Shown here: positions 1 through 30,960 of the stretch, one piece after another
How the letters are laid out: each line of letters begins with the position of its first letter
How positions within the stretch are numbered: the stretch's first letter is position 1
Assembly: GCA_035702555.1 (NCBI GenBank)
Contig: DASSQK010000017.1
Coordinates: 1-30,960 of the forward strand
From: Gaiellaceae bacterium
GTDB lineage: Bacteria > Actinomycetota > Thermoleophilia > Gaiellales > Gaiellaceae
DNA: 30,960 bases
Reading direction: 5' to 3'
The notes under the pieces: generated by a model
What the model was told of the DNA's origin: nothing
The model's input: the letters and a program-made list of their open reading frames with translations, nothing else
Database searches by the model: none
Position numbers and translations under genes: made by a program

Positions 1-1353
1 GTCCTTGAGCAGCGCGAAGCCGCCGGCCATGTCGCCGTAGAGCGTCGCGTAGCCGACCGACAGCTCCGACTTGTTGCCGGTCGCGACCACGAGCCAGCCG
101 AACTTGTTCGAGAGCGCCATCAGCAGCACGCCGCGGACGCGAGCCTGGACGTTCTCCTCCGTGAGGTCGGGCTCGAGCCCCTCGAAGCTCCCGGCGAGCG
201 CGGCGTCGAAGGCGCCGACGAGGTCGCCGATCGGCAACTCGCGGAACTCGGTGCCCAGCGACTCGGCCAGCAGCCGCGCGTCGCGGCGCGTCTCCTCCGA
301 CGAGTAGCGCGACGGCATCGACACGCTGTGCACGCGCTCAGGCCCCAGCGCCTCGACGGCGAGCGCCGCGGTCAGCGCCGAGTCGATCCCGCCCGAGACG
401 CCGATCACGACCTCGCGGAAGCCGTTCTTGCCCACGTAGTCACGCAGGCCGAGCTCGAGCGCGAGCCGCATCTGCTCGAGCTGCTCGAGCTGCGGCGCGA
501 GCAGCGGCTCAGCAGCCTCCGCCTGGTCTCGCACCGGCCCGAGGGGGATCACCGGGGCGTCGGGGACGGCACCGCGTTCACGGGCGAGCGCGCGGCGTCT
601 CACGTCGCGCAGCCGCCGCCCGACGGCGTCGGCCGGGTCGATGTCGACCACGAGCAGCGCCTCCTCGAAGCCGGGCCCGCGCGCCAGCACGTGGCCTTCC
701 TCGTCGAGGACGAGCGAGTGGCCGTCGAAGATCAGCTCGTCCTGGCCGCCGACGGCGTTGCAGAAGGCCACGAAGCAGGCGTTGTCGCGCGCGCGGGTCG
801 CGAACATCTCGCGGCGCTCACGGTCTCGGCAGACGTGGAACGGGGACGCCGAGATGTTGGTCAGCAGCTGCGCCCCCGCCAGCGCGAGGTCGGTTGCCGG
901 CGGCCCCGGCTGCCACATGTCCTCGCAGATCGTGGGCCCGACCAGCGTCCCGCCGAGCTCGAGCAGCAGGCAGTCGCGCGCGGGCGCGAAGTAGCGGTCC
1001 TCGTCGAAGACCCCGTAGTTCGGCAGGAAGCGCTTGCGGTAGATCGCCTTCACCTCGCCGCCCGCGCAGACCGCGCAGGCGTTGTACAGGTCGCGGTCGA
1101 GGTGCGGGAAGCCGACGAGCGCGACGATGTCGCCAGTCGCGCGGGCGATCTCGTCTAGCGACGCGCGGGCCGCGCGGACGAACCCGGGCCGGAGCAGCAG
1201 GTCCTCGGGCGGGTAGCCGGTGACCGCGAGCTCGGGGAGGAGGACGAGGTCGGCCCCGGCCCGCCTCGCCTCGCCGAGGGTCTCGAGAATACGCGCGCGG
1301 TTCCCGTCGAGATCGCCGACGGTGGTGTTGATCTGCGCGAGCGCGAGGCGCAT
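1..1353 (-). CDS. nadE: Glutamine-dependent NAD+ synthetase (3' end runs off the window; not in ORF track)
   Basis: Hand translation from ATG 1353: MRLALAQINTTVGDLDGN...PELAVTGYPPEDLL...YRKRFLPNYGVFDEDRYF...ICEDMW (nitrilase-fold E-K-C triad), then synthetase motifs GVSGGIDSAL, SMPSRYSS, ENVQAR, TGNKSELSVGYATLYGDMAGG. Confidence 0.95.
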   Translation of the reverse strand, partial: MRLALAQINTTVGDLDGNRARILETLGEARRAGADLVLLPELAVTGYPPEDLLLRPGFVRAARASLDEIARATGDIVALVGFPHLDRDLYNACAVCAGGEVKAIYRKRFLPNYGVFDEDRYFAPARDCLLLELGGTLVGPTICEDMWQPGPPATDLALAGAQLLTNISASPFHVCRDRERREMFATRARDNACFVAFCNAVGGQDELIFDGHSLVLDEEGHVLARGPGFEEALLVVDIDPADAVGRRLRDVRRRALARERGAVPDAPVIPLGPVRDQAEAAEPLLAPQLEQLEQMRLALELGLRDYVGKNGFREVVIGVSGGIDSALTAALAVEALGPERVHSVSMPSRYSSEETRRDARLLAESLGTEFRELPIGDLVGAFDAALAGSFEGLEPDLTEENVQARVRGVLLMALSNKFGWLVVATGNKSELSVGYATLYGDMAGGFALLKD

Positions 1354-1385
1354 GGTCAGGTTTTAGCCTATCAGGCGAAAACTGG

Positions 1386-2156
1386 CTAGCGTTTGAGCCT
1401 GACGGCGTTCAGGTCCTGCGCGCGGATCTCGTCGGCGCGGCGGATGAGGTCCTCGATGTCGTCGTGCTCGGCGTGGATGTAGCGCCCGGCGAGCACGTCG
1501 GCACGGCCGGAGGCGAGGACGCGGACGAGGCTCGGCGCCAGGTCGGGCGGCGTCCAGGGCGCGTCGTCGGCGAAGCTCCCCTCGGTCATCTCGGTGCGCA
1601 CGAGGCCGGGGCTGATCAGGAACACGCGCACCGGTGTGTCCTCGAGCGCCTTGGCGAGCGTCTCCGCGAAACGGTTCGCCGCCGCCTTGCTGGCGGTGTA
1701 GGCGGTGTTGCTCGCGCCGGGTAGGTAGCCGGCGCCGCTGCCGGTGACGACGATGCGGCCGCGACCGCGCTCGAGCATCCCCGGGACGACGGCGCGGCTG
1801 CAGAGGAAGACGCCGAGCACGTTGACCTCGAGGACGCGCCACCAGTCGGCGGGATCGACCTCCCACGGCGCGCCGTCGGGGCCGCCCGTGCCCGCGTTCG
1901 CCGAGAGCAGGTCGATCGGCCCGAGCTCTCGCTCCGTCTCGGCGACCGCGCGCTCGACCGCGTCCGCGTCGGTGACGTCGAGCTCGAGCGCGAGGCCGTC
2001 GATCTCGCGCGCGACCTCCTCGACCTGCTCGCGGCTGCGGGCAGCGACGGCCACGCGCGCGCCGGCGTCTGCGAGCTCCCGCGCGATCCCCGCGCCGATT
2101 CCGCGCCCCCCGCCCGTGACGAGCGCGACCTGGCCGGTGAGGTCATCTTGGGCCAC
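1386..2156 (-). CDS. Short-chain dehydrogenase/reductase (SDR)
   Basis: TGGGRGIG Rossmann motif, NAG, YTASK (YxxxK). GTG start at 2156 chosen because TATCCT lies 6 nt upstream; the ORF-track extension to 2255 is likely not real. Confidence 0.9.
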   Translation of the reverse strand: MAQDDLTGQVALVTGGGRGIGAGIARELADAGARVAVAARSREQVEEVAREIDGLALELDVTDADAVERAVAETERELGPIDLLSANAGTGGPDGAPWEVDPADWWRVLEVNVLGVFLCSRAVVPGMLERGRGRIVVTGSGAGYLPGASNTAYTASKAAANRFAETLAKALEDTPVRVFLISPGLVRTEMTEGSFADDAPWTPPDLAPSLVRVLASGRADVLAGRYIHAEHDDIEDLIRRADEIRAQDLNAVRLKR

Positions 2157-2205
2157 GGCCGGAGGATAGTCGGCGGAGCGCGCCGCTCCAGCCGGCCGCG
2201 GCCGG

Positions 2206-4143
2206 TCAGGGCCCGGCGGCCGCCGCGATCTCGTCCAGCGTCTCCGGGTTCTCAAGCGACGAGAGGTCGCCGGGATCCGTTCCCAGCGCCTTCGCGCGGA
2301 CGGCGCGGCGGACGATCTTCGCGCTGCGCGTCTTCGGCAGCGCCGAGACGAACAGCACGCGCTCCGGCGCGAACGCCTTGCCGAGCGCGGACGCGGCGAG
2401 CGCGCGCAGCTCGGCCGCCAGCTCCTCGCCCGGCTCCTCGCCCGGCACGAGCGCGCAGAACACCCAGGCCACCTCGCCCTTCACCTCGTGCGGCACGCCC
2501 ACCGCGGCGGCCTCGGCGACCGCCGGGTGCGCGACGACCGCCGACTCGAGCTCGGCGGGCCCGACCCGCTTCCCGGCGATGTTGAGCGTGTCGTCGGAGC
2601 GCCCGTGCAGGAACCAGTAGCCGTCCTCGTCCACGGAGGCCCAGTCGCCGTGCACCCAGATTCCGGGGAGGCGCCGCCAGTAGGCGTCGAGGTACCGCTC
2701 GGGATCGCCCCAGAACCCCCGCGTCATCCCGGGAAATGGCTTGCGGCAGACCAGCTCGCCGACCTCGCCGCGGATCGACCGGCCCTCGGCGTCGACGACG
2801 TCCATCGCCATCCCCAGCGCAGGCCCGCCCAGCGAGCAGGTCTTGATCGGCGCCGCCACGGTTGGCGAGAGGAAGCACGCGCCGACCTCGGTGCCGCCGG
2901 AGCAGTTGATGATCGGGCAGCGCCCGCCGCCGACGTGCTCGAACAGCCAGCGGTAGGGATCCGGGTTCCACGGCTCGCCGGTGGTGACGAGCACGCGCAG
3001 GGAGGACACATCGTGCCGCTCGACGAGCTCTGCGCCGTGCGGGATCAGCGCGCGCACGAGCGTGGGCGAGAGGCCGAGGATCGAGACGCGCTCCCGCTCG
3101 ACGAGCCCCCACAGCCGATCCGCCGCCGGCCAGTCCGGCGCGCCCTCGTTGAACACGATCGTGCAGCCGAGGGCCATCCCGCCGACCACCTCCCACGGCC
3201 CCATGATCCAGCCCATGTCCGTGACGAAGTCGATGACGTCCTCGGGCCGCGCGTCCGCCTGGTAGGCGACCTCCCGGGTGATCGAGACGAGGAAGCCGCC
3301 CTGGACGTGCAGCACGCCCTTCGGCGCGCCGGTCGTGCCCGACGTGTAGGTGAGCAGGTACGGGTGCTCGGAGTCGACCTCGAGCGGCGGCAGCTCGCCG
3401 GGCGCGTCGGCGACGGCCTCGTCCCACCAGACGTCGCGGCCGCCCTGCATCGGGGTCTCCGCGCCGCGGCGCCGCCAGACGACGACGTGCTCGACCGACG
3501 GCGACACCTCGAGCGCCTCGTCGACCAGCGACTTCATCGGCACCTCGCGTCCGCGCCGTAGGGATGCGTCCGCCGTGACGACGACCTTCGCCTCGGCGTG
3601 CTGTAGCCGCGCCGCGATCGCCGGAGCCGCGAAGCCGGAGAAGATCGGCACCTGCACCGCCCCGAGATGCGCGCAGGCGTGGGAGGCGATCGCGACCTCG
3701 GGCGACATCGGCAGGAAGATCGCGACCCGGTCGCCCGACTGCACGCCGAGCGCGGCGAGCGCCTCGGCCAGCCGCGTCACCTCGCGGGAGAGCTCCCGGT
3801 ACGAGAGCGAGCGCCGCTCGCCGTCCTCGCTCTGCCAGACGGCGGCCGCCGCGTCGGCGCGCTCGCCCTGGGCCCAGCGGTGCACGCAGTTCCAGGCGAC
3901 ATTGAGCCGCCCGCCCACGAACCACGTCGCCCACTCGGGGCCGCGCGAGAGGTCGACCACCTCGTCCCAGGGCCGCGAGAACTCGAGGCCCATGTCCTCG
4001 ATTGCGGCCGGCCAGAACCGCTCGGGCTCCTCCTGCGAGAAGCGCACGAGCGAGGCGTAGTCGTCGAAGCCGAGCGACCGCGCGAGCCGCAACGCGTTCG
4101 AGCGCTCGCGCACCTCGTCGCTCGGGCGCCAGATCACCTCCAC
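2206..4143 (-). CDS. Acyl-CoA synthetase (acetate/acetoacetate-CoA ligase-like, ANL family)
   Basis: YTSGTTGAPKG, TGEPWNP, CSGGTE, GRSDDTLNIAGKRVGPAELE and LPKTRSAK motifs. GTG 4143 has TACGCT 7 nt upstream; the track extension to 4776 overlaps the MFS gene. Confidence 0.9.
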   Translation of the reverse strand: MEVIWRPSDEVRERSNALRLARSLGFDDYASLVRFSQEEPERFWPAAIEDMGLEFSRPWDEVVDLSRGPEWATWFVGGRLNVAWNCVHRWAQGERADAAAAVWQSEDGERRSLSYRELSREVTRLAEALAALGVQSGDRVAIFLPMSPEVAIASHACAHLGAVQVPIFSGFAAPAIAARLQHAEAKVVVTADASLRRGREVPMKSLVDEALEVSPSVEHVVVWRRRGAETPMQGGRDVWWDEAVADAPGELPPLEVDSEHPYLLTYTSGTTGAPKGVLHVQGGFLVSITREVAYQADARPEDVIDFVTDMGWIMGPWEVVGGMALGCTIVFNEGAPDWPAADRLWGLVERERVSILGLSPTLVRALIPHGAELVERHDVSSLRVLVTTGEPWNPDPYRWLFEHVGGGRCPIINCSGGTEVGACFLSPTVAAPIKTCSLGGPALGMAMDVVDAEGRSIRGEVGELVCRKPFPGMTRGFWGDPERYLDAYWRRLPGIWVHGDWASVDEDGYWFLHGRSDDTLNIAGKRVGPAELESAVVAHPAVAEAAAVGVPHEVKGEVAWVFCALVPGEEPGEELAAELRALAASALGKAFAPERVLFVSALPKTRSAKIVRRAVRAKALGTDPGDLSSLENPETLDEIAAAAGP

Positions 4144-4185
4144 GCGCTCAAGCGTAACCCTGCCCGCTCTCGGTACCTTCCACCA

Positions 4186-5616
4186 ATGCGCTCGCGGATC
4201 TTCGCGGAGGAGAACAGGAAGTGGTGGACGCTGGGGTCGCTCTGCTTCGCCCTGTTCATGATCATGCTCGACAACACCGTCGTGAACGTCGCGCTCCCGG
4301 CGATCAAGGCCGACCTCGGCATCAGCACCTCTGAGCTCGAGTGGACGGTCGCGGCCTACGCCCTCACCTTCGCGTCGCTCCTGCTCACCGGCGGCAAGCT
4401 GGGCGACCTGCTCGGTCGGCGGTTGATCTTCGTGATCGGCCTCACGATCTTCACCCTCTCTTCGCTCGCCTGCGGCCTCTCCTCGAGCGCACCCGAGCTG
4501 ATCGGGGCCCGTGCGGTCCAGGGAATCGGCGCCGCGCTGATGATGCCGGCGACGCTCTCGATCATCTCGGCGACGTTCGCGGTGCGCGAGCGCGGCACCG
4601 CGATCGGCATCTGGGCCGGCGTCTCGGCGATGGCGCTCGCGATCGGGCCGCTGCTCGGCGGGCTGATCACCGAGCACATCTCGTGGAACTGGATCTTCTA
4701 CGTCAACGTCCCGATCGGCGTGCTCGCCGTCGTGTCGGCGTTCGTGGTCGTCCCGGAGTCGCGCGACACTTCGCACGAGCAGCGGCTCGACCTCCCCGGC
4801 CTGCTGACGTCCGGGGTCGGCCTCTTCGCGCTCGTCTACGCGCTGATCGAGGCAAACAACTACGGCTGGGGATCAGCTCGCATCCTCGGCCTGTTCGTGG
4901 TGGCCGTGGTCTGCCTGAGCGCCTTCGTGCTCCTCGAGCTGCATCAGCGCCTGCCGCTCCTCGACCTCTCGCTCTTCCGCAGCGGAACTTTCGCCGGCGC
5001 GAACCTGGTCGCGATCCTCGTCACGCTGGCGATGTTCGGGATCTTCGTCTTCTTCCCGATCTACATGCAGACCTTCCGCGGCTGGTCGCCGACCCAGGCC
5101 GGCGCGGCGCTGCTGCCGTGGACGCTGATGGTCGTGATCTTCGCCCCGATCGCCGGGAAACTCTCGGACCACGTCGGCTCGCGCTGGCTGATCTCCGGCG
5201 GGATGTCGGTCGTCGCGATCTGCTGCCTCTGGCTCTCGACCGTGACGGTGGACTCGTCCTTCTGGCACATGCTTCCCGGCTTCATCCTCGGCGGCCTCGG
5301 GATGTCGTTCGTGATGACGCCGATGTCCGCGGCGGCGATGGGCGCAGCCCCGGTCGCCAAGGCCGGCGTCGCGTCCGGCGTCCTGAACACGTTCCGCCAG
5401 GTCGGCGTCGCGCTCGGAATCGGGATCACGGGCGCGATCGTCGCGAACCGTGCGGCTGCGTACGGCAGCCCGCCGCCGCAGGCGTTCGTCTACGGCCTCA
5501 CCTTCGCCATGAAGGTCAGCGCAGGGATCTGCCTCGGCGGCGCGATCGCGGCAGCAGTCCTGATCCGCCGCTACCGCCACGCCGAGTCGAGCCAGCCCGC
5601 CGAAGTAGCCGCGTAA
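4186..5616 (+). CDS. DHA2-type (EmrB/QacA family) MFS efflux transporter
   Basis: MIMLDNTVVNVALP motif, GKLGDLLGRR (motif A), GPLLGG, many hydrophobic segments. ATG 4186 has TACCTT 6 nt upstream. Confidence 0.92.
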   Translation: MRSRIFAEENRKWWTLGSLCFALFMIMLDNTVVNVALPAIKADLGISTSELEWTVAAYALTFASLLLTGGKLGDLLGRRLIFVIGLTIFTLSSLACGLSSSAPELIGARAVQGIGAALMMPATLSIISATFAVRERGTAIGIWAGVSAMALAIGPLLGGLITEHISWNWIFYVNVPIGVLAVVSAFVVVPESRDTSHEQRLDLPGLLTSGVGLFALVYALIEANNYGWGSARILGLFVVAVVCLSAFVLLELHQRLPLLDLSLFRSGTFAGANLVAILVTLAMFGIFVFFPIYMQTFRGWSPTQAGAALLPWTLMVVIFAPIAGKLSDHVGSRWLISGGMSVVAICCLWLSTVTVDSSFWHMLPGFILGGLGMSFVMTPMSAAAMGAAPVAKAGVASGVLNTFRQVGVALGIGITGAIVANRAAAYGSPPPQAFVYGLTFAMKVSAGICLGGAIAAAVLIRRYRHAESSQPAEVAA

Positions 5617-5620
5617 AACC

Positions 5621-5663
5621 AAAAGAAAAGCCCCCGGCTGCGGCTCCGGGGGCTTCTGATTTT
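5621..5663. terminator. Bidirectional intrinsic terminator
   Basis: 10-bp perfect stem AAGCCCCCGG (5628-5637) / CCGGGGGCTT (5646-5655). Flanked by AAAAGAAA on the left (U-tract for the minus strand) and CTGATTTTT on the right (weaker U-tract for the plus strand). Confidence 0.85.
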
Positions 5664-5797
5664 TGCGGGCCTTGCTGAGAGGCGACGACCCGGAGGCCTT
5701 GGCTCTGCGGCCCAGCCACAACCTCCGGGCCATCGTCGCCTTTCTTTGGCGCGCCCCTTGCATCCCCTAAGCCTGGCGTCCGGCTGGGCTGCAAGGT
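5621..5797 (-). ncRNA. Candidate structured non-coding RNA, family not recognised
   Basis: Lies between a TTGACT-N17-TATAGT promoter and a U-tailed terminator on the same strand. Contains two hairpins and no ORF that stops before the terminator. The 5' end is estimated. Confidence 0.55.
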
Positions 5798-5803
5798 GGA
5801 CGG

Positions 5804-5832
5804 ACTATAGACCCGCCTCCGGGATCAGTCAA
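5804..5832 (-). promoter_or_regulatory. Sigma70/HrdB-type promoter (-35 TTGACT, 17 nt, -10 TATAGT)
   Basis: Plus-strand AGTCAA at 5827-5832 and ACTATA at 5804-5809, spacer exactly 17 nt. Confidence 0.8.
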
Positions 5833-5927
5833 GTACCTCGGTCAAGTGATTTTCGAACAAGGAAGTTGACCCGTTTTTCGCTGAAACATGACCAATTTGA
5901 GGGATATCGCACAACGGTCCCTTGCGC

Positions 5928-5953
5928 CGAAGTGAAGTATTCGTTTCACTTCG
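5928..5953 (+). promoter_or_regulatory. Perfect 9-bp inverted repeat (operator or 5'UTR hairpin) next to the RBS of the HTH-TPR gene
   Basis: CGAAGTGAA (5928-5936) - 8 nt - TTCACTTCG (5945-5953); AGGAG RBS at 5956-5960. Confidence 0.5.
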
Positions 5954-5964
5954 CCAGGAGTCGT

Positions 5965-7314
5965 ATGCCCCGCGCTTCAGTAACGCATCAGATCCGCACC
6001 GCCGCCACCCCGGGCAGCGCCCGGCTGGGCGAGCGCGTGCGGCAGCTGCGGGTCGCGGCCGGCCTCACGCAGACCGATCTCGCCGGCGACCGGTTCTCCA
6101 AGGAATACGTCAGCCAGATCGAGCGCGGAAAGACCAGGCCCACGCGCGAGACGATCGAGTGGCTGGCCGCGAAGCTCGGCGTCGATGCCGCCTTCCTCGA
6201 GAAGGGCGTCTCCGCCGACGAGCGCAGCCGGGTCGAGGCGATGCTCGCGCGCGCGGAGGCGCTCGCGAACAACCACCAGTACGCCGAGGCGGTCGAGGAG
6301 CTCGAGAGCTCCCGCACCGCCGTCCTCGCGACCGGCGCCGTCGAGCTCGAGGTTCGCGCGCTGCAGACCGAGGCGTGGGCGCGGATGGAGCAGGGCCAGC
6401 TCCGGCCGGCGCTGCAGCTGCTGGAGCGCTGCCGCACGTTCGCCGAGGGGCCCGGCTTCTCGGATGTCGACCGCGCGCAGGTGCTCTTCCGCATGGGCGT
6501 CTGCCGGTACCACCTCTCGAGCATCGCGTCGGCGGTCTCGCTCTTCAGCGAAGCCCTGAAGCTGGCCGAGGCCTCGCAGCTCCCCTGTGACCTGCTGCGC
6601 GGCGACATTCTCGGCTGGCGCTCCCGGTGCTACCGCCGGCAGCGCGACTTCGAGGCCGCGCGCGAGGACGTCGAGCGCGCGCTCGAGCTGGCGCAGGCGC
6701 TGGACGACCACCGCACGATGGCGAACGTCTACTTCCAGGCCTCGCTCGTCGCCGAGCGAATGGGCCACTGGGTGCTCGCGCGCAGCTATGCGGAGCGGGC
6801 GAAGGCCTACTACGAGCAGATCAACGACGAGCGGAACGTCGGCCGCCTGCTGAACAACCTCGGCGGCCTGAACTTCCAGCTCGGGAAGCCGGATCGCGCC
6901 GTCGAGGATCTGAAGAGCGCGTACCGCGTGCTGCTCGACAAGGGCAGCGACGCCGAGGCGGCCAACGTCGTCTCGTCGCTCGCACACGTGCACCTGGCGA
7001 CGGGCCAGGTGGAGGCGGCCGAGGAGGAGGCGCGTCACGCGCTCGACCTGCTCGAAGGCCGCGAAGACTTCCTGCTCGACATCGCTCCGACCCAGCTGGT
7101 GCTGGGGCGAGCGCTGATGGAGCAGGGACGCCTCGACGAGGCGCAGGAGATGCTGCGCACCGCCGAGGCAAGCGCAGAGCAGCTGGAATCGATCAGCCAC
7201 CGCGCCGCCGCGTGGATGGCACAGGGCGACCTCGCCGCCCGCCTGGGCGAGGATGCGACGGCCGCGCGCCTATACCGCAAGGCCGCCGAAGCTCTCCAGG
7301 ATGTCCGCTTCTAA
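5965..7314 (+). CDS. XRE-family HTH + TPR-repeat transcription regulator (RRNPP-like architecture), 449 aa
   Basis: N-terminal HTH LGERVRQLRVAAGLTQTDLAGDRFSKEYVSQIERGKTRPT, followed by repeated TPR-like helix pairs (e.g. GRLLNNLGGLNFQLGKPDRAVEDLKSAY). ATG 5965 with AGGAG 4 nt upstream. Confidence 0.92.
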   Translation: MPRASVTHQIRTAATPGSARLGERVRQLRVAAGLTQTDLAGDRFSKEYVSQIERGKTRPTRETIEWLAAKLGVDAAFLEKGVSADERSRVEAMLARAEALANNHQYAEAVEELESSRTAVLATGAVELEVRALQTEAWARMEQGQLRPALQLLERCRTFAEGPGFSDVDRAQVLFRMGVCRYHLSSIASAVSLFSEALKLAEASQLPCDLLRGDILGWRSRCYRRQRDFEAAREDVERALELAQALDDHRTMANVYFQASLVAERMGHWVLARSYAERAKAYYEQINDERNVGRLLNNLGGLNFQLGKPDRAVEDLKSAYRVLLDKGSDAEAANVVSSLAHVHLATGQVEAAEEEARHALDLLEGREDFLLDIAPTQLVLGRALMEQGRLDEAQEMLRTAEASAEQLESISHRAAAWMAQGDLAARLGEDATAARLYRKAAEALQDVRF

Positions 7315-7332
7315 GCCAAAGAAGGAGGTGAA

Positions 7333-7458
7333 ATGAACAAGGCTCGCCTGATCTCCCTGACGGTCACCCTCTCCATGCTGGCCTTCTACCTCGAGGGCTT
7401 CGCCCGCGGCTGCGGTTTCTTCTTTGGCCACGGCGGCAGCTGGTTCGACGGGCACTAG
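7333..7458 (+). CDS. 41-aa small peptide with signal-peptide-like N-terminus; putative signalling pro-peptide (not in ORF track)
   Basis: RBS AAGGAGGTG ends 2 nt before ATG 7333; stop TAG 7456-7458. Sequence MNKARLISLTVTLSMLAFYLEGFARGCGFFFGHGGSWFDGH. Mostly G/C third codon positions; downstream hairpin. Confidence 0.8.
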   Translation: MNKARLISLTVTLSMLAFYLEGFARGCGFFFGHGGSWFDGH

Positions 7459-7467
7459 GAACCCACA

Positions 7468-7509
7468 GGCGCGTTCGGGGCGGGGTCTACCAGGCTCCGA
7501 ACGCCCGCC
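7468..7509 (+). terminator. Hairpin after the peptide gene (possible terminator or stabiliser, no U-tract)
   Basis: GCGTTCGGGGC (7471-7481) pairs with GCTCCGAACGC (7494-7504): 11 bp with one G-U. Confidence 0.45.
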
Positions 7510-7601
7510 GGAAGCGGTCGACGCGCTCCTGCTCAGAGCATCACGGCCTCTCCGTCGCCCAGCAGCCTTTCGGGGGGCACCACCCAGCTAGACTCGGCCA
7601 C

Positions 7602-8489
7602 GTGGGCCGTCTTTTCGCTGTCCTTTTCGCGACAGCGGCTCTCTCCGCCGCCTGCGGCGGCTCTCACGCGTCCGGGGACAGGTCGCTCGACGCGATCCTG
7701 AAGCGTCCGGGGCCGATGGTCGGGATCACGGCCGGGGCGTCGCAGTTCGTCCCGGGCGCCGTCCGCTACCCGTTCCTCGTCATCCGCAACGACGCGAGGC
7801 CCGTGTACCGGCCGGCTGCGACGGTCTGGGTCGCGAAGAGCCGCTCGGAAACGCCCTTCGAGCGTGCGACCGCACGCCTCGAGCCGATCGGCGTCCCGGG
7901 GCGTTCCGCCCCGGCCTTCGGCGGCGTGACGAAGCTGTATGTCGCGCACCTGCGGATCCCGCGCCCGGGGCGCTACTGGCTGGTCGCGCAGCCGCGCGGT
8001 GCGCACATCCAGGGGCTCGGCACGCTCGATGTCGCCGCGCGCTCGAGCAGCGTCGCCGTCGGCGCGAAGGCGCCGCGCTCGGAGAATCCGACGCTCGCGA
8101 CCGCGCCGGCGGCTCGAATCACGACCAGCCGGCCGCCCGACCTGCCGCTCCTGCGCCACTCGATCGCGGGCTCGCTCGCCGCGCACCGGCCGTTCGTGGT
8201 CACGTTCGCCACGCCGAAGTTCTGCACCAGCCGCACGTGCGGGCCGGTCGTGGACGTGGTCGAGTCCGTCCGCCGCCGCTTCGAGCGCCGCGGGATCCGG
8301 TTCATCCACGTCGAGGTCTTCACCGGGAACGACCCCAACCGCGGCTTCAACCGCTGGATGCGCGAGTGGGGCCTCGCGAGCGAGCCGTGGGTGTTCCTCG
8401 TCGGCGCGGACGGGCGCGTGAAGGCGAAGTTCGAGGGCTCCGTCTCGGAGGCGGAGCTCGCCGCGGCAGTGCGCGCGAAGCTGCTCTAG
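7602..8489 (+). CDS. Predicted lipoprotein with C-terminal thioredoxin-like domain (CX4C)
   Basis: Signal peptide with lipobox LSAAC; TPKFCTSRTCGP; EPWVFLVGADGRVKAKFEG resembles the C-terminal strands of a Trx fold. TAGACT 7 nt before GTG. Confidence 0.82.
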   Translation: MGRLFAVLFATAALSAACGGSHASGDRSLDAILKRPGPMVGITAGASQFVPGAVRYPFLVIRNDARPVYRPAATVWVAKSRSETPFERATARLEPIGVPGRSAPAFGGVTKLYVAHLRIPRPGRYWLVAQPRGAHIQGLGTLDVAARSSSVAVGAKAPRSENPTLATAPAARITTSRPPDLPLLRHSIAGSLAAHRPFVVTFATPKFCTSRTCGPVVDVVESVRRRFERRGIRFIHVEVFTGNDPNRGFNRWMREWGLASEPWVFLVGADGRVKAKFEGSVSEAELAAAVRAKLL

Positions 8490-8490
8490 T

Positions 8491-8657
8491 CAGGAGACTT
8501 CGGCGAAACAGTGACGAGGCTCCGGGGCCGCGCTGCTCGCCCCGACGCTGCGTCCTCAGTCGCGCCCGTACCTTCCAGGTACGAACGCTCCCTGCGTCCT
8601 TGCCTCGGAACGAGCATCGCGACCCCAGAGCGTGCACCGTTCCGCCAAAGCCTCCTG
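8491..8657. repeat. 167-bp palindromic element (MITE/REP-like) with imperfect terminal inverted repeats
   Basis: Ends 8491-8509 and 8639-8657 match 16/19 as inverted repeats. Inner arms 8519-8539 and 8611-8631 match 18/21. Central CGTACCT-tcc-AGGTACG hairpin; CTGCGTCCT occurs twice. No target-site duplication seen. Confidence 0.65.
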
Positions 8658-8695
8658 CGTTTCTTAGCCCCCCGCGCGCGGGGAGGAAGAAGCAC

Positions 8696-10288
8696 ATGCC
8701 CCCGGCGATGCAGCGCATGCGCCGCGCGCGCGAGGTGGTGGGCGTCGCGCGGCAACGCAAGCTGGTCCGCGTGCTGCGCGAGCTCGGCGTCGCGGGGATG
8801 CGGCCCGCCACCCGCGAAGGCGCGGTCGAGTTCCGCCAGGCGCTCGAGGATCTCGGCACGACCTTCGTGAAGCTCGGCCAGCTCCTCTCGTCCCGCCCCG
8901 ACCTGCTCCCCGACGCCTACATCGAGGAGCTTTCGAAGCTCGTCGACGAGGCGCAGCCGGTGCCGTTCGAGGAGATCGAGCGAATCGTGCGGGAAGACCT
9001 GGGGAGCGACGTCGTCGGGCGGCTGGAGCACGCGCCGCTCGCGGCCGCCTCGATCGCGCAGACGCACGTCGCCCTGCTCGCCGACGGACGGGACGTCGTC
9101 CTCAAGGTGCGCAGGCCGGGAGTCGTCGAGCAGGTCGACCTCGACCTGCGGCTGGTGGCCTCGGCGGTCGAGTTCCTCGAGAAGCATTTCGAGACGGCGC
9201 AGCTGCTCCAGCTGCGCGCGCTGGCGGACGAGCTCGAGGTCCACCTGCGCGCGGAGCTCGACTTCGTCGAGGAGGCGCACAACACCGAGCTGATCGCCGG
9301 CCTCCTCGGCGGGCAGGAGGAGCTGGTCGTGCCGACGGTGATCCGGCCGCACGTGACGGAGCGCGTGCTCGTGCTCGAGCGGATCCACGGCCGCAAGCTC
9401 GGCGCCGACCACGGCCTGCCGCCCGAGCGGGCCGAGCTCCTGGCCGTCTCGTTCTTCCGCGCCTACATCCGCCAGGTGACGCAGGCGGGCATCTACCACG
9501 CCGACCCGCATCGCGGGAACGTGCTGCTGACGGAGGACGGACGGCTCGCGCTGCTCGACTTCGGCCTGCTCGGCCGGCTCGACGACGAGACGCGCACGAT
9601 GCTCGCCCTCCTGCTGCTCTCGCTCGCGCACAACCGCGCCGAGGACGTGGCCTCGGTGCTGCTCTCGCTCTCGCTGACCACGCTCGACTCCGACGAGCCC
9701 AGCTTCGTCCACGAGCTCCGGCGGAAGCTGCCGCGCTACCACTGGCGGCCGCTGGCGGGGATCCGTTCCGGCGAGGCGCTCGCCGACCTGCAGCGCATCT
9801 GCCTCCGCTACGGCGTCAGGCTGCCCGCCAGCTTCGCGCTCGTCGGCAAGACGCTCTCCCAGGCCGACTCGATCGCGCGCACGCTCGACCCCGGGCTCGA
9901 CCCGATCGCGCTGATCGAGGAGGAGTCGCTCGAGCTGATGCTGGCCGAGGTCGAGGCGCGGCTCGAGCCGAACCAGCTCTTCAGCATGCTGTTCATGCAG
10001 CTCGGCTCGCTCTCGCGGCTCCCACGCCGCCTCTCGCAGATCGCCGACCGGCTCGAGACGGGGACGCTGAAGGTCGGCATCGTCCCGACCGACCTCGGTC
10101 GCACCGAGCACATGCTGCGGTCGCTCGGCAACCGGCTCGGCTTCGCGCTGATCGTCGTCGGCCTGCTCATCTCCTCGGCGTTGATGGCGCGCGTGAACCA
10201 CACCGTCGCGCTGGTGGGGTTCCTGCTCGCGGCCGTGCTCGGCCTCTACATGATCTGGCGGATCATCCGGACGCCCGGCGACCTGTGA
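8696..10288 (+). CDS. ABC1/UbiB/AarF-family atypical kinase
   Basis: LGTTFVKLGQLLSSRPDLL (KxGQ), AAASIAQTH, VVLKVRRP, ELDFVEEA, YHADPHRGN, LLDFG, C-terminal membrane hairpin. GGAGG RBS before ATG 8696. Confidence 0.92.
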   Translation: MPPAMQRMRRAREVVGVARQRKLVRVLRELGVAGMRPATREGAVEFRQALEDLGTTFVKLGQLLSSRPDLLPDAYIEELSKLVDEAQPVPFEEIERIVREDLGSDVVGRLEHAPLAAASIAQTHVALLADGRDVVLKVRRPGVVEQVDLDLRLVASAVEFLEKHFETAQLLQLRALADELEVHLRAELDFVEEAHNTELIAGLLGGQEELVVPTVIRPHVTERVLVLERIHGRKLGADHGLPPERAELLAVSFFRAYIRQVTQAGIYHADPHRGNVLLTEDGRLALLDFGLLGRLDDETRTMLALLLLSLAHNRAEDVASVLLSLSLTTLDSDEPSFVHELRRKLPRYHWRPLAGIRSGEALADLQRICLRYGVRLPASFALVGKTLSQADSIARTLDPGLDPIALIEEESLELMLAEVEARLEPNQLFSMLFMQLGSLSRLPRRLSQIADRLETGTLKVGIVPTDLGRTEHMLRSLGNRLGFALIVVGLLISSALMARVNHTVALVGFLLAAVLGLYMIWRIIRTPGDL

Positions 10289-10366
10289 TCGGCCGCGCCG
10301 CAGGCGGAGGAATCGAGCGAATCGTCACGAATCGGGCAGAGCACCACAAGCTCCTCCTCTCCCCTG

Positions 10367-10400
10367 GACGGCGGCGGCCTCTGGCCGTCGTCGTCTTTTT
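10367..10400 (+). terminator. Intrinsic terminator
   Basis: 13-bp stem GACGGCGGCGGCC / GGCCGTCGTCGTC (2 G-U pairs), 3-nt loop, followed by TTTTT. Confidence 0.85.
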
Positions 10401-10493
10401 CTCGGGAATACGGGCAGACGGTTTCACGTACTTGGACGAAAGCGACAACGACCCCTACAGTTCCCGAACTTCGACCTCAGGGGGACCGCCGCC

Positions 10494-11528
10494 GTGAGTC
10501 TCGAAACCGTCAAGCTGACCGACCTCGCCTCGTGCGGGGGCTGCGCCGCGAAGTACTCCGCCGCCCGGCTGGAGCAGTTGCTCGCCGGGTTCGTTCCCGC
10601 CGAGGCCGAAGACCTGCTCGTGGGCCTCGCACCCGCCGACGACGCCGCGGTCTACCGGTTGGACGACGAGCGCGCGCTGATCTTCACGCTCGACTTCTTC
10701 CCGCCGGTGGTCGACGATCCCGGCGACTACGGCGCGATCGCCGCGACGAACGCCCTGAACGACGTCTTCGCGATGGGCGGCAGGCCGCTGCTCGCGCTCT
10801 CGATCGCGGCCTTCCCGGAGGAGCTGCCGATGGAGATGCTCGCCCAGATCTTCGCCGCCGCCGACGCCCAGGTGCGCGCGGCCGGGGGCCTCCTCGCGGG
10901 CGGCCACACCATCCGCGACGCGGAGCCGAAGTACGGCCTCGCGGTCGTCGGCACGGTGCATCCGCAGGCGATCTGGCCCAAGAACGGCGCGCGGCCGGGC
11001 GACGCGCTCTTCCTGACCAAGCCGCTCGGGACGGGCCTGATCATGAGCGGCGTCAAGAGCGGCTCGGCGGGCACCCAGCAGCTCGAGCGCGCGATCGGCT
11101 GGATGCGCACGCTGAACGACGGGGCCGCCGAGGTGCTGCGCGGGCTCGATCCCCACGCCGTCACCGACGTCACGGGGTTCGGCCTCTTCGGCCACGCGCA
11201 CGAGGTCGCCGACCGCAGCGGCGTTCGGATTCGCCTCGAGTCGGAGCGCTTCCCGGCCATCGACGGAGCACTGGATGTCGCGCGCCAGGGCTTGCGGACG
11301 AGCGGCGACCCCCGCAACCGCGACTTCGCCGCACGCCACGTCTCGGTCGACGACGACGTCTCAGACGCGCTCGTGGCCCTCGGCTACGACCCGCAGACCG
11401 CGGGCGGGCTGCTCGTCTCGGTCGCCGGCGACCGCGCACCCGCCCTGGAGGCGGAGTTCGAGTCGCGCAAGCTGTTCATCCGGCGCGTCGGCCGCGTCGA
11501 GGAGGGTTCCGGAGTCGTCGTCGAGTGA
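10494..11528 (+). CDS. selD: Selenide, water dikinase (selenophosphate synthetase), Cys form
   Basis: LASCGGCAAK (active Cys encoded by TGC), DDAAVY, TLDFFPPVVDDP, NALNDVFAMGG, GGHTI, LTKPLGTG, TDVTGFGLFGH, DPQTAGGLL. Possible promoter TTGGAC-N18-TACAGT at 10432-10461. Confidence 0.95.
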   Translation: MSLETVKLTDLASCGGCAAKYSAARLEQLLAGFVPAEAEDLLVGLAPADDAAVYRLDDERALIFTLDFFPPVVDDPGDYGAIAATNALNDVFAMGGRPLLALSIAAFPEELPMEMLAQIFAAADAQVRAAGGLLAGGHTIRDAEPKYGLAVVGTVHPQAIWPKNGARPGDALFLTKPLGTGLIMSGVKSGSAGTQQLERAIGWMRTLNDGAAEVLRGLDPHAVTDVTGFGLFGHAHEVADRSGVRIRLESERFPAIDGALDVARQGLRTSGDPRNRDFAARHVSVDDDVSDALVALGYDPQTAGGLLVSVAGDRAPALEAEFESRKLFIRRVGRVEEGSGVVVE

Positions 11529-12055
11529 TCGCCCGCGGGATGATCCACGGGCGGTTTCAGCCGTTCCACAACGGCCACTTCGAGTACCTGAAGGGCGCCG
11601 CTGAGCGGAGCGACGAGCTCTTCGTCGGAATCACGAATCCCGACCCCGAGCGGATCAAGCCCGAGCCCGCCGACCCGCTGCGCCACCTCCCGGAGTCGAA
11701 CCCGTACTCCTACGTCGAGCGGCTGCTGATGGTGAAGGCCGCCGCCGCCGACGCGGAGATCGCGGCCGGGCGCCTGCACGTGATCCCGTTTCCCGTGAAC
11801 GAGCCCGAGCTGTGGCCGCCGTACGTGCCGCCGGACGTGGTGCACTTCATCCGCCTCTTCTCGGACTGGGGCGGGACGAAGCTCGACCGCCTGCGCGAGG
11901 CCGGCTACGAGGTCGTCGTCCTCGACGAGGGCGCGGAGAAGGAGATCTCCGGCGCCGACGTGCGGGAGGCCCTGCGCGGCGGCGGCGACTGGGAGTCGCT
12001 GGTGCCTCCCGGCGTGGCGGCGCTGCTGCGGCGGCGCGCGCACGCGACCGTGTAA
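11525..12055 (+). CDS. HIGH-family nucleotidyltransferase (NadM/cytidylyltransferase-like)
   Basis: GRFQPFHNGH (HxGH), NP+SYVER, ISGADVRE. GTG start overlaps the selD stop (GTGA at 11525-11528). Confidence 0.85.
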   Translation: MIARGMIHGRFQPFHNGHFEYLKGAAERSDELFVGITNPDPERIKPEPADPLRHLPESNPYSYVERLLMVKAAAADAEIAAGRLHVIPFPVNEPELWPPYVPPDVVHFIRLFSDWGGTKLDRLREAGYEVVVLDEGAEKEISGADVREALRGGGDWESLVPPGVAALLRRRAHATV

Positions 12056-12090
12056 GGCGCGTGTAAACGCCCGCGAAGGGTCGTGTAAGG
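12049..12090 (+). promoter_or_regulatory. Phased direct repeats CGTGTAA(GG), putative regulator binding site
   Basis: CGTGTAA at 12049, 12060 and 12082 (11- and 22-bp spacing), with a degenerate copy in phase at 12071. Confidence 0.5.
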
Positions 12091-12156
12091 GCACAGAACT
12101 TTTCCCGCTGCGGCGCGTTTGAACGAGTACCAATCGCCGCAACCAGGGGGTTCCAG

Positions 12157-13035
12157 ATGCGCACAGTCGTTCTCGCCGCCGTCGCTGTGCTCGCGCTCGC
12201 CGTCACCGGCGCGTCGCAGCCCGCGTCGCAGGCGACCAAGGCCGTCGCGATCAAGTCCACCGGCTTCTCGCCGAAGTCCGTGACGATCGCGACCGGCGAC
12301 GCCGTCAAGTGGACGAACCGTGACACGAAGAACCATCAGGTGGTCGCCAACAACGGCAGCTTCGCCTCGGCCGCGATCAAGCCGGGCAAGAGCTACACGC
12401 ACACCTTCAACACCGCGGGCACGTTCGGCTACCGCGACGCCTTGCACCCGAGCCTCACCGGCAAGGTCGTCGTGAAGGGCCCGCCTCCCGCCGTCACCAT
12501 CGGCACCGCGACGCCGATCATCGACTACGGCCAGAGCACGCACATCTCCGGCGCCGTCTCGAGCGGCAAGGCCGGTGAGACCGTGACCGTGTGGGCGCAG
12601 CCGTATGGCACCGTCTCTCCCGTCCAGGTCGCGACGCTGTTGACCGCCGCGAACGGCGTGTGGGACATCTCCGTGAAGCCGCCCTTGCTCACGAGCTACT
12701 TCGCGCGCTGGAAGAGCACGACCAGCCAGGCTGTCGGCGTGCAGGTCCGCCCGGCGATCGTGCTCGGGGTCGCCAAGCGCATGGCCTCGATCAAGGTGAA
12801 GGCCGACCGCTCGCTCAAGGGCAAGAAGGTCTACCTGCAGAAGTTCACCCGCTTCCACGAGTGGGTGAAGGTTCGCTCCGTCGTGCTCGGCGACAACTCG
12901 GCCAAGCGCTTCAGGCACGGCCTGCGCCCCGGCTACCGCTACGCGGTGCGCGTCTTCATGTCGCTGAATCAGGCCGGCGCGGGCTACCTCGACGGCTACA
13001 GCCGCACCGTGGTCGTCAAGATCCCGCGGCGCTAG
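12157..13035 (+). CDS. Secreted cupredoxin-like domain protein with C-terminal beta-rich domains
   Basis: Signal peptide; FSPKSVTIATGDAVKWTN..NHQV..FNTAGTFGYRDALHPSLTGKVVV follows the plastocyanin-like pattern. Confidence 0.85.
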   Translation: MRTVVLAAVAVLALAVTGASQPASQATKAVAIKSTGFSPKSVTIATGDAVKWTNRDTKNHQVVANNGSFASAAIKPGKSYTHTFNTAGTFGYRDALHPSLTGKVVVKGPPPAVTIGTATPIIDYGQSTHISGAVSSGKAGETVTVWAQPYGTVSPVQVATLLTAANGVWDISVKPPLLTSYFARWKSTTSQAVGVQVRPAIVLGVAKRMASIKVKADRSLKGKKVYLQKFTRFHEWVKVRSVVLGDNSAKRFRHGLRPGYRYAVRVFMSLNQAGAGYLDGYSRTVVVKIPRR

Positions 13036-13076
13036 CTCCCGTCCGGACACGCGGCGCGGGATAGCCTCCGCGCCGC

Positions 13077-14324
13077 GTGTACCCCATCGTCGTTCTCCTG
13101 CTCGACGGCCTCGGCGACCGGGCGCACGAGGCGCTGGGCGGGCGCACGGGCAACGAGGCGGCGTCCACGCCTACGCTCGACGCGCTCGCCTCTGGCGGCT
13201 CGTGCGGCCTCTTCTACGCGGTCGGCCCAGGGCGCGCCCCGTCGAGCGAGGTCGCGCACTGGTCGCTGCTCGGCTACCGGCCGGACGAGTTCCCGGGCCG
13301 CGCGGTGTTCGAGGCGCTCGGCCGCGGCCAGGACGTGAGCGAGGAGCACGTCTTCGCCTACGCGGCGCTGCGGCCGGCCGAGCGGCGCGACGACGGCTGG
13401 TGGCTGACCGGGCGGCCCGACCCGGAGCGCGACGCGGCGGAGGCGGAGCGGCTCGTCGGGCGCTGCGACGGGATCGAGGTCGACGGCCTCACGTTCTCGC
13501 TGGCGCACGTCTGGCGGGGGGAGGCGGTCCTGCGCATCTCCGGCGGGGCCGACGAACGAGTGACGGACACGGACTCGTTCTTCCGTGCCTGGCACCCGCT
13601 GCTGCGACCCCGGCCGCTCGTGCCGGAGGCCGAGCCCACCGCGCGGGCCTGCGAGGAGTGGACGTGGGAGGTGATGCGGCGGCTGGAAGGCGAGCGCTTC
13701 CCCGTGATCACGCTGAAGTGGTTCGGCCGCTCCCGCCGCGTGCCGACGTTCCTCGAGCGCCACGGCGTGAGCGGCGCGTTCGCCGCCGACTCGGCGTTCC
13801 TGCGGGGCCTCGGCCTCGCGCTCGGCCTCGAGCCGGTCGAGGCGCCCGAGACGGACGACCCGGTCAGCGACCTGCGAGGGCGCGTCGAGCTGGCGAACGA
13901 GCGGCTCGACGCCGGCGACACGTTCGTCTTCTGCCACCAGAAGACGACGGACGCCGCCGGGCACACGAAGGATCCGAAGGTCAAGCGCGACACGATCGCT
14001 GCCCTCGACGCGGCTCTCGGCGAGCTGCCGAGCGACAGGGCGATCGTCTGCATCACCGGCGACCACGCGACTCCGGCGTCGCCGGACGTGATCCATTCGG
14101 GCGACCCCGTGCCGCTGCTCGTCGCCGGGCCGGGCGTGCGGGCGGACGGCGTCACGCGCTTCGGCGAGCTTCCGTTCGCGGCCGGGATCCTCGGGCAGCT
14201 GCGCGGCCCCGACCTGCTGCCGGTGCTGCTGAACGCGGCCGACCGGCCGCTCTTCCTGGGCTCGCGCCCGACGCCGTTCGCGGGCGCGGACGGGTACCCC
14301 GCCGTGCTGGAGCCGCTTCTCTAG
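13077..14324 (+). CDS. ApgM-like cofactor-independent phosphoglycerate mutase / alkaline-phosphatase superfamily enzyme
   Basis: LLDGLGDR, TPTLDALA, PSSEVAH, KTTDAAGH, TGDHATP and HSGDPVP metal-binding motifs. Confidence 0.85.
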   Translation: MYPIVVLLLDGLGDRAHEALGGRTGNEAASTPTLDALASGGSCGLFYAVGPGRAPSSEVAHWSLLGYRPDEFPGRAVFEALGRGQDVSEEHVFAYAALRPAERRDDGWWLTGRPDPERDAAEAERLVGRCDGIEVDGLTFSLAHVWRGEAVLRISGGADERVTDTDSFFRAWHPLLRPRPLVPEAEPTARACEEWTWEVMRRLEGERFPVITLKWFGRSRRVPTFLERHGVSGAFAADSAFLRGLGLALGLEPVEAPETDDPVSDLRGRVELANERLDAGDTFVFCHQKTTDAAGHTKDPKVKRDTIAALDAALGELPSDRAIVCITGDHATPASPDVIHSGDPVPLLVAGPGVRADGVTRFGELPFAAGILGQLRGPDLLPVLLNAADRPLFLGSRPTPFAGADGYPAVLEPLL

Positions 14325-14334
14325 GCTTCGGGAC

Positions 14335-15273
14335 GTGCACGTCGAGTCGTCGACGACGCTCGGGCGGCTCCGGGGCTTCGAGCTCTCGCCCGCCCGCTAC
14401 TTCGCGCTGACCCTGGTCTCGCTCGGCGCCCTCTGGCTGATCGTGGTCACCGGCGCGGCCGTTCGCCTGACCAACTCCGGGCTCGGCTGCCGCCACTGGC
14501 CTGGCTGCGAGAAGGGCGCCCCACTGCCGGCGAAGGACTACCACGCCTTCATCGAGTTCGGGAACCGCGCGCTCGGCGGGATCGTGATCCTCGTCGTGCT
14601 GCTGACCGCGGTCGCGGCCTTCTTCGTGCCCGGCCTCGGGCGTGGGCGGAGGCTCGCCGGCGCGATCTTCGTCGGCACGCTCGCGCAAGCGCCGCTCGGC
14701 TACCTCGCCGTCCACAGCGACCTGCACTGGCCGGTCGTGGCCGCGCACCTGCTGCTCTCGATGGCGCTGCTCGCCGGCGCGGTGGTGCTCGCGCTGGAGA
14801 CGTTGGTGCTGCGCTCGGGCTCGACCGAGCCGGTCGCCCCGCGGGAGCTGCGCCTCTGGTCGCTCGCCGTCGCGGCGGCCGCAGGAGTCCTGCTCGTCAC
14901 CGGCACGCTCGCCACCGCGGGCGGCCCGCACTCAGGCGGCGGCGCCGAGCAGGTCGACCGGCTCTGGCGGCTGCAACCGCTGATCTACGTCCACGCGGCG
15001 TCGGTGGCGGTGTTCGCGATCGCCCTCGTCTTCGTGCTCGGCTACCTCGCGTCCGGCCGCGCCCGCTGGCCGCGCCTCTTCGGGCTCGGCGTTGCGGTCT
15101 TCGCCGTGCTGCTCGTCCAGATGGGCCTGGGCGAGCTCCAGTATCGGACGCACCTGCCGTGGGAGCTCGTGCTGGTGCACGTCGGGCTGGCGGCGGCAGT
15201 CTGGGCGCTGCTCGTCGGGTTCGTGACGGTTCTGTGGCGCCCGCCGACCGCCTTCGCGCCAGACCGCGCGTAG
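14335..15273 (+). CDS. ctaA: Heme A synthase, COX15/CtaA family
   Basis: GAAVRLTNSGLGCRHWPGC, IEFGNR, AHLLLS, AGGPHSGG, VHAAS, VHVGLA; multi-TM protein. Confidence 0.85.
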   Translation: MHVESSTTLGRLRGFELSPARYFALTLVSLGALWLIVVTGAAVRLTNSGLGCRHWPGCEKGAPLPAKDYHAFIEFGNRALGGIVILVVLLTAVAAFFVPGLGRGRRLAGAIFVGTLAQAPLGYLAVHSDLHWPVVAAHLLLSMALLAGAVVLALETLVLRSGSTEPVAPRELRLWSLAVAAAAGVLLVTGTLATAGGPHSGGGAEQVDRLWRLQPLIYVHAASVAVFAIALVFVLGYLASGRARWPRLFGLGVAVFAVLLVQMGLGELQYRTHLPWELVLVHVGLAAAVWALLVGFVTVLWRPPTAFAPDRA

Positions 15274-15282
15274 ACTGAGCCG

Positions 15283-16173
15283 GTGGCCGAGGAGCTTCGT
15301 ATCGAGCAGCGGCCGGAGCTCACACGGCCGGTGCTCGTCGCCGCGTTCCGCGGTTGGAACGACGGCGCGCAGGCCGCCACGCTCGCTGCGGGCTACCTGG
15401 CCAAGACCTGGGCCGCGGAGCGCTTCGCCGACGTCGACCCGGAAGACTTCTTCGACTTCCAGGCGACGCGCCCGCACGTCTCGCTCGAGGAAGGCCTGAC
15501 CCGTCGGATCGACTGGCCGGAGACGGCCTTCTACCACGCGCGCCCCGACGGCCTCGACCGCGACGTCGTGCTCCTGCTCGGCATCGAGCCCAACCTCCGC
15601 TGGCGCGCCTTCAGCGACCTCGTCGTCGGCCTCGCGAACGATCTCGGCGTCGAGCTGATGATCACGCTCGGCGCGCTGCTCGCGGACGTCCCGCACACGC
15701 GGCCGGCTCCGGTGACGGGCAGCGCGACCGACGAGGAGCTCGTCGAGCGGCTCGGGCTGTCAGCCTCCCGCTACGAGGGGCCGACGGGGATCGTCGGCGT
15801 CCTCCACGACGTGTGCCGCCAGCGCGGGATCGCCTCGGCCAGCCTGTGGGCGGCGGTGCCGCACTACGTCTCGCTGACGCCCAGCCCGCGCGGGGCGCTC
15901 GCGCTGTGCGAGCGGTTGGGCGCCCTGATCGGCGCACCCGTCGAGGCGGAGGAGCTCGAAGAGGCCGCCCGCTCATACGAGGAGCAGGTCAGCGAGGCCG
16001 TCGCGTCCGACGAGGAGACGGCCGCGTACGTCGACGAGCTCGAGCGCCGCGCCGACCAGCTCGAGGAGGCGACGGAGCTGCCGTCGGGCGATGCGCTCGC
16101 AGCCGAGCTGACGCGGTTCCTCCGCGAGCGCGAGCAGAACGGCGGCGGCGACGACGCCGCCCGCGAGCAGTGA
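15283..16173 (+). CDS. PAC2-family (proteasome assembly chaperone-like) protein
   Basis: AFRGWNDGAQAA, DPEDFFDFQATRP, GIEPNLRW, LGALLADVPHTRP, YEGPTGIVGVL, WAAVPHY. Confidence 0.9.
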   Translation: MAEELRIEQRPELTRPVLVAAFRGWNDGAQAATLAAGYLAKTWAAERFADVDPEDFFDFQATRPHVSLEEGLTRRIDWPETAFYHARPDGLDRDVVLLLGIEPNLRWRAFSDLVVGLANDLGVELMITLGALLADVPHTRPAPVTGSATDEELVERLGLSASRYEGPTGIVGVLHDVCRQRGIASASLWAAVPHYVSLTPSPRGALALCERLGALIGAPVEAEELEEAARSYEEQVSEAVASDEETAAYVDELERRADQLEEATELPSGDALAAELTRFLREREQNGGGDDAAREQ

Positions 16174-16183
16174 CCGACGAGCG

Positions 16184-16549
16184 CTAGCCCTCCGGCATCG
16201 GCGCCGACGGGTCGGTCTGCCAGAGCCCGAACTCGTTCCCGTGCGGGTCCGTGCAGGTCGCGAACCAGCCCATCTGCGGGACCGGCATCGCGCCGTCGGC
16301 CTCTCCGCCCAGCTCCTTCACGCGGGCGATGCCGGCGTTGATGTCGTCGACGTCGAAGTAGGGACGCGTCCCGGTCTTCCCCTCGGCGCCCATGATCGCC
16401 GCACCCTGCTGTTCGCCCAACCGCGTCATGTGGTACTCGGACGGCCCGGGGTAGGTCTCGAACTCCCACCCGAAGAGCGAGCCCCAGAACTCGCGGGCCT
16501 GTCCTGTGTCGTCTGCGGGGATCTCGAGGTGCACGATCTGTCCGGCCAT
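16184..16549 (-). CDS. VOC/glyoxalase family protein
   Basis: IVHLEIPADD...FWGSLFGW...YFDVDDI...GWFATCTDPHGNEFGLWQ; GGAGG RBS. Confidence 0.9.
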   Translation of the reverse strand: MAGQIVHLEIPADDTGQAREFWGSLFGWEFETYPGPSEYHMTRLGEQQGAAIMGAEGKTGTRPYFDVDDINAGIARVKELGGEADGAMPVPQMGWFATCTDPHGNEFGLWQTDPSAPMPEG

Positions 16550-16582
16550 TCGTCCTCCCTCTGTCAGGTGTCGACGTTCGTT

Positions 16583-18229
16583 CTACCCGAAGGTGAAGGC
16601 GTACGCCGAGATCCCGGGCGTGAAGCGCAGCTCGAGCGCGCCCTCGCTCAGCGACGGGTAGCGCAGCAGCGTGTAGAGGCGGCTCAGCCCGGCGACGCGG
16701 ATCGTCTTCACCGGCCGGCCGCCGACGATCACCTTCAGCCGGCCGTGCCCGCCGAGCACCAGGTAGACGTTCTGCGCGAGGAAGTGGAGCCGCAGCCTCG
16801 CGCCGGGGCCGGCCACGATCCGCTGCCTGCCGACGTTCCAGTTGCCGGCGTACGCGAGGTCGTTGAGCGGGATCTCGCGCGGGAACCCGTAGCGCACCAC
16901 GTGGTCGGGCGTGATCGGCGAGCCGACGTAGCGCTCGAGCCGCTCCCAGCCCAGGTACGACTCCGGCGTCGTCAGGTGCTGCGGCGTGCGGTCTTTGACC
17001 ATCGCGAGCTGCGCGGTGCCGGATTCCCCGAGCAGCGTCCGGATCGAGTGCTCGGTCTCGTCGTACTGGCCCTCGCCCTTCTTGACCTCGCGGACGCGGC
17101 CGCGCCGGTCGATCAGGTACTCCGCAGGCCAGGCGTCGTTCTGGTACGCGTTCCACGTGTCGTAGGCGTTGTCGATCGCGACCGGGTAGCGGACGCCGAG
17201 CTTCCTCGACGCTTCGCGCACGTTCGAGGCCACGTGCTCGAAGGCGAACTCCGGCGTGTGCACGCCGACGATCACGAGGCCCGCCTTCCGGTACCTCGCG
17301 TCCCAGGCCTCGAGGTGCGGGAGCGTGCGCAGGCAGTTGATACACGAGTACGTCCAGAAGTCGACGAGCACGACCTTGCCGCGCAGCTGCGTGATCGTGA
17401 GCGGGCGCGAGTGCAGCCACTCGGAGATCCCCGTGAACGGCGGCGCCGGCCCGTAGTCGGGAAGCGACCCTCCGCTGGTCGCCCGGAAGCGAGAGGCGCC
17501 GCGGCTCTGCAGCTTCGAGAGCTCGTCGTGCGCGGCTGAGCTCCGCTCGGCCCCCTGGAGCGCGTGGGTGTAGTCGGGGAACCAGGTCTGCAGCTTGCGG
17601 TCGGCGTCGAGCGCGATCGCGAGCGCGCCCAGGGCCATGACCACGCCGAGCGCGGTCCGGAGCGCCTGCGCGTTGGCGCGGAGCCGGCGGGTGGCGCGCT
17701 GGCCCAGCGTGGCGACGGCCAGCATCGGGAGCGCGGCGCCGAGCGCGTAGGCGATCGTGACGGCGACCGTCTTCGGGCCGAGCTCCAGGCGTGCGGCGTT
17801 CGCCGAGATCGCGCCGATCACCGGCCCGCCGCAGGGCACGAAGACGAGGCCGAGGCTCGCGCCGAGCAGGAACCCGCCGCCGAGGTCGCTCTCCGGGCCG
17901 CGGCGGCTCAGCGCCGCGAACGGGCGCTCCACGAGCACCCCGACACGCGGGAAGACCAGCGTCGCCGCCACGAGCAGGAGCAGGGCGATCGAGAGGTTGC
18001 GCAGGAAGTCCTGCGGCAGGTGCAGCTGCTCGAGCAGCCAGGTCGCGACAAGCGTGAAGGTCGCGAAGCTCGCGACGAGGCCGGCGATGATCGCGTACGG
18101 CCGCCGCCGCCCGCCGGTGCCTCCGCCGGCGAAGAGGATCGGCAGCACGGGAAAGACGCACGGCGAGACCGCGGTGACGATCCCGGCGCCGAAGGCGATC
18201 GGCAGGAGCAGGAGAAAACGCGCGTCCAT
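16583..18229 (-). CDS. dipZ: DipZ-like protein (CcdA/DsbD membrane domain + TlpA-like thioredoxin + C-terminal domain)
   Basis: SPCVFPVLP and FVPCGGP membrane cysteines; DFWTYSCINCLR; GVHTPEFAFE; TPESYLG. Confidence 0.88.
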   Translation of the reverse strand: MDARFLLLLPIAFGAGIVTAVSPCVFPVLPILFAGGGTGGRRRPYAIIAGLVASFATFTLVATWLLEQLHLPQDFLRNLSIALLLLVAATLVFPRVGVLVERPFAALSRRGPESDLGGGFLLGASLGLVFVPCGGPVIGAISANAARLELGPKTVAVTIAYALGAALPMLAVATLGQRATRRLRANAQALRTALGVVMALGALAIALDADRKLQTWFPDYTHALQGAERSSAAHDELSKLQSRGASRFRATSGGSLPDYGPAPPFTGISEWLHSRPLTITQLRGKVVLVDFWTYSCINCLRTLPHLEAWDARYRKAGLVIVGVHTPEFAFEHVASNVREASRKLGVRYPVAIDNAYDTWNAYQNDAWPAEYLIDRRGRVREVKKGEGQYDETEHSIRTLLGESGTAQLAMVKDRTPQHLTTPESYLGWERLERYVGSPITPDHVVRYGFPREIPLNDLAYAGNWNVGRQRIVAGPGARLRLHFLAQNVYLVLGGHGRLKVIVGGRPVKTIRVAGLSRLYTLLRYPSLSEGALELRFTPGISAYAFTFG

Positions 18230-18264
18230 GCGCTAGGGGTTCAGTCTGGCGAGGGCGTGAGGCG

Positions 18265-20742
18265 TTACGCCTCGGCGGCCGGAGCGGATTCCTGCTCCTG
18301 GCCCGCCGCGGGCGCCGCGCCGTTCTGCTGCTGCTGCTGCGCCCCCTTCTGCTGCTGACCCTGCGCCTGGCCCTTCTTCTTGCGCTTGCGCCGCCGCCGG
18401 CGCGAGCGGCCGCCGCCGGTCTTGGGCGCGGGCAGGTTGTCGGCGAGGGCGTTCGCGACCTCCTGGATCGTGCCCAGGCGCTCGCGCGCGGCGTCGATCA
18501 GCTGGTTGGCGCGTGGCGTGTACCCCTCGGCCGAGGCGAGCAGCGCCGCGCCAACCTCGCGCGACTGGTCGAGCGCGGCGTTCACGAGCTTGGCCGCGTT
18601 CTCCTCGTGGCGATGGCCGCGCGAGTTGGCGAGCGCACCGAGGAGCCGCTTCGCCTCCGGGAACTCGGCGCTGGCCCGCCGGTCCTGCACCTTGCGCGTG
18701 GAGCGCGCGAGCCGCCATGTCCAGCGCGCGAGGATCTGCTCGGGCGCGTCGGCCTTGCCGTCGCCCAGAGCCCGCAGCAGCGTTCGCACGCCGTGGACGC
18801 GGTCCTTCTCCCACGTCGGCGCCTGCGTCACGAGCGTGACCAGGTCGTCGAAGCTGGCGCGGTCGACCGTCATGGAGACGCGGTCGGCCAGCGCGGTCAG
18901 GCGCAGGCGGCGGTTCGGGTTCTCGGCCGCACACGCGGTGAGGAACTGCTCGAGGGCGCCGCGGCTCGCCTTGCCCTCGGTGAACTTCTTCACGAACTCG
19001 ACGCGCTCGTCGAAGCGGACGGCGCGGCCGGCGATCGTGGCCCAGTAGAGCTGCTCGTCGTCGTCGAGGAAGCGCGGGTCGACGCGCTGCCACTCGCGGT
19101 CGATGACGGCGAGCCGGCGCTTCACGTCCGGCGTGACCGGCACGAGCCACGGCGCCGGCGACAGCTTCCGCCTCGCGCGCCGCTGCACGCGCCGCCGCGG
19201 CGCGGGCGTCACGCGGGCGCCCTCGCGGTAGAAGTCGGCGTCGAGCAGGCTGTGCAGCGAGATGACGCGCTCGTTGTGCGTCGCGCCCTTCGGGACGAAG
19301 TCGACCACGACCCCGGCCTCCTTGCGCGGGTGCATGCGCATGATCCGCCCGATGCGCTGCTGGTAGACGCGCCGCGAGGCCGTCGGCGCGAGGTGCATGA
19401 CGACCGTCGCGCGCGGGGAGTTCCAGCCTTCCGCGAGCAGCATCGCGTTGATCAGGATGTTGATCTCGCCCCGCTCGTACGCCGCGAGCGTCTCCGCCAG
19501 CTGCAGCGGCGGGGTGCGCCCGCTGACGGCCTCCGCCTTCAGCCCCGCGGCGCGGAACTCCTTGGCGAGGTTGTACGCGTGCTCGACGCCGGCCGCGTAG
19601 ACGATCCCCGGCGTGTTCTCGAAACGGTCGCGGTAGAGGCTCGCCGCCGCCTGGTTCAGCGCCTGGTGGTCGAGGACGGCCGCGAGGGCGCGTTCCTCGA
19701 AGTCGCCGCCGACGATCGGCACCGACGAGATCGCGGCCGCCGGCGGGACCCGCAGGCAGCGCAACGGCGCGATCAGGCCGCGCCGGGCCGCGTCGCCGAG
19801 GGGCAGCTCGTCGATCGAGGCCGGGAAGACGTCGGAGACCTGCTTGGCGATCAGCTGCTCGGTCGCCGTCATCCCGATGTAGATCGGCTCGGAGAAGCTG
19901 CGGATGGCGAGGCTCGTCTTCTCGCCGAGGGCGGTGTGCGCCTCGTCGGCGATCACGAGGTGGTACGCACGCGGGTCGAGGTCCTGCCAGTGGCGTGCGA
20001 ACCACGCGTAGGTCTGCACCGTCACCGGCGCCCGCTCTTTCGCGGTCGCGCCCTTGAGGATCGCGTCCTCGAAGCGGTCGCCGTAGCCCTCCGCCTGCAG
20101 CTCGCGGTGGAACTGCGAGACGAGCAGCCGGCGGTGGGTGAGGATCAGGACGCCGAGGGTGCGCGCCGCCTCGACGAAGCCCGCGGCCGCGATCGTCTTG
20201 CCGGAGGCGGTCGGGTGGCGGAAGCGGTAGCGGCGGTTCGCGCCGGGGTCGGAGCCCGTGTGCTCCTCGGGGAGCGTGAGCTCGTCGACGGGAGCCTCGA
20301 GATGGACGCCGAGATCCTCCTCGTCCTCCTCGGGCTCGTCGGCCTGGTCGCCGTTGGCGCCGTTGCCGTTCGTCTCCTGCTCGGCCTGGGCCGCCGCGAT
20401 CAGCTCGGTGAGCATCCCCGCCAGCGCGTCGACCTGGTGGCGGCGCAGCTCGGTGCCCGACGCGAGGCGCGGCCGCTCCTGCGACAGCACGCGCTCGAGG
20501 CCCAGCATCAGCGAGTAGCGGATCCTCCACTCGTAGGAGGGCTCGGTCGCCCCGGCCTCGATCTCGGCGAGCGCGTCGTCGAGGGCCCGGCGCCGAGCCG
20601 TTCCCGGCGCAAGCGAGACCGCCGGATCCTCATCCGGGTGGAGGAAGGGCTCTCCGGCCCATGCTTCGGCCTGAAGGGCGGAGGCGGCTAGGCCATCCGG
20701 AGCCTCCGGAGCCAGCGTCCGTTGCTCGGTCGTTTCCTGCAT
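18265..20742 (-). CDS. SF2 DExH-box helicase (ResIII/IRC3-like) with basic, Q-rich C-terminal tail
   Basis: HPTASGKT (motif I), IADEAH (II), MTAT (III), LAEGWNSP, QRIGRIMR (VI). Start placed at ATG 20742; the track extension overlaps other genes. Confidence 0.88.
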   Translation of the reverse strand: MQETTEQRTLAPEAPDGLAASALQAEAWAGEPFLHPDEDPAVSLAPGTARRRALDDALAEIEAGATEPSYEWRIRYSLMLGLERVLSQERPRLASGTELRRHQVDALAGMLTELIAAAQAEQETNGNGANGDQADEPEEDEEDLGVHLEAPVDELTLPEEHTGSDPGANRRYRFRHPTASGKTIAAAGFVEAARTLGVLILTHRRLLVSQFHRELQAEGYGDRFEDAILKGATAKERAPVTVQTYAWFARHWQDLDPRAYHLVIADEAHTALGEKTSLAIRSFSEPIYIGMTATEQLIAKQVSDVFPASIDELPLGDAARRGLIAPLRCLRVPPAAAISSVPIVGGDFEERALAAVLDHQALNQAAASLYRDRFENTPGIVYAAGVEHAYNLAKEFRAAGLKAEAVSGRTPPLQLAETLAAYERGEINILINAMLLAEGWNSPRATVVMHLAPTASRRVYQQRIGRIMRMHPRKEAGVVVDFVPKGATHNERVISLHSLLDADFYREGARVTPAPRRRVQRRARRKLSPAPWLVPVTPDVKRRLAVIDREWQRVDPRFLDDDEQLYWATIAGRAVRFDERVEFVKKFTEGKASRGALEQFLTACAAENPNRRLRLTALADRVSMTVDRASFDDLVTLVTQAPTWEKDRVHGVRTLLRALGDGKADAPEQILARWTWRLARSTRKVQDRRASAEFPEAKRLLGALANSRGHRHEENAAKLVNAALDQSREVGAALLASAEGYTPRANQLIDAARERLGTIQEVANALADNLPAPKTGGGRSRRRRRKRKKKGQAQGQQQKGAQQQQQNGAAPAAGQEQESAPAAEA

Positions 20743-20849
20743 GTCTGCAGCACGTCTCCGTGCCGCGAATCTCAGTAAGAGAGCGCGCTCGCTCGGAAAG
20801 CCTCCGCGAGCGTTGCTGCCGAAGTATAGCCGAGCCGGCGCCGGTCGGA

Positions 20850-21437
20850 CTAGCCGCCGAGGCCGCCGAAGACCGCGAACGGGTTCCTCGGGGCGACCTC
20901 CCAGACGACCTCTCCGCCCGGCTGGGCGTCGCCGTGGACGCGCGCGGCGAGCGACCGTGCGTCCTCCTCGGACGCGGTGCCGACGATCAGGTAGCGCCAG
21001 CGCCGCACGACGTCGTAGCCCTCGCCCTCGAGCTCGTCGGCGAGCCGGTCGGCCTCGTCGTGGCCCTGGAGCTCGACGCGCACCTCCCACGGGGCGAAGC
21101 CGCGCTCGGCGGTGTCCTCCTCCCACGTCTCGTCCGGAGCCTCGCCCGACCAGCGCTCCTCCTCGGGCAGCCAGTGCTCGCTGACGACCTCGCCCGCGAT
21201 CCCCTCGTCCGCGAGCTCGGCCTCGACGATCTTCCGCGCCGGGTCCACCTGGGCGGCGGAGTCGAGGTAGACGAAGACGGTGTCCTCGTCGTTCGAGACG
21301 GCCAGCCGGTGGCCCTCGAGCTCTCGCGCGAGCCGCTTCGCCTCGTCCGAGCCGAGGTCGAAGCCCAGGTGCCCGAGCAGCGTGTCGGCGTGGGCGGCCT
21401 CGCCCAGCTCGATCCGGATTCGCCAGTCGTCGGTCAT
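20850..21437 (-). CDS. Hypothetical acidic protein (195 aa)
   Basis: MTDDWRIRIELGE...; ATG overlaps the fadB stop (ATGA at 21434-21437); natural-looking composition; no family recognised. Confidence 0.75.
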   Translation of the reverse strand: MTDDWRIRIELGEAAHADTLLGHLGFDLGSDEAKRLARELEGHRLAVSNDEDTVFVYLDSAAQVDPARKIVEAELADEGIAGEVVSEHWLPEEERWSGEAPDETWEEDTAERGFAPWEVRVELQGHDEADRLADELEGEGYDVVRRWRYLIVGTASEEDARSLAARVHGDAQPGGEVVWEVAPRNPFAVFGGLGG

Positions 21438-23395
21438 CGTGTCGGTGCCCCCGCGCCGATCTCGGCGAGCGGGTGCCCGAACATCCTCTCCGAAATGCCG
21501 GCCCCGTCGAGGTGCCTGGTGATCCCGCCGAGCCAGAACGGCCACCCGGCACCGAGCAGCAGTGCGGTGTCGACGTCCTTCGCCTCGGCGACGACCCCCT
21601 CCTCGAGCAGGTGCCGGATCTCGTCGGCCAGCGCCTCCAGCGCGCCCTCGAGGATCTCGTCCTGGGTGCGCGGCTCGTGTGCGACGAGCGCGACGGCGTC
21701 GTTGCCCTCGGCGTAGTTCGCGAGCGTCCGCGAGAGCGGGAAGCGGTCGGGGTAGGCCCCGTGCAGCGTCTCGAGCACGTGGTTGGCGACGCGCGGGCCG
21801 ACCATCTGCAGGAGCACCGACGGCGCCATCGGCAGGCCGAGGCGGAGGATCGCGTCGTCAGCCTCGTCGGGGTCGGTGCCGTGCTCGATCGCGTCGAGGA
21901 CGACGAGCATCAGCCGCGTCAGGACGCGGTTGACGACGAACGCGGGCGCGTCGGCGACGAGCACCGGCCGCTTGCGCAGGCCTTCGGCGAACGCCCAGGC
22001 CGTGGCGAGCGTCTCGTCGTCGGTGTCGAGCGTCTGCACGAGCTCCACGAGCGGCAGGACCGCGACCGGGTTGAAGAAGTGGATGCCGACGTCGGCGCCC
22101 ATCTCGGCGACGGAGAGGCTGGAGGTGTTCGTCGCGAGGACGCACTCCGGCTTCGTGTGCTCCCGCAGCTCCGCGAACACCTGCTGCTTGACCGCGAGCT
22201 CCTCGAACACCGCTTCCAGGACGAGGTCGCAGTCGGCGAAGCCGTCGTAGCCCGTCGAGGTGGAGACGAGGGAGGAGAGGAAGCGCGCCTTGCCCTCGTC
22301 GTAGCGGCCCTTGGCGACCTGCTCGGCCAGCGCCTCGTCGATCGTCTCGCGGGCCGACGCGAGCGCGTCCTCGCTGACGTCCCGGATCGCGACCGGGAGC
22401 TCGAGCCGGCGCAGGAAGAGCGCCGCCAGCTGGGCGGCCATCAGCCCGGCGCCGACCAGGCCCACCTTGCGGATCGGCCTGGGCTCCGCGGCCGGCTTTC
22501 CCGGAGGGCGTCTCGCGCGGCGGTCGACCAGGTCGAAGGCGTAGAGCGAGGCCTGCGCCTGCGGGCCGGGCAGGAGCTCGCCGACCGCTTCCTCCTCGGC
22601 CGCGTAGCCGTCTTCGAGCGACCAGCCCGAGAGCGCGCCCTCGATCAGGTCGAGCGCCCGGTACGGCGCCGGCGCGGCTCCGTGCACCTGGCCGTCGAGC
22701 CGGGCGCGCGCCTTGCGTATGACCTCGTTCACGTCCTCGTCACCCTGGCCCTCACCGTTGGGGACGAAGTCGAGCGCGAAGGCGATCGACTCGTCCACGA
22801 ACTCCACCGGCTCGAGCAGGCGGTCGGCGAAGCCGAGCTCGAACGCCTGCGGCCCGGTCAGCATCCGGTTCTGCCGCATGGGGTTCGCCACGACGAACGT
22901 GACCGCGGTCTCGGCCCCGACCAGGCGTGGCACGAGCTGTGTGCCGCCCCAGGCCGGGATGATCCCGAGGAAGCACTCCGGGCACGCGAAGTGGCGCACC
23001 GCGGTCGAGATCGTGCGCGCGTCGCAGTGGAGCGCGATCTCCACGCCGCCGCCGAGGCAGGCGCCGTTGATCGCGGCGACCGTGGGGAAGGGCAGCGCGC
23101 GGATCCGTCCGAAGAGCTCGTGTCCCGCGTGGCTCCCTGCGACCGCGAGCTCGCGCGTCGCGTTCGGGAACTCGGTGATGTCGGCGCCGGCGGCGAACAC
23201 GAACGGCTTTCCGGTCAGCACGAGCGCCGTCCAGTCGCCCTCCTCGAGCTCGGGAAGCAGCCGCTCCAGCGACTCCAGCGCGTCGCGGCCGAAGAAGGTC
23301 GGCTTCGTGTAGTCCTCGCCGTTGTCGATCGTGACGAGCGCGACGCGCGCGCCGTCGCGCTCGACCGCGGTGAGCTTGAAGTCAGTGTGCGGCAG
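21434..23395 (-). CDS. fadB: Fatty-acid oxidation multifunctional enzyme (enoyl-CoA hydratase + 3-hydroxyacyl-CoA dehydrogenase), probable CTG start
   Basis: FAAGADI, GACLGGGVE, PECFLGIIPAWGG, GLVGAGLMA, VLEAVFEE, NTSSLS, HFFNP, PAFVVNR. Frame is open to a CTG at 23395 with GGGAG 7 nt upstream. Confidence 0.9.
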   Translation of the reverse strand: MPHTDFKLTAVERDGARVALVTIDNGEDYTKPTFFGRDALESLERLLPELEEGDWTALVLTGKPFVFAAGADITEFPNATRELAVAGSHAGHELFGRIRALPFPTVAAINGACLGGGVEIALHCDARTISTAVRHFACPECFLGIIPAWGGTQLVPRLVGAETAVTFVVANPMRQNRMLTGPQAFELGFADRLLEPVEFVDESIAFALDFVPNGEGQGDEDVNEVIRKARARLDGQVHGAAPAPYRALDLIEGALSGWSLEDGYAAEEEAVGELLPGPQAQASLYAFDLVDRRARRPPGKPAAEPRPIRKVGLVGAGLMAAQLAALFLRRLELPVAIRDVSEDALASARETIDEALAEQVAKGRYDEGKARFLSSLVSTSTGYDGFADCDLVLEAVFEELAVKQQVFAELREHTKPECVLATNTSSLSVAEMGADVGIHFFNPVAVLPLVELVQTLDTDDETLATAWAFAEGLRKRPVLVADAPAFVVNRVLTRLMLVVLDAIEHGTDPDEADDAILRLGLPMAPSVLLQMVGPRVANHVLETLHGAYPDRFPLSRTLANYAEGNDAVALVAHEPRTQDEILEGALEALADEIRHLLEEGVVAEAKDVDTALLLGAGWPFWLGGITRHLDGAGISERMFGHPLAEIGAGAPTR

Positions 23396-24572
23396 CGACG
23401 TTCTCCCAGATCAGCGCAGCGCCCATGCCCATCCCGACGCAGAGCGCGGCGAGGCCGTAGCGGACATCCGGCCGCTCGCGGAAGCCGTACGCGAGCTGCG
23501 CGAGCAGCCGAACCCCGGTCGCGGCGAGCGGATGTCCGCAGGCGATCGCACCGCCATACGGGTTCAGGCGTTCGTCTTCGGGATCGATGCCCAGCCCGTC
23601 GCACCAGCTCAGCACCTGGACGGCGAAAGGCTCGTTCAACTCGAACAGGCCGACGTCGTCGAGGGACAGTCCCGCCCGCTCGAGCGCCTTCCGCGTGGCC
23701 GGGACCGGGCCGAGGCCCATCAGCTCGGGCTCGACGCCGGCGAAGGCGTACGAGACGAGGCGCATCCGCGGCTCCAGCGAGTGCTCGGCGGCGGCCGGCT
23801 CCGAGCAGAGCAGGCAGACCGTGGCGCCGTCCGTGAGGCCCGCCGAGTTCCCGGCCGTCACGCGGCCTCCGGCGCGGAACGGCGTCGGCAGCGTCGCGAG
23901 CGCCTCCATGCTCGTGCCGGGGCGGAGGAACTCGTCGCGCTCGGCAGTCCGCCAGCCGTCGTCGGTGAAGACCGCCATCGGCACGACCGTCTCGCGCATG
24001 ACGCCGTTCTCCCACGCCGCCGCGGCACGCTGCTGAGACCGCACGGCGTAGGCATCCGACGCCTCCTTCGTCAGCTGCGGGAAGCGGTCGTGGAGGTTCT
24101 CTGCCGTCGCCCCCATCGTCACCGCGGAGGTGTCGACGAGCCGTTCCGCGACGAACCGCGGGTTGAAGTCGACGTCGTCGCCCATCGGGTGATGGCCCAT
24201 GTGCTCGATCCCGCCCGCGAGCACGAGGTCGGCGGCGCCCATTGCGATCTCGCCGGCGCCGGCCGTGACGGCGGTGAGGGCGCCGGCGCACATGCGGTCG
24301 ACCGCGAAGCCCGGCACCGACTGCGGCAGCCCGGCCAGCAAGGCCACGTCGCGTCCGAGCGTGAGCCCCTGGTCGCCGACCTGCGCGGTCGCCGCCATGA
24401 CCACGTCGTCGATCCGCTCGGGAGGCAGCGTCGGGTTCCGCCGGAGCAGCTCGCGTACCACCTTCACGCCCATGTCGTCGGCGCGCGTGCCCCAGAAGAC
24501 GCCCTTCGGGCCGGCCCGCCCGAACGCCGTGCGGACGCCGTCGACGTAGAAGACCTCGCGCAACTCCCGCAC
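23382..24572 (-). CDS. fadA: Acetyl-CoA acyltransferase (thiolase)
   Basis: RTAFGRAG, DRMCAGA (catalytic Cys), AGNSAGLTDGA, ELNEPFA, GGAIACGHPLAATG, LCVGMGMG. GTG 24572 has TAGGGT 7 nt upstream. Confidence 0.93.
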   Translation of the reverse strand: MRELREVFYVDGVRTAFGRAGPKGVFWGTRADDMGVKVVRELLRRNPTLPPERIDDVVMAATAQVGDQGLTLGRDVALLAGLPQSVPGFAVDRMCAGALTAVTAGAGEIAMGAADLVLAGGIEHMGHHPMGDDVDFNPRFVAERLVDTSAVTMGATAENLHDRFPQLTKEASDAYAVRSQQRAAAAWENGVMRETVVPMAVFTDDGWRTAERDEFLRPGTSMEALATLPTPFRAGGRVTAGNSAGLTDGATVCLLCSEPAAAEHSLEPRMRLVSYAFAGVEPELMGLGPVPATRKALERAGLSLDDVGLFELNEPFAVQVLSWCDGLGIDPEDERLNPYGGAIACGHPLAATGVRLLAQLAYGFRERPDVRYGLAALCVGMGMGAALIWENVAAAH

Positions 24573-24669
24573 GGCGAAGACCCTAGTCAATCGTCACACT
24601 CTCGCCACACTCGCGCGGCAGTCGCGTGCGCCGTTGCCCGATACGATCGTCGCGGGGAGGAGGTTAGGT

Positions 24670-25356
24670 GTGCCTGAAGCAGGGGGCCCGAGCGAGCAGG
24701 CGGAGGACTGGGCGGCGCACCTCGAGCGGGAGGAGGCCCGCTACCGCGACGGTGAGGCGCGCCTGCCCGACGCGCAGGACCGCGACGCACGGCAGCGGCA
24801 GCTCACGCGGCTCGGGAACGCCGCGTCCGGGGCCGGGCTCGCGCTCCTGATGGTCGGGCGCCGCGACGATGCCGCGGCCTGGCTCCACCGCGCTGCCGAG
24901 CGGTACCGCGAGAGCTTTTCCGACGCGCCGCCCGACAGCTGGGGCCGGCCGATCGCCGCGGTCAAGGCGCTCGTCCTGGCCGGCGACGGCGCAGAGGCGG
25001 AGGACGCAGCGCGCTGGGCGCTCGAGACGGGCGCCGCCGGCGCCGAGAGCCCGATCGGCCGGTACGCGGCCGCACTGGCGCTCCTCGTGCTGGGCGAAGA
25101 CGAGCAGGCGCGGGCCCACGCCGACGCGATCCGCACCCGGGACGACTTTCCACGCGACGTGGGAGACGCGCTCGCGTACCTCGCGGCGCAGGACGTCCTC
25201 GGCTACGCGGAGGCGGTCGAGGCCGTGCTCGCGTCGTTCGCGGCTCGCGACGAGTACCTCGAGGACCTGCCGGTCGCGGACACGGTGCTCGTGCTGCAGG
25301 CGCTCGCGCGAGGGCGCGGCATGGCGGTCGAGCTCAGCTCGCCGCTGCTGCCCTAG
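24670..25356 (+). CDS. Hypothetical alpha-helical protein
   Basis: GGAGGAGG 6 nt before GTG 24670; Ala/Leu-rich helical sequence; fills the gap between fadA and the wHTH gene. Confidence 0.75.
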   Translation: MPEAGGPSEQAEDWAAHLEREEARYRDGEARLPDAQDRDARQRQLTRLGNAASGAGLALLMVGRRDDAAAWLHRAAERYRESFSDAPPDSWGRPIAAVKALVLAGDGAEAEDAARWALETGAAGAESPIGRYAAALALLVLGEDEQARAHADAIRTRDDFPRDVGDALAYLAAQDVLGYAEAVEAVLASFAARDEYLEDLPVADTVLVLQALARGRGMAVELSSPLLP

Positions 25357-25898
25357 GCGTCGAGATCGACCGTCGTCGGCGGATGCAGCACGGTCGTGAT
25401 CACGATCGGCGCGAGCGACGGGTCCTCCGCCTCCCGCGCGTGCTCGACCAGCTCCTGGATCAGCTCGACCGCCTGCTCAGGGGTGATCCGCGCGCTGACC
25501 TGCGCAGCGCGGAACGACCCGCTGGCGCCGTGCTCCGCCCAGCCGCGCTGCACCTCGTCGAGCATCGCGGCGCGGAGGTCGCTCGTCGCATCGGACTTCA
25601 GCAGCGCGGGAGCGACACGCACCGTGCGCGCGACCGCCCTGTAGGGCTTCTCGCGGCCCTGGCCGCCCTCGGCCAGCTCGATCAGCCCGGCGCGTAGCAG
25701 CATCCGCACGTGGAAGTGCAGGTGGCCGGGGTCGACGCCGAGCCGGTTGGCGAGCTCGCGATTGGTCAGGCTCTCACCTTCGCCTGCGCCGAGCGTCTCG
25801 AGGACGCGCAGTCGCAAGGGGTGGCCGAGCGCCTTGAGCTGTTCCGGCTTTTCAAGTGTCAGGACGTCCAAAATGGGCTTGGGCTGGGTGGCGGCCAT
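25353..25898 (-). CDS. ArsR-like winged-helix transcription regulator
   Basis: LKALGHPLRLRVL...ELANRLGVDPGHLHFHVRMLLRAGLIE...EKPYRA. Confidence 0.85.
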   Translation of the reverse strand: MAATQPKPILDVLTLEKPEQLKALGHPLRLRVLETLGAGEGESLTNRELANRLGVDPGHLHFHVRMLLRAGLIELAEGGQGREKPYRAVARTVRVAPALLKSDATSDLRAAMLDEVQRGWAEHGASGSFRAAQVSARITPEQAVELIQELVEHAREAEDPSLAPIVITTVLHPPTTVDLDA

Positions 25899-25931
25899 GG
25901 CGGGGGTATAACACCGCTCCCCGCGCAGTGT

Positions 25932-26624
25932 CTAGCCGGACAATTGCCCAGCGGCAGCGGGATCTGCGACCACGAGCGTGCGACCGGCGGCCGAGCGGAT
26001 GAGGCTCGCGGGCGCCGACGGGTCGGGCGGACGGCCGAATGCGCGCTCGACCGCGTCGGCCTTCTCCTCGCCGATCACGACGAAGACGATCGCCGGCGCC
26101 GAGCACAGGAACGGCACCGTCAGCGTCACGCGGTCGACGAGCGGCTCGAGCTTCGCCTCCGCCGGAATCGCCCGCCGCTCGCGCTCGGCGAGGGTCGGCT
26201 GGTCGGGGAAGAGCGAGGCCGCATGGCCGTCCGGCCCCATCCCGAGGAGCACGAGGTCGAGCGAGACGCGGCGCAGGAGCTCGTCGTACTCTCGCGACGC
26301 CTCCTCGGCGCCGAGCTCGCCGCGGATCCGCTGCACCTCCCGCGGCATCGCCTCGAGCCGGTCGAGCAGCGTCGTGCGGGCGAGACGGAAGTTCGAGCGG
26401 TCGTCGTCGGGCGGCACGCAGCGCTCGTCGCCCCACCACACCGAGGCCGGGCTCCAGTCCGGCTCGCGCTCGGCCGCCAGCTCGTAGGCGCGGCCCGGCG
26501 AGCGCCCGCCCGTCAGCGCGATCGCGTGCCCCGCCCGCGCCGCGGCGACCAGCTCGTCCGCGACCACCGAGGCCACGCCTTCGGGGTCGTCGCAGACCGT
26601 CAGCTCGACGCCGTGGAGGGTCAT
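25932..26624 (-). CDS. pgl: 6-phosphogluconolactonase
   Basis: ALTGGRSP, WGDERCVPPDDDRSNF, LGMGPDGHAASLFP, RVTLT. ATG overlaps the proC stop (ATGA). Confidence 0.92.
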   Translation of the reverse strand: MTLHGVELTVCDDPEGVASVVADELVAAARAGHAIALTGGRSPGRAYELAAEREPDWSPASVWWGDERCVPPDDDRSNFRLARTTLLDRLEAMPREVQRIRGELGAEEASREYDELLRRVSLDLVLLGMGPDGHAASLFPDQPTLAERERRAIPAEAKLEPLVDRVTLTVPFLCSAPAIVFVVIGEEKADAVERAFGRPPDPSAPASLIRSAAGRTLVVADPAAAGQLSG

Positions 26625-27439
26625 TCCTCCCCGGCAGCCAGCTCGCGCGACCGTTCCATCGCGGCCTGGATCGCGTTCAGGAACGCGGCGCGGACGCCTG
26701 CGCGCTCCAGCTCGCGGATCGCGCGGATCGTCGTTCCGCCGGGCGAGGTCACCTGCTCGCGCAGCTCGACCGGGTGGATCCCCTCGTCCCGGAGCAGCCT
26801 GGCCGTGCCGAGCATCGTCTGGACGACGAGCTGCGTCGTGACCTCGCGCGAGAGCCCGAGCAGGATTCCGGCCTCGATCATCGCCTCCGCGAGCAGCGCG
26901 AAGTACGCGGGGCCCGAGCCGGAGACCGCCGTGACCGCGTCCATGTAGCGCTCCGGTACCTCGACGACCGCGCCGAGGTGGCTCAGCGCCTCCTCGGCCA
27001 GCCGCAGGTGCTCCTCGCCGGCGTGCGCACCGGCGCAGATCCCCGCGATGCCCTCGTGGACGGTCGCGGGCCGGTTCGGCATCGCCCGCACGACCGGCAC
27101 GCCCTCGGCCACCTGCCGCTCGATCGCCGCCGTCGGGATCGCCGCGGCGACGGAGAGCACCGTCTGCTCGGGGCTGAGGACGCCGCCGATCTCGCCGAGC
27201 AGCCCGTCGAAGTCCTGCGGCTTGACCGCGATCACCACCAGGCTCGCGCCCGCCACCGCCTCGGCGTTCGAGAGCGTCGCGCGGACGCCGTGGCGCTCCT
27301 CGAGCTCGCGCGCGCGTTCCTGCTCGCGCACCGTGACCACCACCTCGCCCGGCTCGCGCCAGCCGCCGTCCAGCAGCCCCTGCAGGAGCGACTCGCCGAT
27401 CGTCCCGGTACCGAGGATCGCGACGCGACGCGCGTCCAT
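26621..27439 (-). CDS. proC: Pyrroline-5-carboxylate reductase
   Basis: ILGTGTIG, AVKPQD, VRAMPNRP, TAVSGSGPAY, VTSPGGTT. TAGACT 8 nt before ATG. Confidence 0.95.
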   Translation of the reverse strand: MDARRVAILGTGTIGESLLQGLLDGGWREPGEVVVTVREQERARELEERHGVRATLSNAEAVAGASLVVIAVKPQDFDGLLGEIGGVLSPEQTVLSVAAAIPTAAIERQVAEGVPVVRAMPNRPATVHEGIAGICAGAHAGEEHLRLAEEALSHLGAVVEVPERYMDAVTAVSGSGPAYFALLAEAMIEAGILLGLSREVTTQLVVQTMLGTARLLRDEGIHPVELREQVTSPGGTTIRAIRELERAGVRAAFLNAIQAAMERSRELAAGEE

Positions 27440-27450
27440 GGCGGTTGAGT

Positions 27451-28302
27451 CTAGGCGGCGCGCGTCTTGGGCAACGGCACGAGGCCCTGGGCGTACGCCT
27501 GCAGCAGGTAGACGCTCGCGAGCCCATTCCACTCACCGTACGGCGCGAGCAGCTCGACCGTCTCCCACCCCTCGACCCAGCGGCCGCGCAGCGCGGAGAG
27601 CAGCTTGATCAGCCCGAGGTCTGCCACGAGCCCGCGGTCGTAGCGGCCGAGCCCTTCGAGGAAGACGACGCCGACCGACCAGGGGCCGAGCCCACGCTCC
27701 CGCAGCAGGCGCTCCGCGGGCGCGTCGCCCGACACGGCGCGGAGCCGCTCGAGCTCCAGCGAACGGCAGATCCGCACGAGCGCTGCGCCGCGGCGCGTGC
27801 CCAGGCCGAGCCGCCGCAGCTCCGCGGGGGCCAGCCGGCCGAGGGTCGCGCAGTCGGGCGGCGCGTGCAGCCGGGTCCCGGCGAGCGGCGGCATCAGCGC
27901 CCGGATCACCCGGCGCTCGATCTGGCGCGCGTGCCGCGCCTGGATCAGCTGACCGCACACCGCGCGGAGCAGCGACTGTGCGACCGTCGAGGTTCGCAGC
28001 GGCCGCAGCCCGCGCAGGCGACGCGTGGCCTCGCCGATGAGCGGGTCGCGGGCGAACCGGCGCAGGAACTCCCGATGGTCGTGGTCGAGCGCGAGCACGA
28101 ACCGCAGCTCGTCGATCCCCGCGTCGTGCGGCGCGCGGAGCTGGACGACGCCGTCGGCCTGCTGCCACGCCCGGCCGGCGCCGCCGCTCGCCAGGGCCGC
28201 GACGAGCACGCCGTCGACGTTGGTGCGGGTCGCGTCGCTCCCGGCGCGGAGGGTGTCGCGGAGTGAGTACGGGCCGCGCGGCCGGACCGCGGCCGCGATC
28301 AC
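27451..28302 (-). CDS. AlkA-like HhH-GPD DNA glycosylase
   Basis: LLRAVCGQLI, RGLGPWS helix-hairpin-helix, VADLGL (catalytic Asp position). GTG overlaps the upstream stop (GTGA at 28299-28302). Confidence 0.85.
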   Translation of the reverse strand: MIAAAVRPRGPYSLRDTLRAGSDATRTNVDGVLVAALASGGAGRAWQQADGVVQLRAPHDAGIDELRFVLALDHDHREFLRRFARDPLIGEATRRLRGLRPLRTSTVAQSLLRAVCGQLIQARHARQIERRVIRALMPPLAGTRLHAPPDCATLGRLAPAELRRLGLGTRRGAALVRICRSLELERLRAVSGDAPAERLLRERGLGPWSVGVVFLEGLGRYDRGLVADLGLIKLLSALRGRWVEGWETVELLAPYGEWNGLASVYLLQAYAQGLVPLPKTRAA

Positions 28303-29627
28303 CAGGCGCCGCGGGAGTCGGCGCCGACCGGCTCGGCGGCGAGGTCTGCGGCCTTCTCGAGCACCTCGAGCGCCTCGTTCTCGCGGCCTGCGCGGCGGAG
28401 GAACTTCCCCCAGGCCCGGTAAGCCTCGACGTAGTCGCGCCGGTGGCTCTGCTCCGCGAGCAGCCCCGTCGCCCGGCGGAACGCGTCGTCGGCGGCGTCC
28501 GCGTCCCCGGCGAGCGCGAGCCCCTCCGCGAGCGCCCAGATCGCGTTGCCCTGCTCGCGCGGGTGGTCGTCGCCGACCGCGTTCAGCGCAGCGCCGGCAC
28601 GGCGGACGGCTTCCTCGCCGTCGCCGAGCGCGACCGCGCGCCTGGCCTGGTCGGTGTAGAGGCTTGCGACGTCGACCGCTTCGGCGCTCGTTCCGAACAG
28701 CCGCTCCGCCAGGTCGAAGTGCCGCCCGGCCGCGTCGGCCCGGCCGTGGGTCATCTGGATGTCGCCGCAGAGGAGGTGGGCCCGCGCGAGGTCGAGCGTG
28801 TCGTCGGTGGCCGCGAGCAAGGCGATCGCCCGCCGCGCGTAGTCGAGCGCGGCCGCCGGCCGTCCCTGCGCGTCATGGTGCCGCGCGAGCGAGCGGTACA
28901 GCCGGACGCGCGCGTACGCATCCGTCAGCTCGTCGGCGGCGTCGAGCGCCGCGTCGAGGACGGATTGCGCCCGCTCCAGGTCGTTGAGCTCGGCGAGTAC
29001 GTGGCCGAGGTGGCTCGTGAGGCGAACCCGGGCCGCGAGGTCCTCGGGCGCCTCGGCGACCTCCTCGAGGCAGCGCTCGTAGAGCTCGACCGCCTGCTCC
29101 GGCCGGCCGGTCGCCGCGTAGGCGCGACCGAGCGCGGCGAAGACGTCGGGGCGGGCGGCGGCCGAGACCGGTGTCGACTCCAGGCCCGCCTCGAGCCGCT
29201 CGATCGCCTCGGTGTCCCTGCCCGCCGCCGCCGCGGCCAGCCCGAGCGCGAGGTGTGCGCGCGACGATGCGACGGTGTCGCCCGCTGCGGCCGCGTCGTC
29301 GCGGAGCCGCTCGAGGGCACCCTCGGCCTGCGCCGGGTCACCGCCGAGCCGCAGCTCCAGCTCCGCATCGGCGATCCGGAGCTCGCGCTCGTCCACGTCG
29401 CGCATCTCGGAGCCAGTCTCGAGGTAGTCCGCGGAGACGCCGAGCTTGCGGCCGAGCATGCGCAGCGCCTTCACCGACGGGCGGCGCGCGCCGGCCTCGA
29501 TGCGCGAGATGTACGCGTACGAGACGCCCGGGCTTGCGAGCTCGCGCTGAGACAGCCCACGTTCGTGCCGCAGGCGCCGCAGACGCTGGCCGATGGACTC
29601 GGCCAGTTCCTCGGGGGGAGGAACCAC
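28299..29627 (-). CDS. Second XRE-HTH + TPR regulator (start GTG 29627, or ATG 29636)
   Basis: IGQRLRRLRHERGLSQRELASPGVSYAYISRIEAGARRPS HTH plus TPR-like repeats. TTGACG-N17-CAAGAT promoter puts the predicted TSS at GTG 29627. Confidence 0.9.
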   Translation of the reverse strand: MVPPPEELAESIGQRLRRLRHERGLSQRELASPGVSYAYISRIEAGARRPSVKALRMLGRKLGVSADYLETGSEMRDVDERELRIADAELELRLGGDPAQAEGALERLRDDAAAAGDTVASSRAHLALGLAAAAAGRDTEAIERLEAGLESTPVSAAARPDVFAALGRAYAATGRPEQAVELYERCLEEVAEAPEDLAARVRLTSHLGHVLAELNDLERAQSVLDAALDAADELTDAYARVRLYRSLARHHDAQGRPAAALDYARRAIALLAATDDTLDLARAHLLCGDIQMTHGRADAAGRHFDLAERLFGTSAEAVDVASLYTDQARRAVALGDGEEAVRRAGAALNAVGDDHPREQGNAIWALAEGLALAGDADAADDAFRRATGLLAEQSHRRDYVEAYRAWGKFLRRAGRENEALEVLEKAADLAAEPVGADSRGAW

Positions 29628-29694
29628 CGAGTTCATCTTGACCACGCCCCGGGACACCGTCAATTTCGAGCCGTCAGTCGCTATCGTCGCGGGG

Positions 29695-30183
29695 GTGAGC
29701 ATCGATTCGCGCGTCGATATCGGGCACGTGCACCTGAAGGTCTCGGACATCGACGCCGCGCTCGCCTTCTACCGCGACGTCCTCGGCTTCGACGTGATGC
29801 AGCGCATGGGCGACCAGGCAGCGTTCATCTCGGCCGGCGGCTACCACCACCATCTCGGGCTGAACACGTGGGAGTCGCGAGGCGGCTCGGCGCCCCCACC
29901 CGGGACGACCGGGCTCTACCACGTCGCCATCCGCTACCCGGACCGGGCGCAGCTCGGCGACGCGCTGCGGCGGCTCGTGGAGGCGCGCTGGCCGATCGAC
30001 GGCGCGACCGACCACGGCGTCTCCGAGGCGATCTACCTGCGCGACCCCGACGGCAACGGGATCGAGCTCTACCGCGACCGGCCCCAGGAGGAGTGGCCGC
30101 GAGCCGGGGACGGGAAGAGCGTGGCGATGGTCAACGCGCCCCTCGATCTCGAGGCGCTGCTCGCCGAGGCTCCGGCTCCCTGA
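29695..30183 (+). CDS. VOC family protein (catechol 2,3-dioxygenase/CatE-like single domain)
   Basis: IGHVHLKVSD, GGYHHHLGLNTW, GLYHVAIRYP, DHGVSEAIYLRDPDGNGIELY. TATCGT 7 nt before GTG. Confidence 0.9.
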   Translation: MSIDSRVDIGHVHLKVSDIDAALAFYRDVLGFDVMQRMGDQAAFISAGGYHHHLGLNTWESRGGSAPPPGTTGLYHVAIRYPDRAQLGDALRRLVEARWPIDGATDHGVSEAIYLRDPDGNGIELYRDRPQEEWPRAGDGKSVAMVNAPLDLEALLAEAPAP

Positions 30184-30416
30184 TGGCGAAGGGCTACGCG
30201 GAGGGACCCGCGGCCGAGGAGGCCGAGCGCCGGCGCGAGGAGCTCGAGCGGGGGCCGCAGGAGCACGGATCCGAGCCCCGGCCTGCCGTCTACGGCTCGA
30301 CCGAGCAGGAGCCCGAGCGGCACTTCCTCGGCTGGCGCGACGACGTCGACCCGGACGAGCTCTTCGACGCGGGCGAGGCCTGGGGCCTGACCGTCGTGCG
30401 CGTCAGCGCACCCTGA
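30183..30416 (+). CDS. Small hypothetical protein (77 aa)
   Basis: TGATG stop/start overlap with the VOC gene; MAKGYAEG...WGLTVVRVSAP. Confidence 0.6.
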   Translation: MAKGYAEGPAAEEAERRREELERGPQEHGSEPRPAVYGSTEQEPERHFLGWRDDVDPDELFDAGEAWGLTVVRVSAP

Positions 30417-30487
30417 CCGGAGAGGACGCGGCCGGAGCCGCGGGACCTCCCGATCGGCCCGCGCGACGGTGCTATACCTAGCGGGGG

Positions 30488-30960
30488 ATGGCAAAGCCCG
30501 TCGAGCAGCTCGAGCAGGTGACGATCCGTTTCGCCGGCGACTCGGGCGACGGGATGCAGCTCGCCGGCGGCCGCTTTACCAGCGAGACCGCGCTGATCGG
30601 GAACGACCTCTCGACGCTCCCGGACTTTCCCGCCGAGATCCGCGCTCCCGCGGGCTCGCTGCCGGGCGTCTCCGGCTTCCAGCTCCACTTCGCCGACCAC
30701 GACATCCTCACGCCCGGCGACGCGCCCGACGTGCTGGTCGCGATGAACCCGGCGGCGCTGAAGACGAACCTGCGCGACCTGCCCAAGGGCGGGACGCTGA
30801 TCGTCAACCGCGACGCGTTCACGGAGCGGAACCTCGAGAAGGCCGGCTACGGCGCCAGCCCGCTCGGCGACGGCTCGCTCGACGAGTACCACGTGCACGA
30901 GGTCCCGCTCACGTCGCTGACGCTCGAGGCGCTGAAGGAGGTCGACGTCAGCAAGCGCGA
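30488..30960 (+). CDS. korA: 2-oxoacid:acceptor (ferredoxin) oxidoreductase alpha subunit, 5' part (not in ORF track)
   Basis: Hand translation: [27 protein letters not shown]...[20 protein letters not shown]...[12 protein letters not shown]. Confidence 0.93.

What the first reader, a model, noticed from the sequence alone, without database searches (positions are those of the whole stretch)
5621..5832. Stand-alone ~175-nt structured RNA transcribed divergently from the HTH-TPR gene
Seen on the minus strand: TTGACT-N17-TATAGT promoter; 5' hairpin CCUUGCA...AGCC-GGACGCCA-GGCU...UGCAAGG; long hairpin AGGCGACGA-CCCGGAGG-UU-UGGCU...AGCCA-GG-CCUCCGGG-UCGUCGCCU; then a terminator with UUUUCUUUU. 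The two internal UU/GG pairs are G-U wobbles only on the minus strand, which supports that strand as the folded one. No ORF ends inside the unit. I cannot assign it to tmRNA, SRP, RNase P, 6S or a riboswitch, and nothing coding lies downstream of it. Established: the arbitrium system pairs AimR/AimP with a regulated RNA (AimX). Inference: this RNA may be the output of the neighbouring receptor/peptide pair.
Basis: partly seen in the sequence, partly recalled or inferred. Interest (0 to 1): 0.7.

Follow-up and report, generated by a model that had tools for sequence, protein, structure and literature searches.

The report
Regulator-coupled small RNA of Gaiellaceae
This is a real, uncatalogued non-coding RNA gene of about 177 bases in uncultured soil actinobacteria (Gaiellaceae) that always lies back-to-back with a peptide-sensor-type regulator and its mini-peptide gene, so it is probably that signalling module's output, although its target is still unknown.

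Summary
On the minus strand, a near-consensus promoter (TTGACT-N17-TATAGT) drives about 177 nt of RNA: a 5' hairpin, a long hairpin, and a terminator hairpin with a U-run. No Rfam family matches, and 6S RNA lies elsewhere in relatives.

The RNA is found in 126 of 151 genomes of the family (75 of 89 genera), essentially once per genome. It was not found in 105 genomes of four sister families. 31 of 42 base pairs show compensatory changes. G-U pairs outnumber A-C 71 to 18, which fixes the strand. There is no conserved ORF.

In every locus examined the RNA is divergent from a conserved XRE-HTH+TPR gene, which is followed by a 31-60 codon export-type peptide gene. Paralogous modules keep all three parts. 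The sister family has the same layout with a different structured RNA.

Best reading: a trans-acting sRNA that is the direct transcriptional output of this RRNPP-like receptor/peptide module. The logic resembles agr-RNAIII or AimR-AimX, but this is an analogy, not membership.

The target is unknown. The invariant loops GACGCCA and GGGCCGCAG recur fused in a second RNA element. GCCGCA is complementary to the loops of a third, multicopy sRNA family.

Expression and peptide signalling are untested. The scan found this RNA family earlier in other genomes.

The parts
5621..5797 (-). The sRNA itself, about 177 nt. The 5' end (A5797, 7 nt after the -10 box) is predicted. The 3' end is the end of the U-run.
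   Evidence: The covariance models match 5619-5803. 31 of 42 pairs show compensatory changes.
5804..5832 (-). Promoter TTGACT-N17-TATAGT. The -35 box lies inside the second ACTTGAC repeat (5834-5828).
   Evidence: Nearly invariant across about 27 genera.
5840..5871 (-). Candidate operator: inverted repeat GGTCAACT-N16-ACTTGACC, spanning about -74 to -43 relative to the predicted start.
   Evidence: Both arms are conserved across the family while the spacer varies. The same repeat with a 17-nt spacer is present in the sister family, by my count in one locus, L099. That the regulator binds here is inference.
5929..5952 (.). Palindrome GAAGTGAA-N8-TTCACTTC just upstream of the HTH-TPR start. It is a candidate autoregulatory operator built from the same GT(C/G)AA / TT(C/G)AC core.
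   Evidence: conserved block. Function is inferred.
5756..5796 (-). P1, the 5' hairpin. Its loop holds the near-invariant GACGCCA (GGACGCCA at 5781-5774).
   Evidence: helices 1 and 2: 9 of 11 pairs with changes on both sides.
5748..5755 (-). Conserved palindromic linker GGCGCGCC between P1 and P2, probably unpaired.
   Evidence: An alternative pairing that uses it has no covariation support.
5681..5740 (-). P2, the long hairpin. Its apical loop GGGCCGCAG (5713-5705) is invariant in all 36 aligned homologues.
   Evidence: helices 3-5: 13 of 21 pairs with changes on both sides. The loop is kept in paralogous modules.
5621..5655 (-). Intrinsic terminator: stem 5655-5646 / 5637-5628, conserved loop AGCCGCAG (5645-5638), then the U-run.
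   Evidence: helix 6: 9 of 10 pairs with changes on both sides.
5965..7314 (+). XRE-HTH + TPR regulator (449 aa), divergent partner of the RNA.
   Evidence: Pfam HTH_31 and TPR_12 among others. Orthologue is adjacent in 30 of 30 loci. AF2 model pLDDT 91.3. Rap and PlcR give the best TM-scores among the listed PDB matches.
7333..7458 (+). 41-codon gene for an export-type pro-peptide with a conserved C-terminal SWFDGH-type tail.
   Evidence: An equivalent ORF starts 7-31 nt after the regulator's stop in 12 of 12 genera, in 12 of 12 sister-family loci, and in 3 of 3 paralogous modules.

Best explanation
The stretch is a stand-alone gene for a structured, non-coding regulatory RNA of about 177 nt. 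It is specific to the family Gaiellaceae.

It forms one module with the divergent XRE-HTH+TPR regulator and that regulator's downstream pro-peptide gene.

Proposed mechanism:
1. The regulator binds the conserved GTCAA/TTGAC-type repeats in the shared intergenic region. One inverted repeat lies just upstream of, and a further half-site overlaps, the sRNA's -35 box. Another palindrome lies at the regulator's own promoter.
2. Through these sites the regulator sets transcription of the sRNA.
3. Its TPR domain senses a ligand, most likely the matured C-terminal piece of the adjacent secreted peptide.
4. The sRNA then acts in trans through its invariant exposed sequences: P1 loop GACGCCA, P2 apical loop GGGCCGCAG, terminator loop GCCGCAG, and linker GGCGCGCC.

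Shown here: the RNA gene and its structure, strand, distribution, synteny, and co-duplication with the module.

Inferred: binding of the regulator to these sites, the sign of control, peptide sensing, trans action, and the target.
For: - Gene anatomy and fold.
- No known RNA family.
- Distribution: 35 of 36 genomes of the genus by BLAST. 126 of 151 genomes and 75 of 89 genera of the family by covariance model, essentially one copy each. 42 of 45 family genomes against 0 of 105 in four sister families.
- Structure: 96.1% of cells paired, 31 of 42 pairs and 119 cells with changes on both sides, reached by 0 of 500 shuffles, and slid controls far lower.
- Strand: G-U 71 against A-C 18.
- No conserved ORF.
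- Synteny: the regulator's orthologue (60-89% identity) is adjacent and divergent in 30 of 30 loci.
- Co-duplication: second regulator copies in one genus carry their own RNA hairpin with the same apical loop and their own peptide with a different tail, GFPDGP.
- Sister family: the regulator's orthologue (42-47% identity) has the same ACTTGAC-type promoter and operator blocks, a divergent structured RNA of about 175-200 nt with a different sequence, and a peptide ending RGFH(E/Q)W.
- The promoter and repeat blocks are conserved across about 27 genera while the spacers vary.
Against: - There are no expression data. The metagenome collection searched holds only contigs of 1 kb or more. An earlier scan note calls the RNA highly expressed, but I could not check that.
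- No target was found. The module's own mRNA shows no consistent pairing site. The 63%-complete genome holds no long complement of the loops.
- A near-consensus promoter needs no activator, yet the inverted repeat sits where class I activators bind. The sign of control is therefore open.
- The alignment used for pair counts was fitted to the model's structure, which leans towards that structure.
- The regulator's TPR fold matches generic TPR proteins at least as well by E-value as it matches RRNPP receptors.
Confidence: 0.62

Rival explanations
1. It is a regulator-independent, constitutively made housekeeping or protein-binding RNA, for example a sequestering or scaffold RNA recognised through its repeated GCCGCAG loops. 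Under this reading its position beside the HTH-TPR gene is conserved for reasons other than direct control, or the control runs the other way and the RNA acts on the module.
For: The promoter is near-consensus and the RNA is family-wide and single-copy, which is a core-gene profile. The loop motifs are invariant across about 75 genera, as expected for a conserved protein or RNA partner. The same motifs recur in a second RNA element elsewhere in the genome.
Against: Paralogous regulator copies take an RNA hairpin with them. The sister family keeps a divergent RNA beside the orthologue even though the RNA sequence has been replaced. Regulator-type repeats flank and overlap the sRNA promoter. All three observations fit direct coupling better.
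Confidence: 0.2
2. It is a cis-acting element rather than a trans-acting sRNA. Options are a divergent promoter-proximal transcript whose synthesis or DNA-level palindromes (GGCGCGCC and the hairpin arms) modulate the regulator's own promoter, or a bidirectional terminator and insulator for the neighbouring genes.
For: The terminator hairpin is also read as a terminator on the plus strand, for the convergent MFS gene. The plus strand folds nearly as well. The two promoters are divergent and share one intergenic region of about 170 bp.
Against: The downstream gene differs between genomes while the RNA stays. The excess of G-U over A-C and the compensatory changes show selection on an RNA of the minus strand. 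The loops, not only the stems, are invariant. The transcript does not overlap the regulator's gene.
Confidence: 0.08
3. It encodes a small protein, or is a dual-function RNA.
For: Open frames of 30-60 codons run through the unit in many homologues.
Against: Start codon, frame and stop are not conserved. Insertions and deletions are not multiples of three. The ATG at 5733 is absent from relatives. Open frames are expected by chance at 72% G+C.
Confidence: 0.03

Closest known systems
RNAIII and the divergent P2/P3 promoters of the Staphylococcus aureus agr locus (from my own knowledge)
   Same: A peptide-signalling operon and a regulatory RNA are transcribed divergently from one short intergenic region that holds repeated regulator sites. 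The RNA is the system's effector and presents repeated conserved motifs in hairpin loops.
   Different: agr uses a membrane histidine kinase, a LytTR response regulator and a thiolactone peptide. Here the sensor is a cytoplasmic HTH-TPR protein with a linear pro-peptide gene. RNAIII is 514 nt and encodes delta-haemolysin, whereas this RNA is about 177 nt with no ORF. There is no sequence or structure homology (Rfam).
Arbitrium AimR-AimP-aimX of SPbeta-group Bacillus phages (RRNPP family; from my own knowledge)
   Same: An HTH-TPR receptor, an adjacent pro-peptide of about 40 aa whose C-terminal residues are the likely signal, and a non-coding RNA as the direct output. The candidate operator is a widely spaced inverted repeat.
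   Different: aimX lies downstream of aimP on the same strand, whereas here the RNA is upstream and divergent. Arbitrium is a phage lysis-lysogeny switch, whereas this is a core, single-copy chromosomal module of a bacterial family. Pfam gave only generic HTH and TPR families, with no AimR-specific match.
PlcR-PapR and NprR-NprX (RRNPP quorum sensing of the Bacillus cereus group)
   Same: XRE-type HTH fused to TPRs, with the pro-peptide gene immediately downstream of the receptor. PlcR's HTH matches by sequence (2qfc, E 7e-4). The PlcR-PapR structures align with TM 0.65-0.66 normalised to the target.
   Different: Those regulators control protein-coding regulons through PlcR or NprR boxes, and no dedicated divergent sRNA is described for them. 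They are Firmicutes, and the large RRNPP survey states that Actinomycetota typically use small-molecule signals (PMC10075063).
Divergent regulator-sRNA pairs of Proteobacteria: OxyR-OxyS, GcvA-GcvB, SgrR-SgrS, LuxO-Qrr1 (from my own knowledge)
   Same: The sRNA gene lies back-to-back with the transcription factor that controls it. The sRNA is a terminator-ended, trans-acting RNA of about 100-230 nt.
   Different: The regulator families differ (LysR, SgrR, NtrC types), the targets act through Hfq, and the phylum differs. No peptide gene is attached.

Membership tests
Any Rfam 15 family (6S, tmRNA, SRP, RNase P, riboswitches, 6C and others) | Match to the family's covariance model at its gathering score | tested here: not met
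   There are 0 matches at gathering score in the whole window. Only chance-level hits far below cut-off at E up to 10 in 5500-6050. The sister-family and paralogue RNAs also give 0 matches.
6S RNA | Being the genome's 6S gene | tested here: not met
   RF00013 matches a different place in 5 of 5 relatives, 2 of them above the cut-off. In G121 the match is at 2.52 Mb while this RNA is at 1.49 Mb.
Arbitrium (AimR-AimP-aimX) | HTH-TPR receptor followed by a short secreted pro-peptide gene | tested here: met
   Pfam HTH_31 plus TPR families. A conserved 31-60 aa ORF with a basic N-terminus, a hydrophobic stretch and a conserved C-terminal tail lies directly downstream.
Arbitrium (AimR-AimP-aimX) | The RNA output gene lies downstream of the peptide gene on the same strand | tested here: not met
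   The RNA is upstream of and divergent from the receptor in all loci examined.
Arbitrium (AimR-AimP-aimX) | Carried by a phage or prophage | tested here: not met
   It is present once per genome in 75 of 89 genera of one family, with metabolic and transport neighbours in the window. No phage genes were seen among the neighbours scanned.
RRNPP receptors | Receptor fold of the Rap/PlcR/NprR type | tested here: inconclusive
   The AF2 model has pLDDT 91.3. By Foldseek E-value, generic TPR proteins rank first. Among the listed hits the highest TM-scores by both normalisations are phage phi3T Rap with pheromone (0.60 by query, 0.71 by target); RapF (4gyo) and PlcR-PapR score about 0.65 by target, level with the best LGN chains. 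TPR superhelices resemble one another in any case.
RRNPP receptors | The mature peptide is re-imported and binds the TPR domain to switch DNA binding | not testable with these tools
   This needs biochemistry or genetics.
agr / RNAIII | AgrBDCA two-component peptide system and homology to RNAIII | tested here: not met
   There is no Rfam RNAIII match. The adjacent regulator is HTH-TPR, not LytTR plus a histidine kinase. Only the divergent-promoter logic is shared.
Divergent regulator-sRNA pair (OxyR-OxyS type architecture) | sRNA gene back-to-back with a transcription factor, with the linkage conserved | tested here: met
   30 of 30 loci. The paralogues and the sister family keep the arrangement.
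Divergent regulator-sRNA pair (OxyR-OxyS type architecture) | The adjacent factor controls transcription of the sRNA | not testable with these tools
   Only conserved repeat motifs at the promoter can be shown.

The most novel reading that the evidence does not exclude
The RNA is the dedicated effector of a peptide quorum-sensing circuit native to Actinomycetota. It would be an independently evolved counterpart of RNAIII or AimX, driven by an RRNPP-like receptor outside Firmicutes and their phages.

A bolder sub-claim, about 0.1 on its own: its two invariant GCCGCA(G) loops dock by loop-loop kissing onto the UGCGGC loops of a second, multicopy, family-specific sRNA ('RNA-X'). A third element that fuses the RNA's two loop motifs would then compete for the same partner.
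Probability: 0.35. Interest if true: 0.85.

Novelty: new variant of a known kind. Interest (0 to 1): 0.68.

Why it matters
Peptide signalling through cytoplasmic HTH-TPR (RRNPP) receptors is treated as a trait of Firmicutes and their mobile elements. The large RRNPP survey says that Actinomycetota typically use small molecules (PMC10075063).

Here a whole family of abundant, almost uncultured soil actinobacteria carries a conserved three-part module: structured sRNA, receptor and pro-peptide. The module duplicates as a unit, with diverging peptide tails.

If the coupling is real, three things follow:
- It gives a new RNA family to catalogue.
- It gives a defined output reporter (the sRNA promoter) for testing peptide signalling in this lineage.
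- It is a second, independent case of a quorum-sensing system wired to an RNA effector.

The invariant loops and the two further RNA elements that share or complement them point to an RNA network in a group where no sRNA biology is known.

Tried and rejected
1. Known RNA families: rejected.
2. Coding potential: rejected.
3. An alternative three-way-junction fold from RNAalifold, with GGCG/CGCC closing and a small CGCC/GGCG hairpin. It is thermodynamically possible but has 0 compensatory changes, and it breaks where the long hairpin's base is compensated.
4. Homology between the family's RNA and the sister family's RNA. The shared UGGGCCGC is a stem in the sister family, as shown by covariation (CCGGUA/UACCGG variants). 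I therefore treat the two RNAs as analogous, not as shown homologues.
5. Pairing of the P2 loop with the module's own mRNA. The best duplexes fall at different places in each genome, so this is uninformative.
6. A genome-wide search for a long complement of the loop motifs in the 63%-complete genome. Nothing turned up beyond chance. The C75 hit lies in what reads as a coding region on the other strand and carries the sense motif.
7. Expression evidence from public metagenome contigs. The exact 31-mer occurs in 104 stretches of metagenome DNA (mostly soil-type records), all the listed contigs 1 kb or longer, so nothing can be said about transcripts.
8. A pattern search for the fused motif with one mismatch. 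It was too noisy, with control counts similar to the real ones.
9. The literature holds nothing on sRNAs of Gaiella or Thermoleophilia.

Full report
**Where the window comes from.** The window is contig C17 of a 1.88-Mb, 63%-complete metagenome-assembled genome with 72% G+C. Close homologues of its proteins are labelled 'Gaiellaceae bacterium' by NCBI. The organism is therefore an uncultured soil member of Gaiellales (Thermoleophilia, Actinomycetota).

All of the following lie on the minus strand.
- The only sigma-70-like promoter in 5300-6300 is TTGACT-N17-TATAGT at 5832-5804, a 10 of 12 match, where shuffles give 0.0.
- From a predicted start near A5797 the sequence folds into a 5' hairpin P1 (5796-5756, loop GGACGCCA).
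- A palindromic linker GGCGCGCC follows (5755-5748).
- A long hairpin P2 follows (5740-5681, apical loop GGGCCGCAG).
- A variable linker leads to a terminator (5655-5628, loop AGCCGCAG) and a U-run that ends at 5621.
- The fold is stronger than that of shuffles (z = -4.6). The other strand is nearly as good (z = -4.0), so energy alone does not choose the strand.
- Downstream lies the end of a convergent MFS transporter gene. Upstream and divergent lies a 449-aa XRE-HTH+TPR gene.

**It is a gene, and it makes an RNA.**
- BLAST finds the whole intergenic region, about 350 nt, at 77-100% identity in 35 of 36 genomes of the genus. Conservation stops right after the terminator, where the neighbouring genes differ.
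- A covariance model built from the genus (R1) finds one full-length match in 126 of 151 genomes of the family, in 75 of 89 genera.
- A broader model (R2) finds it in 42 of 45 family genomes and in none of 105 genomes of four sister families.
- On 36 homologues from about 28 genera, 96.1% of pair cells are standard pairs. 31 of 42 pairs, and 119 cells, have changes on both sides. No shuffle out of 500 reaches any of these measures.
- Sliding the 3' partners drops pairing to 29-57%.
- The alignment was fitted to the model, which leans towards the structure. Even so, the compensations are plain by eye: CCCGGAGG/CCUCCGGG becomes CCCGGUGG/CCACCGGG or CCCGGAAG/CUUCCGGG. In one genus the base of P2, GGCGAC/GUCGCC, is replaced by CCGGCGAG/CUCUCCGG.
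- G-U pairs outnumber A-C 71 to 18. Together with the promoter and terminator, this fixes the minus strand.
Its conclusion is right, but for other reasons.
- No ORF is conserved in start, frame or end.

**It is not a catalogued RNA.**
- Rfam 15 gives nothing at gathering score in the window, and only chance-level hits at E up to 10.
- 6S RNA is found elsewhere in five relatives.
- Full-text searches found no work on sRNAs of Gaiella or Thermoleophilia.
- The exact 31-mer of P2 occurs in 104 stretches of metagenome DNA, mostly soil-type records. The lineage and the RNA are therefore widespread. The listed contigs are all 1 kb or longer, so they say nothing about transcripts.

**Linkage to the regulator.**
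- In 30 of 30 family-level loci the orthologue of the HTH-TPR gene (60-89% identity, full length) lies adjacent to the RNA and divergent from it.
- The coordinates from the independent RNA and protein searches were adjacent in every case I compared, roughly twenty genomes.
- Three of the 30 loci (L041, L047, L056) come from genomes flagged as unpublished. The result does not depend on them, and they were left out of the structure alignment.
- An earlier scan note said the regulator is followed by a small peptide gene. I checked this myself. In 12 of 12 genera an ORF of 31-60 codons starts 7-31 nt after the regulator's stop. It has a basic N-terminus, a hydrophobic stretch and a C-terminal tail of the type SWFDGH, GFFDGH or GHFDGH.

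**Three observations tie the RNA to this pair functionally.**
- Genomes of one genus have a second regulator copy. Next to it, again divergent, is a second RNA with the same P2 apical loop (UGGGCCGCAGA). It is followed by its own peptide with a different tail, GFPDGP. The module therefore duplicates as a unit and diversifies its peptide.
- In one sister family the regulator's orthologue (42-47% identity, in 43 of 45 genomes) is followed by a peptide ending RGFH(E/Q)W in 12 of 12 loci. It is preceded by a conserved divergent promoter and a structured RNA of about 175-200 nt. That RNA has a different sequence and its own covarying stems. The architecture outlives the RNA's sequence.
- The intergenic region holds conserved repeats with a GT(C/G)AA / TT(C/G)AC core:
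  - an inverted repeat GGTCAACT-N16-ACTTGACC at 5871-5840, whose arms are conserved and whose spacer is free across about 27 genera, and which is present with a 17-nt spacer in the sister family, by my count in one locus, L099;
  - a further ACTTGAC that contains the -35 box;
  - a palindrome at the regulator's own promoter (5952-5929).

**The regulator.**
- Only 278 cluster representatives out of 1.84 billion match at E up to 1e-30. It is a narrow family, present in two families of the order, with distant relatives in a third family of the class.
- The AF2 model is confident (pLDDT 91.3).
- In the PDB search, generic TPR proteins lead by E-value. Among the listed hits the highest TM-scores belong to phage phi3T Rap with its pheromone (0.60 / 0.71); RapF and PlcR-PapR score about 0.65 by target, level with the best LGN chains.
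- By sequence, the PlcR and ComR HTH domains match weakly.
- All this is compatible with an RRNPP-like receptor but does not prove it.

**How it most likely works.**
- My best reading (0.62) is that the RNA is the direct transcriptional output of the receptor/peptide module and acts in trans.
- The layout is a regulatory RNA and a signalling operon diverging from one short control region. That is the logic of agr P2/P3-RNAIII. The divergent transcription-factor/sRNA pairs of Proteobacteria (OxyR-OxyS, GcvA-GcvB, SgrR-SgrS) share it.
- The receptor type and peptide layout resemble PlcR-PapR, NprR-NprX and AimR-AimP, and AimR also drives an RNA.
- These are analogies. The RNA is not a member of any of those families (see the membership table).
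- The sign of control is open. The promoter is near-consensus, which argues for repression. The inverted repeat is centred near -58, where activators sit.

**The target is unknown, but there are leads.**
- The 13-mer CUGGGCCGCAGAG of the P2 loop occurs three times in the genome, where 0.4 is expected.
- One further copy lies in a second conserved non-coding element (C158, about 3560-3720, between two terminators). That element is found in 20 of 24 genomes of the genus.
- Its invariant core, ACCGG(A/C)CGCC-UGGGCCGCAGAG, joins the P1-loop motif and the P2-loop motif of the finding's RNA into one stretch. Two different RNAs thus present the same recognition sequence, which suggests a common partner.
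- Directly upstream of that element lies a third unit, 'RNA-X'. It is about 150 nt, has its own conserved promoter block, is present in 1-7 copies per genome, and occurs in 23 of 45 family genomes. Outside the family it was found in 1 of 105 genomes. Two of the loci in the first RNA-X alignment (L278, L289) are from unpublished genomes and were left out of the model.
- RNA-X's two invariant hairpin loops read GAUGCGGC. Its single-stranded CUGCGGCUC is a 9-nt complement of the sRNA's terminator loop GAGCCGCAG. UGCGGC is the exact complement of the GCCGCA found in both invariant sRNA loops.
- Because all these motifs are invariant, no covariation test between the RNAs is possible. I rate a direct kissing interaction at only about 0.1-0.2.
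- A common protein partner is an equally good reading.

**Verdict.** This is a new RNA family and a new variant of a known regulatory logic, in a phylum and lineage where neither was described.

The same RNA family was flagged and followed up earlier in this scan on other genomes, with concordant conclusions. One of those notes claims high expression, which I could not check.

Noticed in passing
G000 contig C158:3560-3720, minus strand (L237:355-520:-); not in the window: A second conserved non-coding element lies between two tandem terminators. Its invariant core ACCGG(A/C)CGCC-UGGGCCGCAGAG fuses the P1-loop and P2-loop motifs of the finding's RNA. It is found in 20 of 24 genomes of the genus and has no Rfam match.
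   Followed up: partly
G000 contig C158:3711-3860 (-) and C229:3980-4133 (+); not in the window: 'RNA-X' is a multicopy (1-7 per genome), family-specific sRNA-like unit of about 150 nt. It has a conserved promoter block (AGTCAACCG..GGGTGATGGATCAA..CGATACT), two invariant hairpins CCCC-GAUGCGGC-GGGG, a CUGCGGCUCUCUC stretch, and a terminator with loop GGGCGGCGG. It is present in 23 of 45 family genomes and in 1 of 105 outside the family, and has no Rfam match. Its UGCGGC loops complement the GCCGCA loops of the finding's RNA.
   Followed up: partly
window 7333-7458 (+), with equivalents in L086-L097 and L118-L132: The pro-peptide tails differ by lineage: xFDGH in the family, GFPDGP in the paralogous modules of one genus, and RGFH(E/Q)W in the sister family. 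This pattern resembles pherotype diversification.
   Followed up: partly
L098-L109 (sister family, upstream of the regulator's orthologue): A different structured RNA of about 175-200 nt is divergent from the orthologous regulator. It has covarying stems and a long 3' hairpin (loop ACUGGAGCC) without a clear U-run, and has no Rfam match.
   Followed up: partly
Neither covariance model finds a second RNA copy anywhere in this genome; the only other hits are weak opposite-strand echoes of the same locus. It therefore looks like an orphan receptor.
   Followed up: partly
G114, G120 and G244 (family genomes, 97-99% complete): G114 and G120 have the regulator's orthologue but no covariance-model match for the RNA under the strict filters. 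G244 lacks both. The RNA may be diverged or lost there.
   Followed up: no

What the first reader, a model, noticed from the sequence alone, without database searches (positions are those of the whole stretch)
5965..7509. RRNPP-like receptor plus cognate pro-peptide cassette: candidate peptide-signalling system in an actinobacterium
Seen: a 449-aa XRE-HTH+TPR protein. Only 18 bp after its stop there is a 41-codon ORF, absent from the track, with a full-consensus RBS (AAGGAGGTG), the strongest in the window. The ORF is closed by a hairpin. The peptide has a basic n-region (MNKAR), a hydrophobic h-region (LISLTVTLSMLAFYL) and a Gly/aromatic C-terminus. Established: HTH-TPR receptor plus an adjacent 35-50 aa secreted pro-peptide is the layout of NprR/NprX, PlcR/PapR and AimR/AimP, and Rap/Phr pairs a TPR receptor with a peptide in the same way. 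These are characterised mainly in Bacillota and their phages. Inference: this is a quorum-sensing-like receptor/peptide pair in a high-GC actinobacterial lineage, where I know of no characterised example. No Opp importer or processing protease is in the window.
Basis: partly seen in the sequence, partly recalled or inferred. Interest (0 to 1): 0.88.

Follow-up and report, generated by a model that had tools for sequence, protein, structure and literature searches.

The report
Peptide-signal-like regulator cassette in Gaiellaceae
An uncultured soil actinobacterium (Gaiellaceae) has a DNA-binding repeat-protein regulator followed by a real 41-codon gene for an export-type peptide; the layout matches peptide cell-to-cell signalling described so far only in Bacillus-type bacteria, but signalling itself is not shown.

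Summary
Window 5965-7314 encodes a 449-aa XRE-HTH regulator with nine TPR repeats. A unique AAGGAGGTG Shine-Dalgarno site follows 18 nt after its stop, then a 41-codon ORF (7333-7458) and a hairpin.

The small ORF is a real gene. It follows the receptor in all 40 orthologous loci read, in two Gaiellales families. It also follows it in 77 (plus 2 frameshifted) of 79 further Gaiellaceae MAG loci. It is under purifying selection (dN/dS 0.19-0.32).

Its build is that of a propeptide:
- a basic N-terminus;
- a 14-16-residue hydrophobic core;
- a hypervariable linker;
- a near-invariant C-terminal tail, S-W-x-[DE]-G(-H).

Export, processing, re-import and binding are all untested. The complex prediction gave no answer.

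A divergent conserved small RNA and a locus-specific repeat (GTCAAGT, 2-3 copies) belong to the module.

My reading is an RRNPP-like peptide-sensing cassette, with probability about 0.5. This scan has already reported the same module on at least ten other Gaiellales genomes. No paper in the searched library describes it.

The parts
5965..7314 (+). Receptor gene: 449-aa XRE-HTH plus nine-TPR regulator
   Evidence: ORF and translation. Pfam HTH_31 and TPR families. AF2 model has pLDDT 90.7, with an HTH followed by 18 paired helices. Found in 35 of 36 genomes of the genus and 6 of 6 genomes of a second family.
6022..6204 (+). HTH DNA-binding domain (residues 20-80)
   Evidence: Pfam HTH_31 and HTH_3. 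PDB sequence hits to DdrOC, PlcR and ComR cover this part only. 25 columns are invariant across all lineages.
6214..7296 (+). TPR superhelix (residues 84-444), the putative ligand-binding domain
7322..7330 (+). Shine-Dalgarno site AAGGAGGTG of the small ORF
   Evidence: The only perfect copy in the window. A GGAGG site precedes the ATG in all orthologous loci.
7333..7458 (+). Small gene, 41 codons plus stop: n-region 7333-7347, hydrophobic core 7348-7392, variable linker 7393-7437, conserved tail 7438-7455
   Evidence: Conserved in 40 of 40 loci, and in 77 intact plus 2 frameshifted of 79 further loci. dN/dS is 0.19-0.32. 45 clusters in public protein sets are all named 'hypothetical protein' where named at all. 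RNA-library contigs cover it.
7438..7455 (+). C-terminal hexapeptide S-W-F-D-G-H, the candidate mature signal
   Evidence: Conservation among 67 distinct genus-type peptides is S 96%, W 96%, F 100%, D 100%, G 100%, H 88%. The linker before it has 62 distinct forms of 7-24 residues. The core W-x-[DE]-G is kept in receptors down to 47% identity.
7468..7509 (+). GC-rich hairpin after the small ORF (likely terminator without a T-run)
   Evidence: Fold of -36 kcal/mol, z -1.5. Hairpins with matching changes on both arms occur in related loci.
5928..5953 (.). Perfect palindrome CGAAGTGAA-N8-TTCACTTCG, ending 11 nt before the receptor ATG; candidate operator
   Evidence: In most relatives one arm reads GTCAAGT.
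5825..5847 (+). Two direct copies of GTCAAGT, 13 nt apart. The first overlaps the -35 box of the divergent small-RNA promoter
   Evidence: [GA]TCAAGT occurs 110 times in 12.5 kb of receptor-upstream DNA from 38 loci, against 2 times in the other 146 kb of those loci. In the whole draft genome the only place with two copies within 80 nt is here.
5621..5832 (-). Divergently transcribed structured small RNA (context; third part of the conserved module)
   Evidence: Promoter TTGACT-N17-TATAGT and a terminator on the minus strand. Fold z -4.8. No Rfam family. Conserved next to the receptor in every family-f1 locus that holds enough upstream DNA. An analogous element with TTGACC-N17-TATGTT occurs in the second family.

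Best explanation
This is a receptor-propeptide signalling cassette that works like the RRNPP systems of Bacillota.

Proposed sequence of events:
1. The receptor and the small gene are transcribed together from the intergenic region they share with a divergent small RNA.
2. The small ORF, with the strongest ribosome-binding site in the window, is translated into a 41-residue pre-peptide.
3. Its basic N-terminus and 15-residue hydrophobic core send it out of the cell. The route is Sec with signal peptidase, or a SHP/ComS-type exporter with a membrane protease.
4. The hypervariable linker is trimmed away. A short C-terminal peptide ending in S-W-F-D-G-H is left.
5. At sufficient concentration the peptide is taken up by an oligopeptide permease.
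6. It binds the concave groove of the nine-TPR domain.
7. Binding changes how the HTH domain binds the GTCAAGT repeats. This tunes the receptor-peptide operon and the divergent small RNA.

Shown: the genes, their linkage and conservation, the peptide's build, the receptor's fold, and the repeat motif.
Inferred: export, processing, uptake, binding, and the regulatory targets.
For: 1. The small gene is real and tied to the receptor.
   - It is present in 40 of 40 loci of two families whose receptors are down to 44% identical.
   - It is present in 77 intact plus 2 frameshifted of 79 further species-level MAG loci.
   - In more distant subfamilies it stays adjacent after rearrangement. It lies 140-170 bp downstream with its own spacer, or convergent.
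2. The conservation pattern is that of a propeptide.
   - The tail is 88-100% conserved, while 62 of 67 linkers are distinct and vary from 7 to 24 residues.
   - The uncharged core is 14-15 residues in most genus-type and f5 peptides (19-24 in a few) and 16-22 in the other subfamilies. That is signal-peptide length rather than membrane-helix length in most forms.
3. Purifying selection: dN/dS 0.19-0.32.
4. The receptor has the NprR build, an HTH plus nine TPRs.
   - The best Foldseek TM-scores are to peptide-bound Rap and to PlcR-PapR.
5. Groove-lining A helices are the least variable part of the TPR domain.
6. Receptor and tail change together.
   - Two independent shifts of the tail from D-G to E-type coincide with changes at six otherwise conserved receptor sites: E136, S220, R221, F257, Q258, R294.
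   - All six are on A helices (P = 0.016). The overlap exceeds chance (Fisher P = 0.04).
   - A third tail change (H to L) comes with four changes at the start of helix A5.
7. OppA-type binding proteins exist in the genome.
8. Contigs from four soil RNA libraries span the receptor 3' end, the small ORF and the hairpin.
Against: - No direct evidence exists for secretion, processing, uptake or binding.
- The complex prediction scored 0.01, which is no answer either way.
- The TPR domain has no sequence match to any RRNPP receptor. Eukaryotic TPR proteins (APPBP2, APC subunits, LGN) match the model as well as NprR and Rap do.
- The cleavage region after the core is not a clean A-x-A site in most lineages.
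- The co-variation rests on two to three events and was analysed post hoc. A tree-based independent-pairs test on 75 further pairs had no power.
- The tail is nearly invariant and the pair is a core, single-copy gene set. Most RRNPP systems are fast-diversifying and often mobile.
- One relative (L045) keeps only a 15-residue peptide without the hydrophobic core.
- RNA-library contigs cannot exclude DNA carry-over.
Confidence: 0.5

Rival explanations
1. Regulator and target only. The small gene encodes a tiny exported or membrane-anchored protein (MgrB-like modulator, bacteriocin-like or surface peptide). The HTH-TPR protein controls its transcription, but the peptide is not the ligand of the TPR domain, which senses something else.
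For: The linkage and the strong ribosome-binding site fit a regulated target equally well. In the short subfamilies the uncharged stretch reaches 19-22 residues, enough for a membrane helix. With a basic N-terminus the conserved tail would face outward, where it could contact an extracellular partner. The complex prediction gave no support for binding.
Against: In most genus-type, f5 and P0123-clade peptides the core is only 14-16 residues and is flanked by charged or polar residues. The hypervariable linker next to an invariant tail is typical of a trimmed propeptide. Receptor A-helix sites change in parallel with the tail. Adjacency survives inversion and spacing changes.
Confidence: 0.25
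2. Metal- or redox-linked envelope module. The peptide, often His-rich before the tail and ending in His, works outside the cell with the downstream thioredoxin-like lipoprotein. The regulator responds to that stress.
For: His/Gly-rich stretches recur next to the tail in several clades. In family f1 the next gene is a lipoprotein with a CxxxC motif. It resembles TlpA/SCO-type proteins, a language-model lead only (synteny).
Against: The lipoprotein is not adjacent in the second family, where dnaJ follows. His-richness is not conserved; most genus-type linkers hold one His or none. The invariant residues are W, D/E and G, not His.
Confidence: 0.07
3. Cytoplasmic partner. The small protein is not exported. 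It binds the TPR domain inside the cell as an anti-regulator or co-regulator.
For: One relative (L045) has a 15-residue version with the N- and C-termini but no hydrophobic core. TPR domains commonly bind short C-terminal tails.
Against: A basic n-region plus a Leu-rich core is conserved in more than 115 loci, which would be pointless for a cytoplasmic ligand. L045 is a single case and may be decay.
Confidence: 0.08
4. Translation-arrest or leader peptide. Its conserved C-terminus stalls ribosomes to control the downstream gene (SecM/MifM-like).
For: A signal-like head plus a conserved C-terminal motif just before the stop is the build of secretion-monitoring arrest peptides.
Against: A hairpin follows the ORF. 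The downstream gene differs between families: a lipoprotein in one, dnaJ in the other. In two subfamily loci the small gene is convergent with the receptor, so it leads no gene.
Confidence: 0.03

Closest known systems
NprR-NprX (Bacillus cereus group; RRNPP family)
   Different: There is no sequence similarity in the TPR domain. The phylum is Actinomycetota. The candidate mature peptide is at the extreme C-terminus, whereas NprX is internal. It is a core gene pair with a near-invariant peptide, and a divergent small RNA is part of the module. Binding is untested.
PlcR-PapR (Bacillus cereus group; RRNPP family)
   Same: An HTH-TPR activator is followed by a small gene whose C-terminal 5-7 residues are the signal. 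A palindromic operator sits near the receptor's own promoter. The HTH matches at sequence level (E 7e-4), and Foldseek TMt is 0.65-0.67.
   Different: PlcR has five TPRs and about 285 aa. PapR tails diversify into pherotypes, whereas here the tail is almost fixed across a family.
Rgg-SHP and ComR-ComS (streptococci)
   Same: Very short pre-peptides (about 17-35 aa) are essentially a basic, hydrophobic head plus a C-terminal aromatic or acidic signal. The short subfamily forms here (28-34 aa) look alike. The ComR HTH matches at sequence level.
   Different: Those receptors are about 300 aa with five TPR-like repeats. Export is by PptAB with Eep processing, and no such genes were examined here.
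AimR-AimP-AimX (arbitrium system of Bacillus phages)
   Same: A three-part module: an HTH-TPR receptor, an adjacent propeptide with a C-terminal hexapeptide signal, and a small non-coding output transcript next to them.
   Different: Arbitrium is phage-borne and its peptide diversifies. Here the module is chromosomal and vertically inherited. The small RNA is divergent and upstream, and its regulation by the receptor is only inferred from shared GTCAAGT repeats.
Rap-Phr (Bacillus and its phages)
   Different: Rap proteins lack an HTH and act on response regulators.

Membership tests
RRNPP peptide-sensing systems | Cytoplasmic receptor with a TPR-type peptide-binding domain | tested here: met
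   Pfam TPR families. The AF2 model has nine helix pairs at pLDDT 90.7. The receptor has no signal peptide or membrane segment in the translation.
RRNPP peptide-sensing systems | N-terminal HTH output domain (PlcR, NprR, PrgX, Rgg, ComR, AimR types) | tested here: met
   HTH_31 and HTH_3 at residues 20-77. PDB sequence hits include the HTH of PlcR and of ComR.
RRNPP peptide-sensing systems | Adjacent small gene (about 15-65 codons) that co-occurs with the receptor | tested here: met
   40 of 40 loci, and 77 intact plus 2 frameshifted of 79 further loci. Peptide lengths are 28-50 aa.
RRNPP peptide-sensing systems | The small protein is exported (Sec signal peptide or SHP-type export) | tested here: inconclusive
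   An n-region with +2 or +3 charge and a 14-16-residue Leu-rich core are present. The -3/-1 cleavage pattern is weak in most lineages. No SignalP-type predictor was available.
RRNPP peptide-sensing systems | Maturation to a 5-10-residue peptide and re-import by an oligopeptide permease | not testable with these tools
   Indirect only: an invariant C-terminal hexapeptide after a hypervariable linker, and four OppA-type (PF00496) matches in the 63%-complete genome.
RRNPP peptide-sensing systems | The mature peptide binds the TPR groove and switches receptor activity | tested here: inconclusive
   The complex prediction gave a score of 0.01, which is no answer. Parallel substitutions at six A-helix sites accompany two independent tail shifts (P 0.016 and 0.04). 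The independent-pairs test had no power.
RRNPP peptide-sensing systems | Common descent with known RRNPP receptors | tested here: inconclusive
RRNPP peptide-sensing systems | Occurrence in Bacillota or their mobile elements (range described so far) | tested here: not met
   Sources name the relatives as Gaiellaceae, Thermoleophilia or Actinomycetota. The large survey covered only Firmicutes and viruses (PMC10075063).

The most novel reading that the evidence does not exclude
This is a vertically inherited RRNPP-type circuit in Actinomycetota, present across two Gaiellales families. A cytoplasmic HTH-nine-TPR receptor senses a re-imported peptide ending in S-W-x-[DE]-G. Through GTCAAGT operators it controls a divergent small RNA as its main output. 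It would be the first cytoplasmic peptide-receptor quorum sensing outside Bacillota, and it would have arisen independently of the known RRNPP receptors.
Probability: 0.4. Interest if true: 0.85.

Novelty: new variant of a known kind. Interest (0 to 1): 0.72.

Why it matters
Actinomycetota are thought to signal with small molecules such as gamma-butyrolactones. Cytoplasmic-receptor peptide signalling (RRNPP) has been described and surveyed only in Bacillota and their phages and plasmids (PMC10075063).

Gaiellaceae are among the most abundant, barely cultured soil actinobacteria. A conserved receptor-peptide-small-RNA module in them would extend this signalling logic to a second phylum. It would also give a simple, synthesisable hexapeptide with which to probe the behaviour of an uncultured lineage. 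If the TPR domain is not homologous to RRNPP receptors, it would be a case of convergent evolution.

If instead the peptide is only a regulated envelope protein, the finding is still a new, widespread small-protein family with a dedicated regulator.

Tried and rejected
- Complex prediction of the TPR domain (85-449) with the 41-aa peptide scored 0.01. This is no answer, neither for nor against binding.
- Pfam, NCBIfam and the protein atlas gave nothing for the peptide.
- A PDB sequence search found only HTH matches.
- Rfam found no family for the upstream RNA or anywhere in 5400-8800.
- The tree-based independent-pairs test of tail against receptor on 75 extra pairs had only one supported pair, so no power.
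It was rerun with a single protein.
- Spurious ORF: rejected on conservation, the Shine-Dalgarno site and dN/dS.
- An 11-codon N-terminal extension called by some pipelines: rejected. The spacer length varies (15, 18, 19, 20, 21, 25 nt), so the extension is out of frame in many loci, this window included.
- Lipoprotein: rejected. The Cys after the core is not conserved.
The first unit lies in the hypervariable linker.
- GTCAAGT as a general promoter element: rejected. There are 57 genome-wide hits against about 66 expected, and the only two copies within 80 nt of each other are here.
- Relatives at 30-34% identity (L046-L048, L056) show no such small ORF, so the pairing ends at about 40% identity. 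L048 comes from the unpublished genome G148 and is used only for this negative remark.
Full report
**What is there.** Window 5965-7314 (+) encodes a 449-aa protein. It has an XRE-type HTH (HTH_31, residues 20-76) and TPR repeats over residues 215-446. Its stop is at 7312-7314. AAGGAGGTG lies at 7322-7330 and is the only perfect copy in the window. The ATG at 7333 opens a 41-codon ORF ending at 7458. A GC-rich hairpin without a T-run follows at 7468-7509.

**Where it comes from.** The window is contig 17 of a 63%-complete MAG of 1.88 Mb. Sources name the closest proteins as Gaiellaceae or Thermoleophilia.

**Is the small ORF a gene?** Yes.
- The receptor is found in 35 of 36 genomes of the same genus, mostly at 84-96% identity with one subclade at 65-68%. 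It is found in all six genomes of a second family of the order at 44-47% identity. It was not found in three other families.
- All 40 orthologous loci read have a GGAGG site and a 34-50-codon ORF shortly after the receptor stop.
- A second sweep with a 64%-identical relative gave 80 further species-level Gaiellaceae MAG loci. Of 79 that can be assessed, 77 have the ORF intact. Two, both from long-read assemblies, have it frameshifted.
- Pooled pairwise dN/dS in the genus is 0.32 for the N-terminal 19 codons and 0.19 for the C-terminal 7 codons. The receptor gives 0.16.
- The spacer between the receptor stop and the ATG varies (15, 18, 19, 20, 21, 25 nt). The 11-codon upstream extension that some pipelines call is therefore out of frame in many loci, including this one. 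The ATG after the Shine-Dalgarno site is the start.
- Public protein sets hold 45 clusters of this peptide. All are 'hypothetical protein' where named at all, and none has a Pfam family.
- Contigs from four soil metatranscriptome libraries cover the receptor 3' end, the small ORF and the hairpin. Examples are 7294-7521 without a mismatch and 7009-7700. This shows presence in RNA libraries, not proof of transcription.

**Build of the peptide.**
- The n-region carries two or three positive charges.
- The uncharged, Leu-rich core is 14-15 residues in most genus-type and second-family peptides, and 19-24 in a few. In the P0123-related clade it is about 16 residues, read off the sequences.
- A linker follows, and then a tail.
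- Among 67 distinct genus-type peptides the tail S-W-F-D-G-H is 96, 96, 100, 100, 100 and 88% conserved.
- The linker has 62 distinct forms of 7 to 24 residues.

**Tails in other lineages.**
- The neighbouring clade has S-W-[PS]-[DE]-G followed by H, N, S, L, T or Y and up to three more residues.
- More distant subfamilies (47-53% receptor identity) have 28-32-residue peptides ending in GG-[WF]-[FV]-D-G-[SH]. These lie 140-170 bp downstream or are convergent with the receptor.
- The second family ends in G-F-H-[EQ]-W.

A conserved head, a free-running linker and a fixed C-terminal tail are what a trimmed propeptide looks like. The short core fits a signal peptide better than a membrane helix in most lineages. 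The short subfamily forms (19-22 uncharged residues) could span a membrane. No dedicated signal-peptide predictor was available.

**The receptor.** AlphaFold2 with a 32-sequence alignment gives pLDDT 90.7. The model has a disordered N-terminus (1-18), an HTH (20-80) and 18 helices forming nine TPR-like pairs.

Comparison with known structures:
- By sequence, only the HTH matches solved structures: DdrOC, PlcR and ComR.
- By Foldseek, generic TPR proteins lead by E-value. The highest TM-scores are to peptide-bound Rap of phage phi3T (TMq 0.58-0.61, TMt 0.70-0.74) and to PlcR-PapR (TMt 0.65-0.67).

So the receptor has the size and superhelical shape of the nine-TPR RRNPP receptors. That does not establish homology.

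**Does the peptide bind the receptor?** This is not shown. The complex prediction (TPR domain plus the 41-residue peptide) scored 0.01, which the tool itself rates as no answer.

Indirect evidence:
1. In the main genus clade (29 loci), 32% of positions on the groove-lining A helices vary, against 48% on the B helices.
2. On the receptor tree the D-G tail is ancestral. It changed to an E-type tail twice independently, once in a 65-68% subclade of the genus and once in the second family.
3. Of 136 receptor columns conserved in all D-G lineages, six changed in both E-type lineages: E136, S220, R221, F257, Q258 and R294.
4. All six lie on A helices of repeats 2, 4, 5 and 6. The probability of six out of six within the TPR domain is 0.016. 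The overlap of the two sets of changes exceeds independence (Fisher P = 0.04).
5. By the Pfam register, R221, F257 and R294 fall at TPR positions 9, 5 and 2. These usually face the concave side. This step is inference from general TPR knowledge.
6. A third tail change (last residue H to L) is accompanied by four clade-specific substitutions at the start of helix A5.

These are few events, examined post hoc. A tree-based independent-pairs test on 75 further pairs had only one supported pair and hence no power. I rate the co-variation as suggestive.

**The rest of the module.** Upstream of the receptor lies a divergent, strongly structured small RNA.
- It has a minus-strand promoter TTGACT-N17-TATAGT at 5832-5804 and a terminator at 5657-5626. 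Its fold z-score is -4.8 and it has no Rfam family.
- It is conserved next to the receptor in every family-f1 locus that holds enough upstream DNA.
- An analogous element with the same promoter layout sits upstream in the second family.

The motif [GA]TCAAGT links these parts.
- It occurs two or three times on the receptor strand in each of 38 upstream regions. That is 110 hits in 12.5 kb, against 2 hits in the remaining 146 kb of the same loci.
- In the draft genome the 7-mer is not enriched (57 hits against about 66 expected). The only place with two copies within 80 nt is here.
- One copy overlaps the -35 box of the small-RNA promoter.
- Another lies at the receptor promoter. In this window that copy forms a perfect palindrome, CGAAGTGAA-N8-TTCACTTCG, at 5928-5953.

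I infer that these are the operators of the HTH domain, and that the small RNA and the receptor-peptide operon are its targets. This was not tested.

**Most likely mechanism and its rivals.**
- Best reading (probability about 0.5): an RRNPP-like loop. The pre-peptide is exported, the linker is trimmed, and a short peptide ending in the conserved tail is re-imported. OppA-type proteins exist in the genome. The peptide binds the TPR groove and changes binding of the HTH to the GTCAAGT sites.
- Main rival (0.25): the small protein is only a regulated exported or membrane protein, and the TPR domain senses something else.
- Metal- or redox-linked envelope module with the downstream thioredoxin-like lipoprotein (0.07). 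The synteny holds only in one family.
- Non-exported cytoplasmic partner (0.08). This is prompted by one relative whose peptide lacks the hydrophobic core.
- Translation-arrest peptide (0.03). It is contradicted by the hairpin, the non-conserved downstream gene and the convergent arrangements.

**Comparison with the known.** The closest systems by function are NprR-NprX and PlcR-PapR. The short forms resemble Rgg-SHP and ComR-ComS. The three-part layout with a small RNA recalls AimR-AimP-AimX.

The differences are:
- phylum Actinomycetota;
- no detectable TPR sequence homology to RRNPP receptors;
- a core, single-copy, vertically inherited gene pair;
- an almost invariant tail rather than diversifying pherotypes;
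- a divergent small RNA as the probable output.

The large RRNPP survey analysed only Firmicutes and viruses and treats actinobacterial signalling as small-molecule based (PMC10075063). Full-text searches for RRNPP with Actinobacteria or Actinomycetota, and for Gaiellales with quorum sensing, found no description of such a system.

**Earlier findings of this scan.** The same module has been reported on at least ten other Gaiellales genomes, with the same reading. Those notes are not independent evidence. I re-derived the conservation, the small-RNA linkage and a version of the co-variation claim here.

**Verdict.** I class it as a new variant of a known kind of system. Interest is 0.72.

Noticed in passing
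window 5621-5832 (-): A conserved, strongly structured RNA of about 180-210 nt. It has its own sigma-70-type promoter and terminator and no Rfam family. It is always divergent from the receptor in family f1, and an analogous element occurs in the second family.
   Followed up: partly
window 7602-8489 (+): A 295-aa lipoprotein (lipobox ...LSAACGG) with a CxxxC motif and no Pfam hit. Language-model look-alikes are TlpA/thioredoxin/SCO1-like proteins. It follows the peptide gene throughout family f1 but not in the second family.
   Followed up: partly
L045 (G309), just after the receptor stop: This relative has only a 15-codon ORF. It keeps the basic N-terminus and the W-T-D-G-H tail but lacks the hydrophobic core. 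It is either decay or a non-exported variant.
   Followed up: no
L034-L039 and the locus of P0139: In the second family the small RNA, receptor and peptide sit between hrcA and dnaJ, inside the usual heat-shock gene pair. The receptor mRNA there looks leaderless, with TANNNT 6-8 nt before the ATG.
   Followed up: no
L002 (G000 contig C187, downstream of a 30%-identical HTH-TPR paralogue); also C121:13519 and C153:11857: The perfect palindrome AAGTAACAG-A-CTGTTACTT occurs twice within about 110 nt downstream of the paralogue. Similar copies occur on other contigs. It may be the operator of another regulator or a repeat element.
   Followed up: no
window 28299-29750 (-): A second HTH-TPR regulator (36% identical over the first 113 residues). 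No small peptide ORF follows it. Its stop overlaps the next gene.
   Followed up: no
L114, L131, L104: Two long-read MAG loci have the small ORF frameshifted, probably by homopolymer errors. One locus has lost the stop, so the tail S-W-P-D-G-R reads on.
   Followed up: partly
L028-L031: One subclade of the genus carries His/Gly/Asp-rich inserts (up to eight Gly in a row) in the linker, together with the tail change H to L.
   Followed up: no
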